DNA from: a virus | Direction: 5' to 3' (one strand) | Length of the DNA stretch: 64,000 bases | IMG/VR virus record: IMGVR_UViG_3300046684_000205 | Coordinates: 29,479 to 93,478 of that record | Shown here: in pieces, positions 1-64,000 of the stretch | Position numbering within the stretch: position 1 is the first letter of the stretch | Layout of the letters: each line of letters opens with the position of its first letter | Position numbers and translations under genes: made by a program | The notes under the pieces: generated by a model | The model's input: the letters and a program-made list of their open reading frames with translations, nothing else | The model's database searches: none | What the model was told of the DNA's origin: nothing

Positions 1-10
1 GAAAATTGTT

Positions 11-39
11 TTGACACAACTCAAAAGTTTGCTTACCCT
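11..39 (+). promoter_or_regulatory. sigma70-like promoter upstream of rdgC
   Basis: TTGACA-17 nt-TACCCT; spacer contains AAGTTTGC, shared with the 8419 promoter. Confidence 0.5.
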
Positions 40-72
40 AATAATTCCCTTCCCGAGAGAAAGTCCAACACC

Positions 73-924
73 ATGTGGCCCAAGAGCGCAACCATATTCG
101 GCATCAGCCCGAAAGCACAATTTCCCGTCGAGCAGCTTGAAGCTGCTCGTTTTGTTCCTGTCGGCGATCTGCAGCTGACGTCCTGCGGCTTCGTGCCGAT
201 TCAGGGCGAGCTGGCATACCGGCAGGGCAAGCACCTCCTGCTGCGCTTCATGACGGAAAAGAAACACCTGCCGGGCTCGGCGGTGGCGGTGAAGCTGGAA
301 GAGAGGTGCGCCGCGCTGGAAGACGAGCAGGGCTTCCCGCCCGGCAAGAAGGCGCGTAAGGAGCTCAAGGAGCGGATCGTCGACGAGCTGCTGCCGCGCG
401 CGCTGTCGTCGCGCCGTACGACCCTCGTCTGGATCGACCAGGTCCAGCATCGCATCGTGATCGACTCGACCTCGAACAGTGTGGTCGACGAGATTCTGAA
501 GACCCTGCGCAAGACCTTCACCGGCGAGCTGGGCATCTGCGACGTCAGCTGGCCGCGCGACAAGGTGATCACCGAGTGGGTCAACGACGAGGCGCCGCAC
601 GACTTCACGCTGGACGATTCGCTGGTGGTGCAGTACCCGGGTGCGAAGGGCAAGGTCGTGAAGTTCGAGCGCGGGTCCTGCGACGACACGGACGTGATGG
701 ACAGCCTGCAGCGCGGCGCCGTCGTGCAGTCGGTCGCCATGACCTTCGGCAGCCGCCTCTCGTTCGTCATGACCGACAACAACCAGATCCGCAAGCTTCG
801 GGCGCTGGACGTGCTGCAGGAAGGCCGCGACGCCGAGAAGGATGTCGACCGCTTCGCTGGCGACGTCGAGCTGATGACGCGCGAGCTGGGCGTGCTGATC
901 GATCGCCTGGTGCGGGAGGCGTAA
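73..924 (+). CDS. rdgC: recombination-associated protein RdgC
   Basis: GFVP, EKKHLPGS, LLPRALS and DRFAGDVELM motifs; 283 aa. Confidence 0.85.
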   Translation: MWPKSATIFGISPKAQFPVEQLEAARFVPVGDLQLTSCGFVPIQGELAYRQGKHLLLRFMTEKKHLPGSAVAVKLEERCAALEDEQGFPPGKKARKELKERIVDELLPRALSSRRTTLVWIDQVQHRIVIDSTSNSVVDEILKTLRKTFTGELGICDVSWPRDKVITEWVNDEAPHDFTLDDSLVVQYPGAKGKVVKFERGSCDDTDVMDSLQRGAVVQSVAMTFGSRLSFVMTDNNQIRKLRALDVLQEGRDAEKDVDRFAGDVELMTRELGVLIDRLVREA

Positions 925-1226
925 TGGCGATCCGGAAAATTGGCATGCTCACCGAGGTCACGCCCGGCCAGTACATCTGCATCGAGCCGCTGATGCGCGA
1001 CCACATCTGCAGCTCGCCGCTGAAGGTGCTTCGCCGCAGCGGTAAGCGGGTGTATTTCGAAAACCGGCATGGTGAAGAGAAGTTCTGCGCTGTCGGCAGC
1101 GTCGTTGCCCTGTGCGACACCCAGGAGGAGGCCGCGGAGCTCTTCGCCATCAGCCTGTCGCAGTTCGACCGGCTGCGCGAGGTGCGCAACGAGCACAAGG
1201 CGCAGTTCGCGGCCCTGCTCGCATGA
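924..1226 (+). CDS. hypothetical protein (100 aa)
   Basis: TAATG stop/start overlap, GGAGG upstream. Confidence 0.7.
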   Translation: MAIRKIGMLTEVTPGQYICIEPLMRDHICSSPLKVLRRSGKRVYFENRHGEEKFCAVGSVVALCDTQEEAAELFAISLSQFDRLREVRNEHKAQFAALLA

Positions 1227-2326
1227 GCACGGCCTACTACAACGAGTTCGATCCCGGCGCCGCGGCGTGGCTCCGGGAGTTGATTAAAGAGAAGCTGATC
1301 GCGCCGGGCGTGGTCGACGAAAGGAGCATCGCAGATGTCACACCCGGAGACCTTGCCGGATTCACCCAGTGCCACTTCTTCGCCGGCATCGGCGGCTGGT
1401 CCTACGCTCTCCGACTTGCAGGCGTCCCTGACAGCCGTCCAGTCTGGACTGGAAGCGCTCCTTGCCAGCCTTTCTCCTCGGCAGGCGAGGGAGCGGGGTT
1501 TGATGATGAGCGGCACCTATGGCCCGCTCTCCACCACCATGCCCGCGTCCGACGCCCTGCAGAAATCCTTGGAGAGCAGGTTGCAAGCAGTCTCGTCGAC
1601 CCATGGATCGACCTTGTACAAGCTGATCTGGAAGCCCTGGGCTACGCCGTCGGGGCGCTCGCGTTCCCGGCTTCGTGCGTCGGTGCCCCGCACATCCGCG
1701 ACCGCTGCTACTGGGCAGGCCGGCTGGGTGACACCGACCTCCCGCGACTGGAAGGACTCGGGAGCCGATATCAAGCCGCGCTCGGACAATGGCAAGGAGC
1801 GCCTGGATCAGCTGCCGCGGCAAGCGAACTTGTGCGGCTGGTCCACGCCGATCGCCAACGAGGCCAAGGCGGGCACGCCCTGCTCCAACCAGGTGACGGT
1901 GGGCATGGCGGCGCAGCTGACGGGCTGGCCGACGCCGCGCGCGGTGGATGGCAGCAAGGGTGTGGACCCGACGGCGGACACGCTGCGCGGCACGGATCTG
2001 CCGACCACGGCCAGCTGGACGAGTGGGATCGCCGTGCCGGGCCCGGCCCGACTAACGGCTACTGGGAAGCTGCTGACTGGCTTGCTTGCCGAGACAGCCG
2101 ATGGCGGCCTGTTGAATGCGGCACACAGCCGCTGGCTCATGGGCTACCACGAAGCTTGGGATCGTGCGGTGCCAGGGTGGCAGGACTGGCACGCATGGCA
2201 GGTCTTGATGCAGCAAGCCTTGGCCGAGCAAAGAGCTACCGCGTGACGGCGCTGCGAGGCTATGGCAATGCGATCAACGTCTATGCCGCGAAAGCATTTA
2301 TTGAAGCGTTCTACGGGAGCATCTGA
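1223..2326 (+). CDS. C5 cytosine DNA methyltransferase, large (alpha) polypeptide
   Basis: FFAGIGG (motif I), GSAPCQPFS (IV), EQV (VI), PHIRDRCYW (VIII), LRGYGNAI (X); ATGA overlap at start. Confidence 0.88.
   Translation: MSTAYYNEFDPGAAAWLRELIKEKLIAPGVVDERSIADVTPGDLAGFTQCHFFAGIGGWSYALRLAGVPDSRPVWTGSAPCQPFSSAGEGAGFDDERHLWPALHHHARVRRPAEILGEQVASSLVDPWIDLVQADLEALGYAVGALAFPASCVGAPHIRDRCYWAGRLGDTDLPRLEGLGSRYQAALGQWQGAPGSAAAASELVRLVHADRQRGQGGHALLQPGDGGHGGAADGLADAARGGWQQGCGPDGGHAARHGSADHGQLDEWDRRAGPGPTNGYWEAADWLACRDSRWRPVECGTQPLAHGLPRSLGSCGARVAGLARMAGLDAASLGRAKSYRVTALRGYGNAINVYAAKAFIEAFYGSI
1335..2246 (+). CDS. nested +1-frame ORF, putative beta polypeptide of the methyltransferase (TRD plus motif IX); true start uncertain
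   Basis: 303-codon ORF inside the MTase gene; three GWxTP repeats; LNAAHSRWLMGYHEAW resembles motif IX, which the main frame lacks. Confidence 0.65.
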   Translation: MSHPETLPDSPSATSSPASAAGPTLSDLQASLTAVQSGLEALLASLSPRQARERGLMMSGTYGPLSTTMPASDALQKSLESRLQAVSSTHGSTLYKLIWKPWATPSGRSRSRLRASVPRTSATAATGQAGWVTPTSRDWKDSGADIKPRSDNGKERLDQLPRQANLCGWSTPIANEAKAGTPCSNQVTVGMAAQLTGWPTPRAVDGSKGVDPTADTLRGTDLPTTASWTSGIAVPGPARLTATGKLLTGLLAETADGGLLNAAHSRWLMGYHEAWDRAVPGWQDWHAWQVLMQQALAEQRATA

Positions 2327-2509
2327 ATGATCCAGTCGACTATAGCCAAGCTGGAGCACCGCCTCCGCGTGGCGCAGTCCGACCTTCGAGACTGCAGCAA
2401 TCCGAAGTACCCGCACCTCAATACGGCCGAGATGGTCAACCAGACCAAGCAGCGGATCGCGGTCATCGAGCGCGATCTGGCAGCGGCCCGGCGGGAGGTA
2501 TCCGAATGA
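2327..2509 (+). CDS. hypothetical coiled-coil protein
   Basis: abuts both neighbours; GGGAG RBS. Confidence 0.65.
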   Translation: MIQSTIAKLEHRLRVAQSDLRDCSNPKYPHLNTAEMVNQTKQRIAVIERDLAAARREVSE

Positions 2510-2841
2510 CCAGCGGAAGACTCGGCCCCTGCGCCAAGTTGGAGGTGCGCTGCACCATCGTCACGCCCGACGGCAGCCGTTTCGTCGGCGAGAACTGGTG
2601 CGCGCATCCGCAGCCAGCCTGCCCGCGCGCGCCCGGCGAAGGCTACGAAAAATGCCAGACCGTCTGCGGCCAGATCGGCCACGCCGAAGAAGTCGCTGTG
2701 ATGCTGGCCGGCGATGCCGCGAAGGGCGCGCATGCCTATGTCGAAAACCATACCCACGCCTGCCGCAACTGCCAGGAAGTCCTGTTCGGCCAGGCAGGAA
2801 TCAAAGCGCTGACCATCGGCGCACCACCGGAGAAAGTATGA
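2506..2841 (+). CDS. dCMP/cytidine deaminase-like Zn protein
   Basis: HAEE and CRNC motifs (HxE...CxxC). Confidence 0.75.
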   Translation: MTSGRLGPCAKLEVRCTIVTPDGSRFVGENWCAHPQPACPRAPGEGYEKCQTVCGQIGHAEEVAVMLAGDAAKGAHAYVENHTHACRNCQEVLFGQAGIKALTIGAPPEKV

Positions 2842-3044
2842 AAAACTGCACCAAGGACGATCTGCCCTTCGAATACATCAAGCCGGCGCCGCTGAACCAG
2901 CGCGTTATCCTGCTCGAGCGTGATGGCTCGATCACGACCGGGCCATGGAAGGGCCCGGCGATCGGCAGCAATGCCCGCTTCATCGCCTGGCACCCGCTGC
3001 CGGCGCGCGACCTGGACCTCGAGCGCAAGCTCGAGCGGGCATGA
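2838..3044 (+). CDS. hypothetical protein
   Basis: ATGA overlaps; AWHPLP ending typical of small phage proteins. Confidence 0.65.
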   Translation: MKNCTKDDLPFEYIKPAPLNQRVILLERDGSITTGPWKGPAIGSNARFIAWHPLPARDLDLERKLERA

Positions 3045-3487
3045 TGTCTGGCTTGAGCCCTGACTCCAGGCGCAGCCTGGAGGAGTTGGCCAAGGTCCAG
3101 GCGCTGGTCCGGCGCGTCTCCAGCCCGTTCTGGATGCACCGACCCACGGCCTGGCAGTGGGTCGGGCCCGACGGCCGGCCGCAGGGCTTCGCGCCGATGG
3201 CGGGGACGAGCCCGGGCCTGTGTAACCTGCTGTGGCTAGCCATGGAATTCGACCGGCCGCCGCAGGTCTACCAGGCCAGCCACAACGGGCTCTACATCAT
3301 CCTGCTCAGCCAGGCCCACAACGCGATGCTGGACGGCGAGCCGCTGACCGACTGGGCCAGCGTCCTGACGCTGCGCGAGTTCGCCGACAGGTTGCCGGCC
3401 ACGAGCGAGGCGGAACTCGCTGTTGAGCGTGCCTACCCGCTGCTGAAAACACTTGCCGCGCGGAGGCTTGCAGATGCTCACACTTGA
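3041..3487 (+). CDS. hypothetical protein
   Basis: ATGA overlap, fills operon. Confidence 0.6.
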   Translation: MMSGLSPDSRRSLEELAKVQALVRRVSSPFWMHRPTAWQWVGPDGRPQGFAPMAGTSPGLCNLLWLAMEFDRPPQVYQASHNGLYIILLSQAHNAMLDGEPLTDWASVLTLREFADRLPATSEAELAVERAYPLLKTLAARRLADAHT

Positions 3488-4916
3488 ACAGGTGATCGAG
3501 CGCTACCCCTTCCCGCATCCGCTGGGAGGGGTCATGACACTCGAACCGATGCAGAAGGAGGATATCGTCAAGGCGGTCATGTGGCGCCGCGCGCTGCTCG
3601 ATCTACCGGTCGGCTACGGCAAGACGGTGATCGCGACCGCCATCTCCCTGGTGCTGCAGCCGCAGCTCACCATCATCCTGGTGCCGCCGGTTCTGATCCC
3701 GCAGTGGGTGGCCTGGCTGGGCAGCATTCCCGGCGCCGGGCTGGCGCTGGCCTACGACGCCCCGCCGAAGAAGCGGCAGGCGCTGCCCCTGCAGGACGCG
3801 GACTGGCTGGTGATGAGTTACCAGGTGTTCAACAATGACATCGAGCTGCTGCGCAGGCTCTGCGCCAAGGCCGAGGTGTTGCTGGTGGTGGACGAGGCGC
3901 AGGCACTGAAGGGTCGTGGCGTGCTGTTCAAGAATGTGCGTAATTTCGCGGCGGGCCGCGACTTGATCACGATGTCGGGCACGATCGCCAGCAAGCCGGG
4001 CGACTACTACAGCTACATCAAGCTCAACACGCCAGACACATACGGGACCTATACGCAGTTCGAGAACATCCATGTCAAGGAGCGCGACATCTTCAAGCAG
4101 CCGATCGAATGGCACAATCTCGATCTGCTGCAGACCAACCTGAACATGCGGCGCATCCACCGCACCAAGGAGGAGGTGCACTCGGCGCTGCCGAAGGCGA
4201 AGGTCATCCCGATCTATTACGACCTGTCGAAGGAGCACATGGCGCTGTACCGCCGCCTGATGGAGGAGCAGCTCCTGCTGCTGGACGACGGCGGCAAGAT
4301 CGACGCCACTACTGCCACGCGGCTGTATCACGCAGCGCAGCAGATCGTGATCGATTACGGCTTCTTCGCCGGCGACGAGACGAAGCGCTCGGCGATCTTC
4401 GACCTGGTCGACGGTATCGCCGACGAGATCAACCTTGGCGGCGAGATCCTGATGGACGGGAAGCTGCAGCCGGCCAGCAAGCTGATCCTCTGGACCACGC
4501 ACAGGAGTGTCTCGCGTCTGATCGGCGAGCACATGGATGCGCGGCTTGCGCCGATCGGCAAGAGGGGTGTGATGGCCTTTTCCGAGGTCGACTCGAAAGC
4601 GAATGTCCAGCAGTTCATGAGCGACCCGAATACGGTGAATTTGACAGCGCAGCCGGGCAGCGCCGGCGCCGGCCTGAACCCGCAGTATTTTTGCTGGGAA
4701 TGCGCTTACGTGCAGCTGCCGACGACCACGATCCCCTTCATTCAGTCCTCGGGTCGGATCGACCGCAAGGGGCAGCGCTACAACCCGAACATTCGGTTGC
4801 TCATCGCGCGCGGCACGATCCAGGAGCAGCTGCTGAGGAACCTCATCAAGAATGACGAGCTGGTCAACAAGGCAGCCGGCTCGAAAGGTGCCATCAAAAA
4901 TATGATTTTCCCGTAG
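3474..4916 (+). CDS. SNF2-like SF2 DNA helicase
   Basis: PVGYGKT, VVDEAQ, MSGT, AGAGLN, QSSGRIDRKGQ. Confidence 0.88.
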   Translation: MLTLEQVIERYPFPHPLGGVMTLEPMQKEDIVKAVMWRRALLDLPVGYGKTVIATAISLVLQPQLTIILVPPVLIPQWVAWLGSIPGAGLALAYDAPPKKRQALPLQDADWLVMSYQVFNNDIELLRRLCAKAEVLLVVDEAQALKGRGVLFKNVRNFAAGRDLITMSGTIASKPGDYYSYIKLNTPDTYGTYTQFENIHVKERDIFKQPIEWHNLDLLQTNLNMRRIHRTKEEVHSALPKAKVIPIYYDLSKEHMALYRRLMEEQLLLLDDGGKIDATTATRLYHAAQQIVIDYGFFAGDETKRSAIFDLVDGIADEINLGGEILMDGKLQPASKLILWTTHRSVSRLIGEHMDARLAPIGKRGVMAFSEVDSKANVQQFMSDPNTVNLTAQPGSAGAGLNPQYFCWECAYVQLPTTTIPFIQSSGRIDRKGQRYNPNIRLLIARGTIQEQLLRNLIKNDELVNKAAGSKGAIKNMIFP

Positions 4917-4974
4917 GAAATAGCTGTAGAATTCCGGATTCAATAGGTAGTTCAACCGTATAAGGAATAAGAAG

Positions 4975-5472
4975 ATGGACAACGCCGTACTCGGCAGAGC
5001 TGAAAGACTCAGCCTGCAGGCGCGCTGGCTCAATGCCCGGATGACGGGCAATCCTCTCTGGGAAGCGCAGGAACCAACGCCCCGGCTCCTGACTGTCAGC
5101 CAGAACCGTGCCTTCGTCGCCTGGCTGCCTGATGCCGCCGGCCGCCCACAAATCGTCGACGTGTTGCACGCCGCCGACATCGAAGCCTCCTTCACGACTG
5201 GCCTGTCGCTGGTTTTCGAGGGCCGCGCCAACAGCTCGCTGCTCCGCGTCTCGGCCTACCCGCGCGAGATCTTGCCAGGGGTGTTTGCCTGGCTGCCGGC
5301 CTTCTGCGAGTTCCGCTTCGCGCCGCGCGACTACGAAAACCCCTGCGGCACCTGGCGCGCGACCATACCCATGCTGGTGCGCGCCGCGCACCGCGAGGAC
5401 GTGAGGACGGATTGCATCCGTTTCTCGCCGATCAAGGAGTTCCGCGCCCAGTGGCCTGACGTGTCTGTGTGA
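4975..5472 (+). CDS. hypothetical protein
   Basis: 165-aa ORF with AAGGA RBS. Confidence 0.65.
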   Translation: MDNAVLGRAERLSLQARWLNARMTGNPLWEAQEPTPRLLTVSQNRAFVAWLPDAAGRPQIVDVLHAADIEASFTTGLSLVFEGRANSSLLRVSAYPREILPGVFAWLPAFCEFRFAPRDYENPCGTWRATIPMLVRAAHREDVRTDCIRFSPIKEFRAQWPDVSV

Positions 5473-5479
5473 GGGCGGT

Positions 5480-8422
5480 ATGAGCGCATTCCACTACTAC
5501 CAGATCAAGGGTGGGGAAGAGTCGTGGCAGCCGGTGCCGGTATCGCACCGCGACCAGACCATCCTCGACCACCACCCGATGTTCATGACCGTGCTGGCGG
5601 TCTCCAAACTGGTCGTCGACCTCACTTACGAGGAAAAGCTCAAGCTGGCCTATATGGGCCCGCTTTACGCTGACTTCGACTCCGAAAACGAGACACTGGT
5701 CATCGAGAAGACCAACGAGTTCCTTAGCAAGCTCGAAGAGCTGGGTGTGAACCTTGCCATGTGCCGGCTGTTCACCACTGGCGGGCGCGGCTACCACGTC
5801 GAGGTACCGGTCGAGCTCTTCATGGAGAAGGTGCCGAAGAATGGCGTGATCGGCCTGCCGTCAATCTACCGCGAGATGGCGCTGGAGCTGTCGGTCGATA
5901 CCCTCGACCTGACGATTTACTCGACCGGCCGCGGCCGCATGTGGCGCCAGCCCAACGTTCAGCGCGATAACGGCCGCTACAAGGTGCCAGTCACGGTCGA
6001 CGAGATGCGCAGCATGTCGCCCGAACTTGCGACTGAGCTGTCCTCGCAGCCGCGAGAGCCGGTGGAGGTCCTGCCTCCGAGCTTCTGCGTCAAGCTGTCG
6101 ATCGAGTATTCCAAGGCCATGCAAAAGGTCGAAGATCTGCTCAAGAGGCGCGCGAAGTTCAAGCCAGATCCGCACGTACGCGAGAAGGCCGGCTGCGCGT
6201 CCATCCAGTACATGATGGCGGGCCTGGGCATCAAGGCTGGTGTGGGCTTTCAGCAGATTGCCACCCAGCTGGCGATTGCCGCGGTCTCGGCCGAGATGTC
6301 GGAAGAGCGATTCATCGTCGAGTGCTCGGGCCTGATCGAGAATCACCAGGGCGACGGCAGCCGTTACGGCTCGCCGCAAAAGCGCGCTGACGAGTTGCGC
6401 CGCATGCACCGCTACATGAACGGCAATCCCTGCTACGAGTTCTCGGTCGGCGCCATCAAGACGCTGCTGAACCATCCGGCGCCAGACCTCGACGGCATCA
6501 CAACCACGAAGGAAGATGTCAAGGCTGAGATCGAGCTCGCGGCCACCCAGCTGGACGACCCGGAGCTGCAGCAGGATGAGTATGCCGACGTGGCCAAGGG
6601 TGTGACGCTGTCCCGCTACGGGATTTACGTCGACGGCGAGTTCGGCAAAAAGCGGATCTGTGCGGTGTCGTTCGACGCCGCGGCGATCCTGATGTCAAAG
6701 GATAGCGACCAGATTATCGGCTACGACGCGGTGGTGCTGGTCAACGGCAAATCGGTGGGCTCGATCACGCTCGAGAGCGACATGTTCTCCGGCCTGGTGC
6801 CCTTCAACCGGTTTGTCAGCAAATACGGGCATGCCTTTCAGGGCACCGATGCCCAGGTGAGGACGGTAATGATGCGATTCGTGGAGCAGGCAAAAAGAAA
6901 GGGCAACATCAGCTATGTCGTGGACCGCGAGGGCCTCGATATGATCACCATTCCCCAGCACGAGGATGTGCGGCTGCGCGAGCCCTTCATGATCTGGGCC
7001 GACGGCCATGGCGTGCGGCTGGAGCCCGAGATCGAGGCCACCGGCCTGAAGATCAAGTTCGCCGGCTACCCGGATCCGCGCGGCATGTTCAAGACCGACA
7101 TCTCGAATGCGCCGGCACTGGGATCGTGGTTGGAGGAGCCGGGCAACAAGCAGCTGCTGGCTGACACCCTTGGCCATCTGTTCGCTTGCCAGAAGCCCGA
7201 GGTGCTGGGCAAGGCGCTGGGCTGGTACGTGGCCTGCTTCTGGAAGCAGCTGTTCCAGAAGCATTACGGCAAGTTCCCGCTGCTGCATATCAACGGGCCG
7301 GCCGGCCTGGGCAAGACCGAGATGCAGCTGGGTATGGCGTCGATGTTCTACTGGCGCGGTGAGCCGCGGCCGCTGTCGCCCGGCTCGACCAACTTCGCGC
7401 TGCTGCAGCATCTGATCGGAGCAAGCTCTATCCCACTGATTCTCGACGAGTACAAGCCGCACGTGATGCAGAAGACGCGCCTGGACCAGCTCAAGGGTCT
7501 GCTGCGCGACGTCTACAACCAGCGTGACCAGGCGCGTGGTGGCGGCTCGCGCGAGAGCGATGACTACCGCGTGCTGCAGTTCTCGCAGATGGCCGCGCCC
7601 ATGGTGTTCATCGCCGAGGCGGCCGAGGAAGAGGCGGCAGTGATGGAGCGCGTGGTGCTGGTGACCCTGGCGCGCCCGCACCAGGCTGAGGGCCTGCGTC
7701 GGCACGCGCACTGGCAGTCGTACTGGAGGAACCGGCACCTGCTGGGCATCCTGGGCCAGTACATTGCGATGAGCATCGTGCAGGGCGGCGAGGCCGGCAG
7801 TTTTGTCGACGAGTTCGATGCGATGTATGGCGAGGCGAAGCGCCAGTTCATGCTGTCCGAGGAAGACTTGAAGGGTGCCCTGAGCGCCGAGCAGTTGAGG
7901 GAGAAGCAGAATACCAAGGAGCGCCCGGTCTACAACCACACGGTGGCGCGCTTTGGCATGAAGCAGTTCCGCAACCTGGTGAATGAAGCGATCGGCCCGA
8001 AGTTCGACGGCATCATGGCCGAGATGGAGCAGGGTGTCTTTGCCCGCCTGCACGACCTGCACGCGGCGACCACGCCGGAATACATCAAGGTCCTGTCCGA
8101 GATCTCCAGCATGAGTCACCACATCGAGAGCGACCGGCCCGAAGCCATCCGCAAAAACTACGAGTATGCCTTCGTCGAGGTCGCTGGAAAACAACGCATC
8201 GAGATTGCAGTGCGGTCGGCGTACCAGCGCTACCGTATGCACTGCCGCGCGTCGAATCTCGAAGCCTTGTTCGGCGGTTTCGAGAGCTTTGCCCACGCCC
8301 TGCAGGACTGCGGCGCGTTCGTCAAGCGCGGTACCGGCGAGAAGCTGCAGTCGCCAGGCGTGTTCACGTTCGATGCCGACGACCTTACAAGTCTTGGCGT
8401 TGACGTGTTCAAAAGCAATTGA
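5480..8422 (+). CDS. primase-helicase (N-terminal AEP primase-polymerase, C-terminal P-loop helicase)
   Basis: YADFD and TTGGRGYHV AEP motifs; GPAGLGKT Walker A; LILDE Walker B. Confidence 0.82.
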   Translation: MSAFHYYQIKGGEESWQPVPVSHRDQTILDHHPMFMTVLAVSKLVVDLTYEEKLKLAYMGPLYADFDSENETLVIEKTNEFLSKLEELGVNLAMCRLFTTGGRGYHVEVPVELFMEKVPKNGVIGLPSIYREMALELSVDTLDLTIYSTGRGRMWRQPNVQRDNGRYKVPVTVDEMRSMSPELATELSSQPREPVEVLPPSFCVKLSIEYSKAMQKVEDLLKRRAKFKPDPHVREKAGCASIQYMMAGLGIKAGVGFQQIATQLAIAAVSAEMSEERFIVECSGLIENHQGDGSRYGSPQKRADELRRMHRYMNGNPCYEFSVGAIKTLLNHPAPDLDGITTTKEDVKAEIELAATQLDDPELQQDEYADVAKGVTLSRYGIYVDGEFGKKRICAVSFDAAAILMSKDSDQIIGYDAVVLVNGKSVGSITLESDMFSGLVPFNRFVSKYGHAFQGTDAQVRTVMMRFVEQAKRKGNISYVVDREGLDMITIPQHEDVRLREPFMIWADGHGVRLEPEIEATGLKIKFAGYPDPRGMFKTDISNAPALGSWLEEPGNKQLLADTLGHLFACQKPEVLGKALGWYVACFWKQLFQKHYGKFPLLHINGPAGLGKTEMQLGMASMFYWRGEPRPLSPGSTNFALLQHLIGASSIPLILDEYKPHVMQKTRLDQLKGLLRDVYNQRDQARGGGSRESDDYRVLQFSQMAAPMVFIAEAAEEEAAVMERVVLVTLARPHQAEGLRRHAHWQSYWRNRHLLGILGQYIAMSIVQGGEAGSFVDEFDAMYGEAKRQFMLSEEDLKGALSAEQLREKQNTKERPVYNHTVARFGMKQFRNLVNEAIGPKFDGIMAEMEQGVFARLHDLHAATTPEYIKVLSEISSMSHHIESDRPEAIRKNYEYAFVEVAGKQRIEIAVRSAYQRYRMHCRASNLEALFGGFESFAHALQDCGAFVKRGTGEKLQSPGVFTFDADDLTSLGVDVFKSN

Positions 8423-8447
8423 CACGCGTCAAGAAGTTTGCCATACT
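8419..8447 (+). promoter_or_regulatory. sigma70-like promoter
   Basis: TTGACA-17 nt-CATACT with TG extension. Confidence 0.65.
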
Positions 8448-8514
8448 GAATTTTCACCCACATGCCGGGCGTGGGTTCCTGACCCGGCAAGACGATAACT
8501 TTAAAGGTAACGAA

Positions 8515-9339
8515 ATGGCACTGACCAAAAACACCGCAGCAAACACCCAGACCGCTCAATTCGAAGCTCCGGACGACGACGGCGTCATCGAGAACGGCGC
8601 CGAGCAGAAGACCCCCGAGCAGATCAAGGCTGAAGCCCAAGCTCGTCTGGCAGCTGCGGCAGCCCAGCACCAGGCATCCCAGCCGAAGGAAGAAGCCAAG
8701 CCGTCCGAAAGCCGCGCCGTGGCGCCGCAGGCCGGCCGTCAGGTGGCTGTCACCAAGCCGATGGTCAATCCGCTGGAGCCGCTGAAGGATGCCTTCCCGG
8801 TCGAATGGGACACCCTGCGCAATCTGTATATCACCAACGGCAACGTGGTCGACCGTCAGACCAACAAGGCCCTGGGCGATTCGATCGGCATGGAACTGCT
8901 GTCCTTCCAGGATCAGTGGGTCGTGTCGCCGGGCGGCGATGACAAGGACAAGGAGAAGAACAAGGAATTCGTTCGCTACTCCAACGACGGCAAGACCACC
9001 ACTCAGGGCGAAGACGTCGACGACTATCTGGCCAAGCTGCTGGCGACTGGCTTCCCGGACGCGAAGAAGAGCGAGCGTTCGGTGATCTGCGGCGCCCTGG
9101 TCGACATCGGCGTCAAGGGCAAGAAAGATCTGCCCGAGCTGGCCAACACGCTGGTGCAGATCAACCTGCCGCCGACTTCGAAGGCTGCGTTCAAGCGTTA
9201 CCAGATGGATCAGGCCTTCAAGATCGGCAAGGGTCTGATCGAGCCGGAAGGCGCCCAGATCGTGCGGATCGACTGCGACCTGGTGACCAAGGGCGACAAC
9301 ACCTGGACCGTCGCCAACTTCAGCCGCTACACCGCGTAA
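8515..9339 (+). CDS. hypothetical replication protein, possibly ssDNA-binding
   Basis: own promoter and terminator; disordered N-terminus, beta-rich core; next to primase. Confidence 0.6.
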   Translation: MALTKNTAANTQTAQFEAPDDDGVIENGAEQKTPEQIKAEAQARLAAAAAQHQASQPKEEAKPSESRAVAPQAGRQVAVTKPMVNPLEPLKDAFPVEWDTLRNLYITNGNVVDRQTNKALGDSIGMELLSFQDQWVVSPGGDDKDKEKNKEFVRYSNDGKTTTQGEDVDDYLAKLLATGFPDAKKSERSVICGALVDIGVKGKKDLPELANTLVQINLPPTSKAAFKRYQMDQAFKIGKGLIEPEGAQIVRIDCDLVTKGDNTWTVANFSRYTA

Positions 9340-9360
9340 TCTTCCTTCACGCCCACCCAA

Positions 9361-9386
9361 GGGAGCTCTTCGGAGCTCCCTTTTCT
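9361..9386 (+). terminator. intrinsic terminator
   Basis: GGGAGCTC-TTCG-GAGCTCCC-TTTT. Confidence 0.85.
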
Positions 9387-9400
9387 ACAGGAGAAATCCC

Positions 9401-10111
9401 TTGGACATGCAAGAACAACAAGAACTGCGCCCGCTGGCCTTCGTCATCGCCGATACCGAGACCACTGGCCTGACTGGCCCCGCCTGCGAGATCGCGCTGC
9501 GCGAGATCGATCCGGACACGCTGGAGACCATCCGCGAGATCCAGTCGCTGATCGACCCGGAGTGCGACATCGAGCCGAGGGCCCAGGAAATACATGGCAT
9601 CTCGAAAGAGATGGTCGCCGACGCGCCGACGCTGGACGAATTCCTGACGATGCCCGGCTACCTCGACGACGCCTTCGAAGGTCGTGACATCGTCATCATC
9701 GCCCACAACGCCCAGTTCGACGTCAAGCGCCTGCACCGGATCGGCAACATCGTCTCGTCCATCTGCACCGTGTTCCATTCGCGCCAGCTGGTCGGCACCG
9801 AGGTGCCCAATCACCAGCTGGGCACGCTGCGCGAGCACTTCGGTTTCCCGGTCAACGAGGCGCACCGCGCCATGGCCGACGTGGCGACCACGCATCGCCT
9901 GCTGCGCGAACTGATGGGCCGCGCCGGCCGCCGCACCTTGCGCGACTTCTACGAGACCCAGGAGACGACGGTGCATCGCTGGCCGTTCGGCAAGCACAAG
10001 GGCATGCTGCTGATGGAGACGCCCAAGGAATACCTCCAGTGGTTCAAGAAGCAGGACTGCGATGCGAGTTTGAAGAAGAGCATCGAGAAAGCGCTGAAGG
10101 CGATGAAATGA
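9401..10111 (+). CDS. DEDDh 3'-5' exonuclease (ExoX/epsilon-like)
   Basis: ADTETTG, AHNAQFD, HRAMAD; C-terminal PFGKHKG...YLQW module. Confidence 0.88.
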   Translation: MDMQEQQELRPLAFVIADTETTGLTGPACEIALREIDPDTLETIREIQSLIDPECDIEPRAQEIHGISKEMVADAPTLDEFLTMPGYLDDAFEGRDIVIIAHNAQFDVKRLHRIGNIVSSICTVFHSRQLVGTEVPNHQLGTLREHFGFPVNEAHRAMADVATTHRLLRELMGRAGRRTLRDFYETQETTVHRWPFGKHKGMLLMETPKEYLQWFKKQDCDASLKKSIEKALKAMK

Positions 10112-10302
10112 CCCGCAAAATTATCCCTGTGACGCCGGACAGCGCCGGCCGCATCGTGGCCAGGGCGCCAGTGCTGCGTGTGTTCGATACCAACGGTGCT
10201 GGCGAGCTGCTGGAATTGGTCAGCTTCATGAACCTCAGCACCCATGAGGTCGTTCTGCAGCATCAGCCGGCCAGCCAGGTCTACGTCGAAATCGAAGAAT
10301 AA
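10108..10302 (+). CDS. hypothetical protein
   Basis: ATGA overlap. Confidence 0.55.
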   Translation: MTRKIIPVTPDSAGRIVARAPVLRVFDTNGAGELLELVSFMNLSTHEVVLQHQPASQVYVEIEE

Positions 10303-10325
10303 TTACCTACTCACGAAAGAACACC

Positions 10326-10901
10326 ATGAACTTCGCAGAATATCCGGCCCTCGCGGCCCGCACTGAAAAAGAACTGCCAACCAGCTTCCTGCGCATCGAG
10401 CACGCGTCGCTTGGCCTCATCACCGAGATTGGCGAGATCGGCACTCTCGTCAAGCGCATCGCCATCTACGGCAAGTCGCTGGACAGCGTCATGGACAAGG
10501 GCGAGGATAGTGGCAAGTCGTACCGTCAGCTGCTCGGCGAGGAGATCGGTGACGTGCTCTGGTACCTGCCGATCATCACCAGCGAACTCGACGCGAACTA
10601 CGTGTTCGAGGATGTACGCCTGACAGCCCGTACCGGCTTGCCGCTGACCAACCTGACCCGTCGTCTGTCGATCGCTGCAGGTCGCGTCGCCGATTACGTC
10701 GAGAGCGAGGCCATGCATATGCTACAGGACGTCAACCTGGTCGACGAGGTGTGCGCCATCCTGCATTATCTGGTCGACCTCGCAGGCCTGGCCGGCCTCG
10801 ACATCGTCCAACTCGCCGCTGACAACATCGCCAAGCTGCGCAAACGCTACCCGGAAGCCTACAGCGACCTGGCGGCTGAAGAGCGCGCCGACAAGGCTTG
10901 A
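10326..10901 (+). CDS. MazG-like nucleotide pyrophosphohydrolase
   Basis: GLITEIGE, EEIGDVLWY, NIAKLRKRYP. Confidence 0.85.
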   Translation: MNFAEYPALAARTEKELPTSFLRIEHASLGLITEIGEIGTLVKRIAIYGKSLDSVMDKGEDSGKSYRQLLGEEIGDVLWYLPIITSELDANYVFEDVRLTARTGLPLTNLTRRLSIAAGRVADYVESEAMHMLQDVNLVDEVCAILHYLVDLAGLAGLDIVQLAADNIAKLRKRYPEAYSDLAAEERADKA

Positions 10902-10903
10902 CC

Positions 10904-11962
10904 ATGACCTCCCACCTGATCAGCGCCGCGGCGCAGATCCGGTCCCTCTCGAAAGCGGTTTCGGCCGCTTTTCTCGCGTCTCCACTGTCCGAAGAGGAGC
11001 GCAATCCGGGCCGGATCGAGCTGACGGACCTTGCCTGGATGGCGCCGCCGATCGCCTGCCGCGAGACGATCGGCCAGGTACCGCTGGCCGACTATCTGAG
11101 CGTGCCGATGCCGATCGAGCAGGGCGCGCTGTATCGCTTCTGGGTCAAGACGCTGTACGACCTCTGGAATCGGCCCAGCGCCACGATGCGGCGCGGCGCG
11201 TTCGCCAACTGCGGCTGGGCCTTCCCCAAGGTCAAGGTCGGCCAGCGCGCCTTCCTGTTCTCCACGCCTGTCGGCTACCCGTCGCAGCTGGACCCGACGG
11301 CCGGCATCATGTTCTCGATCGAGGTGGCGTCGGCTGCCGCTGCTTCACTGCCGGTTGTGGACCTGGTCAGCGACGATGACAACTATTACGTCATCCTGCC
11401 CGACGAGACGGTCATCGGCGTGAAGAACGGACGGCCGGCGTGCGAGTCGCCCTGGACCGAGCGCATGCCCGGCATGGTGCAGGAGCTGGCCTCCAGTAGC
11501 CGCGGCGAGGCCGACTACAGCTGCCGCTTCGACCAACTTGCGATGCTGCGTTCGGTGCTGCACGTGCATCGCCGGCGATTCGAGGAGTTCCAGGGGCTGG
11601 ACTACGCCTTGCAGGCGCTGCGCCTCCTGTCACTGGGCGGCCACTGCCCTGACCTGATCTCGCAGCTGCGCCTGCTGCCGCAGGACCTGGGCCAGCTGCG
11701 CCGGCACGAGCAGGTGCTGCGCGACTGCATCGAGATCGTGGGCGACGCGTCGATGTCGGACCGCAGCAAGCTGCAGATCTGGCAGAACCTGCTGGTGCCG
11801 GAGGTACTCACGCCAGCCAAGTTCCGGCAGCACATCTTCTCCGGCGGCCAGTTTCCGTTCGCGCTGGCCCAGGCCAAGCTCGAGTCGATTCACGCCTGGT
11901 TCGATGAGCAGTACCGCGCGCTGCCGGCCAACCTGCAGAGGGAGGGCATATGCAGAGCGTGA
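10904..11962 (+). CDS. hypothetical protein (~352 aa)
   Basis: long ORF in operon; no motif recognised. Confidence 0.7.
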   Translation: MTSHLISAAAQIRSLSKAVSAAFLASPLSEEERNPGRIELTDLAWMAPPIACRETIGQVPLADYLSVPMPIEQGALYRFWVKTLYDLWNRPSATMRRGAFANCGWAFPKVKVGQRAFLFSTPVGYPSQLDPTAGIMFSIEVASAAAASLPVVDLVSDDDNYYVILPDETVIGVKNGRPACESPWTERMPGMVQELASSSRGEADYSCRFDQLAMLRSVLHVHRRRFEEFQGLDYALQALRLLSLGGHCPDLISQLRLLPQDLGQLRRHEQVLRDCIEIVGDASMSDRSKLQIWQNLLVPEVLTPAKFRQHIFSGGQFPFALAQAKLESIHAWFDEQYRALPANLQREGICRA

Positions 11963-12174
11963 GGCAGTCCCTCATCGAGACGATGTGCAGCACCGCTGTG
12001 GCGTTCCTCCTTAGTGTGGCGCTGCAGCACTGCATCGTCAACCCGCTCTGGCATCTGCACAGCTCGCCGCTGGACAGCCTGGGCATCACCGTCTTCTTCA
12101 CCGTCGTTTCGCTGGTTCGAAGCTTTTACTTCCGCCGGTTCTTCAACTGGCTCCACAACAGGGATAAATCATGA
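11950..12174 (+). CDS. small two-TM membrane protein
   Basis: two hydrophobic segments; RSFYFRRFFN ending common in phage nucleotide-metabolism clusters. Confidence 0.7.
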   Translation: MQSVRQSLIETMCSTAVAFLLSVALQHCIVNPLWHLHSSPLDSLGITVFFTVVSLVRSFYFRRFFNWLHNRDKS

Positions 12175-12710
12175 TTTTAGTAGGGATCACCGGCAAGGCT
12201 GGCGCCGGCAAGGACACGATTGCCGATTACCTCGTGCGCGAGCATGGTTTCACGAAGCTGTCGTTCGCTGGCCCGCTCAAGGCGATGCTGGCGGCCGCCG
12301 GTATGCCGGAACCGGCTGACCGCGCTGTCAAGGAGCTGCCGGTCGAGGGCTTCGACTTCACCTGGCGCGAAGCGGCGCAGAAGCTGGGCACCGAGTGGGG
12401 TCGCGGTCTGGATCCGGACATCTGGGCCAAGGTTGTGGAGCAGCAGATCGAGACACTGGCTGGCGAGTGGCGCCCAAGTCTTTCGCGCTTCGTTCTGTCG
12501 GACGTGCGCTTCGAGAACGAAGCGGCGATGATCCGCCGGCTGGGTGGCAAGGTGTTGCACGTGACCGGCCGCGCCGTCGAGCTGGGCGCTAACGCCGGGC
12601 ATGCGTCGGAAGCTGGTGTTGCCTTCGCTGGTGGTGACATCGAGATCAACAACAGCGGCGACCTCGCTGAGACTCTGACCGACGTGCGTTATGCGCTGTG
12701 GGGTGCTTGA
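12171..12710 (+). CDS. deoxynucleoside monophosphate kinase
   Basis: GKAGAGKDT, FAGPLK, QKLGTEWGR, SDVRFENE, HASE. Confidence 0.9.
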   Translation: MILVGITGKAGAGKDTIADYLVREHGFTKLSFAGPLKAMLAAAGMPEPADRAVKELPVEGFDFTWREAAQKLGTEWGRGLDPDIWAKVVEQQIETLAGEWRPSLSRFVLSDVRFENEAAMIRRLGGKVLHVTGRAVELGANAGHASEAGVAFAGGDIEINNSGDLAETLTDVRYALWGA

Positions 12711-12946
12711 TGAGCGAGCGCAGCGACGAACTCGAGGTGGCCGAGGAGTACCGGGAACAAGCTGTCGTCGACAGGCTGGCGCGAGTACGGCTAGAGCTGG
12801 CCCAGAGCCACCCGGACTTCGACGGTGAGCACTGCATCGGCTGCGGCGACGGGCTGCCGCCGGTGCGCATCGCCTACAAATTCGTGCGCTGCACGAATTG
12901 CCAATGCGAGGTCGAGCGGCTGGCGAAGATGCGGAGGCAGGCATGA
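12710..12946 (+). CDS. TraR/DksA C4 zinc-finger protein
   Basis: acidic N-terminal helix (SDELEVA), CIGC...CTNCQ. Confidence 0.8.
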   Translation: MSERSDELEVAEEYREQAVVDRLARVRLELAQSHPDFDGEHCIGCGDGLPPVRIAYKFVRCTNCQCEVERLAKMRRQA

Positions 12947-13098
12947 GCGCGTTTGGCTGGTGTGTCGGCGCTGCCGTGGTTCAGGGTGTGCTGGCGCTCG
13001 TTCAGCTTCATCGCAGGAAGCTGGAGGCCAGCCGTCACAGCGAGACGTTGGCCGTTATTTGGGTGGTCGGTGCCATGATTACCTGGAGGCTGCCATGA
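12943..13098 (+). CDS. small membrane protein
   Basis: GGAGG RBS, ATGA overlap, hydrophobic. Confidence 0.55.
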   Translation: MSAFGWCVGAAVVQGVLALVQLHRRKLEASRHSETLAVIWVVGAMITWRLP

Positions 13099-13256
13099 AG
13101 TGGGCGCTCTTTGCAGCGGTGATGGCTGTGGCCGCCTTTCACTTCTGGATCGCTCGCAAGGCTGCCCGCGAAGGCGCTTGGGAGTGGTGCCGACAATTCA
13201 CGCTGTTGGGCCACATCCTGCTGGTGATGGCCACCGTAATCGGAGGGTATAAATGA
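13095..13256 (+). CDS. small membrane protein
   Basis: GGAGG RBS, ATGA overlaps, two hydrophobic segments. Confidence 0.55.
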   Translation: MKWALFAAVMAVAAFHFWIARKAAREGAWEWCRQFTLLGHILLVMATVIGGYK

Positions 13257-16200
13257 AAAAACATCGCCGCCTTGCCTTCGACATGTCGTCCTTCATGTGG
13301 ACGATGATGAGCTGGGGCAAGGACAAAGAAAACGGCTTTGAAGTCGAGCACGAAGGCAAGGTCGTCTACATCAACAGCGCCCTGTATGGCTACGACAACA
13401 CGCTGGGCCGCATGCTCGACGTGATGAAGCAGTACAAGGCAAACCCGATCGACGTGATCCTGGTGTTCGAAGGCCAGAACAGTAAGGGCAAGCGCCTGCT
13501 GATCGACAACCAGTACAAGGGTGGCGGCGAAAGCAGCCGGCCGCCGCAGGCGTACGCGCAGTTCGAGAAGCTGCGCGAAATGCTCAAGACGACCTTTCGC
13601 GAACTCGGCGCCCAGCTGATGTGGCAGGACTTCGCCGAGGGCGACGACACGCTGGCCTGGCTGGCCCACAACACCGAGGACGACCTGATCGTCGCCACGT
13701 TTGACAACGACCTGACGGCGCTCAATTTGCATCCGAACGCCTACGGCGCGCGCGTCTCGACGTGGATCAACGAGATGTTCGAATACAACAAGTACGGCGT
13801 GTTCGACTATCACCTGGTCACTACCTACAAGGCGCTGGTCGGCGACAAGTCGGACAACATCAAGGGTTGCCCAGGCTTCGGCGAAAAGGCGTTCGAAAAG
13901 CTGTGCGAGAAATACGGCTACGACGGCTTGCAGCAGCTGCACGATATGCTGCTCAGGAGCGATCTGTCGCCGCTGGCTGACTTCATTTCAGGTCCGGAAG
14001 ACAAGCTCCTGCAGCTGATCCTCGACAACGCGCCGCAGGTGATCCGCTGCTTCGATCTGGCGCGCCTGCGCCCTGAGTGGGTCAACACCATGCGCCAACC
14101 GTTGCAGTGGGAGGCCGGCATGGTGCGCCAGCTGGCGCCCACCGACCACGACCCGCGCCTCAAGTCCTGGTACGGTCGCACGCGGCTGATCACCGGAGCC
14201 GTGTTCGAGCAGGCCATCGCCTGGGCCATGCCATACATCCTGGCGTCACACGAGATTTCGCTCGACATCGAGACCGCGACGCCGGACGAGTCGGACGGGT
14301 GGCTGGCCGCGCTGGGCGATCCGGACGGTGTCGACGTCTTCGGATCCTTCCTGGTTGGCCTGTCGATCACCTTCGGCCCGAACAACCAGTACAGCCTGTA
14401 CTTCTCGGTGCGCCACGCCGACACCGACAACGTCGACAGCGAGCTGCTGCGCCAGTTCATCGCCTCGATCTCGCAGGAGATCCCGCTGATCATCCAGAAC
14501 ACCTCGTTCGAGCTGACCGTGCTCTTCAACGAGTGGGGCGCGCGCCAGATGGACAACGGCTACCACGGCTTCCTGCCCAACGTGCTGGACACGAAGTTCG
14601 AGGCCAACTATGTCAACGAGAACATCCCGGTCGGCCTGAAGGAGCGGTCGCACGGCACCTTGGGCTACCGCCAGCAAACCTACAAGGAGACGTGCGAGAT
14701 CACGGCGCCGGTGGACCAGCTGTTCCCGGGCGGGCGCCTGGTGCGCGAGGACTACGTCTACGAGACGATCGGCACCGGCAAGTTCGAGCCGCTGACCGAC
14801 GAGGAGATCGCCGCCGGCGTCCAGCCGATGGAGATCACGAAGACGCAGCTGGTGGAAGGTGAAGACGGCCTGCCGGTCGTGGCCACCCAGACGCGCCGCT
14901 ACAAGATGAACGAGCTGCCGGCGGCGCACGTGCTTGGCTACGGCGCCGACGACACGATCTGCACGATTGCCCTGCACAACCACTACAAGCTGTTCATGCA
15001 GCTGGAGCATAGCTGGCAGACCTACCTGCAGGTGGAGATCCGCGCGGCCTATCAACACGCAAAGAACTTCATCGACGGTACCGAGATCTCGGTGGCGCGC
15101 TGCAAGGAGCTTGAGCGCGAGGACGACGCCACCTACGACGCCGCCTGGGCGACGGTGCGTCAGTACCTGATCGAGCAGGGCTGGGCCGGCACCACGCCGC
15201 CGTCGTACACGGTCGACATCACGCCGGCGCAGATCAAGGAGGCCTACACCATCGTGACTGGCGAAGTGCTGGACACGAGGATGAGGACGCCATCGAAGAT
15301 CGTGAAGTTTATCGAGTCGACAACCGAGCACTTGCAGTTTGCGCGGATGCTGGCCACGCTGATCGAGGCGAAGGCTGCCGGGGAGGAGGCATCGGAGATC
15401 GCTGGCCGCATGTTCTCGAAGTGGGTGTGCAGCTACTTCAAGGGTGAGCCGCAGTTCAACAAGGGTTCGCCGATCCAGATGCAGCGCCTGATGTACGAGG
15501 TGATGGGTCTGCCGATCCGCGTGCGCAACGCGCCGACCGAGGCGATGAAGAAGGCCGGCATCCGCGAGGGCTCGCCGAAGACCGACCTGCTGGCGGTGGC
15601 CTACGCCCTGCAGGAGTGCGGCCCGGAAGAGAAGCCGGTGCTGGAAGCCCTGAAGCTGATGGGCATGGTCACCACGCGCCGCTCGCTCTACTACTCGAAG
15701 TATCCGTACTTCACCCACTGGAAGGACGGCCGCGTGCGCTCCCAGCACAACCAGTGCTCGACCGTGACGCGCCGCGCCAGCGAATCGAAGCCTAACAAGC
15801 AGCAGCTGCCCAAGCATCAGAAGATCGAAGGGCAGGAGGCCAAGTTTCGTGAGGTGATCGTGCCGCACAAGCCCGGCGCCGTGATCGTCTCCATGGACTT
15901 CGACTCGCAGGAGATGGTCCTGATCGCATTCCAGTCGCAGGACCCGAACGCGCTGTCCTGCTTCCAGGGCGAGAAGCGCAAGTCGCCGCACACCATCACC
16001 GCACTGGGTATCGTCCGCGAGGAGCAGAAGCTGGACTGGTCCTACGAGGATTACGAGGCGGCGCTGGACAAGGCGATGGGCCCTGAGCTGGCCGAGTTGG
16101 CCAAGGAAACCCGCAAGCTGGGCAAGAAGGTGAACTTCACGGCCGAATACGGCGCCATGGCCGAGAAGGTGGCCGCCACGCTGATGGTGTCGGTCGAGCG

Positions 16201-16780
16201 CGCCCAGATGTTCCTCGACGCGCGCGAGGCGATGTACCCGGTCGCCCAGCAGTGGAAGGAAGACATCAAGGCCGAGGTCAAGGAGTTCGGCGTGGTCCGT
16301 ACCCTGGGCGGCGGCGTGCGCCACCTTGCCGACCAGCTGCTCAATGGCACCAACTTCGAGAAGTCGAAAGCGGAGCGCCAGGCGGTCAACTTCAAGGTGC
16401 AGGGCCCGGCCGGCGAGCAGACCAAGCTTGCGGAAGGCCGGATGTGGGACGACAACCTGTTCTACGACTTCGACGCCGTCTGCTACGGCCCCATCCATGA
16501 TGAGGTAGTGGCATCCGTGATGATCGAGGACCTGCCGGCCTTCCTGCCGCGCATGCACCGCTGCATGACGGCGCCGTTCGCCACGATGGATCTGGAAGTC
16601 GTGTCGACCATCTCGTTCGGCCCGAACTTCTATCGCCAGACCGAGATCGGCGCTTACCCGACGCCTGAAGCTATCCGTGACGGTCTGCTCGAGATGCACC
16701 TCGGGATGATCGCCCGCGGCGAGACCACATGGGAGCAGTCGCGGATCGAAAATGAAGCCAAACTTTTGGAGGCAGCATGA
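13253..16780 (+). CDS. polA: family A DNA polymerase with fused 5'-3' nuclease and 3'-5' exonuclease domains
   Basis: EGDD and LVGDKSDNIKGCPGFGEK (5' nuclease); LDIET and YGADD (exo); DFDSQE, RKLGKKVNFTAEYG, IHDE (motifs A/B/C). Confidence 0.93.
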   Translation: MKKHRRLAFDMSSFMWTMMSWGKDKENGFEVEHEGKVVYINSALYGYDNTLGRMLDVMKQYKANPIDVILVFEGQNSKGKRLLIDNQYKGGGESSRPPQAYAQFEKLREMLKTTFRELGAQLMWQDFAEGDDTLAWLAHNTEDDLIVATFDNDLTALNLHPNAYGARVSTWINEMFEYNKYGVFDYHLVTTYKALVGDKSDNIKGCPGFGEKAFEKLCEKYGYDGLQQLHDMLLRSDLSPLADFISGPEDKLLQLILDNAPQVIRCFDLARLRPEWVNTMRQPLQWEAGMVRQLAPTDHDPRLKSWYGRTRLITGAVFEQAIAWAMPYILASHEISLDIETATPDESDGWLAALGDPDGVDVFGSFLVGLSITFGPNNQYSLYFSVRHADTDNVDSELLRQFIASISQEIPLIIQNTSFELTVLFNEWGARQMDNGYHGFLPNVLDTKFEANYVNENIPVGLKERSHGTLGYRQQTYKETCEITAPVDQLFPGGRLVREDYVYETIGTGKFEPLTDEEIAAGVQPMEITKTQLVEGEDGLPVVATQTRRYKMNELPAAHVLGYGADDTICTIALHNHYKLFMQLEHSWQTYLQVEIRAAYQHAKNFIDGTEISVARCKELEREDDATYDAAWATVRQYLIEQGWAGTTPPSYTVDITPAQIKEAYTIVTGEVLDTRMRTPSKIVKFIESTTEHLQFARMLATLIEAKAAGEEASEIAGRMFSKWVCSYFKGEPQFNKGSPIQMQRLMYEVMGLPIRVRNAPTEAMKKAGIREGSPKTDLLAVAYALQECGPEEKPVLEALKLMGMVTTRRSLYYSKYPYFTHWKDGRVRSQHNQCSTVTRRASESKPNKQQLPKHQKIEGQEAKFREVIVPHKPGAVIVSMDFDSQEMVLIAFQSQDPNALSCFQGEKRKSPHTITALGIVREEQKLDWSYEDYEAALDKAMGPELAELAKETRKLGKKVNFTAEYGAMAEKVAATLMVSVERAQMFLDAREAMYPVAQQWKEDIKAEVKEFGVVRTLGGGVRHLADQLLNGTNFEKSKAERQAVNFKVQGPAGEQTKLAEGRMWDDNLFYDFDAVCYGPIHDEVVASVMIEDLPAFLPRMHRCMTAPFATMDLEVVSTISFGPNFYRQTEIGAYPTPEAIRDGLLEMHLGMIARGETTWEQSRIENEAKLLEAA

Positions 16781-17061
16781 AAGCGCAGCTGAAGCGAAAC
16801 GAAATCTTTACCTTGACTGTGGGCGGCCTGACGCTCGCCAATCTGATGGCTGAATCGCACTGGGAAGGGCTCACCAAACTGGTGACGTCGGATGGGCAGA
16901 TCCTGATCGTATCCGGCCTGAAGAAGGGCGGCATCGGCGAAACCTTCGATGCCATCTTCGGCGACATCTTCGGGCGCGGTAACGACTCGGATGTGGTGAT
17001 CCACATGGCCTCACCCAAGCTGTCGCTGATGCTCAGGGAATCGATGAAGGAGACGGCATGA
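16777..17061 (+). CDS. hypothetical protein
   Basis: GGAGG RBS, ATGA overlaps. Confidence 0.65.
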   Translation: MKAQLKRNEIFTLTVGGLTLANLMAESHWEGLTKLVTSDGQILIVSGLKKGGIGETFDAIFGDIFGRGNDSDVVIHMASPKLSLMLRESMKETA

Positions 17062-17411
17062 GGGATACCGTCGCCGCCGCGGTCGCCCGCACCCTGGGCA
17101 TCTCGTCGAAGCTGATCTCGGGATGGTCGCTGGAGGCGCGGCAGGACGGCCGTCGAGGCGCGCCAGGCATGCTGACCACGCATCTGCAGGTCAAGGTCGA
17201 AGCTGACCGCGACACGTTATACCGGCTGCAGATAGGCCAGCACCGGGGCAGTTGGGCACTGAACAGTGTCTACGCCGATTCGGCCCGTCCGTTCGATGTT
17301 GCAGCGCGCCTCGACGTGGTCCTCCTGTACGGCAAGGAGACGCAGCACATTTTCAAGTCGCTGGCCCAGATGACGACCTACCGGCGCAACCAGAAAGGGA
17401 GAAGGCGATGA
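17058..17411 (+). CDS. hypothetical protein
   Basis: AGGAG RBS, ATGA overlaps. Confidence 0.65.
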   Translation: MRDTVAAAVARTLGISSKLISGWSLEARQDGRRGAPGMLTTHLQVKVEADRDTLYRLQIGQHRGSWALNSVYADSARPFDVAARLDVVLLYGKETQHIFKSLAQMTTYRRNQKGRRR

Positions 17412-17773
17412 ACAACGCCCTCATCCAGACCGGCCGCACCACGCGCACGATCGAGAAGGCGGTGCAGCTGGCGAGTGCTGGCCGTGCTGTCTATGTGCTG
17501 GTGTCGCAGCAGAGCCACATCAAGGGCATGGAGCACCGGATACAGGAGGTCTGGGACTACCTGTACGCCGGCCGCGGGCCGCACGGCATCAAGGTCGAAG
17601 GTCCGAAGAGCGGTACCGGCTTCGACTGGGATCGGCTGCGCGTGCCCGGCGCCCACCCGAACTGCGAGTTCCTGCTCGATCACGATCTGGTCGAGCGCCG
17701 CATCGAGGAACTGCACGACCAGATGGCCGACCTTGCGAAAGAGATCGGCCGCCTCTACCCGCTTACTGTATAA
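17408..17773 (+). CDS. hypothetical protein with degenerate P-loop-like N-terminus
   Basis: QTGRTT followed by a helix and the VYVLV strand. Confidence 0.6.
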   Translation: MNNALIQTGRTTRTIEKAVQLASAGRAVYVLVSQQSHIKGMEHRIQEVWDYLYAGRGPHGIKVEGPKSGTGFDWDRLRVPGAHPNCEFLLDHDLVERRIEELHDQMADLAKEIGRLYPLTV

Positions 17774-17821
17774 CCACCCAGCCCGGCCGCCGCGCCGGAC
17801 ATCAACCCGAGAAAGAAGAAG

Positions 17822-18034
17822 ATGAGCAAACCCAAAATCACCGTCACCATAAGCGGCCCGACCGGGTCCGGCAAGTCCACGCTGGCGCGGTATCTCGCGG
17901 CGGACCTGAAGATCCGCCACGGCGTCGACGTCAAGCTGATCGACGACCATCACGAGCAGCCACTGTCGACCTCGACCCACCACCTGCCGTACACTTTCGG
18001 CGCCGAAGTCACCATCGACGTGGAGCAAAAATAA
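17822..18034 (+). CDS. 70-aa P-loop mini-protein
   Basis: ISGPTGSGKST Walker A. Confidence 0.65.
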   Translation: MSKPKITVTISGPTGSGKSTLARYLAADLKIRHGVDVKLIDDHHEQPLSTSTHHLPYTFGAEVTIDVEQK

Positions 18035-19023
18035 TGACGACCCAGATCCTCCCGCAGCTCGCCGTCGATATCGATCCAGACTGCGCCACCGCCCGCTTCC
18101 CGCTCTGGGGCTTCGTCAAGGTCGACGGTGCCCGCGGCTGCCGCGTGACCGGCACCTTTACCGGCCGCTCGCTCAAACCCTTGGGTAACCTGGGCCTGAT
18201 CGAGAAGTTCGGCGGCCCGGCCTACGAAGGCTTCGACGGCGAGCTGACGATCAACGGCTACCTGCGCGACTGCGAGATCCCGGCCGAACTCTCCGCGCCG
18301 GACAAGCCCGGCGACGCGCCGAAGACGCTGTGTGGCCTGTCCACTGGCATCCTGGCGAAAAAGAAGATCGAAAAGGGTGAGACCGAATTCCCGACCAACC
18401 TGGTGTGGAACCTGTTCGACTATCTGCATCCGACGGTGATCGGCCTGTCATACCAGGAGCGCTACGAGGCGCTGCAGTATGTCGCGAGCGGCCTGCCGGA
18501 CGTGCACGTGCTGCCCTACGCCGTCATCAACAATCCCGAGGAGGCCCAGGCCTTCATCGACAAGTGTCTGCTCGAAGGGTACGAGGGCGCCATCTTCCGC
18601 GACCCGACTGCGCGCCACAAGCACGGCCGCGCCACCGCCAAGGGCAACGACTTCTGGCGCTTCAAGCCTGCCTCGCGCAAGGATTGCATCATCACCGGCT
18701 TCGAGGAAGCCATGCAGAACAACAACGAGGCCAAGACCAACGCGCTGGGCCGCACCGAACGCAGCACCGCCAAGGCTGGCCTGGTTGGCAAGGGCATGAT
18801 CGGCACTTTCCTCGCCACCGACGTCGCCACCGGCGAGCCGATCCGCTTGGGGCCGGGCAGCGCCACGCACCAGCAGCGCATCGACTGGTTCAACGACCCG
18901 ACCCAGATCTGCGGCTGGCCGGCCGAATACGTCTCGCTCGACACCGGCGTGAAGGACGCGCCGCGTCAGGCACGCTTCTTCCGCCGGCGCGAGAAGAACG
19001 ACCAGGCCGTGGAGGCAGCGTGA
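18034..19023 (+). CDS. ATP-dependent DNA ligase
   Basis: KVDGAR (I), FDGEL (III), FDYL (IIIa), EGAIFR (IV), RFKP (V). Confidence 0.9.
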   Translation: MTTQILPQLAVDIDPDCATARFPLWGFVKVDGARGCRVTGTFTGRSLKPLGNLGLIEKFGGPAYEGFDGELTINGYLRDCEIPAELSAPDKPGDAPKTLCGLSTGILAKKKIEKGETEFPTNLVWNLFDYLHPTVIGLSYQERYEALQYVASGLPDVHVLPYAVINNPEEAQAFIDKCLLEGYEGAIFRDPTARHKHGRATAKGNDFWRFKPASRKDCIITGFEEAMQNNNEAKTNALGRTERSTAKAGLVGKGMIGTFLATDVATGEPIRLGPGSATHQQRIDWFNDPTQICGWPAEYVSLDTGVKDAPRQARFFRRREKNDQAVEAA

Positions 19024-19358
19024 ACGCTCCGCTCTCGCACATCCAACCTGGCGACAAGGTGCTGGTCAACTGCGACAACTGGTTCGTCGGGCCGGATGGT
19101 CGCGAGTACCGGGCCGCCTTCGGCACGGTGCGCGCGGTGCGCACCTCTGAGGAGTCGCTCGGCGTGCGCACCAATGCGCGCAGCACGAACTGGTACCTCG
19201 AGGTCGGTAACATGACGATTGCTGGCTGCCAGATCCATTACATCGTGAAGACGCAGACCTGCCACCTGGGCCCGGCGCCCGCCTGGACCACGCACGAGGG
19301 TCGGTCGGTAATCGATACGGCGCCGTCGAAAATCTACAACGCAGACACGAAAGACTGA
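19020..19358 (+). CDS. hypothetical protein
   Basis: GTGA overlap, GGAGG RBS. Confidence 0.65.
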   Translation: MNAPLSHIQPGDKVLVNCDNWFVGPDGREYRAAFGTVRAVRTSEESLGVRTNARSTNWYLEVGNMTIAGCQIHYIVKTQTCHLGPAPAWTTHEGRSVIDTAPSKIYNADTKD

Positions 19359-19359
19359 A

Positions 19360-20253
19360 ATGGAACAAAATTACCTGAACCTCCTGCAGAATATCCTCGA
19401 CAACGGCGTCAAGCAGTCGAACCGCACTGGCATCAATTCCTACACCCTGCCGGGTGAGACGCTCAAGTTCGATCTGCGCGATGGCTTCCCGGCCATCACC
19501 ACGAAAAAGCTGTTCTTCGACGCCGTCAAGGGCGAACTGATCGGCTTCCTGCGTGGCTGTACGTCGGCGGCCGACTTCCGCGCGCTGGGCTGCAACATCT
19601 GGGATCAGAACGCCAACGAGAATGCGGCGTGGCTGGCCAGCCCGGCGCGCCGCGGCGAGGACGACCTTGGCCGGATCTACGGCGCGCAGTGGCGCGACTT
19701 CGGCATTGCCGGTGGCGTGACGCGTGTCGACCAGATCGCTGCCGCCCTGGACCTCGTGCGCAACGAACCGACGAACCGCCGTATCCTCGTCAACGCCTGG
19801 AACCCGGCCGAGATCGACAAGGCCGCGCTGCCGCCCTGCCACGTGTTGTTCCAGCTGCTGCCGCACGTCGACTCGAAGGTGCTGCACATGACGATGTACC
19901 AGCGCAGCTGCGACATGTTCCTCGGCGTGCCCTTCAACATCGCCAGCTACGCGCTGCTGCTCGAGCTGTTCGCCACCTGGACCGGCTACACCGCCGGCAC
20001 GCTGACGATGTTCCTGGCCGATGCCCACATCTACGAGAATCACGTCGACCAGGTGCGCGAGCAGCTGACGCGTGAGGTGCTGCCGGCGCCGCGACTGTCT
20101 CTGATCCTGCGAGATGGCCTTGACGGCCGCGCGCCGGGCGAGTTCCCGACGATGGCGTCACTGGACGATCTGCTGCGTCATCTGCATCCGGACGACATTC
20201 AGCTGGTCGATTATCAATCCCACGCGGCGATCAAAGCGCCGATGGCTGTATGA
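19360..20253 (+). CDS. thyA: thymidylate synthase
   Basis: NRTG, ALPPCH, YQRSCDMFLGVPFNIASY, DAHIYENH, IKAPMAV. Confidence 0.97.
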   Translation: MEQNYLNLLQNILDNGVKQSNRTGINSYTLPGETLKFDLRDGFPAITTKKLFFDAVKGELIGFLRGCTSAADFRALGCNIWDQNANENAAWLASPARRGEDDLGRIYGAQWRDFGIAGGVTRVDQIAAALDLVRNEPTNRRILVNAWNPAEIDKAALPPCHVLFQLLPHVDSKVLHMTMYQRSCDMFLGVPFNIASYALLLELFATWTGYTAGTLTMFLADAHIYENHVDQVREQLTREVLPAPRLSLILRDGLDGRAPGEFPTMASLDDLLRHLHPDDIQLVDYQSHAAIKAPMAV

Positions 20254-20474
20254 GCGGGCCGGCTACAAACGAAGTCGTTGTCCAGCTCGACACTATCGGC
20301 AGCATGCTGACCCATTCGGTCGACGAGCTGCTTAAGGCGCGGCACGCGCTGCGTGCGCTGCAGGAGCTATTCCTGCCTCATGGCGACGTGACGGTCGACG
20401 CAGGGCAGATCTGGCACGTGCTCGAGACGATCGACGACCACCTTCACAACGCCCTCGGCAAACTGGGAGACTGA
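20250..20474 (+). CDS. hypothetical protein
   Basis: ATGA overlap. Confidence 0.6.
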   Translation: MSGPATNEVVVQLDTIGSMLTHSVDELLKARHALRALQELFLPHGDVTVDAGQIWHVLETIDDHLHNALGKLGD

Positions 20475-20475
20475 T

Positions 20476-20946
20476 ATGGCAACAAGCATAGGACAGCGCG
20501 GCAAGTGGGCTGAGGGGAGGGTGTCTGACTGGATGAGGGCGCGCAGTGAAGCTGATGTGCGCTTTGCCTACAACCGCTACCCAGATGCCCGGGCTGGCAG
20601 CCTGCAGTCGGCGCCATCGGACTTCGAAGCGTCGCTGCGGGGTACCGGCCACTTCAAGGTCGAGGTGAAGGAAGTCAAGATCACCGCTGCCAGCACTCGG
20701 CGCGTGCCGGAGAAGAACTTTTCGGCCGATAAGATCGCGCGCATGTGGAAGTGGGAGCTGGCCGGCGACGAGTGTTGGGTGGTGGTTTGCCATCGTATCG
20801 AAGGCCGCGGCGGTGTACAGGAGTGGCGCCTCGTGCCACTCCGCCATTTTCGCGAGAAGGCGGCGTCCTGGGATGTTGCGGCTTTTCCGTTCCACACATC
20901 AGTCGACGCCGTAATGTTGCAGCTTTTCGGCACGATCAGTCGTTGA
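20476..20946 (+). CDS. PD-(D/E)XK nuclease, probable Holliday junction resolvase
   Basis: RGKWAE, PSDF, VEVK. Confidence 0.72.
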   Translation: MATSIGQRGKWAEGRVSDWMRARSEADVRFAYNRYPDARAGSLQSAPSDFEASLRGTGHFKVEVKEVKITAASTRRVPEKNFSADKIARMWKWELAGDECWVVVCHRIEGRGGVQEWRLVPLRHFREKAASWDVAAFPFHTSVDAVMLQLFGTISR

Positions 20947-20975
20947 CGGCAGGCAAACTTTCCCTGAAAATGACA

Positions 20976-20998
20976 GAGAGGCCCTCCGGGGCCTCTTT
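20976..20998 (+). terminator. hairpin / possible terminator
   Basis: AGAGGCCC-TCCG-GGGCCTCT-TT. Confidence 0.45.
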
Positions 20999-21021
20999 CC
21001 ACACCCCCACCACGAGAGACT

Positions 21022-21663
21022 ATGAGCATCCCTGCAGGTACAACGTTCGGCCGTTTGACGGTGCTTGGGCGCGACGCCGAGCGTTCAGCAAACCCTAGGC
21101 GAAAGCAGTTCTATCGCGTGCGCTGTGTTTGCGGAGTCGAAAAGTCCGCGGAGGGTTGGGCACTCGGCGCCAGCTATATTGTCTCTTGCGGCTGCAAGAA
21201 GAAAGAGCACAGCCTACGGCACGGCAAGCGGAGGATCGGCAGTAAGGATCCGACGTACCAGACCTGGGACAACATGATTCAGCGCTGCACTAACCCCAAC
21301 CGCGAGGAGTACCCGTATTACGGTGGGCGTGGTATTGCCGTGTGCGAGCGCTGGAAGACCTTCGCCAACTTTCTCGCGGATATGGGTGAGCGCCCTGACG
21401 GGACTGAGATCGAGCGGGAACGGAACGAGGAGGGCTACCTTCCTGGCAACTGCGTATGGGCGACGCGCGCAGGGCAGATGCTGAACACACGGAGGACGCA
21501 CATCGTGATTTTCGACGGTGAGGCATTGCCGCTAGTTGTGCTGGCCCGTAGATTGGGCCTACCTAAAGAGAAAACCCGCTGGCGCCACAGGCATGGCTGG
21601 TCTCTCGAAGAGATTATCAACAATAAAAGGAATAAGTTATGGCCCACACACTCACCTGCGTAA
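21022..21663 (+). CDS. HNH-type homing endonuclease
   Basis: FGRLTV, CVCG, SCGC, YGGRGIAVCERW, FLADMG, GYLPGNCVWAT. Confidence 0.85.
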   Translation: MSIPAGTTFGRLTVLGRDAERSANPRRKQFYRVRCVCGVEKSAEGWALGASYIVSCGCKKKEHSLRHGKRRIGSKDPTYQTWDNMIQRCTNPNREEYPYYGGRGIAVCERWKTFANFLADMGERPDGTEIERERNEEGYLPGNCVWATRAGQMLNTRRTHIVIFDGEALPLVVLARRLGLPKEKTRWRHRHGWSLEEIINNKRNKLWPTHSPA

Positions 21664-22700
21664 GCGACTGGCATCTGGGCGCCATCCGTAGCGCCGGTAC
21701 CACGCCAGCGACAGCCTACCAGCTGCGCCAGGACCTGCTGGCGGCTGGTGGCCGGATCCTCGAAAAGACAAAAGGCGATCTGTTAGTCAACGGCGATCTG
21801 TTCGACGGCCCGGACATCCCGCGCGCAGACTTGCTGCAGGCGATCCGCATGTTCAGCGACTGGCTCGACGAAAACCCGACCAGCCGCCTGCTCCTCGCCA
21901 ACGGCAACCACGATCTCGACAAGAACTCGACGCGCCTGTCGTCCTTCCAGTTCTTCGCCCAACTGCTGATGGGGCAATACCCGCAACGCGTGACGCACGT
22001 CGAGGAAGGCACCAGCATCATCGAGCACGACGCCTACGTGATCCCCCATCGCGCCAACCAGGATCTGTTCAACATCGAGCTGGCCAATGTCCCGCCGTGC
22101 CGCTTCCTGTTCGTGCACGCCAACTACGACAACCAGTTTGCGGTCGAATCCGACCACTCGCTGAATCTGTCGAAAGAGCAGGCCCAGCAGCTGCCGGTCG
22201 AATACATCGTGTTCGGCCACGAGCATCAGGCGCGCACCGAGCTGGGTGGCAAGGTCGTGATCGTCGGAAACCAGTTCCCGAGTTCGATCAGCGACTGCCT
22301 GGGCAATACGGACAAGCAGCTGCTGCGCATCGCGGACGGCAAATACAGCCTGCACACGACCTGGCAGGATATTGACGAGCGTACCGGCAAGATCGACTAC
22401 ACCGAGCAGGACTGGCGGGAGCTGGTCGACGTCGGCCGCTTCATTCGCGTGACCGGCCACGCCACGGCCGCCGAAGCCGACAAGGTCGTGACGGTGCTGG
22501 GGCGCTTCCGGCGCGAAGCTGACGCCCTGGTCATCACCAACGCGGTGAAGATCGAAGGCATCGACGACGGCGCCGAGATGACGCTGTCGCACGAGGAGGT
22601 CACGTCCTTCAACGTGATGGAGGCGCTGCGCGAATTCCTCGGGCCCGATGACGCGGCCGAGATCGACAAAATTATGGGAGAACAAGATGCAGTTTCCTGA
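21639..22700 (+). CDS. Mre11/SbcD-like nuclease
   Basis: SDWHLG, GDLFD, GNHD, FGHEH. Confidence 0.88.
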   Translation: MAHTLTCVSDWHLGAIRSAGTTPATAYQLRQDLLAAGGRILEKTKGDLLVNGDLFDGPDIPRADLLQAIRMFSDWLDENPTSRLLLANGNHDLDKNSTRLSSFQFFAQLLMGQYPQRVTHVEEGTSIIEHDAYVIPHRANQDLFNIELANVPPCRFLFVHANYDNQFAVESDHSLNLSKEQAQQLPVEYIVFGHEHQARTELGGKVVIVGNQFPSSISDCLGNTDKQLLRIADGKYSLHTTWQDIDERTGKIDYTEQDWRELVDVGRFIRVTGHATAAEADKVVTVLGRFRREADALVITNAVKIEGIDDGAEMTLSHEEVTSFNVMEALREFLGPDDAAEIDKIMGEQDAVS

Positions 22701-22980
22701 AGCGGACTACCTGCGGTATGACCCTTGCGAAGGGAGTGACGCCGTCATCACCCTTCGCAAAGTAAAGCTGCGGACGGCGCGTATATCGCATGCCTGCTTC
22801 CTCGGCACCGCACCAGGCGGTGACAACCATCAGATCCAGCCTGGGGAGATATATCGCTCTGAACGTGCACTCGTAGATGGCGATTACTGGGGCCACTACA
22901 AAGTGTGCGTGCCCTGCATGGATAAATGGCTTGCTGATGTCGGCCGCCCAGTTAAAAAGGAAGAAAGCAATGCTGCTTAA
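22687..22980 (+). CDS. hypothetical Cys/His protein
   Basis: HAC...IQPGEIY...CVPC. Confidence 0.65.
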   Translation: MQFPEADYLRYDPCEGSDAVITLRKVKLRTARISHACFLGTAPGGDNHQIQPGEIYRSERALVDGDYWGHYKVCVPCMDKWLADVGRPVKKEESNAA

Positions 22981-23161
22981 CCTGCTCAAGGCCGCGACCG
23001 CGGTTGTCGTCACGCCGTTCGCCGTTGTCGTCGACACCGTGATGTTCATCCCCGATGCCTGCTCGTACGACAAAAAGCGCGATCTGCCCTACAGCCGCAC
23101 TGGCGCCTTGCTGAAGGCCGCCGGCGAAGCCGTCACCGACGCTGTCACACTGGACAAATAA
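22970..23161 (+). CDS. hypothetical protein
   Basis: AAGGA RBS; abuts the Rad50 gene. Confidence 0.6.
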   Translation: MLLNLLKAATAVVVTPFAVVVDTVMFIPDACSYDKKRDLPYSRTGALLKAAGEAVTDAVTLDK

Positions 23162-23163
23162 TC

Positions 23164-25356
23164 ATGCTCAAAAAGATCCGCCTCCAGAATTTCCGCCAGC
23201 ACCTCGACCGCGCTTTCGACTTCGGCCCGGGCCTGAACGCCATCCGTGGCGAGAACGAAGCCGGCAAGACGACCGTGCTCGAAGCCTTCTTCTACTTCTG
23301 CTTCGGCGCGCGCGCCCTGCGCGAGTCGCTCGACGACGTCGTCACCTACCACCAGCCGGTGTCCAGGCTGCGCGTCGACTGCGAGATTGAACACCTTGGC
23401 GTCACCTACAGCGGCTACCGCGGCAAGTCCGGCGCCGAGGTCAACTTCGGCCGCGAGAAGATCACCGGCCAGAACGAGGTCACCGCTTTCTTCGAGCGCC
23501 TGTTCGGCGCCGACGCCAAGCTGGCCGGCAAGCTGATGTTCGCCTCGCAGAAGTCGCTGGCCGAGTCGCTCAAGGAAGGGCCGACCGCCGCCGGCAAGAT
23601 GATCGAGGATCTGGCCAACTTCGATCTGATCGACCGGGTTGCCGAGGCGATCTCCACCCAGCGCACCACCGGCAAGACCGATGGCGTCGAGGCGCGCATC
23701 GCCCAGCTGCGCCAACAGGAAAGCGAGGGCCAGACCCCCGAAGACCTTGGGACGCTGCGCGTCGAGGTCACAAATGCCGCCGAAATGGTGACGGGCGCCG
23801 GCATGGAGCTCGACGAGCTGCAGCGGCAGCGCGATCAGCTCGACGTCGACCAGGCGCGCCAGGTCATCGCCAGCGAGGCGGCGCTGTCGCGCACGATCGA
23901 GAAGGCGACCTTCGATATCGATGCGCTCGACCGCGATCTGGGCCGGCCTGCGGTGCTGCCGCCTGAGGAGGGCGCCATCGAAAAGGCGCGCGCGGCGGTG
24001 GAAGCCGGCAAGCGGCAGGCGCAGGCCGCAAAGCTGCACGCCGAGCTGCTGGGTATCGAAACGATCGGGCTGTGGGATCAGGATCTGGCGTCGCTGGAGG
24101 CTGAGATCGCGAAGACGCAGGCTGCGGTTGAGCGTGAATCGAAGACACGCGCCAGTATCGCACAGGCCATGGCAGACCTCGAGCGCGAACACGCCGAGCG
24201 CGTGCGCGCCAGCGATGTCAGGGTCGCCCAGCTGGAAGGCCGACTGATCAGGGAGACCACCTGCGCGCTGTGCCAGAAGGATCTGACCGAAGTGCCAGAG
24301 GTGGTGCGCGCCAACAGCGACCTGCAGCGCCAGATCGACGAAGTGAAGCTGGCGGCCGTCCAGGCCGGCAATGAGTCACGTATCCGCAAGCTCGAACTGG
24401 ACGCAGACCTTGTAGCTTCCCAGGTCGACCTCGACACACAGCTCGAATACCTGGCGCAGCTGAACGACGTGGTCCGGACCAACGCCAAGGTCGAGCAGCT
24501 GTATGCGCGCGCAGCCGACTTCATCGAGGTCGACCGCAGCGTGGTGCCGGGCCAGTGGAAGTGGACCGGCCCGGCGCTGGAACACGTGCCGGCCGACCTG
24601 GCCAACCAGCTGGCGCACCTTGAGCGCCTGAGTCATGACGCAGCGGCGGACAAGGCGCGCCGCGAGGAGAGGGCCGCCCAGCGCGACAAGGTGGTGCTGG
24701 AGCGCCGCGACGCGATTGCGGCGCGCAACGGGCTGCCGCTGAAGGATGCGAGGGAAACGCTGGAGGATGCTGCGGATCTCGACGTTATCATCAAGGACCG
24801 GCAGCTGAAGCTGCAGGCGCTGCAGCAAACTCTGCAGGACCGCCAGATCTCCCTCGCCACTAAGGAAGCACTGGCCGTCCAGCAGCAGCGCCAGCTGGAG
24901 CTGACGCGTCAGCAGCTGGCCGCCGCCGAGGCCGAGCTGGTCGAGATGCAGAAATACAATTTGCTGATCAGGAAGGTGCGCGCGGCGCGCCCGGCCATCA
25001 CGAACAAGTTGTGGAACATCGTGCTGGGCGGCGTTTCGAAACACTTCAGCGAGGTGCGCGGTACCGAGTCGCGTATCACCCGCGCCGACGGCATCTTCAA
25101 ATGCAACGGCTGGCCGGTCTCGGGCCTGTCCGGCTCGGCCGAGGACATGCTGGGCCTGGCGATGCGCATCACGCTCACGCGCACTTTCCTGCCAGGCATC
25201 GACATGCTGCAGCTGGATGAGCCGGGCGCAGCATGTTCCGATGCGCGCGAGACCGCCATGCTGGGCATGCTCTCGACTCTCAATTTCGGCCAGATCATCA
25301 TGATCAGCCACAACGACCTGGTCGACGCTGTCGCCGACCGCATCATCACCGTTTAA
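23164..25356 (+). CDS. Rad50/SbcC-like ATPase
   Basis: LQNFRQH, GENEAGKTT, coiled coils with CALC zinc hook, LSG, LDEP, ISH. Confidence 0.92.
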   Translation: MLKKIRLQNFRQHLDRAFDFGPGLNAIRGENEAGKTTVLEAFFYFCFGARALRESLDDVVTYHQPVSRLRVDCEIEHLGVTYSGYRGKSGAEVNFGREKITGQNEVTAFFERLFGADAKLAGKLMFASQKSLAESLKEGPTAAGKMIEDLANFDLIDRVAEAISTQRTTGKTDGVEARIAQLRQQESEGQTPEDLGTLRVEVTNAAEMVTGAGMELDELQRQRDQLDVDQARQVIASEAALSRTIEKATFDIDALDRDLGRPAVLPPEEGAIEKARAAVEAGKRQAQAAKLHAELLGIETIGLWDQDLASLEAEIAKTQAAVERESKTRASIAQAMADLEREHAERVRASDVRVAQLEGRLIRETTCALCQKDLTEVPEVVRANSDLQRQIDEVKLAAVQAGNESRIRKLELDADLVASQVDLDTQLEYLAQLNDVVRTNAKVEQLYARAADFIEVDRSVVPGQWKWTGPALEHVPADLANQLAHLERLSHDAAADKARREERAAQRDKVVLERRDAIAARNGLPLKDARETLEDAADLDVIIKDRQLKLQALQQTLQDRQISLATKEALAVQQQRQLELTRQQLAAAEAELVEMQKYNLLIRKVRAARPAITNKLWNIVLGGVSKHFSEVRGTESRITRADGIFKCNGWPVSGLSGSAEDMLGLAMRITLTRTFLPGIDMLQLDEPGAACSDARETAMLGMLSTLNFGQIIMISHNDLVDAVADRIITV

Positions 25357-25366
25357 GGAGAAGTAC

Positions 25367-25624
25367 ATGGACATCGTCCGACACCCCAAAACCAACCACG
25401 ACTTCGGCGCGCCGGCCGACATGCAGGATGGCAGCTGCGAGAGCCTGCCGGTCGTGCTGGTGACGAACGAGTACGGCCACTGGGCCTGCTCCTACTGGAA
25501 GCCCAGCGGCCAGGAGCTGGAAGCCCTGGCCGCTGGCGGCGCCATCCAGCTGGGTGTGCGCCTCGTGGATGATGGTGACAGCCACCCGGTCGTCTCGATG
25601 TGCGCCACCAAGGAGGTCCTGTGA
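25367..25624 (+). CDS. hypothetical protein
   Basis: AAGGAG RBS. Confidence 0.7.
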   Translation: MDIVRHPKTNHDFGAPADMQDGSCESLPVVLVTNEYGHWACSYWKPSGQELEALAAGGAIQLGVRLVDDGDSHPVVSMCATKEVL

Positions 25625-25836
25625 GCGAACCCATCAACCGTGACGGCTGGATCGAGCTGGACGCCTTCTGCGCCAAGTACGGCGAACGCAAGAACACGGT
25701 CCACAAGCGTGTGACCGACGGCACCTGGCCGCGCGGCGAGCTCTACTCGTCGCCGTCCGGCGGCACCGGCTTCGTGCACGAGGCGCGCGCGGTGGCGTGG
25801 CTGAGGGAGAACGGCAAGCTGCGGGTGGAAGCGTGA
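25621..25836 (+). CDS. small excisionase-like winged-helix DNA-binding protein
   Basis: WIELDAFCAKYG...TVHKRV..GTW pattern; AGGAGG RBS. Confidence 0.55.
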   Translation: MSEPINRDGWIELDAFCAKYGERKNTVHKRVTDGTWPRGELYSSPSGGTGFVHEARAVAWLRENGKLRVEA

Positions 25837-26018
25837 GCGCCGACCGTCCGGCCTTGCCTTCTTGCGGAGGCATGGGCGGCCGCAGCCCCAGAACCGGCAA
25901 GGAGGTCGGCAGCCGTCACAGCTGGCCTGATGGGTGGGGACAGGGCCAATGCCGGTTCTGCCACAAATCCCTAGACAGCTTGCAGGCGACGGCCAAACAA
26001 CTTGCGAAGGTGAAGTAA
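25833..26018 (+). CDS. hypothetical protein (Cys/His)
   Basis: GTGA overlap; ends at terminator. Confidence 0.45.
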   Translation: MSADRPALPSCGGMGGRSPRTGKEVGSRHSWPDGWGQGQCRFCHKSLDSLQATAKQLAKVK

Positions 26019-26019
26019 C

Positions 26020-26053
26020 AATACGCCGGCGATCAGCCGGCGTATTTTTCTTT
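26020..26053 (+). terminator. terminator at the convergence of the replication and late modules
   Basis: AATACGCCGGC-GATCA-GCCGGCGTATT-TTTCTTT. Confidence 0.8.
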
Positions 26054-26797
26054 GACCTCGGCGAGCGGGATGAACTGCTCGTCGAAGCACCCATCCTCGA
26101 CGTTCTTCAGATAGACCACACCGTGCCAGTGCTGGTTGCCCTGCGGGCCAAGGTATCCCTCTTCGTGCTCGTAGGCGCTCCCCGCGATGATCGAGGTGAC
26201 ACGCCGGCCGTCAGCGCGGTAGGCGAAAGCGATCTGGCGCCCCTGCTGGTGGCCGGCGACACAGCTTTGATGCTTTTTGTTCAACTGGGCCTGCGCGCTC
26301 GACGCCGGCCGGCCCATCACACCAGTCTGAAAATAGTGGCAGAACGCCACCCCCTCGATGACGACCACCTCGAGAAACTTGTGCACCTCCCAGCCGTACT
26401 TCTCGTAAGCCAGATCCTCCAGCCCGATCGCGCCGGCCAGCATCGGCTCCTCGTTGATCGTGCGTAGGATCCGCTCTTCGTGGTTGCCCGTCGTGAGCAC
26501 CATGCGCGGGCGGTAGATTCCGTGCTTGCTGGCGTGGCGACGTAAGTTGTATTCTCGCAGCGGACCTAGCAGGGCCTCCATGCCGGCGTGCGCGGCCTCG
26601 ATGTCAGCCCGGTACCGGCGCCCTTCGAACGACTTCTTGCCCTTGTCGTACGAGCTTAAACTCGGCATGTCGGCGAAATCCCCGATATGCACAACAACGT
26701 CGGGCTTCTCGGCCACGATCATGCGGCCGATGCAGCGCAGGAATTCAAGGTCATCACCGGGCCGTACCTGGGAATCAGGAATCATCAGTATGTTCAT
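26033..26797 (-). CDS. calcineurin-like metallophosphoesterase
   Basis: PDSQ, HIGDFAD, GNHE, CH, GHQQ. Confidence 0.85.
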   Translation of the reverse strand: MNILMIPDSQVRPGDDLEFLRCIGRMIVAEKPDVVVHIGDFADMPSLSSYDKGKKSFEGRRYRADIEAAHAGMEALLGPLREYNLRRHASKHGIYRPRMVLTTGNHEERILRTINEEPMLAGAIGLEDLAYEKYGWEVHKFLEVVVIEGVAFCHYFQTGVMGRPASSAQAQLNKKHQSCVAGHQQGRQIAFAYRADGRRVTSIIAGSAYEHEEGYLGPQGNQHWHGVVYLKNVEDGCFDEQFIPLAEVKEKYAG

Positions 26798-26918
26798 CGG
26801 GTTCCTGCGAATCAGGGATGATGGCGCGTCCGTCGATCACGGAGCAGATGGGAATGCTGACGGGGCGTAGCGCCCCGTCAGCATCAGGACGCAGCTTAAT
26901 GACGTTCAGCTCCGTCAT
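26775..26918 (-). CDS. possible 47-aa peptide (MTELNVIKLRPDADG...)
   Basis: translated by hand; fills the gap between spanin and phosphoesterase genes. Confidence 0.3.
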   Translation of the reverse strand: MTELNVIKLRPDADGALRPVSIPICSVIDGRAIIPDSQEPDEHTDDS

Positions 26919-27435
26919 CGGGGTGGTACCAGTCGCCGGCACGGCCGTTGAAGGTCACTTGCTGGCGGGCGTAGAAGTCACGCCAGCCGAGGGCCTGCTC
27001 GCGCCAGACACGGCAGCTGGCGGCATTGCTGAGCTCGATGGCTGCGAGCTCGGAAAAGCGTACGGCGCTGGGTCCTGCGTCAGCGTCGCTGGCGGGTCCA
27101 GCAGCGGCACCTGACCAGCCGGCACTGGCGAGGCGCAGGAAGCCAGCAGGAATAGCAAAGTGCTCATCCACAGAAGGTGGCACGACACTTGGGACGAGGG
27201 ACTCAAGGTTCTTCTCCTGGACGTAGATTTTCTGGATGCGGTCCTTGTAGACGGTCTCGACTTTCGTGACCGTCTTGACCTGGGTCTTGACCAGCGTGAT
27301 GACCTTCTCGACCGCCTGGTCCTGCGCATGGTGCGCTTCCTGCAGGCGGCCGGTGCCGTAGCTGGCGACTGCCAGCGCGATGATCGCGGCCCAGCGGGCC
27401 CAGGGCGGCACGATGACATCGGTCAGGATGCTCAC
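26896..27435 (-). CDS. i-spanin (Rz-like)
   Basis: N-terminal TM plus helical periplasmic region; follows endolysin with GTGA overlap. Confidence 0.75.
   Translation of the reverse strand: MSILTDVIVPPWARWAAIIALAVASYGTGRLQEAHHAQDQAVEKVITLVKTQVKTVTKVETVYKDRIQKIYVQEKNLESLVPSVVPPSVDEHFAIPAGFLRLASAGWSGAAAGPASDADAGPSAVRFSELAAIELSNAASCRVWREQALGWRDFYARQQVTFNGRAGDWYHPDDGAERH
26955..27167 (-). CDS. embedded o-spanin lipoprotein (Rz1-like); start may lie a few codons upstream
   Basis: alternate frame within the i-spanin gene; LLFLLASC lipobox, then Pro-rich sequence. Confidence 0.6.
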   Translation of the reverse strand: MSTLLFLLASCASPVPAGQVPLLDPPATLTQDPAPYAFPSSQPSSSAMPPAAVSGASRPSAGVTSTPASK

Positions 27436-28055
27436 AGGACCTCCATCAACAGGTCGAACAGGTCTTTGCAATCGTCAAGACCGATGCTGCCGCCGTTGAC
27501 TGCGCAGCGCACGCCCGCAAGGTTGTTGCAGGCCGCGAACTTCTTGCAGCCGTGCGTGATCCAGAACCAGCCGAAGGCAGCGGTGCCGATCTGAATCGTT
27601 GCGACCTGATCAGGCGAGGCGAGCAAGTTCAGGCCCAGTGCGGCGCCGCACTTCTGATAATTTTCCCTGCCGGTCAGCTGGCCCGGGCCGCGGCCGCGAT
27701 GGCGCCAGCCGTCGCCGCTCTCGACCGAGCCATTGCCCATCCGATTGGCATAGGCGACGTTGGCGATCATCTGCTGGTTCGCCGGGCGTGTGGGCGTGCG
27801 GCCGTACATCTCCGCAAGCTCCCGCGTGAAGCGCTTCGGCCAGATCAGCTGCAGGGCTTCGACCGAGTAGTTCAGGTTCTCGGTCATCTTCATGAAGCCC
27901 TGCGACTCGTGCAGGCACTGCACAGCAAAGTGCGCCTGCTCGATGGTGGTGCTGATGTCGAAGCGGGCGCAGGTGGCGTTGATGGCAACGGCCGCGTCAT
28001 GCGCGATCGCGATCGGCATGCGGGGCACCGCGTGGCGCAGTTGGTCAGGTGTCAT
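27432..28055 (-). CDS. endolysin, glycoside hydrolase family 19
   Basis: HESQGF, ENLNYS, YANRMGNG, DGWRHRGRGPGQLTGRENY, VNGG. Confidence 0.93.
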   Translation of the reverse strand: MTPDQLRHAVPRMPIAIAHDAAVAINATCARFDISTTIEQAHFAVQCLHESQGFMKMTENLNYSVEALQLIWPKRFTRELAEMYGRTPTRPANQQMIANVAYANRMGNGSVESGDGWRHRGRGPGQLTGRENYQKCGAALGLNLLASPDQVATIQIGTAAFGWFWITHGCKKFAACNNLAGVRCAVNGGSIGLDDCKDLFDLLMEVL

Positions 28056-28299
28056 TTGCAGCTTTCACTGCCCGGAAGGAAATCGCCAGGCGCAGGACCA
28101 TGCCGGCGACGACGACGGCGCCGCCCATGAATTTGTAGACGTTGTCAGGGAGGTAAGGCTGCAGGGCCGGCAGGCTGTTGGTCAGCTCGGACTGGATCTC
28201 CCTGGCCCAGGGCAGCGCCGCGAGCAGCGCGAAGCTGACGTAGGTGCGCCACCTCTTCAGCTCGACGCAGACAGCTGCTTTCAGGTGCTGGAGTGTCAT
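28045..28299 (-). CDS. holin-like two-TM protein
   Basis: 84 aa, two hydrophobic segments, upstream of endolysin. Confidence 0.65.
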   Translation of the reverse strand: MTLQHLKAAVCVELKRWRTYVSFALLAALPWAREIQSELTNSLPALQPYLPDNVYKFMGGAVVVAGMVLRLAISFRAVKAANDT

Positions 28300-28526
28300 T
28301 TCGGGTCCTTCCGTACACGCCAGCGCGCCAGCAGTTTCTGGACGGTCTGCGTCTCGTACAGCCGGATGCAGGACCAGATGAAGGTGACCAGCATCGTCAT
28401 CTGCGGCAGCCAGCCGAAGAATGCCGCCACGGACATGACGAATACGGAATTGTCGATTTCGCGGTTGTGCGGTTCGAGTACAGCGCGCAGATGGGTCCAG
28501 TGGAGCTTGGCTTCGGCCAGGGTCAT
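28296..28526 (-). CDS. holin/antiholin-like membrane protein
   Basis: hydrophobic core plus IRLYETQTVQ and basic tail; ATGA overlaps. Confidence 0.65.
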   Translation of the reverse strand: MTLAEAKLHWTHLRAVLEPHNREIDNSVFVMSVAAFFGWLPQMTMLVTFIWSCIRLYETQTVQKLLARWRVRKDPK

Positions 28527-28618
28527 TCGCATGCCTCGTATTCGTTGTCAGATAGCTCAGAAACGAGGTCTCCGAGGAAAACCAGGAGGCTGCAGGCAAT
28601 CGCCAGAATTCGGTACAT
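28523..28618 (-). CDS. 31-aa membrane peptide MYRILAIACSLLVFLGDLVSELSDNEYEACE
   Basis: GGAGG RBS; stop overlaps the next ATG; not in the ORF track. Confidence 0.5.
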   Translation of the reverse strand: MYRILAIACSLLVFLGDLVSELSDNEYEACE

Positions 28619-28669
28619 TGACGCACCTCCATAGTTGATCACAGGAATTTTAGAGCTTGCTGTTCCGCT

Positions 28670-28698
28670 AGTCCAGCAATAATTGTGCCAGTGGTCAA
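28670..28698 (-). promoter_or_regulatory. lysis cassette promoter
   Basis: TTGACC-17 nt-TGGACT with TG extension; spacer holds CAATTATTG. Confidence 0.5.
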
Positions 28699-29231
28699 TA
28701 TCCTACACGCAACTTTGGAGGGCCGAGCTCCTCTACCAGCTCGCCTGGCGACAGCATGCGGTTGTGATCCTCCCACGCTGCCGGCACGTTCAAGCCGGCA
28801 GCCTGCATCAGGTCGACCGCCATCTCAAAAATCGTCACCGATCCGCCGGAACAAACGACGACCTGGCGCCAGTGGATGAAAGTCCTCAGGCCTAGCCAGC
28901 AGCGCAGGCCGATTACGAGGAAAGCGATGGCGCCGTAGCTGATTGGCGTGGCCAACCAGTCGAAGAGGGCGCGCCGGATGAAGCTGCGTTCGACGCCTGG
29001 CGGCGGGTCGCACACATCAAACTGCCCGATGCAGGACAGGGCCGTCAGATGATTGCGCCCGGAGTTGAGATCACCCATGAATAGGCGGCCGTCAAGCCAC
29101 ACGGCTACCCCGGTGTGCGTATAAGGCTTTCGCGTAAAAAACGTCGTGGCCCTGCCCAGTAGGCCGTGGACATCGCGGACCCCGATAAGGTCTCCGTCCT
29201 GAATCGATTCGCGGGCAAGTGCGTAGTCCAT
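28695..29231 (-). CDS. permuted papain-like (YiiX/NlpC-P60) amidase
   Basis: IQDGDLI, YTHTGV (His before Cys), VVCS. Confidence 0.7.
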   Translation of the reverse strand: MDYALARESIQDGDLIGVRDVHGLLGRATTFFTRKPYTHTGVAVWLDGRLFMGDLNSGRNHLTALSCIGQFDVCDPPPGVERSFIRRALFDWLATPISYGAIAFLVIGLRCWLGLRTFIHWRQVVVCSGGSVTIFEMAVDLMQAAGLNVPAAWEDHNRMLSPGELVEELGPPKLRVGY

Positions 29232-29331
29232 AGGGTCCCTGTACTGCAGCAGTTCTTGGCGGAAAGTTTCCACCAGAAAATACCACATGCGTCAAGGATT
29301 TCCTATGGCACTTCTGCTAGGTTGCGAAACG

Positions 29332-29985
29332 CTACAATCCCAGGGTTGCGCGCGTGTCTGCGATGAATGCATCCCAATTGGCGATGGCGCTGGCAAGTTG
29401 CGCGGGTGTCGCCGCCGCGCGCATCGCTGCTTGGCTGGCGAAGCGTTGACTACGCATCGTCTTCTTTGCGACCTTGAAAGCATCGGCGCGCGCGATGATC
29501 CCATCTGCCGCCCAGGCATTGGTTTGCGCCGCGCCAGTCGGGTTGTGCTGCGCGTACGATGACACATCGCCGTCTACCTCGCCTTCGTAGCCAGCGGCGA
29601 CGAAGGCGCGCGCCGCGGCCTCGGCGTCACGGTACTCCTCGGTGCGCTCGCCGACGGCGTCGCGGGTGACGGCGTCGACATCCGGGTAGCACCTGCGCAC
29701 GGCCGCCTCGATGTCGGCCTGGAGCGATGCCGCCTCGGCCGCAAGTTGTTCGGCCGTCTTCTCGGAGATCCTCCAGTACGGCCGCCAGGTGCCGCTCGTC
29801 AGCTGGAACTCGACCAGGGTCGCAGTCTGCGTGCTGGTGATCGCTGGCGCCACCGGATCAGCGACCTCGATAATGTCGCAGGCGGTGCGCTGTTCGGCGT
29901 CGAAGAACCAGCCGGGCGGATACTGCACGTCGCCCACCAGCTGCGGCAGAGTAATGTCGAAGGGCTGTCCGTTATGGATATACAT
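29332..29985 (-). CDS. tail fibre-associated/assembly protein
   Basis: follows the fibre-like gene; YPPGW and EYRDAEAAARAF patterns. Confidence 0.6.
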   Translation of the reverse strand: MYIHNGQPFDITLPQLVGDVQYPPGWFFDAEQRTACDIIEVADPVAPAITSTQTATLVEFQLTSGTWRPYWRISEKTAEQLAAEAASLQADIEAAVRRCYPDVDAVTRDAVGERTEEYRDAEAAARAFVAAGYEGEVDGDVSSYAQHNPTGAAQTNAWAADGIIARADAFKVAKKTMRSQRFASQAAMRAAATPAQLASAIANWDAFIADTRATLGL

Positions 29986-29993
29986 GCTGGTCC

Positions 29994-31052
29994 TCAGAAA
30001 AATGGCATGAAGCGGGAGGTCTGGGCGACTAGGGTGATGCCGGTGCCGCCGCCGGTGAGCTTGGAGTTGGTGGCCCGGATTGCCGTCGCCGGACTGGTGG
30101 CGGCGTTGATGTAGTTGAAGTTGCAGAAGTTGGCGGCAATCGTGCCACCACCAGTCTTGGCCAGCGTTGCCGGTGTCGTGGTGATCGACTTGATGAGGTT
30201 GTGCTGCCCACTGCCGTCCATGATCCAGCTCGTCGCCGCGTAGGTGACGCCAGTCGGGAAGATGGTCACTGCGGCGTTCTTGCCGCAATCGAAGGTGCCG
30301 AAGCTGGTTGCACCGCCGCCGAGCTGCAGCCCACCTGTCCCCTGCCCGTTACCGGTGTTGTTAATGATGCTCCACGAGGTGCCGGCAGCCAGACTCAGGG
30401 TCTTCACCGTAGCGCTCTGATCGGTAACGGTGACGGTGATCGTGCCCGGGGAATTGACGTTCGGAAGGTTGCTGTTGGCCGCTCCAGTGAGGACCAGGTT
30501 GAGGCTGCCACCTGTGAACAGGACAACCATGGGCACGCCTGAGCCGTCGGTCCCGCTCAAGATGATGTAGCTGCAGGTGATAGTGGATCCAGGGGTGCTA
30601 TACAGGTAGTGCTTGTCAGTCGTATCTATTATAGATATCTGCCCTGTAGTCGTGAGGTTACCCACGAGCTTCCAGTAGCACTCTATGCTCCACATATCCA
30701 GCCCCGAGCTGCCGATCACGCACTGCGAGGCGTCGAGAGTGTATATGTTGCTGTTGTTGTCGTTGCCGCCATAGCCGGTGAGCTGGACACCTTTTGCTGT
30801 TCCCTTCAGGATGCAATCTCCCATCAGCTTGAGCGTGGCGGCAAAGTCCATAGGGACGCTCATGATCACCTGGGCGGCGTAGCCAAATCCTCCGGTGATC
30901 GTACGCCTTGGCCCGGAGTTGCTATCGAAGATAGCCGTGCCTAGACTGATGTCACCGGGTTTCGCATTCGCGCTCGGCCCGCCCGACGTGAGCGACCACC
31001 CGGTGACGTCACCGAGATCCATCAGATTGGGACGGGCGTAGTAGGTAGCCAT
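29994..31052 (-). CDS. putative receptor-binding/tail fibre protein
   Basis: G/T/S/N-rich beta-helix-like sequence; atypical codon usage. Confidence 0.6.
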   Translation of the reverse strand: MATYYARPNLMDLGDVTGWSLTSGGPSANAKPGDISLGTAIFDSNSGPRRTITGGFGYAAQVIMSVPMDFAATLKLMGDCILKGTAKGVQLTGYGGNDNNSNIYTLDASQCVIGSSGLDMWSIECYWKLVGNLTTTGQISIIDTTDKHYLYSTPGSTITCSYIILSGTDGSGVPMVVLFTGGSLNLVLTGAANSNLPNVNSPGTITVTVTDQSATVKTLSLAAGTSWSIINNTGNGQGTGGLQLGGGATSFGTFDCGKNAAVTIFPTGVTYAATSWIMDGSGQHNLIKSITTTPATLAKTGGGTIAANFCNFNYINAATSPATAIRATNSKLTGGGTGITLVAQTSRFMPFF

Positions 31053-31930
31053 CAGATGTTACCCAAGGTCGAGACGAGGTCCCATTTGGCAGCGGCCGCA
31101 TTGTAAATGAAGCCTACGTACAGGACCTTGCCGAGCACGGTCGTCGTCGGCAGGATCACGTCCGAGCCGGCGCGGTAGGCGGCGTTCCAGCTGAGCGCGC
31201 GAGCAGCGACACCGTCGTCCTTGATGCGGAACATCAGGCCCTGCCCGTCGGCGGCTGCAGCGCCGGAATTGGTCGGCGCGCCGACCACCGCGGCGCCGGC
31301 CAGTGCCGTGATTGCGTACAGATCGGTCGTGCTGATGTCCGGCGCCGGGGCGGTATTCGACGCCACGGAGGTCGTGCGGCGCACGATCGTACCGGCCGGG
31401 CCGATCGAGCCGCGGTCACCGGTCCGGAAGAAGCGGAACAGCACGATGTCGTTATCCAGGAACGGCATGGCGTCGCTGTAGGCAGTCGGGATCACCGTCA
31501 GCTGCCGGTAGCCGGTCTGCGCGGTCAGCAGCGTCAGATTAAAGTTCATGAACTTTGTCGGGTCGTTCAGCTTAACCAGCCTGACCTGACCAAGGACGGC
31601 GCTGGATGACGCACTCATGGTGTCCAGCAGCGCGGTATAGTCCTTGGTGTCACTGCCCAGGACGTCAGTGTAGATCGTGGTCACCGTGCCGGCGGCGCCC
31701 GAGTTCAGGCGCAGGAAGCCCGGGCCCGGATCGCCAGCCGCGGTCGTGGTCGAGAACTTGAACGGGATGTCCATTGCGCCGCCGGACGCGATGGTCGACA
31801 GCGCCGACAGAAATGCCGTCAGCTCCACCGTCAGGTTGGGGAAGTAGGTAGCGAACATCGCCTCCAGATCAGCCTTGAACGTCGGGGCGAGCCGATCGAG
31901 GGGAGGGATAGGGGTAATAGCGGTGGTCAT
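31052..31930 (-). CDS. tail tip/fibre protein
   Basis: position; beta-rich; short GxxGxxG stretch. Confidence 0.6.
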   Translation of the reverse strand: MTTAITPIPPLDRLAPTFKADLEAMFATYFPNLTVELTAFLSALSTIASGGAMDIPFKFSTTTAAGDPGPGFLRLNSGAAGTVTTIYTDVLGSDTKDYTALLDTMSASSSAVLGQVRLVKLNDPTKFMNFNLTLLTAQTGYRQLTVIPTAYSDAMPFLDNDIVLFRFFRTGDRGSIGPAGTIVRRTTSVASNTAPAPDISTTDLYAITALAGAAVVGAPTNSGAAAADGQGLMFRIKDDGVAARALSWNAAYRAGSDVILPTTTVLGKVLYVGFIYNAAAAKWDLVSTLGNI

Positions 31931-32841
31931 GTGTTCAACCCTTCAATTTCAAGTGCGCAGAGGTAGCCGTCGTAGTAAGGTATTGTAATAGAGAAAGACT
32001 TGTAGTAGCCATAAACAAGCATCGGCTCGAAGCCTTCTGCGTCCACCCCGATGTAGACGCAGGGGGTTGCCCGGATACTGGCGAACAGCCGGTAGATCTT
32101 GTTGAAGTCAGCCTTCTTGATCCGGATCGACAAGGTATTCTGCTTGTTGTAGGTACGTTCCTCCACGTCGAGGTACCCGAACTCATCGGGGACCTTCGGG
32201 GAGAAGTCGTCAATTCCGATGGTGGGGTCGTACTGGGTATCTCCCACCTCAAACACTTTCCCCACCTGCAGCACGCCGATGGCGGCCGTGGTGGTCGACG
32301 AGATCGTGATCGTCAGCTCGCAGGCCATAAACATCGACGGCAGATCGGTCAGCACGAAATCCGTCTTCTGTTCCGGCTCGCCGAACAGGAAATCGTAGAC
32401 GCTGTCAACCGTGCTGATATCGAGGTCGATATCCCTGCTGTAGACGACGGTGCCGCCGGGCCGGTCCTTCATGACGACGCTGGCCGAGCGACCCTCTGCC
32501 TCGAGAATAGCCAGGCTGTCGATCGGGCCCGGCGTCAGCACGATGACGAGGTCACCCTGCGTCGATGTCTTGCTGCCGATCTTGCGGTCGAACATCGCCC
32601 ACTGCTTGGTTGAGCCGTAAGTTTTCCAGTTGGCGGTGTCCTGGTCGGGCGACGTCGCGGTCGTCCCGGCCACCAGCCGCTTGTACACGGTATGGGTCTG
32701 GGTCAGGATGCAGGTGTCGCCAACCGCATACGCTTGCAGCGGATCCCAGAGTGTCTCCCCCGGCGCCGGCTGCGTCACGGTGCAGTAAGTGAACATCTCG
32801 GTCGTGATCGGCACCGGCTTGATCACCTTCATATTGCTCAT
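31927..32841 (-). CDS. distal-tail-like protein with a small carbohydrate-binding-like insert
   Basis: immediately after TMP; WDPLQAYAVGD...YKR...W module. Confidence 0.55.
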   Translation of the reverse strand: MSNMKVIKPVPITTEMFTYCTVTQPAPGETLWDPLQAYAVGDTCILTQTHTVYKRLVAGTTATSPDQDTANWKTYGSTKQWAMFDRKIGSKTSTQGDLVIVLTPGPIDSLAILEAEGRSASVVMKDRPGGTVVYSRDIDLDISTVDSVYDFLFGEPEQKTDFVLTDLPSMFMACELTITISSTTTAAIGVLQVGKVFEVGDTQYDPTIGIDDFSPKVPDEFGYLDVEERTYNKQNTLSIRIKKADFNKIYRLFASIRATPCVYIGVDAEGFEPMLVYGYYKSFSITIPYYDGYLCALEIEGLNT

Positions 32842-32853
32842 CGTGGTCCTTTA

Positions 32854-35800
32854 TCAGGCAGGGACAGGGGCAGGGAGAGGATCGGCCTGGCGGAATACGA
32901 TCGCGTCGCCGTTGGGCGTCACGCGCTTGAGGATCCGCACCAGCATGGCGGAGTGCGTGGCCACCGCACGCATTTCGAGGCGCATCAGGTCGAGCGTCTG
33001 GTTCATCGTGTTAAACGTGGAGATGAACAGCGCGGTGTCGGACCTCGTCTGGGCGTCCGGCGTGCGCAGAGCGTTCAGCAGCGACTGCGTGCTGTGGATG
33101 CGCGCGGCGCCGGTGGCCTCGATCTCCGGGCCAATCTCGCCGACCAGGCGCACGCCGCCACCAAAATCGCCGCCGCCGGCGAAGCCCGGGATGCCGAGTG
33201 CCTTCTGGTGCGACTTGTACTCGTTCGACGATTTGATGCCGGCTTCGATCTGGGAGATGGAAGCGCCACCGCTAAGCCAGAAACGCATGCCGGCAGCGTC
33301 TGCGGACCGGCCCAGCAGGCTCTGATACAGCTTCTGCACCTGCGCTTCGGGCGAGTTGCTGATCGCCTTGACCACTTCGTCCACCGAAGTGCCATTCGCC
33401 GCCTGCTTCTGCCAGAAGGACAGTCCATCCGCATCGGCTGCCCGGCCGAGGGAGTTCTGGTACGCCTGCGTGATTGCCGAAGTAGCGCCGACGGCAGGGT
33501 TCGCCTTGGCGGCGCCCATCGCCAGCTCGAAGTTCTGCATCGCCTGCGCCATCGTCAGGGTCGAGGTGTTGATGCCCTTAAGCAGATCCACCTGCTGCTT
33601 TATCGAGGTCAGCTGATCGTCCAGCGATTTCGACTGGGCCTTCATCTCGTCCAGCTGCTTCTGGGCGTCGGTCTTCTGCTTGGCGCTGACGGTATCGAGC
33701 TGCTGAACCTGGCGCAGCGTCTTGAGCCGGTCGAACGAGTAATCCTCGTAGGAGCTGAACTGAGACTTCGAATCCTTGGTGACCGTGTTCAGGGCATCCT
33801 GCAGTGCCGTCACCTGGGCGTCCGACAGCGGCGCGCCCGACTGCATCAGCGACAGCGACCGACCCAAGGTGTCCTGCGCAGCCTTGCGGTTGGCGATCGC
33901 CTCACTGGGCTCGTCAAGGCTCGACAGGGCGCTCTTGACCGAGCTGCTGATGCTGCTGAGTTTGCCCACCACCTCCGACTCGGTGTCGATGCGCTTTTGC
34001 AGCGCGGTCTTCTCGCGCTGGATCACCGCTTCCAGCGTCGAGTATGCCGTGTCGACGGTCGACAGCAGGGCGCTCGGGCTGACGGCCTTCAGCGCCTGAA
34101 TCTGGTCGAACAGCGCGCGGTTGGATTCGTCCAGCGCGTCACGCTGCTTGGCCAGCAGCTGGGTCGACGTCATCGTCAGCTCGTCCAGCTGGTCTTGCAG
34201 ACCCTTGCGCTCGTCCAGCACGGCCTTCTGCACGTCGACGATCTGCTTGACCGCCGGCGCGATGTTCATCAAGGACGTGTAGGCTTCGGCGCCGGACTGG
34301 GTCGTGGTGTCGAATCCGGTGACAAGATTGCGGAACAGCTTGCCAAGGTTCTCGCTGGACGCCGAGATGCCATACTGCGCGAGCGTCGGATTGATGCGGG
34401 CCGCCAGCGATGCCGCCTGCTCCTTGTCGCTGTAGAAGTTCTGCATCAGGTACTCACCCTGGCTCAGGAACTTGTCCAGCCCGCCGGACAGATCGATCAG
34501 GCGCTCGCGCGCGGCGAGCGAAGCCACGCCAACCTGGCTGAACGTCATGCCGAACGAGGACAGTACAGCGTCGACCGCCTGGTAGTCGGTTGCGACACGC
34601 ATCAGCGTCTGCAGTGCGCCTTCCCCGGCTTTCGAGAACTGCGAGATGGTCGAGATGGCTGACTGCGCCATCTGATCACCAAGTTTGGAGAAGGCGGCCT
34701 GGATGGCGGCCTGCTGTTCGGAGCTGTTCAGGTCCTTCAGGCTGATCTTGCCCAGGTCAACGGTAAAGCTGTTCAGGTCGGCTTCGAACTTGGCGCCCGA
34801 CAGACCCAACACACCGCCGGCCGCTTTGACAGCATCGCCCATGCCGACGATGACTTGCGTGATCGCGCGGTTGGCTTCAGCTGACAGTGCAGTCGTTTTC
34901 GTATCGTGGCTGTCCGAACGGAGCCAGCCGCCGTCGGTCGTGACGTCGGCGTAGGTCTGCGCCTGCGCGCCGCCGGCTGCGATCGCGCCCAGCGTGGACT
35001 TCGAGAGCATAAAGCCCGAGTCGTCCAGCGTCTGCTTGCCACCGAAGATCGCGGTGCCAAGTTTGCCGACCGCCGGGATCTTCGACATCAGGCCGCCCAA
35101 CAGGCCTCCACCCATGAGGCCGCCACCGGCGGCCAGCGTCGTGGCCAAGCCGTTGTTCTTGTTCAGCTGGACTTCCGGGTTGGTGATGTTGGTGTTCTGC
35201 ACCAGCAAGCCGGCGAAGTTCGAGAGGTTGGCCTCGATCGCCTGCAGCGATGCCAGCATGCCCAGCGACACGTTCAGGTTGTTGTAGGTGTTCTTGCTGA
35301 CCAGCTCCAGCGATTTCGCGATCGATTCGCTCTTCGCTTTCGGATCGCCGGCGACGGTGCCGGTGCCGTTCTCGGCTTGGCGGTCGGCAGCCGACGCACC
35401 ACCCCCGCCGATGCCGCCCATGACGGCAAAGCCCAGCGAAGCCATCGCGGCCGCCATCGCGGCCATGCGGATCCAGGCCGAGTAGGGGTCGCCCTGCGCC
35501 TGGTTGGCGATACCCACGGCAGCAGCGCTCTGTCCCTTGACCTGGTCGGCAGCCACCTGCACCTCGGTGCCGGCCAACACAGCACTGGCGCGCGCCTCTT
35601 CGCCGCCCATCAGGGCAGCGGTGACGCCACCCTCGAGTGCGATCTTCTTGGCAGCGTTGCCGATCGCCGTCGTGAGTTCGTAGACGCGAAATGCCTGCTC
35701 GGTGGCGTGCAGGATCTTGTAGCCGTGCGAATTCTGGTCGAAGAAACCCTTGGCGGCCGACGCCATCGTTCCGTAGGCCTTGACCTGGGCCGCAGCCATG

Positions 35801-38800
35801 TCTTCAGACGCCTGGCGCTGCGCCTCGGTACCGCCGTCGCTCTTTTCGTACGCAGCCCTAATGTCCTGCACCTTGGCGCCGTAGGAAGTCGCCGCGTCGA
35901 TCAGACCGGCCACGGCGGTGCCGCCGCGGCCGAAGGCGTCGGTCAGGGCCTGGCCGATGGTCTGGCCAATGTTGACCCATTCGTTGCGCAGCGCGGCCGA
36001 CATCTCCTGGATTTCTTTCAGGCGCCTGTCAGCGGCTTTGAGCTTGACCGGATCGTCGCCAGCGTCGGCAACCATCTTCTGGTATTCCGCGTTCATCAGC
36101 GGCAGCGCAGCGCGCATCGTGTCACCGGCGCGCAGTTGGTTGTTGATCTGCGTGGTCAGGCCGGTGCCCGGGCCGTTCTGCAGCTTCAGGTTGTTCAGTT
36201 TGGTCTTCACCTTCTGGAGCTCAGCGTCGAAGGCGTTCGTGTCCATCTGGAAGATGGAGGTCTTTTTGCCTTCGTCGTGCAGCTGCTTCAGGAAGTCCCT
36301 CTGCTGCTCAAGCTTCTCCCGGTACTCCTCATTCTGGGCGTCTTTGAGATCCTTCTCGATGCTGCTCTGGACCCGACCGTAGTCTGCCTCCCACTGCGCC
36401 TCGAAAGCCTTGTCCAGCTCGCCGCGCTTGGTCAGGGTCTCGGCGCGTGCCTTCAACTCCTGCGTAGCCGCCTTGTCAAGATAGTCCTTCCGCGCGCGCT
36501 CGGCGGCGTTGGTGTCGTTGCGATCCTGCTGCTCGATCGTCCGGATCTTGCTGTTGAATTTCTCGCGCTGGGCGCCGCTCAGGGGGCCAGCCGCATCACG
36601 CTCCTGCCGGGCGATGCTCAGCGCTTCCAGGTTCAGGCGGTGCTTGGTCTCCAGCTCATGGTTGATCAGCTGCAGGTCTCCCAGCTCGCCGCGCTTGTTC
36701 AACGACCGATCATTGTCAAGGTTGTCCTTGGCCACCATCTGCTTCAGGCGCAGCTCCTCCTGCAGCTGCTCGATGCGGGTGCGCGCGGCGTCTTTGTCGC
36801 CCTTGTCGGTATGCGAGGTCAGCAGTGAATTGGCCTGGTCGTTCAGCTGCTTCAGGTCGACCTTGAGCGCGCTGATGCGCTGCATCTCAGCTTCCACGTC
36901 TGGCAGGACCTTGGTCGGATCCAGCAGCTGTTCTTTCAACGCCTTGGCCTGCTCGTGCACCGCCCGGACGGCGGCGTTCTGCTGGTAGAACTCCTCTTTC
37001 GAATTCTTCCCGTTACCGTCGGCATAGAACTTGTCGAGCTCTTCGCGTAGCTGCGCGGTAGCGTCGTGCACACCTTTCACGGCTTTGGCCGGGTTCAGCT
37101 CCTCCTCAACGCGCCGCTGCGTCTGGAGCAGGCCGTTCAGGTTGCGGTCTGCCTCGACCAGAGCGGCAGACAGCTGCGTGTAGCCAGTGACCGAGCTGGT
37201 CATGATACCTGGCGTACCGGTCGGAAGCATCTGGGGGTTGCGCAGATCGGCGGGATTCTTGCCCTTGGCCCTAGCCTCATTCTCGAGCTTGGTGACAGCG
37301 TCTCGCGCCTTATCGATGTCGCTCTGCGTGACCGTCTCCGGAGCGCGATACTTGCCGTTCTTCTCGTCCCACAGCTTGTTGGCCCTTTCCAGCTGCTCGA
37401 TTTCGCGCTCAAGGGCTTCGTTGATCACGTGCAGTGAATTGGCGATCTGCTGGTTGGTGCGATCAGCCTCGCTCGTGTTGTCACGGAACAGCAACCAGGC
37501 GGCCCCGGCCACGCCGAGTGCGATGCCGACGGCCGTCAGGACCGGCAGCAGAGTCGCTTCCCACGCCAGGGTGGCGGCAGTGGCAGCTTCAGTCGCGGCG
37601 GTCTGCGCAGTCACGAAAGCCGTCACCTCGGCGGCCGAGGCGCCAGCGCCGAGGTTTGCTGTGGTGACGGCGCCCAGTGCGGCAGTCTCAGCGGCCACAG
37701 CCGTCGTATGCGCGGCGCTGGCGGCTACGGCCTTCCAGACCGTATCGACGGTCGGCCCCAGCGCGCGCAGCGCCACATAGCCGGCACCCAGCATCGTCAC
37801 GATGCCAAGGTTTTCGACCAGCACACCAGTCAGGCGCGCAACGTTGGTCGAGAAATTCTGCAGGCCCGTCGAGGCGGTGCCGCCATCCTTGAAGGCGTCG
37901 CCCAGATCCAGCGCGATACGCTGTACGAACGGCGACGCCTCGCGGAAGGAGCGCACGAAGCTGTTCTGGACCACGACACCCAGGCGCTCGAAGCCGCCGG
38001 CGGAATCGTCTTCCAGTTTCCTGACCACGCTCGCCATGAAGCCGGTAGCGCCAGCCGCTTCTTCGGTCTTCCGCTTGAAGTCGTCGATGTTGTCCAGCGC
38101 CAGCTGCGCGGACTTCACGCCGCGCACCGTGAAGATGCTGCCCAGCAGGTCGACCCGGGCGCTGTCGGTGTAGCGCGACAGGGCGCCGCGCATTTCTTCC
38201 AGCAGGGAAGTCAGCGGCTTGAGGGCACCCGAAGCCATCTGGGTCTCGACGCCCAACTCCTTGAGCGCCTTCTTGCCCTTCTCGGTCGGCTCATACAGGC
38301 CGGTCAGCATGTTGGTCATCGAGGTGCCGGCGGCGCCGCCGGTCACGTTGATCTTGGCCAGCAGGCCCAGCATCGCTGCAGTTTCCTCGATCGAGACCTT
38401 AAAGAGCGAGGCGACGGTCGACGCCTGCCTCATCGACTCGGTCATGGCCAGCACCGATGTGTTCGAATTCGCCGCGGTCAGGGCAAAGATGTCGGCGATG
38501 CGCCCGGCTTCGCTGTACGACAACCCGAAGGCGCTGGCGGCGCCAGTGGCGGCCAGCGCCGCCTGGCCGACCGTCATCTCGCCGACCGTGGCAAGGTCGA
38601 GAATCGAGGGCAGCACCTGCAGCGACTGCACCGCATTCAGGCCGTTTTGGGCCAGCATGCGCATCGCATTCGAGCCCTCGACCAGCGAGCGCAGCGAGCC
38701 TTCCGACACCTGCAGGAAAGTGTCCAGGTTGACGCTGCTCTTGGTCAGCGCCAGTACGTTGGTCAGTTGATGCTCGACTTCGGCGCCAACGGAAACGACG

Positions 38801-40122
38801 CTCTTCAGGCTGGCGGCGATCGCGGCGCCGGCGGCCAGCGGCACAAGTGAGCCGTAGGTCAGCCACAGACCGCCGAGCGAGCCGGCAAGTCCTCGCGCCA
38901 GGCTGTGGGCCTCGTTCATCGCAAGGTTGTGCTCGACCGCTGCAGCGGACGAGCGCGTCACGGCTGGCGCGAGGCCCTCGTAGGCGGCGCGCAGAGCGTT
39001 GATGTCGGCGCTGGCGGCAGCGCTGCCAAAGCGCGCGGCGGCGCCCTCGCTCGACGAGCCAGGCTGCTGCAGGTAGGCCTGCACGCGGCCGGCCGCGTTC
39101 AGCTGGGACAGCGGGCTGGCAGACAGGAAGTTGGCATTCAGGCCGCGGTTACGTTCGGCGGCCTGTTCAGCAGCGACAGCATCGCGCAGCTGCGCGGCGA
39201 TCTGGCGCCCGGCGGCGCGGACTTCACTCTCTTGCGGCAGACCCAACAAGGTTCTGGCATCAATCGTCGACGCGCTGCGCGCACGCAGATTCTCTGCAGT
39301 CACCGACTCGCGCAGCTGCGCGGCGATTTGCTGGCCGACTGAGCGGGCTTCCGCCTGCGACGGCAGGCCCAGTAGCGTACGGGCGTCAACAGCTGAAGCC
39401 GAACGCGCACGCAGGTTTTCGGCAGTGACAGCTTCCCGCATCTGCGCGGCGATCTGTTGTCCGATCGTACGGGTCTCAGCCTGCGACGGCAGGCCCAGTA
39501 GCGTACGGGCGTCGACATTCGACGCGGACTTCGTACGCAGCGCGGCGTCGCGCGCGGTGTTCATCGCCCGCGCGCGATCGATCTCGGCTTCGGTCGGACC
39601 CGCCATCGGCCGATACGCGGTCTGGAACAGGGACTTGGCGTTTTCCTGGAACTGGCGCAGCCGGGCAAGCTGTCCATCAAGTGCTGCGGCCGTGGTCGCG
39701 GCCATCTTGCCGAAGCGCGCTTCGACGGCTTCGACCGGGATCCCTTGTGCCAGCTGGTTGAAGGCGGCAGTGACGTTGGCACTCGACCCGCGCTGGATCT
39801 GTTCCCAGGTACGGGCGTCGGCAGCCTTGATCTTCAGGCCGGCCTCGGTCATCGCGTTGGCAGCCTTCTCGCCGCCCTCCTCGATGGCCCTGACCTGGCG
39901 CAGGGCCAGACCTTGCAGCGTCTTCTCAGCGGTTGCGGCGAGGTTGGCGAAGCCGGTCACCATGGTGGCCTGCATCAGCTGCATCTGTTCCGAGAGCTTG
40001 TTCAGCGCCGAATTGTCGCCGAGGCGCGTCATCGACTCGGTGAGACGATCGATAGCTGACGTCAAGCGGTTGACACCGTCGTCGCCACTCGCTGTTACTG
40101 GAAGATCGATACCTTCGCCCAT
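32854..40122 (-). CDS. tape measure protein (TP901-type core), ~2422 aa
   Basis: Ala-rich helical sequence; AANSNTSVLAMTESM and GGAAGTSM core; C-terminal PGFAGGG...VGEIGPE; follows the chaperone pair. Confidence 0.92.
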   Translation of the reverse strand: MGEGIDLPVTASGDDGVNRLTSAIDRLTESMTRLGDNSALNKLSEQMQLMQATMVTGFANLAATAEKTLQGLALRQVRAIEEGGEKAANAMTEAGLKIKAADARTWEQIQRGSSANVTAAFNQLAQGIPVEAVEARFGKMAATTAAALDGQLARLRQFQENAKSLFQTAYRPMAGPTEAEIDRARAMNTARDAALRTKSASNVDARTLLGLPSQAETRTIGQQIAAQMREAVTAENLRARSASAVDARTLLGLPSQAEARSVGQQIAAQLRESVTAENLRARSASTIDARTLLGLPQESEVRAAGRQIAAQLRDAVAAEQAAERNRGLNANFLSASPLSQLNAAGRVQAYLQQPGSSSEGAAARFGSAAASADINALRAAYEGLAPAVTRSSAAAVEHNLAMNEAHSLARGLAGSLGGLWLTYGSLVPLAAGAAIAASLKSVVSVGAEVEHQLTNVLALTKSSVNLDTFLQVSEGSLRSLVEGSNAMRMLAQNGLNAVQSLQVLPSILDLATVGEMTVGQAALAATGAASAFGLSYSEAGRIADIFALTAANSNTSVLAMTESMRQASTVASLFKVSIEETAAMLGLLAKINVTGGAAGTSMTNMLTGLYEPTEKGKKALKELGVETQMASGALKPLTSLLEEMRGALSRYTDSARVDLLGSIFTVRGVKSAQLALDNIDDFKRKTEEAAGATGFMASVVRKLEDDSAGGFERLGVVVQNSFVRSFREASPFVQRIALDLGDAFKDGGTASTGLQNFSTNVARLTGVLVENLGIVTMLGAGYVALRALGPTVDTVWKAVAASAAHTTAVAAETAALGAVTTANLGAGASAAEVTAFVTAQTAATEAATAATLAWEATLLPVLTAVGIALGVAGAAWLLFRDNTSEADRTNQQIANSLHVINEALEREIEQLERANKLWDEKNGKYRAPETVTQSDIDKARDAVTKLENEARAKGKNPADLRNPQMLPTGTPGIMTSSVTGYTQLSAALVEADRNLNGLLQTQRRVEEELNPAKAVKGVHDATAQLREELDKFYADGNGKNSKEEFYQQNAAVRAVHEQAKALKEQLLDPTKVLPDVEAEMQRISALKVDLKQLNDQANSLLTSHTDKGDKDAARTRIEQLQEELRLKQMVAKDNLDNDRSLNKRGELGDLQLINHELETKHRLNLEALSIARQERDAAGPLSGAQREKFNSKIRTIEQQDRNDTNAAERARKDYLDKAATQELKARAETLTKRGELDKAFEAQWEADYGRVQSSIEKDLKDAQNEEYREKLEQQRDFLKQLHDEGKKTSIFQMDTNAFDAELQKVKTKLNNLKLQNGPGTGLTTQINNQLRAGDTMRAALPLMNAEYQKMVADAGDDPVKLKAADRRLKEIQEMSAALRNEWVNIGQTIGQALTDAFGRGGTAVAGLIDAATSYGAKVQDIRAAYEKSDGGTEAQRQASEDMAAAQVKAYGTMASAAKGFFDQNSHGYKILHATEQAFRVYELTTAIGNAAKKIALEGGVTAALMGGEEARASAVLAGTEVQVAADQVKGQSAAAVGIANQAQGDPYSAWIRMAAMAAAMASLGFAVMGGIGGGGASAADRQAENGTGTVAGDPKAKSESIAKSLELVSKNTYNNLNVSLGMLASLQAIEANLSNFAGLLVQNTNITNPEVQLNKNNGLATTLAAGGGLMGGGLLGGLMSKIPAVGKLGTAIFGGKQTLDDSGFMLSKSTLGAIAAGGAQAQTYADVTTDGGWLRSDSHDTKTTALSAEANRAITQVIVGMGDAVKAAGGVLGLSGAKFEADLNSFTVDLGKISLKDLNSSEQQAAIQAAFSKLGDQMAQSAISTISQFSKAGEGALQTLMRVATDYQAVDAVLSSFGMTFSQVGVASLAARERLIDLSGGLDKFLSQGEYLMQNFYSDKEQAASLAARINPTLAQYGISASSENLGKLFRNLVTGFDTTTQSGAEAYTSLMNIAPAVKQIVDVQKAVLDERKGLQDQLDELTMTSTQLLAKQRDALDESNRALFDQIQALKAVSPSALLSTVDTAYSTLEAVIQREKTALQKRIDTESEVVGKLSSISSSVKSALSSLDEPSEAIANRKAAQDTLGRSLSLMQSGAPLSDAQVTALQDALNTVTKDSKSQFSSYEDYSFDRLKTLRQVQQLDTVSAKQKTDAQKQLDEMKAQSKSLDDQLTSIKQQVDLLKGINTSTLTMAQAMQNFELAMGAAKANPAVGATSAITQAYQNSLGRAADADGLSFWQKQAANGTSVDEVVKAISNSPEAQVQKLYQSLLGRSADAAGMRFWLSGGASISQIEAGIKSSNEYKSHQKALGIPGFAGGGDFGGGVRLVGEIGPEIEATGAARIHSTQSLLNALRTPDAQTRSDTALFISTFNTMNQTLDLMRLEMRAVATHSAMLVRILKRVTPNGDAIVFRQADPLPAPVPA
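39170..39545 (-). repeat. three 126-bp (42-aa) tandem repeats in the TMP N-terminus
   Basis: DARTLLGLPxQxExRxxGxQIAAQxRxAVxAE x3; CTGCGACGGCAGGCCCAGTAGCGTACGGGCGTC at 39355 and 39481. Confidence 0.9.
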
Positions 40123-40127
40123 ATACA

Positions 40128-40175
40128 AAGCCCCCGTTAGATTGTCATTATCTATCGGGGGCTTCCGTGAAGCAA
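40128..40175 (-). promoter_or_regulatory. promoter embedded in an RBS-occluding hairpin upstream of the TMP gene
   Basis: TTGCTT (40175-40170)-17 nt-GATAAT (40152-40147); inverted repeat 40128-40136/40156-40164. Confidence 0.55.
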
Positions 40176-40189
40176 GTTCCGTGAGGAAA

Positions 40190-40527
40190 TTACTTCTGTT
40201 TCTGCTTTTCCGCTATATGGTCAAGGTACACGCTGTCGAGCTGATTCACGTACTTGAGGATACGCTCACGTTCTGTCAGTTTATCGATTTGGAACATGAT
40301 GCAGTACGACAATATCTCGGAGATCGGGATCGGCAGCGGGCCAGCCATGCTCATGTTGCGGCTACGGGACACCGCCTGGTAGGCGGTGTAGTAGAAGCTC
40401 TGGCGTATGTCCAGTTCCGGGCGGTCGGCAAGTGCTTTTGGCTGCTTGCCCTCCGCCTGCAGCTCAAGCAGGAACTCAAGCTGCGGCCCCCACGTCAGGT
40501 CCCAGCGGAGGCGGTCGGCGAGTTTTT
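40190..40527 (-). CDS. tail assembly chaperone, -1 frameshift extension (gpT-like)
   Basis: -1 frame is open from the slippery site to the stop at 40190 (KLADRLRWDLTWG...PIPISEI...LDSVYL). Confidence 0.8.
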
Positions 40528-40932
40528 TGCGTCAGCCGCCTCGACCGCGTAACGGAAGTTGCGGAAGTCGGCGGCCTTGCGCGAGATCTCGGCCTGGAAG
40601 TCCTTCAGCTCGAGCAGCTTCTGGGCGTTGGCGGTGCTGTATTCCAGCGGCTGCTTCTTGTAGGTCACCGGGCCGGTCCAGCCCAGCAGCACGGTCTTGG
40701 CCATGACCTCGGCCATGATCTTGTTCGACAGGGCTTCCGCCGCGGCCATGTCTTCCGCCGTGGTCTTCTTGTCCAGCGCTTCCTTGTTCTGTTCGTACAG
40801 GGATGCCAGCAGGCGGGTGTATGCCGGATTGTTGGCACGCGCGATGGTCAGGATGACGCCGCCGCCCCAGGGGATCGACTTGCCTTCGGTCTCGGCCTGA
40901 GGGTCGGTCGCATATTCGCTCCAGAAATCCAT
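40495..40932 (-). CDS. tail assembly chaperone (gpG-like)
   Basis: GGAGAG RBS; IARANNPAY, VLLGW, YSTANA; between tail tube and TMP genes. Confidence 0.82.
   Translation of the reverse strand: MDFWSEYATDPQAETEGKSIPWGGGVILTIARANNPAYTRLLASLYEQNKEALDKKTTAEDMAAAEALSNKIMAEVMAKTVLLGWTGPVTYKKQPLEYSTANAQKLLELKDFQAEISRKAADFRNFRYAVEAADAKNSPTASAGT
40522..40528 (-). other. programmed -1 frameshift heptamer A AAA AAC
   Basis: GCA AAA AAC near the end of the gpG-like ORF. Confidence 0.8.
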
Positions 40933-40969
40933 GAGTCTCTCCATTTCGTGGTGGTAGTAGGGAAGTGCC

Positions 40970-40998
40970 AGTTTGAGGCTGAGCTTGCCAGAAGTCAA
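40970..40998 (-). promoter_or_regulatory. promoter for chaperone genes
   Basis: TTGACT-17 nt-CAAACT. Confidence 0.5.
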
Positions 40999-41049
40999 GA
41001 TCCTGTTGGAAATGTCTCTGTGGTATAGTGGACTTTTTCGGAGGACTTA

Positions 41050-41751
41050 ATGGATTGGTATCCGCTTCTGGAAGCTCACAGGCACATCGCTAAGTCATCG
41101 GGCGTCTATGTCATTCGGCATCGCGCCAGTGGGATGGAGTACGTAGGCATCAGTAGAGACATGCGTCAGCGGGTAATGCGACACAGAACTCGACAGGCGA
41201 AAGACTCCCGACTCTACCGAGCAATTGCCGTGTATGGTCTGGAGGCTTTCGATGCCGCTGTGTGGTGCGCAGGCAGCGTGGACGACCTGCCCAGCCTCGA
41301 GATTCTCGCAATCTCAGACCGCAACAGCTACACACCGAACGGCTTCAATTTGACCCGCGGTGGAGGCGTTATCCATACCGCTACGCACTCCGCAGAGCGC
41401 AGGGCGCAAGCAGCTGAAACAGCTAGGCGTACGCACCTGGGCAGAAAGCGATCTGATCTGACGCGGCAGCGGCTGTCTGATTCGCTAAGAGGCAGGAAGA
41501 TATCTGCTGCCGTAGTTGAGGCTGTTCGACAGGCCAACGTGGGCAGGCGGATGCCAGACGGTACCCGCGCGGCTATTCGGGCGAGCCGGCTGCGCGCGGT
41601 ACTTGTCTGGCCTGTCGGCAGCCTGACGCCGATAGAGTTCCCTGAGGTCAGACAGGCAATTACATTCATCGGCCGGCCACATGCCACAGTGTCGAGGTGG
41701 CTGAAGGTGGGGTCGCCGGCAGGCATGCCAGCGCTGGCGTACCTAGAGTAA
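41050..41751 (+). CDS. free-standing GIY-YIG homing endonuclease with NUMOD3-like repeats
   Basis: SGVYVIR...YVGIS, RVMRH, LE, GFNLTRGG, GRKRSD/GRKIS repeats; antisense to the tail operon; GGAGG RBS. Confidence 0.85.
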   Translation: MDWYPLLEAHRHIAKSSGVYVIRHRASGMEYVGISRDMRQRVMRHRTRQAKDSRLYRAIAVYGLEAFDAAVWCAGSVDDLPSLEILAISDRNSYTPNGFNLTRGGGVIHTATHSAERRAQAAETARRTHLGRKRSDLTRQRLSDSLRGRKISAAVVEAVRQANVGRRMPDGTRAAIRASRLRAVLVWPVGSLTPIEFPEVRQAITFIGRPHATVSRWLKVGSPAGMPALAYLE

Positions 41752-41776
41752 AAAGGGCGCGACCGAGGCCGCGCCC
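41750..41776 (-). terminator. terminator after tail tube gene
   Basis: GGGCGCG stem followed by a T-run on the minus strand. Confidence 0.65.
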
Positions 41777-41800
41777 AACCCACTTCCCACCCTGGAACTG

Positions 41801-43060
41801 TTACGGCGCCACGGCCGCGCCGACGCGGTCGATGAACATGGTCTTGCGCAGCGCCGGGCTGGCGTTGCCCTTGTCCGAGTACGCAGTGTAATCGAACTCG
41901 GCCATGATGTCGGTATCCTTGCTGCCGGCCACGATCTTGGCGTTGGTCAGCTGCGCCTTCGGATACGTGATCACGTAGCCGTTGCCGGCGGTGTCCTGGG
42001 TCGACACCGTGAAGCTGGTGTAGGCGTCGTTCTTGAACTTGTCGTACAGCGCACCATCGGCGAAGTAGACGGTCAGCTTGCCCTTGGCCAGGAAGGTGCC
42101 GATGCCGACGCCGACCAGGCCCCGCGTACCGGCGGCGTCTTGCGGGCGCAGACCGCTGTCGATGTCGAAGCCGATCGACTTGATCGAGGTCGAGGTCAGC
42201 GGCGCGCCGCCTTCCCACAGCTGACCGACACCGGTGACACCATTCTGGATGTCGTAGTTGTTGGACGCGGCCACGACGCCCGGCAGGCGGGTGGTGGTCA
42301 GCGTCTGGCCGGTGCCGCTGGTCAGCATGTCCTTGCCGAGGAAGGTGAAGGTGCCTTCGGTCTGGGACTTCGAGGCGACCTGGGTCGAGAACTTCGACAC
42401 GTACATGCCGCGGTAAGTGTGGAACTGGTTCACGTCCAGGAACTGTTTCTCGATCGTGAACGACGACAGCGTGGTACCGTTGGCCAGGCGCGACGACGAG
42501 ATCGAGCTGCCGGTCACCGCGGTCGAGGCGACCAGTGGCGTATTCACGTCCAGCGTGATGGTGGTGGCAGTCGGTGCGACCGAAGTCGAAACGCGGACCA
42601 GCTTGCCGTCATTGGGGTCGTCCGGCAGATTCACGCGGATCCACTGGCCCGGCTGCAGCGCGGTGAAGATGCTGGTGCCGCTCGTTGCGGCACCGGCGGT
42701 GATCACCGAGGCGGTGGTGCCGGCCACGCCAGCGGAGACCGATGCGGAGAAAGTCGCGCCCACGCCGTTGGTGCCAAAAGCACTCCAGCTCGAGCGCAGC
42801 AGGCTGGCCAGGAAGCGGTCGTATTCGGCGAACTGCACGTGCACCTTGATGTCGCCATCTGCCTGGGCGCCGGTGGTCGTCGACGAAGTCAGTTCACCGG
42901 TCGGGTTCATCTCCTTGTCGTTCTCTTTGGAGACGTTGAACGTGAGAGACTCGCCGGTGTTGCGCAGGGCCACCGGGTTGCCGGCGACCGGGATCACACC
43001 GAATTGGAGTTCCGGAATGACAGCAATCTGCATCCGGTTGGCGCTGGCGTAAGTGGGCAT
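41801..43060 (-). CDS. major tail tube protein
   Basis: LRNTGESL, SFTIEKQF, GKLTVYF, GNGYVITYPK pattern; position. Confidence 0.85.
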   Translation of the reverse strand: MPTYASANRMQIAVIPELQFGVIPVAGNPVALRNTGESLTFNVSKENDKEMNPTGELTSSTTTGAQADGDIKVHVQFAEYDRFLASLLRSSWSAFGTNGVGATFSASVSAGVAGTTASVITAGAATSGTSIFTALQPGQWIRVNLPDDPNDGKLVRVSTSVAPTATTITLDVNTPLVASTAVTGSSISSSRLANGTTLSSFTIEKQFLDVNQFHTYRGMYVSKFSTQVASKSQTEGTFTFLGKDMLTSGTGQTLTTTRLPGVVAASNNYDIQNGVTGVGQLWEGGAPLTSTSIKSIGFDIDSGLRPQDAAGTRGLVGVGIGTFLAKGKLTVYFADGALYDKFKNDAYTSFTVSTQDTAGNGYVITYPKAQLTNAKIVAGSKDTDIMAEFDYTAYSDKGNASPALRKTMFIDRVGAAVAP

Positions 43061-43087
43061 AACAGTTCTCCGAAGAAATTTCCCCGG

Positions 43088-43118
43088 AGTCTAGCAGGCA
43101 ATTATTGCCAAGTGTCAA
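43088..43118 (-). promoter_or_regulatory. tail tube promoter with palindrome GGCAATTATTGCC
   Basis: TTGACA plus extended -10 TGC-TAGACT (19-nt spacing); palindrome 43097-43109. Confidence 0.55.
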
Positions 43119-43133
43119 TAGTTTGCCATCTAT

Positions 43134-43562
43134 TTACTGCGGCCTGCTGAAGTAGAAGAACGGGATGATTGCCGGCTGGTACCAGAGACCTCTGTTCTCA
43201 CGCCCCTTCACCGGAACGGCCGCTTGGCAGGTCAGGGCGCCAAAGCCTTGCTGGCTGAAGTAAGGCATGACGAAGTCGAGCAGCTCCTTGGCGGCAAGGG
43301 TGCCGGTACCGTCCTTCACCACCGCGGCCAGCAAGATCTGGCCCCAGCGCTTGACGGCCGCCTTCGATCCAAGTTCGGCCTGCTCGCCGTCCAGCACCTC
43401 AATCGTCACCTGCAGGTACGGGTTCTGCTGAGTGGCCTGGTCGACCACACTGCGGTTCTCGGGCTCGACCGCCAGCGCGTAGAGCGCGTGGTCGACCTGG
43501 ATCTGCTCGACCACGCCCATGATGGCCTGATGCAGCTGGGTCAGGGTAAAGGATTCGCTCAC
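43134..43562 (-). CDS. tail terminator-like protein
   Basis: 142 aa upstream of tail tube gene. Confidence 0.6.
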   Translation of the reverse strand: MSESFTLTQLHQAIMGVVEQIQVDHALYALAVEPENRSVVDQATQQNPYLQVTIEVLDGEQAELGSKAAVKRWGQILLAAVVKDGTGTLAAKELLDFVMPYFSQQGFGALTCQAAVPVKGRENRGLWYQPAIIPFFYFSRPQ

Positions 43563-44113
43563 AGGGCCTCCGGGCTCTTCAGGTTGCTGGGGATGTCGGC
43601 GGCGCGCGCGCGCAGGTAGGTCTCGATCCGGACGTGGCCTGGAATGACGTTCTCCGGTCGCAGGCGCTCGACGCCGTCGGGCCCGATCATGGTCTGGCCC
43701 TCGCCGCCCACCTCAAGGTGGGTGCTGTTGACGAGGTGCACGCGGCTTTTGAGCGTCACGCCTTTCAGGCGGCTCGCCGCGCGCGCCAGCGCCACGCCGA
43801 CCGCTTCCGGGTCGCCTGCCTGGTGCGGCGTCACGCGATACGCGGCGGCGCCGGTGTGAGCGTCATCATGGCGCGCGAGTCGCGATTCGTACTTGCCCGG
43901 CCACGGCCGGAAGACCGGCATGTCGCCGTCAATGGCGAAAGCCCAGTTGCTGGCGAATTCGCCGGACCACTGCGGCGAGACGCGCACGGCCTGCTCCATC
44001 ACCCAGTAGAGTTTCTGGCGATAGATGCCGTCGGCGGTGTCCGCCACCTTCTTGCGCACGTCCTTCAGGGACTTGATCGAGGCCGCCAGCTTGCTGGCAT
44101 TGATCGCGATCAC
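43559..44113 (-). CDS. tail completion/neck protein
   Basis: SPQWSGEFASNW motif; position. Confidence 0.6.
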   Translation of the reverse strand: MIAINASKLAASIKSLKDVRKKVADTADGIYRQKLYWVMEQAVRVSPQWSGEFASNWAFAIDGDMPVFRPWPGKYESRLARHDDAHTGAAAYRVTPHQAGDPEAVGVALARAASRLKGVTLKSRVHLVNSTHLEVGGEGQTMIGPDGVERLRPENVIPGHVRIETYLRARAADIPSNLKSPEAL

Positions 44114-44949
44114 ACTGGCCTCACGCGCAGCACGCGCGCATCCAGCTCGACGATCGAGGTCAGCACGCGCCAGGTCTGGCCCAGCATGGTCAGCTGGGAG
44201 CCGGGCTGCGGCGCGGCGCTGGCGGCGGCCACGAACACCACCCGGTCGCCTGGCTGGCTGTCGGCCTCGATCTGGGTGCGGTAGCGATAGAACTTCATCG
44301 AGTCGCCCTGCACCACCGGCAGCGTGATGCTGCTGCTCTCCAGTTTGTCCGTCACAAGGTTCAGGGTGGCGGTGGTGGTAAAGGTTGCCTGTTGCAGCGC
44401 ATCGGCCTCGAATTCGTCGGCCTCCAGCACCATCAGGCCATCGACCTCCATGTACTGGCCGCGCACGCGGAGCAGCGTCGCGCCCTGGCGGAAGAACATG
44501 CCGTGCAGGCCGGCGCCGTCAGCCGGCGGAATGTTGATGCTCCACAGTGGGTCCCAGTCGCTGAAGCTCTTCACGTTTTGCATGTCGCGGTAGAGCTCTT
44601 TCTGGGTGTAGACGAGGAGCCCGGGGCTGCCTGCGCAGGCCTCGGCTGGGGTCAGGCGGTACATGGCGTCGACGCCGCGCTTCAGGCCCCAGACGCGGCG
44701 GATTGCCTCGCCCTGGAAGCTGTCGACGTTGCTGTAGCCGACGATCCATGGGTCACCCAGCAGCATGATCGCACCGCGCGCCGGCAGGGTGGCGTCGACT
44801 TCAGTCGTGAGGGTACGCCGGCGGATCGTGGCGCCGGCGGAACTCTGGTCGTTGTGCGCCTTCGAGTGGCCGTAACAGACGAAGGCGCCGGTGTACGCAT
44901 CGTACACCGGATCGTTGTTGAAATACGACACGACGTCGGCGAATTCCAT
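44110..44949 (-). CDS. head closure/virion structural protein
   Basis: position; beta-rich. Confidence 0.55.
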   Translation of the reverse strand: MEFADVVSYFNNDPVYDAYTGAFVCYGHSKAHNDQSSAGATIRRRTLTTEVDATLPARGAIMLLGDPWIVGYSNVDSFQGEAIRRVWGLKRGVDAMYRLTPAEACAGSPGLLVYTQKELYRDMQNVKSFSDWDPLWSINIPPADGAGLHGMFFRQGATLLRVRGQYMEVDGLMVLEADEFEADALQQATFTTTATLNLVTDKLESSSITLPVVQGDSMKFYRYRTQIEADSQPGDRVVFVAAASAAPQPGSQLTMLGQTWRVLTSIVELDARVLRVRPV

Positions 44950-44951
44950 AG

Positions 44952-45437
44952 TCAGGCTCCGGTGACCGGATCGGCGGCTAGGCCGGTGGTCACGACAAAC
45001 GTGCGCGCGACCAGGTTCGGCGCCGGCGCATCCGAGTTGACCGCGGCGTAGGCCTCCTGCAGCTTGACCTTGAACATTGCCAGCACGGTCGGGACGTCCT
45101 CACGCACCTGCTTGAACGGGTCGGCGATGCGCTGCAGTTGGGCCTTCTCGTCAGCGATCAGCTGCGGCGCGAACATCGGCAGCGCGGCAAGGCACTGGCT
45201 GGCCACATGGTAGGTGGCGTAGGAGGACGTGAGTTCGAGGAAGCGCTCCTGCTCGTCCGACGGCTCACCGCTCTCGTTGATCCGGGCGAAGTCGGCCAGT
45301 AGCTGCGGATGGATATCGCGCAGCCCTTCGCGCAGGCGCACCGAGTAAATCGAGCTGCTCAGGGTGGCGTCGGTCAGCTCCTTGCTGGAGACGCCAAGCA
45401 CTGCGCGCACTTCACTGGTGGGGACGAGTTCAATCAT
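44952..45437 (-). CDS. head-tail adaptor-like protein
   Basis: EVRAVLGV N-terminus; GGAGG RBS. Confidence 0.6.
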   Translation of the reverse strand: MIELVPTSEVRAVLGVSSKELTDATLSSSIYSVRLREGLRDIHPQLLADFARINESGEPSDEQERFLELTSSYATYHVASQCLAALPMFAPQLIADEKAQLQRIADPFKQVREDVPTVLAMFKVKLQEAYAAVNSDAPAPNLVARTFVVTTGLAADPVTGA

Positions 45438-45486
45438 GGGTTCCTCCGGAATGGAGGTATTGTGGCACAGAAATTGCTTGAATAAA

Positions 45487-45513
45487 AGAAAGCCCGCACA
45501 GGGCGGGCTTTTT
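45487..45513. terminator. bidirectional terminator
   Basis: AAAGCCCGC-ACAGG-GCGGGCTTT flanked by A/T runs. Confidence 0.8.
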
Positions 45514-45514
45514 G

Positions 45515-45613
45515 TCAGCGGACGGTCAGCGTACCGTTCTTGAGTCGCCATTCGGCGCCGATCCGGGTGCAGACCATGCGGACGGCAAGGGTCATCAGCT
45601 TGAGCTGGGTCAT
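45515..45613 (-). CDS. 32-aa hypothetical peptide
   Basis: ATGA overlap; ends at terminator. Confidence 0.35.
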   Translation of the reverse strand: MTQLKLMTLAVRMVCTRIGAEWRLKNGTLTVR

Positions 45614-45903
45614 GCCGGCACCGTGCGGTCGACAACGCTGGCGTAGCAGTTGATGGCGGCGCTGGTGAAGGTCTCATGACCATCGACAACACCGCTCCAG
45701 CACAGATAGCCGTTGCAGTTGATCTGGACGTCCTTGTTGGCGTCTTCGGCCAGCAGGCTGGTAACGGCGTCGATGTTGGCGAGGATGGCTTCCTTGTCCT
45801 TGGCGTGCACCGGCTGGTAGCCAAGGATCTTGTCGATCTCGGCTTCGGCTGCGGCGCGCGCCAGCGCAGCCGTGGCGCCCTTGGCGCTAAACGAGTAGCT
45901 CAT
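45610..45903 (-). CDS. hypothetical protein
   Basis: coherent 97-aa ORF. Confidence 0.65.
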   Translation of the reverse strand: MSYSFSAKGATAALARAAAEAEIDKILGYQPVHAKDKEAILANIDAVTSLLAEDANKDVQINCNGYLCWSGVVDGHETFTSAAINCYASVVDRTVPA

Positions 45904-45905
45904 GG

Positions 45906-46247
45906 TCAAGCATCCTTGGCAGGAGCAGCGGCCGGCGCGACAGCCTGGGCGATCGCTTCCTCGACCGGCAGCTTGCCGTTGGCCAGGCGCTGGGCGTGCT
46001 CGGCGAAGCGCTCGCGCTCTTGGCGCGCCAGCTCGTCGGCGGCATTCAGATCAGCGATCTTTTGCAGGTCTTTCTCGTTCGGGCTGTCGTCCGGGTTGGC
46101 GCAGCGCTTGATGCTCGGCTGGTTCAGGACCCAGCTGGTCAGCTCGGCGCGTACGGGCGTACCCGGCTCGAAGCGGGTGCCGGAAATCGGATCGGGCAGG
46201 GGGAAGGTACCTTCGTTGACCAGCCAGACGCGTTGGGTTTCAGCCAT
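45906..46247 (-). CDS. hypothetical (possible virion) protein
   Basis: AAGGAG RBS. Confidence 0.7.
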   Translation of the reverse strand: MAETQRVWLVNEGTFPLPDPISGTRFEPGTPVRAELTSWVLNQPSIKRCANPDDSPNEKDLQKIADLNAADELARQERERFAEHAQRLANGKLPVEEAIAQAVAPAAAPAKDA

Positions 46248-46276
46248 GATGACTCCTTGTGGGTTGTGGTTCGATT

Positions 46277-46305
46277 ATTGTGGCACGGAAATTGACAAGC
46301 AGCAA
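46277..46305 (-). promoter_or_regulatory. promoter
   Basis: TTGCTG-17 nt-CACAAT with TG extension. Confidence 0.5.
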
Positions 46306-46318
46306 GGTGTTTGCTGTT

Positions 46319-46351
46319 AAAGAAAAACAGCCCCGAAGGGCTGTTTTCTTT
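46319..46351. terminator. terminator after major capsid gene
   Basis: AAAACAGCCC-CGAA-GGGCTGTTTT. Confidence 0.85.
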
Positions 46352-46363
46352 CGAGGCTGTCGC

Positions 46364-47590
46364 TTACGCGATGACCAATCTCGTGAACGGAGTCAACTCG
46401 GCATCTCCGAAAGTGCGATATACCTCCTGGCTCCAATGCATGACCATCATGGAGCTGCGACGCAGGATGAATTCTTCGGTCGCCTGGTACTCGGCTTCGG
46501 TGTTCGAGACCGAGGTGATCGCCTTGCGGGCATCCAGACCCCAGACTTCGCCGGCCGGCACCGGGCCGCCCTGGGCTGCCGAGTCGACGATGAAGAAGGT
46601 CACGTCCTGGAAGTCCAGGTTGGTGACGCGTGCCTGCGCTTCGATGATCGGCAGACGCGAATCGTAAGCCGACAGGCCCGGACGGCCGGCGCGGTTTTCG
46701 ATCTTCAGGTAGGTGTCGATATCGCAGATCGCGTGCGTGATCTTGCGCGACTTGCGCTTGTCGGTCAGCCACTTCACCCAGGCCTTGTGGGTCATCACGC
46801 CGCCGGTGGCATTGGCGTCGTACGAGGTCGAGTTCACGGTCGGCACGGTGCCGATCACCATGTCGTTGTCGCCGACGTACAGGCTCGAGATGTAGTTGTA
46901 GACGCGCTGGTCTTTCTCGATTTCCTGGTAGCGCTTGACGGTCATGGCCAGCAGATCCAGGGTCTGGGTCTTCATGGCCTGCGCCGACATCTCGATACCG
47001 ATACCGTAGGTCGGCAGACGACGCACCTTGTCGCTGGTGGTGATCTGCAGGATGGTCGGCACCATGGCCAGCTGCGAGACGCGCTGGGCCTTGGCCTTGG
47101 TCGGACCCTGCTCGCCCGGGATCGTGTAGTTGATCAGCGGCTGCTCGAAGGTGTCGCCACCGATCGAGGTGTGCTGGGCTACCATGCTCTCGAACACCTG
47201 GGTGTCGGTGGTGCGGTCGACGTCGACAGCAGCTTCGATCGCAGCGATCAGCGCGGCCGGGAACAGGTTGCGCGACTGCGAACCGTAGGGGTTACCCTTC
47301 TGCTGCACGTTGGTCGAGCTGGCAGCTTCGAAGCTGGACTTGCCCTCCAGGATGTCGGCGACGATCGGCGAACGCAGGCCGAAGGGGTTCTTGCCCGACG
47401 GCATGGTGATCAGACCTTCGGATGCGCACAGCTGCGCGAAGGGCGAGCCCTGCGAGACGTCGCAGTCAGCCTGGAACTTGGCGTTCAGGTACTGCGGAAC
47501 CGACTTCTGCGCCGCCTTCGCGGCAGCATACACGGCCGCATCGATCTGGACGTGTTCGGCGTTGCCGTCTTTATTGATGAAAAATGCCAT
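46364..47590 (-). CDS. major capsid protein
   Basis: 408 aa after protease/scaffold/decoration genes; YGIGIEMS; strong codon bias; followed by terminator. Confidence 0.85.
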   Translation of the reverse strand: MAFFINKDGNAEHVQIDAAVYAAAKAAQKSVPQYLNAKFQADCDVSQGSPFAQLCASEGLITMPSGKNPFGLRSPIVADILEGKSSFEAASSTNVQQKGNPYGSQSRNLFPAALIAAIEAAVDVDRTTDTQVFESMVAQHTSIGGDTFEQPLINYTIPGEQGPTKAKAQRVSQLAMVPTILQITTSDKVRRLPTYGIGIEMSAQAMKTQTLDLLAMTVKRYQEIEKDQRVYNYISSLYVGDNDMVIGTVPTVNSTSYDANATGGVMTHKAWVKWLTDKRKSRKITHAICDIDTYLKIENRAGRPGLSAYDSRLPIIEAQARVTNLDFQDVTFFIVDSAAQGGPVPAGEVWGLDARKAITSVSNTEAEYQATEEFILRRSSMMVMHWSQEVYRTFGDAELTPFTRLVIA

Positions 47591-47595
47591 TTTAA

Positions 47596-48144
47596 TTAGC
47601 TCCCGACGCGGGTGATGACGATGGTGGTGCCGGGAGCCCCGGTACCGGCTTGGCCGAGCGATACGACGCGCCAGGCATGTGCAGACAGCTTCATCTGGGC
47701 AGCAGCGCCGGCAAGATCTGCCGGGGTGGCGCCCAGTTGCTGGGTGGCTTTCAGGACCTTCGGGTAGGCGGTGGTCATCGCCACGCCCTTGGCGTCCTGA
47801 GTGCCGGCCACGACGTAGTCGCCGACGGCCAGGTTGCCAGTGCCTTCGGTCGCCTGCAGGCCGTTGGCGGTCGCGTAGATTTCCTTGTTTTCCTTGATGC
47901 CGCCGATGGTCCAGCCGTCGGAAGTCGCAGCTTCGACCGAGACGATCTGGCCTTCGATGACGTCGCCGGACGCGCAGAGGTCATACTGCGACTCGCCGAC
48001 CAGCTTGACGAATTTGCTCTCTTCCAGGAAGGTCATGGAGCCGCCGGTGCCCGGGACGCCGCCGACCGTGCGCGATGCGCCCAGACGGACGACCATGACG
48101 TCGGGAGTCGGCCCCGTCGGAGTGATGTAGTGTGCTTTGGACAT
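47596..48144 (-). CDS. head decoration protein
   Basis: directly upstream of MCP; LAVGDYVVA. Confidence 0.65.
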   Translation of the reverse strand: MSKAHYITPTGPTPDVMVVRLGASRTVGGVPGTGGSMTFLEESKFVKLVGESQYDLCASGDVIEGQIVSVEAATSDGWTIGGIKENKEIYATANGLQATEGTGNLAVGDYVVAGTQDAKGVAMTTAYPKVLKATQQLGATPADLAGAAAQMKLSAHAWRVVSLGQAGTGAPGTTIVITRVGS

Positions 48145-48155
48145 GGTGCGCCCCT

Positions 48156-48752
48156 TTATTTAACGAGAGAGTTTTCCACTGCCGCGGCAAACATCGGACT
48201 GACGGTGGCCTTGGTGTTGGGTTTTTCTTCCGGCGACGCCGCGGCTGCGACACCGCCGACACGGAATTGGGTTTTGTACACGCCGTCGATGCGTTTGAAC
48301 TCGGCAGCGATGTTCTCGGCGGTGTACGCCGCAGCGATGTCGGCCGAGCCGCCCAGCGCCACCAGCTTTTCGCCGATCGCGGTACGCAGCACTTCGACCA
48401 GCCCGTCGGTGGCCGCAGCCTTGGTCTTGTAGCCTTCGGCCTCGACCTTGGTGGCCAGCAGCGCGGTGTTCGCTTCGGTCAGCTGGGTCTGCAGGTGCGC
48501 GACCAGTTCGGACGGCTGCGCGACAGCAGCTTTTGCCGCTGCGTCGGCTGCAGCCTTCGTCGCAGCTTCTGCGTCGGCTGCAGCTTTGGTGTCGGCTGCA
48601 GCTTTGACGTCGGCTGCAGCTTTGGCGTCGGCCTCGGCTGCGAGCTTCTGCTCTTCGGTCAGGTTTGCTTCAGGAGCCGTCGCCAGCGCAGCGATTGCCT
48701 CCGGAGTAGCGCCCGCTTTCAGGGCGGCAATTTGTGCGGCGTTAAGTTTCAT
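48156..48752 (-). CDS. scaffolding-like protein
   Basis: Ala-rich coiled coil between protease and capsid genes. Confidence 0.7.
   Translation of the reverse strand: MKLNAAQIAALKAGATPEAIAALATAPEANLTEEQKLAAEADAKAAADVKAAADTKAAADAEAATKAAADAAAKAAVAQPSELVAHLQTQLTEANTALLATKVEAEGYKTKAAATDGLVEVLRTAIGEKLVALGGSADIAAAYTAENIAAEFKRIDGVYKTQFRVGGVAAAASPEEKPNTKATVSPMFAAAVENSLVK
48539..48642 (-). repeat. imperfect 18-bp (KAAADx) repeats in the scaffold gene
   Basis: GTCGGCTGCAGC recurs; DAKAAADVKAAADTKAAAD. Confidence 0.75.
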
Positions 48753-48778
48753 TTCGGCATTCCTTTTGAATGATGGCA

Positions 48779-48807
48779 ATTATTGGGCACGGATTTTGCT
48801 TTGTCAA
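48779..48807 (-). promoter_or_regulatory. scaffold/capsid promoter
   Basis: TTGACA-17 nt-AATAAT. Confidence 0.65.
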
Positions 48808-49604
48808 CGATTTTTCGCTGCGGCAACAGCCTGGTCGAAAGTCTGCACCTTCTTGACGAGGCCGGCGGTCACGGCACGCTGGCCAAGGAAGGTCCGACCC
48901 TTGCCCATGTGCTCGCGCACGTGGCTGGCGGACACACCCAGCATCTGGCCGACGTGTTCTTCGAACAGCGCGGCGACGTCGTTCACCTGGCTCTGCATCT
49001 CAGCCTTGGCGGCATCCGACAGCGGCTCGTAGGGGTTGCCCAGCATCTTGAATTCGCCCGAGCGCACGACAGTCTTGTCGACCCCGGCTTCGGTCAGCTG
49101 GCGGTGATAGGCGGTATGGATCTGGACGGCGCCGATCGAGCCGGTCACGCCCATCGGGCTGATCGACAGGTTGTCGGCAGCGCTCATGGCCCAGTAGGCG
49201 GCGGAAGCGCCAACGGTGCTGATGTGGCCGTCGATCGGCTTGATCGCCTTGATCTGCTCGATGTAGTCGGCAAGTGGTTGGGCGCCGCTGGCGGCGCCGC
49301 CGCCAGAGCGACCATCGAGCAGGATCCGCTTGACGTCGCCATCCATGGCGGCCTGGGACAGGGCGTCCTCGATGTCGGCGTAGCCGGTGACGCCGAAGAA
49401 CGACAGCCAGCCGGCGTGACCCTCGATCAGCGAGCCGCTGATCGGGATGATGGCCAGGCTGCCCTGCTTCTGCCAGGTCTTGGGCATCTCAGGGCTTTCG
49501 CCCCCGCGCGCCAGCAGTTCCTGCGCCATGACCTTCACACTGGCCAAGGCCTGCAGGTAGACTTCGAAGCTCTCTTCCGAGCCGGCCCAGAAAATCGGGG
49601 TCAT
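48804..49604 (-). CDS. S49 prohead protease
   Basis: SGGG, ASAAYW, GSIG, SGEFK, GRTFLGQRAVTAGLV. Confidence 0.9.
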   Translation of the reverse strand: MTPIFWAGSEESFEVYLQALASVKVMAQELLARGGESPEMPKTWQKQGSLAIIPISGSLIEGHAGWLSFFGVTGYADIEDALSQAAMDGDVKRILLDGRSGGGAASGAQPLADYIEQIKAIKPIDGHISTVGASAAYWAMSAADNLSISPMGVTGSIGAVQIHTAYHRQLTEAGVDKTVVRSGEFKMLGNPYEPLSDAAKAEMQSQVNDVAALFEEHVGQMLGVSASHVREHMGKGRTFLGQRAVTAGLVKKVQTFDQAVAAAKNR

Positions 49605-51187
49605 TTTTGCGGTCCTTTCGGTTTGCTCGGGGCGTCGGACTTCTGGCCCTGCTGGCTGGCGCCCTGTTTGTTGCCCAGAGGCGACGCTTTGCTGTTCGGA
49701 TTGGTCGGGTCGGCGGACGTGCCATCACCAGGCGCCGCCGCGGCGCCGGTGGCCGGCGTGAAGAAACCGGTGCCGGACAGCGGCTTGAAGCCGTCCGGCG
49801 TCATCTCGCCCGTCAGCTCGAGCGAAGCCTCGTCGTCGGTCAGGAATCCCAAGCTCAGGAGCTCGAGGTTGCGGGCCTGCTTCATCGACTTGAAGCTCTC
49901 GAGCTCCAGGGTCGGGCGCAGGTTGATGTCGTCATAGAGGAATTCGACGGTGACGTCCATGCCGAACAGGCGCACGGCCAGCGTCATCGCCTTGGAGAAG
50001 ATCTCCTGCAGCTTGACGCGGATGATGCCGTTGGCACTCATCATGAAGACCATGGTCTCGGTCGACGCCACGTTCTGTGAGCCAGAGCCGTGACCCAGGA
50101 TCGACGGCATCACCTTGGCGCCGGTCGATACCTTTTCGTCGACGATGCCCTTGACAGTGTCGAAGCTCTCGGCACTGTTGTTGCTCTTCATGTCGACCAC
50201 GGAGACCGTGAAGAAGTCGAAGTGGATGATCGCGTCTTCCGGGTTCATCGTGTTGATGACCGACTGGATGTTCGCGAGCGTGCCGTTGATGAATTCATTC
50301 AGCAGTTTGGTGTCGTGCAGGATCTCCGGCGGGATCCGCAGGCGCAGCTTCTCTTCATCGATTTCGACGTCGTAGCGTGGGAACACGGAACGCTTACAGA
50401 TGCGGCGCATGTCGTTGGCAAAATCGGCCGCCGTCAGCACCGGCTGCACCGCGGCCTCCATCGGGCTGATCGCATAGGCGGTCAGCAGATCCTGGTCGAG
50501 CGAGGTATAGAAGAAAGTCGGGATGTCGAGGTCGATGTATTCGCCGCCGATCAGCTGCTGGGCCTTGATGCCCTGGCTGTTCTTGTCCTCGACGAACACC
50601 AGCTGGGACACGGCCACCGGCTGGAACTTGTAGGGCATGCGGTTCTTGTCCAGCACCAGTTCCAGCGCCATGGCGCCCTCGACGAGGATCTCCTTGCCCA
50701 GAGCTTCGGCCACCGAGCGCAGGCTCGAGACCTGGGAGAAGCCGGAAGCGTAGTCGGGCATGAGGTCGAACTGGCGCAGGATGCTGTTGGCCAGCGCGGT
50801 CGCCTCGCGATTGAAACTGCCGTCGATATTGCGCGCCTTGACCTTCCACTTCTCCGGAATGCCGACCCGCAGGAAGGCGTTGGAGGCAGCCGACAGGTCT
50901 GGCGTCAGGCGCGCCAGACTCCGGATAGCGCCGGGCGTGCTCGCCGCTTGGCGCGCGGCCGCGGCAATGTCGGTCGTGACGACCCGGCTATCCTGCTTGG
51001 TCAGTGGCGAGGTGACATAGCTGGTGTTCGGCACGTAGCCGGGTTGGGTCACCTGTTTGTTCGGCGTCTTCGGTGTCTCGATCAGCGGCAGCGCCGGCAG
51101 GCTGGTGGCTGGCTGGAGCGTGCCAGTGCCCTTCCCCGCCTTGGGCGTGGTCAGCTTGGCAAACAGTTGGCGGGCGGCATCGAACAT
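49601..51187 (-). CDS. portal protein
   Basis: 528 aa between terminase and protease genes; PSILG motif. Confidence 0.82.
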   Translation of the reverse strand: MFDAARQLFAKLTTPKAGKGTGTLQPATSLPALPLIETPKTPNKQVTQPGYVPNTSYVTSPLTKQDSRVVTTDIAAAARQAASTPGAIRSLARLTPDLSAASNAFLRVGIPEKWKVKARNIDGSFNREATALANSILRQFDLMPDYASGFSQVSSLRSVAEALGKEILVEGAMALELVLDKNRMPYKFQPVAVSQLVFVEDKNSQGIKAQQLIGGEYIDLDIPTFFYTSLDQDLLTAYAISPMEAAVQPVLTAADFANDMRRICKRSVFPRYDVEIDEEKLRLRIPPEILHDTKLLNEFINGTLANIQSVINTMNPEDAIIHFDFFTVSVVDMKSNNSAESFDTVKGIVDEKVSTGAKVMPSILGHGSGSQNVASTETMVFMMSANGIIRVKLQEIFSKAMTLAVRLFGMDVTVEFLYDDINLRPTLELESFKSMKQARNLELLSLGFLTDDEASLELTGEMTPDGFKPLSGTGFFTPATGAAAAPGDGTSADPTNPNSKASPLGNKQGASQQGQKSDAPSKPKGPQK

Positions 51188-51194
51188 GACGCCG

Positions 51195-51223
51195 AGTATC
51201 GCACCGAACTATCCGGCTGGCAA
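51195..51223 (-). promoter_or_regulatory. portal promoter, predicted leaderless mRNA
   Basis: TTGCCA-17 nt-GATACT, 7 nt from ATG, no SD. Confidence 0.55.
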
Positions 51224-51240
51224 GGTTTTTGCTTGCGCTG

Positions 51241-51266
51241 AAGAAAAAGCCCGCGGTGGCGGGCTC
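51241..51266 (-). terminator. intrinsic terminator
   Basis: AGCCCGC-CACC-GCGGGCT-TTTTCTT on the minus strand. Confidence 0.75.
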
Positions 51267-51354
51267 GTCCTCGGCTGGGAACCCCCAGCCCTTACCTGCC
51301 GAGAGCGGCCCGACTGGCTGAATCTGCACCTTGCCGGTGCGCAACTTCAATGTA

Positions 51355-51657
51355 TCACAGCTGCAGGCCGGCCAGCAACTCTCGTGTGATGCTGGTAAGG
51401 TACCTGGCGTGTGCGGCGTGGCCGTTGATGGCCTGGGTCAGCTCGGCGCCCTCCGGCTCCTTGGCCGGCGCTAATCCAACCGTCGGAACAGAAAAGATGA
51501 CCGGCATCAGGCGGGTGCGCAGTTCGCTAAGCGAATTCTCCAGCGAGCTGAGTTCGTCGCGCAGCGTTGCCATGGCGACCGGGATCTGCAGCGCTGCCGG
51601 CGGGGCGGCGTTAACGCTGCCGCCGACGCGCAGATCTATCGAGGAAATATTTTGCAT
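51355..51657 (-). CDS. hypothetical coiled-coil protein
   Basis: AAGGAG RBS; own promoter and terminator. Confidence 0.7.
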   Translation of the reverse strand: MQNISSIDLRVGGSVNAAPPAALQIPVAMATLRDELSSLENSLSELRTRLMPVIFSVPTVGLAPAKEPEGAELTQAINGHAAHARYLTSITRELLAGLQL

Positions 51658-51683
51658 GGAGTTCTCCTTGTGGTGGGAACTCT

Positions 51684-51713
51684 AGTGTATGGCAAACTAT
51701 TTCCAGATGTCAA
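51684..51713 (-). promoter_or_regulatory. promoter
   Basis: TTGACA-18 nt-TACACT; spacer contains AGTTTGCC. Confidence 0.55.
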
Positions 51714-53407
51714 TGCTTTACGCGGAAGCTGGCGAACAGCGGCACGCCGGTGAACGCGATCTCGCGCGAGGCGGTTGCCATCAGCTGTGACGCCACGTGC
51801 AGATAGCCCAAGGTGTGCATGAAGTGGTCGTTGCCTTCCTTCGACTTGGTCCAGGTGTAGTAGAGCTCCTGGTGTTTGTCGAAGGCCTGGGTGCGCTTCA
51901 TGTCGACCATGTGCAGCTTCCACAGCGTGTCGGTATGGTCGCCCTGCTCGACCCAGCTGATGGCGCCGGTCTTGTACATGTTCATCACCTCGTCGAAATT
52001 GACGTCGCGATGGATCTTGGCCTGGTTGATCGGCAGCTTGCCCTCGGCTTCGTTCTTGTCGACCATGACGATTTCATAGGTCGCCAGCTTCAGGCTGCTG
52101 TTGTAGACGGCGCCATACAGGTTCTTGTCCTGGGCCTGCATCCGATGCACCAGGTTGGTCTCGGGGAAGGCGTCGACCACGGTGATCAGCACGCGCCACT
52201 TCGCCGCCAGCTCGCGCCGGCGAAGCTCCAACTTGGCAAGTGGTACCTGCTCGCGGTAGCAGACCAGTAGCCGGTTGTCCAGCGTGCGCCGGCCGATCGC
52301 GATGTGGCAGATCTGACCGACGTCGATGCCCATGGCGTGCAAGTCGCCGGTGTGCAGGCTGCCGTTGGTATATTTGCACTTCTCGACGTCGGCGTCGGTC
52401 AGCTGGCTGCTGCCGGCGTCGGCCGTCTCGCCCAGCGCCTGGTTGACGAATTCCGCCCAGGTCTTGTACTTCGTGATCTCGAGGATCAGGGAAGGGACCG
52501 TGACGATCTCCGGCACCTCGAACGGCGTGACGTAATAGCCGATCGCCTCGAACTGGTCCTGCGGGTTTTCGCAGACCCACTCGCGGTGTTCCGGCGCCAG
52601 GCTCGGCTCCTCGTCGCAGGCCGGGCAGTGCAGGCGCGCCTCACGCCAGCGCAGCTGGTCGACGTTGTGCTTGTTGATGTCGCGGAACTCGCCCGCGTAA
52701 TCCGGAATCTTGACGTGCTTGTGGAAGCTGGGGACGAACTGGGCGCCGCAGTGGTTGCAGGTGCAGGCGCGGCGCATGCGGCGCGCGGCCGCCATCTCCA
52801 GCGCGATGCCGCGGCCATCGGTCGTCGGCGTGCCGAAGCGCCGCGTCAGCTTCCATTTGCTGTGCTTGATGCGCGACTGGAACTGGGCAAGGGTGTCCGG
52901 GTCCGAGCGGTCAACCTCGTCGTGGATCAGCATGTCCGCCGGCACCGACAGCGCGGTGGTCGAGCCGGAGCAGCCGCGCATGTACAGCAGGCTGGTGCCG
53001 ATCGACTTGATGCTGGCGTTGTTCAGGTCCTTGTCGATCGACTCGCGCAAGTCGGGCGACTCGTCGATGATGGGGTCGAGGCGGGTCTTGGTGAAGTTGA
53101 CGGCGTCGTTGGCGAACGGCAGCGTCATGATCACCGAGAAGTAGGGCATCACGCGGCTCACCGCCAGCGCGTAGCGCGCCATGCACTCCGACATACCGAC
53201 CTGGGCGCATTTCTGGACATACACCGTGCGGCTGGTGTCGGAGATGATGTCCTTCTGGAACTCGTGGTCGATGAACGAGAAGCGGTCGCCCTTGAGGAAG
53301 GTCTTCTCCTCGAGGTAGCGCACGACGTCATTCAGGTCGTAGCTGTCGAACAGCGCCTGCTCGAGGCGCTTCAGGTGCTCGAGCAGTGCGGGATCGGCGT
53401 GGCTCAC
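51710..53407 (-). CDS. terminase large subunit, lambda GpA-like
   Basis: KCAQVGMSE, IHDEVD, GTPT, CNHC/CPAC zinc ribbon, GIDVG, NDHFMH. Confidence 0.9.
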   Translation of the reverse strand: MSHADPALLEHLKRLEQALFDSYDLNDVVRYLEEKTFLKGDRFSFIDHEFQKDIISDTSRTVYVQKCAQVGMSECMARYALAVSRVMPYFSVIMTLPFANDAVNFTKTRLDPIIDESPDLRESIDKDLNNASIKSIGTSLLYMRGCSGSTTALSVPADMLIHDEVDRSDPDTLAQFQSRIKHSKWKLTRRFGTPTTDGRGIALEMAAARRMRRACTCNHCGAQFVPSFHKHVKIPDYAGEFRDINKHNVDQLRWREARLHCPACDEEPSLAPEHREWVCENPQDQFEAIGYYVTPFEVPEIVTVPSLILEITKYKTWAEFVNQALGETADAGSSQLTDADVEKCKYTNGSLHTGDLHAMGIDVGQICHIAIGRRTLDNRLLVCYREQVPLAKLELRRRELAAKWRVLITVVDAFPETNLVHRMQAQDKNLYGAVYNSSLKLATYEIVMVDKNEAEGKLPINQAKIHRDVNFDEVMNMYKTGAISWVEQGDHTDTLWKLHMVDMKRTQAFDKHQELYYTWTKSKEGNDHFMHTLGYLHVASQLMATASREIAFTGVPLFASFRVKH

Positions 53408-53643
53408 GGGTTGTCCTTGTCTGGCGGCGGGAAGTGGTAGCGCCCGGTCTTTTCCAGCTGCTCCAGGTAGTGCCAGATCGTCGTCAAGCGGTAGATGCGC
53501 CGCATACGGTGCCAGAGCGTAGCGCCCAGACACCAAGTCAGCAGACAGGCCGCGCCCAGTACGGCGGCAAGCAGCAGGGTGCCGCCCAGTGCCATGGCCA
53601 TATAGCAACAGAAGGTCGCGGAAGCGACAAGGAAGTGGATCAT
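53404..53643 (-). CDS. membrane protein
   Basis: long hydrophobic N-terminus. Confidence 0.6.
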   Translation of the reverse strand: MIHFLVASATFCCYMAMALGGTLLLAAVLGAACLLTWCLGATLWHRMRRIYRLTTIWHYLEQLEKTGRYHFPPPDKDNP

Positions 53644-53663
53644 GTCAGGCTCATTTCCCGGCC

Positions 53664-53903
53664 CTAGGCCAGCAGGTGGCGGTGCTCTTCCGGAATGCGC
53701 AGAGTGATGGTGCCCTTGATGACGTGCTCGACGAGCTCGTCGTTCTTGATGAGAAATTTGCCGTCGGCGCCGGTGCGGTACACGCAGGCTTCGCCGCGAT
53801 CGAGATCCACCCAGACGCAGGTGCCGCGCTGGATCGGCACGCCGCTTACCAGCACGTCGGTGATGTGGATTGCGACTGGATGCTTGCCGGCTTCGATTTT
53901 CAT
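53664..53903 (-). CDS. hypothetical protein
   Basis: GAGGAGG RBS, ATGA overlap. Confidence 0.7.
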   Translation of the reverse strand: MKIEAGKHPVAIHITDVLVSGVPIQRGTCVWVDLDRGEACVYRTGADGKFLIKNDELVEHVIKGTITLRIPEEHRHLLA

Positions 53904-54316
53904 GCTGCCTCCTCGGTTGGCGTTTCGTCTTCGGCTAGGTATTGGCTGTACAGGTCGAGGAAGCGCTTCTTCATCTCGTCCGTGCCCAGCAGGTCGAGCA
54001 CCTTGATGAAGGTGGACTCGAAGCGTTTCAGGCGCTCGGCGTCGTACACCACCTTCTGCTGCTTGACGATGTCCTTCAGCATGCTGCCGACGGAATTGAA
54101 CACCTGCGCGCGCTGGTTCGCCGGCACGCCCTTGTCGTCTTGCACGCTGGCGAGCAGGATCTGGCCGGAGCGGTATTGCATGCCCAGCTCTTCCGCAAGG
54201 TTGAGTTCCTTGAGGTCGAGGTTCAGGCGCTTGTCCAGGCGCAGGCGCAGCGCGATCAGCTCCTCGTCGTCGAGGCCCTCGAGCGGGTCGCTCTTGGCCT
54301 TGTCGACCTTGCTCAT
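53900..54316 (-). CDS. putative terminase small subunit
   Basis: helical ~138-aa protein upstream of TerL; position only. Confidence 0.45.
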   Translation of the reverse strand: MSKVDKAKSDPLEGLDDEELIALRLRLDKRLNLDLKELNLAEELGMQYRSGQILLASVQDDKGVPANQRAQVFNSVGSMLKDIVKQQKVVYDAERLKRFESTFIKVLDLLGTDEMKKRFLDLYSQYLAEDETPTEEAA

Positions 54317-54336
54317 GGCGTATTCTTTGATGGCCA

Positions 54337-54465
54337 TCAGATGGCTCCCAGCCAGCACAGGACGCTGAGTAGGCAGGGCACGCCGATGCTGCTGAGGAGG
54401 AGCAGCGCGGTGCCGGTGGCCAGGCTGGGTGCGGGTTGAGGTGGGTGACGGTGTCGGGTGCTCAT
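54337..54465 (-). CDS. 42-aa membrane peptide
   Basis: ATGA overlap; hydrophobic C-terminus. Confidence 0.4.
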   Translation of the reverse strand: MSTRHRHPPQPAPSLATGTALLLLSSIGVPCLLSVLCWLGAI

Positions 54466-54749
54466 AGGCTGGCTTTGATGCGGTAGATGGTCCGTTCGCT
54501 GCAGTGGGCGGCGCGTGCGGCGTCCTTCACCGACATGGTGGCGGCCGCGTTGCGGCGGAATTCGGCGCGCTGGGTTCGCAGCTCGGCGCTGCTGGGGGCG
54601 CGGACGATCGGCTCGCGCGTGACGCCCATGCGCGCCAGGACGCGGGAGACATAGGTTTCGTTGGTGCCGAGCAGGCGCGCGACTTCGCGGCCGGAGATCT
54701 CGCGGCGTCTGAGCTGGTCGAGGTAGGGTTTGAGGTCGTCGCGTAGCAT
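54462..54749 (-). CDS. double helix-turn-helix DNA-binding protein
   Basis: ISGREVARLLGTNETYVSRVL and MSVKDAARAAHCSERTIYRIK. Confidence 0.75.
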   Translation of the reverse strand: MLRDDLKPYLDQLRRREISGREVARLLGTNETYVSRVLARMGVTREPIVRAPSSAELRTQRAEFRRNAAATMSVKDAARAAHCSERTIYRIKASL

Positions 54750-54754
54750 GCAAT

Positions 54755-54769
54755 AAGTGTGCCACACTT
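54755..54769. promoter_or_regulatory. palindromic operator candidate overlapping a -10 element
   Basis: AAGTGTG-C-CACACTT perfect inverted repeat. Confidence 0.55.
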
Positions 54770-54794
54770 CAATGTTTTTGCCTAGAAACTGTCG

Positions 54795-54893
54795 GAATTT
54801 GGCAAAAATTTGAAAAATTTTCGAAAAATCTCTGAAAAATCAGGAATTTTGGGTAATTTATATGAAAAGTTTAGAAAATTGACGGAAATTTTT
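54795..54893. repeat. phased A/T-tract array (intrinsically bent DNA)
   Basis: about ten A/T tracts at ~10-nt spacing. Confidence 0.75.
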
Positions 54894-55211
54894 GGGCACC
54901 CAGGAGCCGGCGCCGACCAGGTTTCTACCAGGAAAGTACACCCGTCACCAAGCCTTCCAGCGCCCCGCTACGGGGCGCGCCGCTGGCGCATACCGCGACA
55001 CCGACAATTTCCGCGTGCAACCAGCGTCGTTTTGGCGCGTTCTAGGGCCATTGCACAAAAGCAACAATGCGTCTGGTCCAACCAGTTTCAGGCGATTGGT
55101 CCAACCACTTGCGCTATCCGGCCCGACCAGGCTGGCGCTGGTACGGTTTTTGCTTACCACGCCGCCATAGCTCGCACCTATCACCTGCCGGAATTCGATT
55201 AAGAAATACAA

Positions 55212-55241
55212 TTGTCCAATATCTCAGAAAAAACCCATAAT
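55212..55241 (+). promoter_or_regulatory. early promoter candidate
   Basis: TTGTCC-18 nt-CATAAT. Confidence 0.45.
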
Positions 55242-55304
55242 TACGACTTAGTAGTGCAGTTCTACCCGGCCAGCTGGCCCAACCCGATTCATAGGAGTTC
55301 AATC

Positions 55305-56039
55305 ATGAAAGCCACCTTTACCCGCAACATCGCCATGTCCGACATGTTCCGCGCCCTCGCTGGCGACGATCAGGCGCAATTCGACATCATCGCGTGTACC
55401 GTCTACAGCGCCGCCTATTCCATCATGCAAGCCGGTAACAAGACCCAGTTTGCCAAGCTGGCGGCCGATGCGCAGATGTACGGCGCCGATACGCAAGACG
55501 CCAACAAGGCGTGCAAGGATGCCGTAGGCGCAAAGACCCTGAACGCGGCCGCAAAGCACTTCAAAAAGATCTACGCCGCCGTGCTGGCGACGCTGGCGGC
55601 CTTTCCCGCACCGGAACTGGTCAAGGACTTGCCGCGCGGCAAGGATGAGCAGTTCGCCATTCTCGATCCGCTGGCAAGCGATTACGCGGACGCGTTTACG
55701 GCCAACTTTACCATGCTGATGCTGGCTCCGGCGCGTACCGAAGAGGAGGCAGCGCAAGCCAAGGCCAGCCGCGAGGCCAAGAAAGCCGAGAAAGAGGCCG
55801 AGGCAGCCAAGGCCGAGCGCGAGGCCGAGCGCGAGGCGCGCAAGGCGCTGGATGCGGCGGTGGCGTCGCGGGTTGCCGCTGCCAACGAACCGCCCGTTCT
55901 GGCGCGCACGCTGGCCGATCTGCTGCTGGCGGGGGCGCTGGACACCGAATCTGAAGCGCTGCTGATCGAAGCTGTCAAGGCGCGCGAAACCGCGCTGCTG
56001 CTGGCGCGCGTCGCCAGCGCCGAGCCTGTCGCCGCCTGA
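55305..56039 (+). CDS. hypothetical early protein (244 aa, charged helical C-terminus)
   Basis: AGGAG RBS; first + strand gene after the bent-DNA region. Confidence 0.8.
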   Translation: MKATFTRNIAMSDMFRALAGDDQAQFDIIACTVYSAAYSIMQAGNKTQFAKLAADAQMYGADTQDANKACKDAVGAKTLNAAAKHFKKIYAAVLATLAAFPAPELVKDLPRGKDEQFAILDPLASDYADAFTANFTMLMLAPARTEEEAAQAKASREAKKAEKEAEAAKAEREAEREARKALDAAVASRVAAANEPPVLARTLADLLLAGALDTESEALLIEAVKARETALLLARVASAEPVAA

Positions 56040-56044
56040 TCGTC

Positions 56045-56096
56045 GCGCCCCTGCAGGGGCGCTATCCAAAGCCCTGTGACAGGGCTTTGGATAGCG
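56045..56096. repeat. 18-bp palindrome plus inverted repeat with 18-bp arms
   Basis: GCGCCCCTGCAGGGGCGC; CGCTATCCAAAGCCCTGT-G-ACAGGGCTTTGGATAGCG. Confidence 0.9.
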
Positions 56097-56199
56097 TCAC
56101 CGTGCGCGCCTGACAGAACGCTCAGGAGTTCCGCGCATACCGTCGCTTTGGTCCGCTTCGCTGGCGTCATTCGCCACCGTCGCGCCAAGTCTTCGGGCC

Positions 56200-56210
56200 C
56201 TCTTTAACAA
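56200..56210 (+). promoter_or_regulatory. boxA-like antitermination element
   Basis: CTCTTTAACAA versus rrn boxA TGCTCTTTAACA. Confidence 0.55.
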
Positions 56211-56700
56211 TGAGCCAATAACCAGTACCGCCGAATCCCTGAATTCGTCGCGGGCGCGCTTCGCATCGTCTTTTCGATAGCGTCGTGCGCTGCGCTTCGC
56301 CCTATATCGGACTCGGCGACTGTGCGGCCATCAGCATAAAACGAATGGCGCTGGACGTTTCCAGCGCCTACGGAATCAAACGAAAACCCATACGAAGCGA
56401 TAACATGCGCCGGGATATGGGCAATCTGTGCGCGCCTAGTAACTGCGGCGGAAAGCGAAAATAACCCTTGTATCAGCCGGGAATGGTGGACTGATAAGCT
56501 GGGCGAGATAAGCCGGTACAGGATGAGGACGGGCGATTCTGGAGGAAAACCTTAATCTGGGCGTAGAACGCCCAGCCATGATGAATGGAACCGCTTTGGC
56601 AAGCGGTGGCGCCAGTTCCGGCGCGAATGGGAACAAGGTAATACCCTGCGCATTCGGTATCGGGTTGCTACGCGGTATCGAGTGCGCAGTCATTACCTTG
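56210..56700 (+). ncRNA. candidate structured RNA / structured leader
   Basis: no credible ORF; at least five hairpins, one with G-U pairs valid only on the + strand. Confidence 0.4.
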
Positions 56701-56715
56701 GGCGGAGTATTGACG

Positions 56716-57015
56716 ATGAGAAAGACGCTGTCGGTTCCAATAAAAACGGAGCTAAAAATTAATATCGCGGATTATGCGCGTAATTTACCAAAACCGCATC
56801 CGTGCATTATCCCGCAACCCGTAATTGAAACCCGGTCGAAACTGTTCGATCCGGAGATTGTGCAGGTCCCGAAGCGTAAAAAGCCGGGGCCAGTCAGGCA
56901 GGTGGCAAGAGGCACGCTGAATATCGCGATGCCGGCAATCCGGAAAGGCGAGAAGAATCGCCCCGACAAATCGCAGCAAAAAACAAAATTAACTTTCGCG
57001 TGGAGCGCAGCATGA
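56716..57015 (+). CDS. basic hypothetical protein
   Basis: GGAG RBS; ATGA overlap with the next gene. Confidence 0.55.
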   Translation: MRKTLSVPIKTELKINIADYARNLPKPHPCIIPQPVIETRSKLFDPEIVQVPKRKKPGPVRQVARGTLNIAMPAIRKGEKNRPDKSQQKTKLTFAWSAA

Positions 57016-57188
57016 AACTGACCTTATACCTTGTCACCATTCCGACCCTGATCGCCCTCGATGGCCATCTGGAACACCTGCCCAGCTACAGCACCGCACT
57101 GCGCGCGCTGGTCTGGATCATCATCGCCGGCAACGCCCTGATGCTGTACAGCGGCATCTGCGAACACGCTGCCCAGGAGCCAGCATGA
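57012..57188 (+). CDS. small membrane protein
   Basis: GGAG RBS; hydrophobic. Confidence 0.55.
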   Translation: MKLTLYLVTIPTLIALDGHLEHLPSYSTALRALVWIIIAGNALMLYSGICEHAAQEPA

Positions 57189-57385
57189 CTTATACAGCAC
57201 GCAAGGCGCTCGCACGCGACAACGTGGCCAAGCCGTTCGTCGTCGAGCACGAATCCGGCCGCATCGCGGCCGGCAAAGACACCTGGTTCGAGGCATGCGT
57301 CGAGCGCAACCACCTCAACCAGCTGGAGACGCTGGCTCAGCCTGCCCAAACCGAGCCATCGGGCATGATGGCGTCCACGCGCTGA
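57185..57385 (+). CDS. hypothetical protein
   Basis: AGGAG RBS, ATGA overlap. Confidence 0.55.
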   Translation: MTYTARKALARDNVAKPFVVEHESGRIAAGKDTWFEACVERNHLNQLETLAQPAQTEPSGMMASTR

Positions 57386-58071
57386 GCCTCGGCATTGAAA
57401 ATAAACGCCTTCGCGCCAGCCAGCACCGCCTTGATGCGCACCCGGTAGTCATCCGCCACGTGACAGGCTACCGGGATGTCCATCCACGCCTCGTCGTGCC
57501 AGTGCCACTCGCGGCCCGGAATCGCCCTGGGGCGCGCCGAGCGCTTCACATGCTCGGCCTTGGGGACAGGCACCAGCTCCGGCTTCAGGGTTGCCAGCTC
57601 GGCCAGATGTGCCGCACGCATTTCGCGCTGGTGCGACTCCAGCTTGAGGACATACCCAAGGTCTTTCAGGTAGAAGTCCTTCGCCAGCGTCTCCCAGTCC
57701 TTGCGGCAGGCATAGCTGGAAATATGTGCCCGCGTGCTCAGGGGATGCGTGTACAGGTTGCCGCGCCGGCCTTCGGCATAGCGCAGGCGCTTCAGCCTGG
57801 TCGGGTACAGGTTGGCCGGCGAGAAGTCCGCCGGATCTGCCCCAAGCTGTGTAATCGGGTACAGCGGCCAGTTGCCGTGAATCAGGCACCACGCAATCGA
57901 GGTGCCATGGATCTTCACGCCATCGAACAGCGTCACAATCTTGTAGCCATCCTTGCTGGTCAGCAAGGCCGCGGTGCCCGACGCAAGCTTGCGGTACAGC
58001 TTCGAGCCTTCCAGCACGAAGTACTTGTGAATCTGTTCAGGCGGCAGCACGGAATTCAGGTTGGTATGCAT
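57337..58071 (-). CDS. HNH-fold protein with degenerate active site
   Basis: IAWCLIHGNWP...ITQLGADPADFSPANL aligns by eye with the HNH pattern W..GxWP..IDHING...DN...NL; GAGGAG RBS. Confidence 0.6.
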   Translation of the reverse strand: MHTNLNSVLPPEQIHKYFVLEGSKLYRKLASGTAALLTSKDGYKIVTLFDGVKIHGTSIAWCLIHGNWPLYPITQLGADPADFSPANLYPTRLKRLRYAEGRRGNLYTHPLSTRAHISSYACRKDWETLAKDFYLKDLGYVLKLESHQREMRAAHLAELATLKPELVPVPKAEHVKRSARPRAIPGREWHWHDEAWMDIPVACHVADDYRVRIKAVLAGAKAFIFNAEAQRVDAIMPDGSVWAG

Positions 58072-58139
58072 GGTGGCTCCTCAGGGTTGAGCACGAACTA
58101 TATCACAGAATTTTGTGTTTCCCAAGTGGTGCGCCATAG

Positions 58140-58570
58140 TGCGACCAGCCTGAAAAAGTAACTGATCATTTCCGTAAAAATTTACCTCCAAAAAACTGAA
58201 CGATGGGGGGTAAAACTTTTTTTTTCGCGTATACGTTTTCATGAACTTATTTCGTCCCTATGAAAAAACGCGTTTGGGGGGGGGGGGGGGTTTTCTGGAA
58301 AACACCCTCCTTTTCTGAAAATGACCCCGGTAATTCACAAAAAACACGCGAAATTACGTAACCGGAAATTTTCGGTTTCTGAAATAGTCCATAAGTGAGC
58401 CTGAAGTTATTTTCAAAAATAAATTACAAATTGTCTCAGGAGAAACGTTTTAAATGAATTCACGAATTTCTTTGGTGCAACATTCTGGATTCCACGAATT
58501 TAACCCATGAATTCACGACATTAAATCCCAAAAAACGGCCTGCCCCGTCCAAACCTCTGTTTTCGTGGAT
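58140..58570. other. AT-rich non-coding region with a G15 tract; candidate origin or regulatory region
   Basis: G15 at 58276-58290, T9 at 58217-58225, ATGAATTCACGA twice. Confidence 0.5.
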
Positions 58571-58586
58571 TTTCAACAGGATTACC

Positions 58587-58775
58587 ATGCTCAAGCTGCC
58601 CAAGCTGCCCGACCTCTTCGCTCCTCCTCCGTTGGCCCAGGTCCGCGCGCAAACGATTCGCGACCTCGAGCTCGCCCTCCACGATGCCCAGCTCCAGCTG
58701 GAGCGCCAGCAAGCCGACGTCGCCCGTCTCCAGACCAGCCTCAACCGCCTGAAAGCCGAACATGCGCACTCGTGA
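58587..58775 (+). CDS. hypothetical coiled-coil protein
   Basis: AGGA RBS. Confidence 0.6.
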   Translation: MLKLPKLPDLFAPPPLAQVRAQTIRDLELALHDAQLQLERQQADVARLQTSLNRLKAEHAHS

Positions 58776-59031
58776 AATCAGCCGCATCCTCGACTGCGCC
58801 CACCACAAGGCAGCCGAGATCGCCGCGCAGGAGATCCGCCATCACTTGCGCCCCTTCAACCTGAAGCGCCACCCCTTGAGCTTCGACGGCGTCGATCTGC
58901 ACGTCGGCGACGTGCCAGCCTACACCCTGCTCTGGCGCCGCTTCCGGGTCGTCAAAGCCTTGCACGAGGCTGCGCAGTACGCTTTCGCCCTGCCCACCGA
59001 AGTGCGCGCCCGCCTCAAGGACCACCTATGA
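58762..59031 (+). CDS. hypothetical protein
   Basis: operon overlap. Confidence 0.55.
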   Translation: MRTREISRILDCAHHKAAEIAAQEIRHHLRPFNLKRHPLSFDGVDLHVGDVPAYTLLWRRFRVVKALHEAAQYAFALPTEVRARLKDHL

Positions 59032-59246
59032 CCCCGCAAGAACACGCCCAGCAGACCGCCGAGCAGATCAAGGCCATGTTGCCCGATGAGCAACTTGGCA
59101 TTCGCAGCCTTCAGTTGACCGTCGACGATGTGTACTGGCGCGACTACGAGCCCGACGGCCGCCGCGAGCGCGCTATCCGCGACGCTGGCCTGTTGATAAG
59201 CAATTTGCCCCTCGACGCCCTTCTCCTCGTCAAGGATTACTTATGA
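59028..59246 (+). CDS. hypothetical protein
   Basis: AAGGA RBS, ATGA overlap. Confidence 0.65.
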   Translation: MTPQEHAQQTAEQIKAMLPDEQLGIRSLQLTVDDVYWRDYEPDGRRERAIRDAGLLISNLPLDALLLVKDYL

Positions 59247-59566
59247 GCAACGCCATCAAAGCCCGCATCATGGGCAACGTGCGCCAACGCGTCGAGACTG
59301 GGCACGCCAGCTACATCTGCCTCGCGCTGGACGACATCAAGGAGCTCGACCACCGGCGCAACATCCAGACCATGTGCGACGAGCTGAAGGCCGACGTGCA
59401 GCACCGCATCGCCCCGCACGCCTCGATCGGCGACTGGCTGACCGCCTCCAGCCGCGCGCCCCGCGGCTCCGGCGGCAAACCCAAGAACCTTGCCGACGTC
59501 AAGGCCGCCCGCCTTGCCCTCATCGACAGGATGATCAACGACTTGCAAAAGGAGAAACAATCGTGA
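59243..59566 (+). CDS. hypothetical protein (paralogue A)
   Basis: YICLAL...RLALIDRMI. Confidence 0.7.
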   Translation: MSNAIKARIMGNVRQRVETGHASYICLALDDIKELDHRRNIQTMCDELKADVQHRIAPHASIGDWLTASSRAPRGSGGKPKNLADVKAARLALIDRMINDLQKEKQS

Positions 59567-59605
59567 CCAGGAAATTCATCGCCCACTGCAGGCGCGAGGC
59601 CAAAG

Positions 59606-59938
59606 ATGCTGGGTAAACAACACCTCCCCATCCTGCGCCGGGCGCGCGAGCTGCTCGACGAAGGCCGCGAGTGCCTGATCTGCCGCGCCGTCTACGCAGC
59701 CGCGGGCAAGGATGAGCAACACCTTGTCCACGATATCGACTGCCTCATCGAGGCGGAGCTGGAGGGCGAGCCCACGTTGGTCGCCTGGGTGAGGGTCAGA
59801 TACCCTGTGTGTGATCACCCGGCGTGGCTCGGCCCTCTCCTGATCTGGGACGCGGACTATGAAACCCGGCGCAGCATGCGCACCCTGATGCGCATGGCTT
59901 GGCTTGATAAACTCATCTTCGACATCGAAAGGCCCTAA
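59606..59938 (+). CDS. hypothetical protein (paralogue B)
   Basis: LICRAV...RMAWLDKLI. Confidence 0.65.
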   Translation: MLGKQHLPILRRARELLDEGRECLICRAVYAAAGKDEQHLVHDIDCLIEAELEGEPTLVAWVRVRYPVCDHPAWLGPLLIWDADYETRRSMRTLMRMAWLDKLIFDIERP

Positions 59939-60529
59939 ATGTTCATCACCCTGACCAGCATCACCAACCCGCGCCAGCCCAAGCCGCTGCACGTCCTCGC
60001 CAGCAGCATCGAGGGCATCACCACGGACAACAGCAGCGGCCATACCTGTACCGTCATCCGTACAGGCGGCAACAGCATCTGGTACGTCAAGGAGACGCCC
60101 GACGAGATCCTCGGCCTGATCGGTTCGCGCGGCGAGCCGCGCGCCGCCGACCGCCATCTGTTCACCCTTGCGGCGGACGAACTGTTCAACCTGGGCGCCA
60201 AGCCGGACCTGGTCGCCCAGCTGCAGGAAGCCGCCGAATACTGGCGCGGCGCCGGCAGCCCGCCCGAGCCCGACATCCATCAGCTGCAGTTCGCCCTCGA
60301 CGAGTGGTGCAAGAAGACCGACTGGGTGCAGAAGCAGAGGGACAGCTTCTCCTTCAACACGCTCGGCATGCACAGGGCAGATGTGCTGCGCCGCGAGATC
60401 GAACACCTGCGCGCTTCGAAGGGCCTCACCCGCGACCAGATCCAGGACCTCGCGCACGGCTTCATGCTGAGCGACGACAAGATTCTGTTCATGATCAAGG
60501 TCGACGCGCTGCTGAGAGGGCGGAAATGA
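59939..60529 (+). CDS. hypothetical protein with FlbD-like N-terminal domain
   Basis: MFITLT...IEGI...TVIRT...YVKETPDEI. Confidence 0.6.
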   Translation: MFITLTSITNPRQPKPLHVLASSIEGITTDNSSGHTCTVIRTGGNSIWYVKETPDEILGLIGSRGEPRAADRHLFTLAADELFNLGAKPDLVAQLQEAAEYWRGAGSPPEPDIHQLQFALDEWCKKTDWVQKQRDSFSFNTLGMHRADVLRREIEHLRASKGLTRDQIQDLAHGFMLSDDKILFMIKVDALLRGRK

Positions 60530-60711
60530 GGTACGCCGCCTGCGGCATCAAGGAAGTGCGGGCGCGCCGCTGGTGGCCCGCCTACGAACTTGGCACCTAC
60601 CGCTGGATCTGGCAGGCGCGCCTACGAATTCGCCTGCACTGGTTTGCTAATTGGTGCGGGTTAAATCAGTGCGGCGAAACCTGGATCGAGGTCCGCAAGG
60701 AGCAGAAATGA
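60526..60711 (+). CDS. hypothetical Trp/Arg-rich protein
   Basis: ATGA overlaps at both ends. Confidence 0.5.
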   Translation: MRYAACGIKEVRARRWWPAYELGTYRWIWQARLRIRLHWFANWCGLNQCGETWIEVRKEQK

Positions 60712-61187
60712 ACGACTTCGAAGCTCTCGCCGCCCAGCTGGCCGCCAAGCACATCATTCCCGAGACCGACATCGTCCACCCCGAAGTCGTGATGGATTCC
60801 TTCATGATGGAGAAGATGAAAGAACCGAACTACGTACCGTACTGCCTGGTCGAGGTTACCTGCGGCCGCGTGCGGCGCACCCGCTATGGCTTCTGGTGCC
60901 CAAGCTGCGGCAACAAGATGAATTACGACATGACGCATTATGACGGCAATAAAAACGTCCAGTACATCGGCGAGCCGGCCAAGCCAGCCGATGCGGCAGC
61001 TGGGCTGCCTGCGCCGTTTCGCGAACCTTGGGGAGCACGCACCGGCCGGGCACCCTTGGCCGACCGCTTGCCGGCGCCCTACCACCGCGGCAGCGCCACC
61101 GCAGCGCCGCGCACGGCCGACCAGGAGCGCGCCGACTGGAACGCCAAGGTCGACGCCAAGAAACCTGCCAAGAAAGGAAGAAAATGA
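60708..61187 (+). CDS. hypothetical zinc-ribbon protein
   Basis: YC...CGR...CPSCG; AAGGAG RBS. Confidence 0.65.
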   Translation: MNDFEALAAQLAAKHIIPETDIVHPEVVMDSFMMEKMKEPNYVPYCLVEVTCGRVRRTRYGFWCPSCGNKMNYDMTHYDGNKNVQYIGEPAKPADAAAGLPAPFREPWGARTGRAPLADRLPAPYHRGSATAAPRTADQERADWNAKVDAKKPAKKGRK

Positions 61188-61393
61188 GCGTGCACTACAT
61201 CCTGATCGTCCTCTGGGCCGCCTACGGCTCCAGTCTGTCCGGGCGCGCGGCCCTCGCCGTGGAGTTCGATTCCGAGCCGGCGTGCCAGGCTGCTGCCGCC
61301 GCCATTCGCCGGCAGTCCGACGCCGGCGCCGCTAACGTGGCAACGCTGGTCTGTGCCGCCAAGGGTGAGGAGAAACGCAATGACCGCCCATGA
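61184..61393 (+). CDS. small secreted/membrane protein
   Basis: signal-like N-terminus; EFDSEPACQAA...C. Confidence 0.6.
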   Translation: MSVHYILIVLWAAYGSSLSGRAALAVEFDSEPACQAAAAAIRRQSDAGAANVATLVCAAKGEEKRNDRP

Positions 61394-61907
61394 ACGCCCC
61401 GGCGCCCAGACTTTCGACATCCCGCAGGATCCGCCAAAGGACGCGCCCATCAAGTCCCAGCACGGCAAGCTGCTGAACGCGCTGGACGACATGCAGCGCA
61501 GCCTGGCTTACGCGCTGCGCCGCGACACCCTGGCGGAAGCCGAGCAGCTGATCCTGCGCCAGGAGCAGCGCATCGCCGAGCTGGAAGCCGCGCCGCGCCG
61601 CCTGCACGTCCCTCCAGACGACATCGGCTACCCGCGCGACGTGTTCGCCCAGATCCTGATCGGCAACAGCCCGTACGCCTTCTACCTGTTCCAGTGGGTG
61701 CCCTACCAGCTTGATGCGCGCCGGTACAGGCTGAAGCTGGCGCATGACGTGCGCACCTTCGACGGGCGGGAGGCCCTGGGCATCTGGCCGAACGCCAACA
61801 AGCTCGGTCCTTTCGAGGACAGCGAGGTCGAGTTCATCCGCATCAGCCGGCAGCAGCCCGGTTACACGTACCGGGACCCAAGACCGGCGCGCAAGGAGCC
61901 ATCGTGA
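61380..61907 (+). CDS. hypothetical protein
   Basis: GAGGAG RBS. Confidence 0.65.
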   Translation: MTAHERPGAQTFDIPQDPPKDAPIKSQHGKLLNALDDMQRSLAYALRRDTLAEAEQLILRQEQRIAELEAAPRRLHVPPDDIGYPRDVFAQILIGNSPYAFYLFQWVPYQLDARRYRLKLAHDVRTFDGREALGIWPNANKLGPFEDSEVEFIRISRQQPGYTYRDPRPARKEPS

Positions 61908-62140
61908 GAATCCACATCACCACCGGCCCACGCCGACCCAAGCCCGCCACCGGCGACCGCCAGGTCACCAAGAAGCACGGCTTGCGCATCCGCGTGCCCG
62001 AGATCCACAACGGCATGCACGTCGTTTCGAACGGTCGGCCCTGTTATGTCTGGGCCAAGCCGGCCGATCTGCCGCGCTCCTACCGGCGCTACCTGACGCC
62101 CGAAGAGCGGGCTCACTATTTTCCGGAGGGCCCACGATGA
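61904..62140 (+). CDS. hypothetical protein
   Basis: AAGGAG RBS, GTGA overlap. Confidence 0.6.
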   Translation: MRIHITTGPRRPKPATGDRQVTKKHGLRIRVPEIHNGMHVVSNGRPCYVWAKPADLPRSYRRYLTPEERAHYFPEGPR

Positions 62141-62505
62141 AATCGACCATTGATGTCGTCTGCTACCAGGCCCTGTTCTTCGTGGAGACCGTGCACGGCA
62201 GCCAGCTGGAATTCGTGCTCGATGATGCCGATAAGCGCGCAAGGCGGCCCACCCGAGCCGAGCTCCACCCAAGTGCCCTCACTTTCACCAGCTACACCGA
62301 GACCTTGTGGGACATGCTCAGCGCCGAGTTCAAGAAGGCCCAAGATGTCCGGGTGCGTGAGAAAAGCGAATACGGCGGTGTGAGTTTCTTGCTCGAAGCG
62401 CCGACTGTCGACGCGCTGCAGCGCGCGTTGGCGCGCTGCGAGAAGGTCGTGCAGCGTTGGGTCAACAAGTACCGCATCAACCACATGAAGGAGAAATCAC
62501 AGTGA
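62137..62505 (+). CDS. hypothetical protein
   Basis: GGAGG RBS, ATGA overlap. Confidence 0.65.
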   Translation: MKSTIDVVCYQALFFVETVHGSQLEFVLDDADKRARRPTRAELHPSALTFTSYTETLWDMLSAEFKKAQDVRVREKSEYGGVSFLLEAPTVDALQRALARCEKVVQRWVNKYRINHMKEKSQ

Positions 62506-62792
62506 ACCTCGACCACCTGGCCGCACTGGCCAAGGCCGCCGGCGGCGGCACCATCAAGGGCGACTGGGAATCCACCGGCGTCGTCATCGCGGCGCCCGAC
62601 CAAGGCGGCATGGAGTACCTGCTCGAAACCGTCGCCGGCGAGGATCACCCGGCCCTCGCTGGCGAGGATCACCCGGCCCTCGCCTTCGTCGAGGCCGCCA
62701 ACCCGAACGCAATCCTTGCGATGATCGAAGAGCTGCGTGCTCTGCGGCCGGTACCGGCTGGCGAAGCCAGCAAGGGAGGCGATCATGGGTAA
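62502..62792 (+). CDS. Ead/Ea22-like protein
   Basis: LAALAKAA...AFVEAANPNAILAMIEEL. Confidence 0.65.
   Translation: MNLDHLAALAKAAGGGTIKGDWESTGVVIAAPDQGGMEYLLETVAGEDHPALAGEDHPALAFVEAANPNAILAMIEELRALRPVPAGEASKGGDHG
62632..62684 (+). repeat. 24-bp tandem duplication (AGEDHPAL x2)
   Basis: GGCGAGGATCACCCGGCCCTCGC twice, in frame. Confidence 0.9.
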
Positions 62793-63039
62793 GATCCGCG
62801 TCCAGCCATCACCCCTCACCAACACGATCTACGCCGGGCGTATCAACAAGACTGACTCGGCGTGGCAGGGCGAGAAATATGACGTCACCAGCGATGTGAT
62901 CGGCTCGATCATCCAATACGTCGGCGTCGGCAACATAATCAGCGTGAACGAGAACGGCAAGCCAGCGTATGAAATTGAAGTGCGCGCTATCAAGGCCGAG
63001 GTCAACGGCAATCAGGCCAGTGGCGGGGTCGAGGCATGA
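62785..63039 (+). CDS. hypothetical phage protein
   Basis: SPLTNTIYAGR...KYDVT; GGGAGG RBS. Confidence 0.7.
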   Translation: MGKIRVQPSPLTNTIYAGRINKTDSAWQGEKYDVTSDVIGSIIQYVGVGNIISVNENGKPAYEIEVRAIKAEVNGNQASGGVEA

Positions 63040-63314
63040 GCAACAACATCATCAGCATCGCGCCCGACGATGTGAAGAAGCTGCGCCACATGCTCGGCGC
63101 CACGGACCAGTACAAGCCAAGCAACTACGGATTCCGCAACTACTACGCCACCAGCGGCGGCGCGGCTATGGAAGCGATGGAGCGCCTGGTTGCTGCCGGC
63201 CTGGCCGTGAAAGGCGCGTCGAGCGCGCGCATGACCTACTACCACGCGACCGTCAAAGGCTGCGAATTCATTGGATTTACCAAGGCGCAGATCAAGCGCG
63301 TGTTCGAGGACTGA
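63036..63314 (+). CDS. hypothetical winged-helix-like protein
   Basis: HMLG...RNYY...LVAAGLA...YHAT. Confidence 0.65.
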   Translation: MSNNIISIAPDDVKKLRHMLGATDQYKPSNYGFRNYYATSGGAAMEAMERLVAAGLAVKGASSARMTYYHATVKGCEFIGFTKAQIKRVFED

Positions 63315-63317
63315 ACC

Positions 63318-64000
63318 ATGAGCCACACCAAAACTATCGCCCCTACCGGCACAGAAGCAGGCTTTGACCTGGATAAGCTGGAAGCACTGCGCCTCGGATT
63401 ATGCAAAATTAATCGGCGGCACGATGTCGAGCACCTGATCCGCCAAACTGACGAACTGATCGCTCTCGCTCGCCGAGCTGCACTGGCCCCTGCTGACTCA
63501 GTCTTGAATGGACATTGGGAGCCGATGGGCAAGTTCGCGCGGCGCTTTGTTCCCGATGCGCCGGATACCACGGATAGCGCGAGCGGTGATTGCTCAACCT
63601 GCGGCGGTTCCGAATCGATTTCTGACCCGATGGGCTGGCAATTTGAGCGAGTGCCGTGCCCTGACTGCGCAGCCCAGCCTGTACAGGCTGGAGAAGCGGT
63701 AGACGAGCGGGCGCTGTTTGAGGCCGCCTATATTGCACGGAAGCAGGCGAACGATCCATCGCGGACGCTTAGTGATGACGACGCTGATACTTGGCTCGCC
63801 CGCAGCAGTCGCGACGAAAGCCGGTACTTGCATGCCCAAGAGGCATGGGAAGGTTGGCAAGCCCGCGCCAGTCTTGCCCCGGTATCCGCCCAGCAGGGCG
63901 CAGCCAAAGCGGCAACAACTGTTGAAAAGGATGGCTGCAGGCTGTGTCTCGGCGCGAAAGGCGGCGTACCCGGCAATGAAAACGTGATCGGTGGCGTCGT
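63318..64000 (+). CDS. mosaic hypothetical protein, truncated by the window end
   Basis: hand translation is open to the end; CSTC/CPDC and AWEGWQARA modules. Confidence 0.65.
   Translation, partial: MSHTKTIAPTGTEAGFDLDKLEALRLGLCKINRRHDVEHLIRQTDELIALARRAALAPADSVLNGHWEPMGKFARRFVPDAPDTTDSASGDCSTCGGSESISDPMGWQFERVPCPDCAAQPVQAGEAVDERALFEAAYIARKQANDPSRTLSDDDADTWLARSSRDESRYLHAQEAWEGWQARASLAPVSAQQGAAKAATTVEKDGCRLCLGAKGGVPGNENVIGGV

Follow-up and report, generated by a model that had tools for sequence, protein, structure and literature searches.

A phage cytosine-5 methyltransferase gene with a conserved reading frame nested inside it, probably encoding a two-chain enzyme

Described two-chain methyltransferases and the layout of the locus

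Two-chain cytosine-5 (C5) methyltransferases exist, M.EcoHK31I and M.AquI being the cases described in PMC2836561 and PMC3404938. M.EcoHK31I, which comes from E. coli HK31 and has the site YGGCCR (Lee, Kam and Shaw 1995, as described in those two papers), is a two-polypeptide C5 methyltransferase whose beta gene is contained completely within the alpha gene, in a different frame, as an earlier note on the DNA studied here had correctly stated. The alpha chain of M.EcoHK31I also holds the target-recognition domain, and its beta chain is a small peptide with motif IX only. In M.AquI, the catalytic part (motifs I–VIII) and the recognition part are separate polypeptides, and the same division into separate genes is found in Gordonia phage Upyo (gp54/gp53) and Mycobacterium phage Shaka (gp77/gp76); in these enzymes the two genes are consecutive, with a 22-nt gap or a 23-nt overlap, and the second chain holds motif X. 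In the one-chain relatives, Mycobacterium phage ShiLan gp70 and Graduation gp47, everything is in one frame.

The locus analysed here lies in a window of 64,000 nucleotides of viral DNA, and all coordinates refer to the + strand of that window. The alpha ORF (1223..2326, ATG 1223 to TGA 2326, 367 aa) encodes the catalytic chain of a C5 methyltransferase, and its ATG shares bases with the stop of the preceding ORF (ATGA, 1223-1226). The beta ORF (1335..2246, ATG 1335 to TGA 2246, 303 aa) is in the +1 frame and wholly nested in alpha; both ORFs were found where the earlier note had placed them. Like M.EcoHK31I, the locus has the layout of a two-polypeptide C5 methyltransferase with beta nested in alpha. 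However, set against M.EcoHK31I, beta is five times longer at 303 aa and has recognition modules, a motif-IX-like segment and an extra N-terminal module; a neutral alpha linker replaces the recognition domain, and the overlap amounts to 912 nt. The proposal that beta is an M.EcoHK31I-like motif IX chain holds for the motif IX-like segment but not for the chain as a whole, which is not a small peptide and carries the whole recognition region and the N-terminal module. The locus also differs from M.EcoHK31I in being an orphan gene in a phage replication module rather than one of a restriction–modification pair. Its neighbours are an RdgC-like gene (73-924), a small ORF, a 60-aa ORF, a deaminase-like ORF (2506-2841) and a helicase gene (3453-4916), and no nuclease-like neighbour that could be a cognate restriction endonuclease was seen within ~3 kb on each side. 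Compared with M.AquI, Upyo and Shaka, the second gene is nested over its full length, and alpha retains motif X, which lies in its frame 3′ of the beta stop.

Motifs and modules of the two chains

In the alpha chain, motifs I–VIII come first and are followed by a linker predicted to be disordered; a conserved C-terminal segment and then motif X come last. Motif I, the AdoMet-binding loop, reads FAGIGG (1379..1396); motif IV reads SAPCQPFS (1454..1477), contains the catalytic Cys81 (codon 1463-1465) and is aligned to PCQAFS of M.HhaI; motif VI reads GEQV (1571..1582), the equivalent of ENV, and is aligned to ENV of M.HhaI, Dcm and ShiLan gp70; and motif VIII reads APHIRDR (1685..1705), the equivalent of QxRxR, and is aligned to PQ(K/N)RER or PHRRER of relatives. 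The motif X helix LRGYGNAINVYAAKAFIEAF (2252..2311, pLDDT 82-91) lies 3′ of the beta stop and has the core GNAIN at 2264-2278. In 105 homologues, the residues F53, A54 and G55 of motif I, P80, C81, Q82, P83, F84 and S85 of motif IV, G117, E118 and Q119 of motif VI, P156, R159 and R161 of motif VIII, and G348 and N349 of motif X are invariant. All the motifs that the earlier note had read in the main frame (I, IV, VI, VIII and X) are thus present, the first four in the order of the PF00145 C5 methyltransferases and with the motif X helix after them. Pfam PF00145 matched alpha over residues 76-172 only (6.1e-11, 42.7 bits, cut-off 22), and alpha matched phrog_363 of PHROGs (5e-74).

The AF2 model of alpha showed a confident catalytic domain, disorder at residues 174-269 and a confident C-terminal helix. 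It matched M.HaeIII and M.HhaI with a Foldseek probability of 1.00, over only ~170-190 aligned columns. No folded target-recognition domain was found on the same chain between motif VIII and the place of motif IX: residues 174-269 (nt 1742-2029) have a pLDDT of 31-47, evolve neutrally and vary in length among homologues. The description of the whole VIII–X interval as low-complexity filler fits these residues, whose pLDDT is below 50, but not residues 271-310, which form a strongly conserved segment in the homologue alignment. Just 5′ of motif X, a conserved segment of the pattern R-P-V-E-x-G-x-x-P-L-A-x-G-x-P was seen that could be a degenerate motif IX, implying that alpha might not need beta for the motif IX element.

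The beta ORF has its own start signal, which consists of a Shine–Dalgarno (SD) sequence AAGGAG (1321-1326), an 8-nt spacer and the ATG (1335-1337), and which lies at 1321..1337 inside alpha codons E33-V39. The beta ATG was at the same position in 118 of 147 loci, 89 of those 118 with a GGAG-type SD. This signal is conserved through atypical alpha codons: D38 is encoded by GAT in 83% of loci compared to 32% elsewhere, and R34 by AGG in 39% compared to 5% elsewhere. Within the first 50 beta codons, 4 stops were observed against ~75 expected. The conserved N-terminal module of beta consists of a helix and a hairpin, GSTLYKLIWKPWATPSG, and is followed by three GWxTP modules starting at 1722, 1836 and 1923; the number of these modules varies from 0 to 8 per gene. 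A motif-IX-like segment, LNAAHSRWLMGYHEAW, is located at 2112-2159, so that the earlier statement that beta ends in such a segment is right as to its presence and inexact as to its place, which is 28 codons before the beta stop.

Beta matched phrog_1008 of PHROGs (5.8e-32) and 4809 database proteins, the best 120 of which were 27-100% identical, mostly over ~90% of the length. A search of the ESM Atlas with beta returned solely viral clusters of the same family. Residues 70-120 were modelled by AF2 with a pLDDT of 81-87, but the model of the whole chain was poor (mean pLDDT 60); no PDB structure with E < 0.001 was found for it by Foldseek, and the best Z in a wide search with VIA-align was an uninformative 3.4. 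Searches of beta against Pfam, singly and with all 108 members at E up to 10, gave no methyltransferase family; no match was found in NCBIfam, or with the beta profile among PDB sequences at E up to 10, and hhalign gave no support for a relation of the beta profile to E. coli Dcm (Prob 0.06). None of the beta-matching proteins longer than 531 aa contained PF00145; two of them contained the N6/N4 methylase domain PF01555.

Both reading frames are kept open and under selection

Long spurious ORFs are common in DNA of the GC content of the window (65%), and in the window taken by itself, an absence of +1 stops would arise by chance with a probability of only 0.02. The nested ORF might on this account be a by-product, either an off-frame in GC-rich DNA or the result of an indel in the metagenome assembly. 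The homologues argued strongly against both. In 162 of 162 homologous loci, which span a GC of 0.50-0.68, the +1 frame was open for 228-462 codons, whereas the +2 frame was open for 34-189. The earlier note had named homologues with stops in the +1 frame as one refuting observation, and not one of the 162 loci had such a stop. The openness extended to the loci with a GC of 0.50-0.55 and to phages of Firmicutes with low GC, namely Leyra (236 open codons, GC 0.47) and yong1 (161 open codons), whereas the +1 frame of the control, E. coli dcm, has 14 stops.

Permutation of alpha-synonymous codons led to an expectation of 3.97 stops in the +1 frame, and none was observed in 147 of 147 loci; under the same permutation the +2 control frame had 15.05 stops against 13.2 expected. 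Conversely, permutation of beta-synonymous codons in the middle segment gave 1.94 expected stops in the alpha frame, with none observed in 111 of 111 loci, and the third-frame control for this segment had 4.47 against 4.39 expected. The control frames are therefore broken as often as expected, although probabilities pooled over loci overstate independence, given the shared phylogeny of the loci. Contigs from two other rhizosphere samples matched the locus with 0 differences and 0 gaps, and the identity of these independent contigs excludes an indel artefact. Taken together with the constraint on synonymous sites and the beta-frame periodicity described below, these results demonstrate that the nested layout is far beyond chance and not an artefact of high GC. 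The by-product and assembly explanation was rejected on the 162 open loci, the permutation tests and the identical independent contigs, and its probability is negligible.

Position-specific diversity divided the locus into five segments, constrained in alpha only, in both frames, in beta only, in both frames and in alpha only, and the same pattern was obtained when the window was compared with its three closest relatives. The alpha-only parts of the overlap are 1335-1448 and 2166-2246; the diversity at alpha third positions was 0.52-0.63 upstream of 1449 and returned to 0.48-0.59 at motif X, 3′ of the beta stop. In the first doubly constrained segment (1449..1718), where alpha motifs IV–VIII lie over the N-terminal module of beta, this diversity fell to 0.25-0.47 and the conservation of beta residues was 0.66-0.80; against close relatives, the alpha-synonymous fraction was 0.56 and the beta-synonymous fraction 0.38, with a null of ~0.26. 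The following segment (1719..2039) contains the three GWxTP modules and is selected in beta only, with alpha a stop-free disordered linker. Here the third codon position of beta was the most variable (0.59-0.66 compared to 0.36-0.50), and the beta-synonymous fraction was 0.43, whereas that of alpha (0.23) was near the null of 0.27. In the second doubly constrained segment (2040..2165), in which the motif-IX-like LLNAAHSRWLMGYHEAW of beta (2112-2159) lies over GPTNGYWEAADWLACRDSRWRPVECGTQPLAHGLP of alpha, diversity was 0.13-0.32 at all three codon positions and both synonymous fractions were 0.41.

These results showed that synonymous sites of alpha are constrained where beta is conserved, as the check proposed earlier had called for. 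The figure of about 900 nt of dual-coding DNA is correct for the length of the overlap (912 nt), but double constraint is confined to ~400 nt (1449-1718 and 2040-2165). The nested frame has the features of a same-strand overlapping gene, namely +1 openness beyond chance, depressed synonymous variation and its own start signal, and beta is an ORF inside alpha, in another frame, that is maintained by selection. The locus is an unusually clean natural case of ~400 nt under purifying selection in two frames.

Relatives of beta and the two-chain reading

Profiles of alpha and beta aligned to consecutive parts of the one-chain ShiLan gp70. The alpha profile aligned to residues 65-157, comprising motifs IV–VIII (E 6.4e-18), and the beta profile to residues 219-357, comprising the LLPTP modules and motif IX (E 1.3e-6, Prob 90.5); Pfam did not recognise the C-terminal half of ShiLan gp70. 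The GWxTP modules of beta aligned to the LLPTP modules of ShiLan gp70 and Upyo gp53, the latter of which aligned to beta with E 2.2e-6, and Upyo gp54 resembles alpha in carrying motifs I–VIII on its chain. The beta segment LNPAHSRWLMGLPxxW was aligned to LAPAFSEWMMGWPAGW of ShiLan gp70, directly 5′ of its motif X, where the aligned stretch reads SEWMMGWPAGW. The alignment to ShiLan gp70, and likewise to Upyo gp53, together with the resemblance of pattern, suggests that this beta segment is a motif IX, with Pfam and Dcm giving no support. ShiLan gp70 and Graduation gp47 therefore share with the locus a homologous catalytic domain, recognition modules (LLPTPxAxDG compared to GWxTPxAxD) and a putative motif IX, but have them all in one frame. 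The idea, raised by eye, that ShiLan gp70 also hides a beta-like +1 frame was dropped, since its +1 frame is no more open than its +2 frame (153 and 128 codons; 107 and 91 in Graduation gp47) and hhalign gave a Prob of 0.4. The one-chain and two-gene relatives show how such an overlap can arise.

An alternative is that beta is a real, conserved overlapping gene whose product acts separately from alpha, perhaps as a regulator that binds DNA or as an anti-defence factor, and that alpha methylates alone, either with low specificity or by means of its own C-terminal segment. The conserved N-terminal module of beta, which has no counterpart in the one-chain relatives, would fit such a role, as would the motif-IX-like spacing of the conserved segment before motif X in alpha and the failure of beta to match any curated methyltransferase model. 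However, in its C-terminal half beta shares homology with the region of the one-chain and two-gene relatives that holds the recognition modules and motif IX, and at the position where C5 methyltransferases all carry their recognition domain, alpha has just a neutral disordered linker. Moreover, all 162 loci with beta also carried alpha, and beta without alpha was never found among them. We consider an independent beta unlikely.

A single polypeptide could also be made by two programmed frameshifts, the first after motif VIII and the second back before motif X. This path would recreate the canonical order of motifs I–VIII, recognition domain, IX and X found in ShiLan gp70, and in Shaka-type phages the second part is indeed in the +1 frame with a 23-nt overlap. 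However, a scan of 1223-2326 for slippery sites found neither an X_XXY_YYZ heptamer in the alpha frame nor a homopolymer of at least 5 bases. Already ~90 codons before a shift site of this kind could occur, beta is constrained and free of stops, and it has a conserved SD and ATG of its own. The alpha frame also stays open across the middle segment, and the yield of two shifts in a row would be very low. We consider frameshifting very unlikely.

The reading that we prefer, with a probability of about 75%, is that alpha and beta form one two-chain C5 methyltransferase in which alpha is the catalytic domain and beta the recognition domain. It is favoured by the open frames, the selection map, the start signal of beta and the gap in the alpha model, as well as by the homology to ShiLan gp70, the two-gene relatives, the layout of the Firmicute phages and the precedents of M.EcoHK31I and M.AquI. 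It is weakened by the absence of matches of beta to Pfam, NCBIfam, PDB and Dcm, by the poor model of beta and by the possible motif IX of alpha itself. The two-frame, two-chain interpretation of the earlier note is supported by the open frames and the synonymous constraint, and the assembly of the two chains, with a need of both for activity, is what we infer from the sequences.

On this two-chain reading, the locus would be a doubly coded gene of a tailed phage of ~85 kb. Ribosomes starting at ATG 1223 would produce alpha, whose linker would merely have to stay free of stops and whose catalytic domain would be completed by the motif X helix. Other ribosomes would use the internal SD and ATG (1321-1337) and produce beta from the +1 frame, with its N-terminal helix-hairpin, three GWxTP modules for target recognition and motif-IX-like segment. 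Beta would thereby supply the small (recognition) domain missing from alpha, and the two chains, if both are made and bind each other, would assemble into one enzyme that methylates the phage DNA and presumably protects the phage from host restriction.

More tentatively, and with somewhat less than even odds, the locus may rank among the longest dual-coding regions on one strand in dsDNA phages, and among the most widely conserved. A one-chain methyltransferase would then have been re-partitioned so that its recognition domain is read in the +1 frame from the DNA of the catalytic domain, the N-terminal module of beta would have been overprinted on motifs IV–VIII and would now dock to alpha, and how many GWxTP modules a gene has (0-8) would determine whether one target or several are recognised.

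Members of the family occur in phages of both Proteobacteria and Firmicutes, and each of the two frames is matched by thousands of database proteins. Paenibacillus phage Leyra gp61/gp62 and Xanthomonas phage PhiXhv-5 belong to the same two-frame family, and in both cases the two CDSs are annotated in GenBank; the papers on Paenibacillus phages list two methyltransferase genes without comment (PMC6070908, PMC5056774). The expectation that gene callers would miss beta was therefore too strong in view of thousands of beta-frame calls in databases, phrog_1008 and some double CDSs in GenBank, although usually only half of the pair is annotated. A full-text literature search found no paper describing a nested beta of this methyltransferase family. 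If the chains do form one enzyme, annotation and cloning have treated a large phage and prophage family as though each member were one small protein whose middle is oddly low in complexity, and specificity prediction, REBASE-style cataloguing and heterologous expression would all need the hidden frame. For gene finding, the case speaks against discarding long nested same-strand ORFs of phages as a default.

Streptococcus phage MM1 orf13/orf14 (‘alpha/beta subunit’) bears a likeness to the locus in that a nested +1 ORF is labelled as the beta subunit. However, orf13 by itself encodes a full canonical enzyme, whose recognition domain, motif IX and motif X are all in frame, suggesting that the nested ORF of MM1 is a different thing. 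M.BatI, a short C5 methyltransferase of a prophage, has a very short recognition region and is active upon expression of its gene in E. coli (PMC8936443); it is a possible relative of the two-frame family.

Layout of the gene and openness of the second frame

The window comes from rhizosphere metagenomes and is a portion of the genome of a tailed phage. Its products include DNA polymerase, primase, helicase, portal, terminase and major head proteins as well as a tape measure protein of 2423 aa. The C5-methyltransferase ORF alpha (1223-2326, + strand, 367 codons) entirely contains the +1-frame ORF beta (1335-2246, + strand, 303 codons), giving an overlap of 912 nt. Reading of the + strand placed the motifs FAGIGG (1379-1396), SAPCQPFS with Cys81 (1454-1477), GEQV (1571-1582), APHIRDR (1685-1705) and GNAIN (2264-2278) in alpha, and three GWxTP target-recognition-like modules (starting at 1722, 1836 and 1923) and the segment LLNAAHSRWLMGYHEAW (2112-2159) in beta. 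Only alpha residues 68-172 were matched by Pfam PF00145 and M.HhaI. Contigs from two other samples covered the gene with 0 differences and 0 gaps, indicating that the two-frame layout is not an assembly artefact.

The second frame was compared in 162 homologous loci drawn from bacterial genomes, from contigs of viruses and from phages in GenBank. The results showed that the +1 frame runs without a stop for 228-462 codons in all 162 (about 85-99% of alpha in most), at GC as low as 0.50, and the +2 frame for only 34-189 codons. When synonymous codons were shuffled with the alpha protein held fixed, 3.97 stops were expected in the +1 frame and 0 were observed in 147 distinct loci, while the +2-frame control behaved as predicted (15.05 observed versus 13.2 expected). 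In the unrelated C5-methyltransferase gene dcm of E. coli (GC 0.52), 14 stops interrupt the +1 frame. The openness in homologues on which the earlier note had made its nested-frame reading depend was thus found throughout.

Constraint along the gene and the start of beta

To scan third-position diversity along the gene, 147 alpha genes were aligned codon by codon. Diversity was 0.52-0.63 at codons 1-70, fell to 0.25-0.47 at codons 71-160 and 0.13-0.29 at codons 281-310, and was 0.48-0.59 past the beta stop, so that lowered synonymous-site diversity, which the earlier note had proposed to look for, was seen in two stretches of alpha. In a beta-based codon alignment, nt 1719-2019 showed beta periodicity, with third-position diversity of 0.59-0.66 in the well-aligned parts versus 0.36-0.50 at positions 1 and 2.

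Substitutions between the window and its three closest relatives (loci L003-L005) were scored as synonymous or non-synonymous in each frame, against a null of about 0.26 for both. The alpha-synonymous and beta-synonymous fractions were 0.62 and 0.17 at nt 1223-1448, 0.56 and 0.38 at nt 1449-1718, 0.23 and 0.43 at nt 1719-2039, 0.41 and 0.41 at nt 2040-2165, and 0.56 and 0.20 at nt 2166-2323. These results demonstrate that about 400 nt are under double constraint, that only beta is constrained in the middle and only alpha at the two ends. The earlier note's figure of about 900 nt of dual-coding DNA therefore describes the overlap, but not the stretch constrained in both frames. Across the middle, the alpha frame is nevertheless kept free of stops despite constraint only as beta: beta-synonymous permutation in 111 loci gave 1.94 expected alpha-frame stops versus 0 observed, and the third frame, as control, had 4.47 observed versus 4.39 expected.

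Beta has a start signal of its own, AAGGAG (1321-1326) lying 8 nt 5' of the ATG at 1335, both within alpha codons E33-V39 of the window. An ATG in the open +1 frame was present within the 50-nt zone immediately 5' of motif I in 143 of the 147 loci; in 118 it occupies the exact window position, and 89 of these 118 have a GGAG-type Shine-Dalgarno sequence. Codon choice in alpha at this site was skewed across the 147 loci, with D38 written GAT in 83% (32% elsewhere in the domain), R34 written AGG in 39% (5% elsewhere) and S35 written AGY in 70% (47% elsewhere). Beta codons 1-50 overlie a region conserved only as alpha and are still open, with 4 stops in all loci pooled versus about 75 expected.

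A double frameshift, which would yield a single chain, is unlikely because no slippery site was found in the alpha frame, beta has its own start and is constrained and open far 5' of the would-be shift point, and the alpha frame stays open across the middle.

Predicted products and a proposed two-chain account

An AlphaFold2 model of alpha, built with an alignment of 105 homologues, predicted a confident catalytic domain at residues 1-170 (pLDDT mostly >90), disorder at residues 174-269 (pLDDT 31-47) and a confident C-terminal helix bearing motif X at residues 330-366. Its match to M.HaeIII, M.HhaI and other C5 methyltransferases spans only about 170-190 columns. Beta alone was predicted poorly (mean pLDDT 60): confidence was high only for one helix and hairpin at residues 70-120 (pLDDT 81-87) and moderate for the C-terminal part. 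Searches of Pfam, NCBIfam and PDB, the last by both sequence and fold, gave no match to beta; it matches the PHROGs family phrog_1008, labelled DNA methyltransferase (5.8e-32). Beta ORFs of the 147 loci carry 0-8 WxTP modules (mode 3), and the alpha linker length tracks this number, alpha ranging from 263 to 628 aa.

The simplest account of all the results is two initiations and two chains. A single transcript would be read from two initiation sites; alpha would be the large domain, which is catalytic, plus a passive linker in the place once taken by the small domain, beta would be that small domain (recognition modules and motif IX) plus an added N-terminal module, and binding of beta to alpha would give the active enzyme. 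We infer each of four steps here: translation of beta, its contact with alpha, the requirement for both chains and a protective role. M.EcoHK31I and M.AquI are established two-chain C5 methyltransferases, and reassembly has been seen for artificially split ones (PMC2836561, PMC3404938).

M.EcoHK31I, the nearest precedent, shares the nested alternative-frame beta and likewise has motif IX in the beta chain and motif X in the alpha chain. However, it has its recognition domain on alpha and a short beta peptide, whereas the window gene has the whole recognition domain in the second frame, an extra doubly coded N-terminal module, a 912-nt span and family-wide conservation. In Streptococcus phage MM1 (DQ113772), orf13 is a complete canonical C5 methyltransferase (locus L172, 1486-2643) with a nested +1-frame ORF (L172, 1637-2062), labelled 'C5 methyltransferase beta subunit' in GenBank. 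At GC 0.41, this ORF is 141 codons long, or 161 when counted from stop to stop, and the +2 frame is open for only 20 codons. The MM1 ORF lies within the gene of a complete enzyme, whereas in the window alpha a linker replaces the recognition domain. M.BatI, a Bacillus anthracis prophage enzyme of specificity GCDGC, is reported to be 20-30% shorter than typical C5 methyltransferases, to have a very short recognition region and to be toxic independently of catalysis (PMC8936443).

Relatives, annotation and gene neighbourhood

Relatives of the alpha catalytic domain are present in actinobacteriophages. In Mycobacterium phage ShiLan, the enzyme gp70 is encoded in one frame and has, in order, the catalytic domain, three LLPTPxAxDG modules, LAPAFSEWMMGWPAGW and GNGVVP. 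Residues 65-157 of gp70 aligned with the alpha profile (Prob 99, E 6.4e-18), and residues 219-357, where the modules and motif IX lie, with the beta profile (Prob 90.5, E 1.3e-6), indicating that alpha and beta correspond to successive parts of an enzyme made as one chain. Unlike gp70, the window gene has the modules and motif IX in the beta frame, with motif X left in the alpha frame. Gordonia phage Upyo has separate genes, gp54 for motifs I-VIII and gp53 for the modules and motifs IX and X (beta aligned to gp53, E 2.2e-6), Mycobacterium phage Shaka has the corresponding parts as gp77 and gp76, and many cluster-mates have comparable pairs. The two genes of each pair differ in frame; they are 22 nt apart in Upyo (L170, 1097-2366) and overlap by 23 nt in Shaka (L173, 383-1478). 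Such pairs may encode genuine two-chain enzymes or mark sites of frameshifting.

The nested layout also occurs in Firmicute phages, namely Paenibacillus phage Leyra (gp61 and gp62; 236 codons open at GC 0.47; beta similar to gp62, E 9.6e-12) and Bacillus phage yong1 (161 open codons). Database matches numbered 4809 for beta-frame proteins and at least 8000 for alpha-frame proteins. The earlier note held that gene callers would miss beta; this applies to yong1, where only alpha is annotated, but not to the PHROGs family or to GenBank records giving both CDSs (PhiXhv-5, Paenibacillus larvae phages). Genome papers on family members report the genes but do not comment on them (PMC6070908, PMC5056774, PMC3025963), and a literature search found no paper describing or testing the nested arrangement in this family.

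A deletion remnant lacking the catalytic domain was seen in HQ332136, 'Dunaliella viridis virus SI2' (L165, 1347-1823), where the first ~25 alpha codons are fused to the linker and C-terminus and the beta recognition/IX part is open in the +1 frame. Two matched proteins (P0249 and P0254, 660 and 877 aa) join an N6/N4 DNA methylase domain (PF01555) to a complete beta-like region; some phages may have beta as a fusion to the adenine methyltransferase gene upstream, or as a read-through product of it.

In the window, an RdgC-like gene (73-924, +; PF04381, 1.4e-63) lies upstream of alpha. The TGA stop of the ORF directly before alpha overlaps the alpha ATG (ATGA, 1223-1226) and the alpha stop adjoins the following ATG (TGAATG, 2324-2329), junctions whose sequence suggests translational coupling along an operon. 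A 60-aa ORF and then a deaminase-like ORF (2506-2841, +) follow 3' of the methyltransferase gene. The latter has HAE and CxxC motifs and weakly matches the zinc-binding region of cytidine/deoxycytidylate deaminases (PF00383, E 5.9e-4; 20.1 bits, under the cut-off of 25), and, two genes from a cytosine methyltransferase, may belong to a nucleotide-modification module.

Follow-up and report, generated by a model that had tools for sequence, protein, structure and literature searches.

A conserved multi-domain RNA structure with a boxA and a pseudoknot in a gene-free gap of uncultured phages

Introduction

What is carried by a gene-free gap of 676 nt (56040-56715) that has p275 on its left and p99 on its right: a protein gene that escaped notice, a DNA-level signal or an RNA? 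The gap lies in the window, i.e. the whole stretch of DNA analysed here (64,000 nt; all positions refer to it), which is the final 64 kb of a 93,478-bp IMG/VR virus record rated complete by CheckV. DNA of this phage is found in rhizosphere metagenomes (four DNA runs and no RNA run among those listed). A preliminary description, made from the sequence of the window, had proposed a structured non-coding RNA of 500 nt led by a boxA, either undescribed or acting as an antiterminator (nut/put-like) of an early operon.

The gap carries a conserved + strand RNA structure, made of several domains, with a pseudoknot and a conserved boxA, and lying outside the catalogued families. It is a new RNA family, of the boxA/nut kind of element. 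The evidence is given below by position, fold, boxA and variation; alternative readings are weighed where the evidence bears on them.

Locus and operon layout

The GC content is 0.50-0.56 across the gap versus about 0.65-0.70 around it (GC profile). Left of p275, on the opposite strand, are found a gpA-type large terminase gene (51710-53608), a 152-aa ORF and a gene encoding a 101-aa HTH protein. Right of p99 are two tiny ORFs, then a convergent gene with a weak HNH-endonuclease match. The RNA locus is less than 1.3 kb from the terminase operon and from an AT-rich region. The gene order is the same in all ten phages in which the RNA was found: TerL <- p152 <- HTH / promoter -> p275 -> RNA -> small genes.

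The upstream gene p275 (ORF 55212/55305..56039, + strand; ORF list) has homologues directly 5′ of the RNA in the relatives (50-71% amino-acid identity). Its true start is probably the ATG at 55305, which follows AGGAG. The downstream gene p99 (56716..57015, + strand; ORF list) encodes a small basic protein with homologues in 8 phages (50-77% identity). Its SD (GGCGGAG) and ATG are read at 56700..56718 (+ strand), the gene start being 17 nt past the last helix of the RNA. Pfam and PHROG searches gave no family for p275 or p99 and no antiterminator family for ten neighbouring ORFs. The protein atlas gave nothing informative for p275 or p99, and inspection of the p99 sequence found no arginine-rich motif at its N-terminus.

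The only + strand consensus promoter found by a consensus scan is sigma-70-like (55212..55241; -35 TTGTCC, 18 nt spacer, -10 CATAAT; 9/12). Its -10 (YATWAT-like) and a AAATACAAT block before it are kept in six relatives, and it is predicted from sequence to be the operon promoter. No conserved -10-like element was found between p275 and boxA in the alignment of relatives, and no intrinsic (U-tract) terminator was found 3′ of the RNA in the terminator scan. According to these promoter, -10 and terminator scans, the RNA is intercistronic, in the order promoter, p275, two hairpins, boxA and fold, small genes. The RNA lies between two genes of this operon and not at its head.

The two hairpins are long and abutting (56045-56062 and ~56060-56096, + strand; sequence, inverted-repeat self-match). 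They are directly preceded by the p275 stop codon (56039), and no U-tract follows them. Both stems differ in the relatives, with complementarity retained. They may act as an RNase III site or as a terminator.

Relatives and database searches

Relatives were gathered among uncultured phages by flanking-protein searches, by a conserved DNA pattern and by terminase alignment. Homologues of the region were found in ten IMG/VR phage contigs including the window, at one syntenic spot. The nine others are L003, L005, L006, L007, L008, L009, L026 (= L023 in this stretch), L027 and L028; their terminases are 66% to 98% identical to that of the window. Where alignable, the non-coding DNA is 67-80% identical, i.e. 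conserved at least as well as p275 at the amino-acid level.

The search of 185,579 species genomes with the DNA pattern gave 107 matches, none of which resembles the region by BLAST. The search of JGI metagenome contigs gave one match, which lies in a coding-looking stretch and shares only the motif with the RNA. In cultured phages, no DNA similar to the region was found; their closest TerL (Vibrio phage SHOU24) is about 30% identical.

The RNA had been described as possibly new, and this agrees with Rfam 15: neither the window nor the nine relatives matched any family at gathering score. At E <= 10, only chance-level fragments of miRNAs or sRNAs were found. The models of known large or ornate RNAs of Rfam 15 (GOLLD, ROOL, OLE, HEARO, raiA) gave no match. 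The element is single-copy in the 93.5-kb genome, and the motifs of its domain III are unique there. A repeated palindromic element (REP/MITE-like) was considered and ruled out, given one copy per 93.5-kb genome.

Coding, folding and strand tests

All stems listed in the preliminary description are present: GGCGCTGGA/TCCAGCGCC (56347-56368), TATCAG/CTGATA (56471-56496), CTGGGCG/CGCCCAG (56557-56575), ACCGC/GCGGT (56590-56607), GCGCC/GGCGC (56609-56624) and a long interrupted stem (56635-56699) whose three G-U pairs are on the + strand.

The absence of a credible ORF was borne out. The variable fraction per codon phase is 0.56/0.60/0.61, i.e. there is no 3-base periodicity; indels among relatives are not multiples of three; stop-free stretches vary among relatives and no stop-free frame is common to the phages.

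Folding was compared with dinucleotide shuffles, a check under which the proposed RNA could have failed. The + strand of 56200-56716 has an MFE of -217.1 kcal/mol versus -183.2 +/- 5.6 for the shuffles (z -6.0; 0/100 as good); the - strand of the same segment gives z -3.5. Selection on the + strand RNA, formerly suggested from the wobble pairs of one stem, is consistent with the whole fold. Helix cells other than Watson-Crick include 109 G-U on the + strand versus 16 A-C (A-C cells on the + strand being G-U on the - strand), a count with some circularity, since it was on the + strand that the fold had been predicted. Alignment folding is also better on the + strand than on the - strand, with -150.3 versus -135.1 kcal/mol for alignment A7 and -68.9 versus -46.3 kcal/mol for alignment A5. 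Together, the wobble count, the alignment folding and the lack of coding signal point to a + strand RNA, neither a protein gene nor a cluster of DNA-level palindromes.

These results bear directly on the proposal that the region is not an RNA at all, being instead a DNA-level element (origin, packaging or recombination palindromes), a chance cluster of hairpins or an array of minus-strand terminators. The terminase operon and the AT-rich region within 1.3 kb are in its favour, as is a loose scan that calls the 56347-56368 hairpin a minus-strand terminator. The excess of G-U over A-C cells, the clearly worse folding of the - strand, the covariation of long-range helices and of the pseudoknot (see below) and the single copy in the genome all speak against it, and it is scarcely credible.

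Covariation in the 5′ and central fold

The 5′ and central parts were studied on A7, a sequence-only MAFFT alignment of six phages that extends from the second post-p275 hairpin (56072) to domain III. RNAalifold predicted 141 pairs on A7, of which 10 artefactual ones (truncated hairpin) were removed, leaving 131. Over these 131 pairs, 93.4% of cells pair and 63 pairs include compensatory double changes, counts that overstate independence since the structures were scored on their own source alignments and the ten sequences are mutually related. In controls where the 3′ partners were slid by 1-3 columns, 32-42% of cells were paired and 11-14 pairs were compensatory. None of 500 column shuffles of A7 reached the observed values. 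Over the ten homologues, compensatory changes are abundant, as expected of a structured functional RNA.

A7 helices 1-2 form a hairpin with a conserved 10-nt loop, ACAGAACGCU (56109-56127), inside an enclosing helix (56103..56139, + strand). In A7 helix 2, 5/6 pairs are compensatory and 100% of cells are paired. Helices with weaker support follow before boxA (56140..56196, + strand; 77% of cells paired in A7 helix 3, 94% in helix 4). The RNA is thus not strictly boxA-led: the boxA is present as described, but the conserved structure begins about 150 nt before it, right behind the p275 stop codon.

Domain I (56218..56324, + strand; A7 helices 5-10) is a long composite hairpin with a conserved loop, UCNUUU, and a conserved strand, CUUCGCCCUAUA. 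In its helices 9 and 10, 94-95% of cells are paired and 9/16 pairs are compensatory. It is followed by a 10-bp hairpin with a GGCGCTGGA stem (56346..56369, + strand; A7 helix 11), preceded by a conserved strand, CAGCAUAAAACG; 8/10 of its pairs are compensatory and 97% of its cells are paired.

Domain II (56370..56542, + strand; A7 helices 12-22) is multi-branched. It is closed by a long-range helix pairing 56370-56378 with 56534-56542 (4/9 pairs compensatory, 96% of cells paired), which reads GGAAUC/GAUUCU in the window, AAUCA/UGAUU in two phages and GAUUGCA/UGCAAUC in three others. The TATCAG/CTGATA hairpin belongs to this domain and its loop, GGGAAUGG, is conserved. In A7 helix 22, 6/10 pairs are compensatory.

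Domain III and the pseudoknot

Domain III (56557..56699, + strand) is the part common to all ten phages. Its covariance model, R1, scores 88-154 bits in 10/10 phages. In the alignment of the ten domains, which leans towards structure because it is R1-guided and fitted to structure, 94% of cells pair, 28/46 pairs are compensatory and 0/500 shuffles reach this.

The domain includes five hairpins, all on the + strand: Ha (56557-56575); Hb (56576-56588; 4 bp, loop GAUGA); Hc (56590-56607; loop UUUGGCAA); Hd (56609-56624); He (56635-56699), a long interrupted hairpin that is the last helix. Invariant hairpin loops are UAGAA/UAGCA, GAUGA and UUUGGCAA. The pentaloop GAUGA is carried by a 4-bp stem for which five different sequences are found. 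The inner stem of He is wholly different between phages yet paired, and its loop, GGUUGNUACG, and an internal loop are conserved.

An H-type pseudoknot pairs 56615-56619 with 56630-56634 (+ strand), i.e. the loop of a 5-bp helix with the bases right after a conserved AAUA. Seven loops are found in the ten phages (GUUCC, UGUCC, UUUCCC, GUCCC, UUUACCG, UCUCG and CCCUCCCC). For every one of them, the sequence at the homologous place is perfectly complementary (Watson-Crick) over 5-8 bp. Cognate loops and partners pair over a mean of 5.9 bp, versus 3.5 bp (maximum 5) for non-cognate ones.

In 10/10 phages, a strong SD and a start codon are found about 10-20 nt after He, whichever gene is next. In the window, the end of domain III is about 17 nt from the start region of the next gene, so domain III is probably cis-acting or protein-binding. 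This proximity could also indicate a ligand- or protein-sensing leader, domain III being a riboswitch-like or operator element that would set the translation or the stability of the adjacent gene. Such a leader would fit the universal conservation of domain III and its end always 10-20 nt before the SD and ATG; a pseudoknot with an A-rich crossing strand is, moreover, a common ligand- or protein-binding architecture. It fits poorly with the rest: no known riboswitch or leader model of Rfam 15 matches, the regulated gene would vary among phages, and the SD is unpaired in the consensus fold (domain III alignment folding), with no conserved alternative pairing and no U-tract terminator. As the SD is not sequestered, no simple cis-regulatory switch is visible. 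A sensing leader is considered quite improbable. Pairing of the 5′ end of the RNA with the SD, seen in the MFE structure of the window, was rejected, being absent from the relatives.

The boxA

The boxA (CCTCTTTAACA-A; 56199..56210, + strand) was identified by its match to the consensus and by its conserved position. As previously proposed, CTCTTTAACAA is present at 56200-56210; it includes the sole CT[TA]TAACAA (at 56202) of the 93,478-bp genome. The sequence CCTCTTTAACA is 10/11 identical to GYTCTTTAANA (PMC5725501), a gamma-proteobacterial consensus that may not be the one of the host. A 10/11 match is found in 0.3% of random 420-nt windows of the same genome.

The homologous boxA position is 381-427 nt before the GAUGA hairpin. 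At this position, the score is 10/11 in 8/10 phages and 9/11 in L005 (the element without domain II). In L026, the best score is 7/11; a CGCTCTTA word is read there by eye, which we take to be a lambda-type boxA word. No element directly 3′ of boxA is conserved in all members of the alignment. A covarying hairpin with a conserved loop is found 73 nt upstream of boxA. A search for a conserved boxB-type hairpin found none up to about 20 nt from boxA; the one hairpin with a pentaloop (GAUGA) is 375 nt downstream.

The antitermination complex of rrn operons starts at boxA; it resists Rho and, as an RNA chaperone, keeps the 5′ nut-like element close to the RNA exit channel (PMC8632103). Regulation by boxA is not confined to rRNA (PMC5725501). 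The boxA found before CRISPR arrays is believed to keep Rho from acting on long transcripts that are not translated (PMC7862264, citing Stringer 2020).

These features have to be set against those of a lambda-type nut region. There, p99 or its substitutes would bind a conserved hairpin (e.g. the GAUGA stem) and, with the Nus factors bound to boxA, would antiterminate; the downstream protein might also control its own translation, in the way that N acts on the nutL leader. The layout of the locus resembles that of cro-nutR and nutL-N, in which the order is first gene, boxA, structured leader, long hairpin, SD, small basic protein. The genes directly after the RNA are short and Lys/Arg-rich in all phages. 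The GAUGA loop could adopt a GNRA-like pentaloop fold like that of boxB. However, the pentaloop hairpin is 375 nt away and no conserved hairpin is close to boxA; p99 matches neither Pfam nor PHROGs and lacks an arginine-rich motif at its N-terminus; in L026 and L028, the proteins encoded after the RNA show no detectable relationship to p99, yet the same domain III precedes them. A lambda-type nut region is held to be improbable.

Exchange of domains and more distant relatives

The element is modular. L005 lacks exactly the 10-bp hairpin and domain II. Another central domain is common to L008 and L026, and that of L028 is different again. The boxA site and domain III persist despite these exchanges (boxA scoring only 7/11 in L026).

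The genes on the 3′ side vary as well. The gene directly 3′ of the RNA is p99 in six phages. In L003 and L005, an unrelated short basic ORF is next to the RNA, followed by p99; in L026 and L028, another unrelated ORF pair is found. The downstream proteins of L026 and L028 were considered as distant p99 homologues and rejected (BLASTP E 0.9; hhalign probability 0.3%).

No match to R1 was found in relatives whose TerL is 52-65% identical, nor in L141 (87%); another sequence is present at the locus. At the same spot in L141, L151 and L159, a p275-like gene is followed by two hairpins, then by 390-460 nt of non-coding gap, then by an SD. Words similar to boxA (GATCTTTAACAAAA, CGCTCTTTATGA) are read in L151 and L159, the RNA sequence being otherwise different. 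Folding of the gaps gives z -5.5 (L141), z -1.4 (L151) and z -4.0 (L159). These gaps, words and folds suggest that the locus consists of a boxA followed by a structured RNA, and that the RNA itself is exchangeable.

This variation weighs on another reading of the element, as a stand-alone, stable 'ornate' RNA of about 550-600 nt cut from the operon transcript, e.g. by RNase III at 56045-56096 and 56635-56699. Like GOLLD and ROOL, it would work in trans, whether as a ribozyme, a scaffold, a decoy or an RNA-only assembly, and the boxA would only ensure its synthesis and folding. The size, the multi-domain build, the long-range closing helix and the pseudoknot fit large tertiary RNAs; invariant loops (GAUGA, UUUGGCAA, GGGAAUGG, GGUUGNUACG) and A-rich conserved single strands are found; the element persists though the following gene changes; and long near-perfect hairpins are present on both flanks. 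GOLLD and ROOL, which form RNA-only complexes, are a precedent (PMC12286853). A central domain that can be dispensed with or exchanged (L005, L008, L026) is nevertheless a poor fit to one fixed large machine. Furthermore, the scans gave the RNA neither a promoter nor a terminator of its own, the ribosome-binding site of the next gene always adjoins it, it has no Rfam likeness to any large RNA, and its processing is purely conjectural. A stand-alone stable RNA is possible but doubtful.

Proposed mechanism and significance

The reading favoured here, with moderate confidence and by analogy with known boxA systems, is that of an intercistronic, Nus-factor-protected RNA of the early rightward operon, which would fold co-transcriptionally and would pass a termination-resistant polymerase downstream. 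Conservation, the fold, its strand, the match of boxA to the consensus and the layout of the operon are established by the analysis; that the gap is transcribed, that Nus factors load and cause antitermination, and what the fold may do, we infer. The protection by Nus factors is proposed because an untranslated mid-operon stretch of 676 nt is what Rho would otherwise terminate.

The following steps are proposed. The + strand of the 676-nt gap would be transcribed within one operon, from the promoter at ~55212-55241, giving a transcript that would fold as a large RNA of several domains. The boxA would be exposed on the nascent RNA once about 160 nt of the untranslated stretch have been made. 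By analogy with rrn, lambda nut and CRISPR boxA, boxA would load host NusB/S10 and, with NusA, NusG and SuhB, the polymerase would turn Rho-resistant. While boxA stays at the RNA exit channel, the polymerase could finish the 500 untranslated bases, aid the formation of long-range helices and read into the small genes. Domain III (H-type pseudoknot and invariant-loop hairpins) would probably act in cis on the next gene or bind a protein.

A boxA alone does not account for 500 nt of conserved, tertiary-looking structure. The contribution of the fold could be an effect in cis on the ribosome-binding site next to it, the binding of a small basic phage protein as in lambda N-nut, or release as a stable ornate RNA. 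Two features, the swapping of domain II among phages and the SD that always adjoins domain III, tend to favour a function in cis or at the level of the operon; the size, the invariant loops and the pseudoknot tend to favour a tertiary fold with a partner. A more far-reaching view, judged unlikely, is that of a new class of large autonomous phage RNA (RNA-only assembly, ribozyme, or decoy for a host factor or a defence system). The rRNA antitermination complex, hijacked via boxA, would act as chaperone of its synthesis and long-range folding, and the exchangeable versions at one locus would make up a hypervariable 'RNA gene cassette'.

Bacteria and phages are known to have very few RNAs this large and complex, most of them without settled function. 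Here, the near-consensus boxA before the fold gives a concrete mechanistic handle. It leads to testable ideas: that phages borrow the rRNA transcription and folding machinery of the cell to make long non-coding RNAs of their own, that the selection behind this comes from Rho, and that early gene expression is under the control of the fold or the fold has a role in trans. Natural variants (no central domain, another central domain, another RNA behind a similar boxA) are a ready-made set for dissection.

Comparison with known systems

In its proposed mode of action, the element would come closest to an rrn leader or a lambda nut region.

Lambda nutR/nutL-N. In both cases, boxA comes after the first gene of the early operon, and downstream of it lie structured RNA, a long hairpin and the gene of a small basic protein. 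Unlike the lambda element, the phage RNA has no boxB-type hairpin beside boxA and no recognisable N protein, and it is 5-10 times larger than a nut site. Membership of the lambda nut sites was rejected on these grounds: no boxB is near boxA, and no N-family antiterminator is found among the ten neighbours.

HK022 put and Bacillus EAR. These RNA-only processive antiterminators are also structured operon RNAs, and like the phage RNA may modify the transcribing polymerase in cis. HK022 put (two stem-loops, ~70 nt, without boxA) and EAR (~120 nt) differ in size; put was set apart by description, and the Rfam search of the region gave no relevant match.

GOLLD and ROOL. These are large phage or prophage RNAs that form RNA-only complexes and whose function is unassigned (PMC12286853). 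Like them, the RNA is phage-borne, hundreds of nucleotides long, with many covarying helices, pseudoknotting and without assigned function (PMC12286853, PMC5737381). It differs from them by the lack of sequence or structure match to their Rfam models, by its presence in proteobacterial-type GC-rich soil phages, by the lack of adjoining tRNA genes and by its position in an operon behind boxA.

Small phage RNAs from a survey. The candidates of the large IMG/VR 3.0 survey of Fremin et al. 2023 are only 29-151 nt long (PMC10690425). A fragment of this RNA may be among them.

The boxA of CRISPR arrays and of suhB. These are non-rRNA boxA elements that control Rho on an untranslated stretch, as proposed here (PMC7862264, citing Stringer 2020; Baniulyte 2017, PMC5725501). 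The phage transcript differs in being a conserved complex fold, not a repeat array or a short 5′ UTR.

The rrn leader and spacer (boxB hairpin, boxA, boxC; NusA/B/E/G, SuhB, S4). The phage RNA after boxA is not rRNA and matches no catalogued family, its upstream hairpin is 73 nt from boxA instead of adjacent, and the element is inside a protein-coding operon. In both systems, a near-consensus boxA starts a long untranslated structured transcript with long-range helices. The hairpin is located 5′ of boxA, which could correspond to the rrn order and not to the lambda order (PMC8632103), and, as for the rrn leader, host factors alone could suffice.

Variation in the central part of the RNA

The structured RNA that carries boxA differs among related phages in its central part. 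A natural deletion is found in L005 (IMGVR_UViG_3300049459_000229, site 3640-3690), a contig whose large terminase (TerL) is 98% identical to that of the window phage: about 265 nt, corresponding to the 10-bp hairpin and the entire domain II, are gone, and boxA, domain I and domain III are retained. Domain II is replaced in two other relatives, L008 (3560-3830) and L026 (1080-1370), by a different central domain with the motifs GAUGAACGAUGAKAUCGG and CUACAGGGURGGCCAG. Because these two contigs share another central domain in the same place, the central module of the RNA seems to be swapped by recombination.

The minus-strand reading of the hairpin at 56347-56368, followed by AUUCGUUUUA (56347-56378), passes a loose scan for intrinsic terminators. 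G-U pairs found in relatives argue that selection on this hairpin acts on the + strand.

Relatives that lack this RNA have another non-coding stretch at this locus (L141:306-763; L159:640-1026; L151:2436-2872; all on the minus strand). Each starts with two hairpins, and a boxA-like word is found in those of L151 and L159. Their fold z-scores are -5.5 (L141), -4.0 (L159) and -1.4 (L151). The L141 stretch shares the short motifs CCUAUAC and GCGCAAUCAA with domains I and II of the RNA.

Flanking elements and neighbouring proteins

Two abutting long hairpins (56045-56096, 3-nt overlap) lie immediately 3′ of the stop codon of p275, the upstream gene; the second hairpin has about 17 perfect pairs. 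Both covary in relatives and the pair lacks a U-tract; possible roles are RNase III cleavage or factor-dependent termination.

On the other side of p275, the divergent upstream region (55074-55241) includes two exact TGGTCCAACCA palindromic boxes, at 55074 and 55097 (2 observed vs 0.17 expected by chance). It also has a palindrome of the form ATAG-N7-CTAT and, ahead of a conserved -10, a AAATACAAT block that is itself conserved. Relatives carry similar TGGTCnnACCA boxes. These palindromic boxes are probably operator or terminase-binding sites.

The downstream gene (56716-57015) encodes p99, a small basic protein that is conserved and has the invariant motifs PIKT, LPKPH, NRPD and LTFxW. Pfam, PHROGs and the protein atlas yielded no family for p99, which may be a partner of the RNA. 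Convergent with the p275-p99 operon, a 244-aa ORF (57337-58071, minus strand), kept at the same place in relatives (53-71% identity), weakly matches PHROG 99 (HNH endonuclease; E 4e-4).
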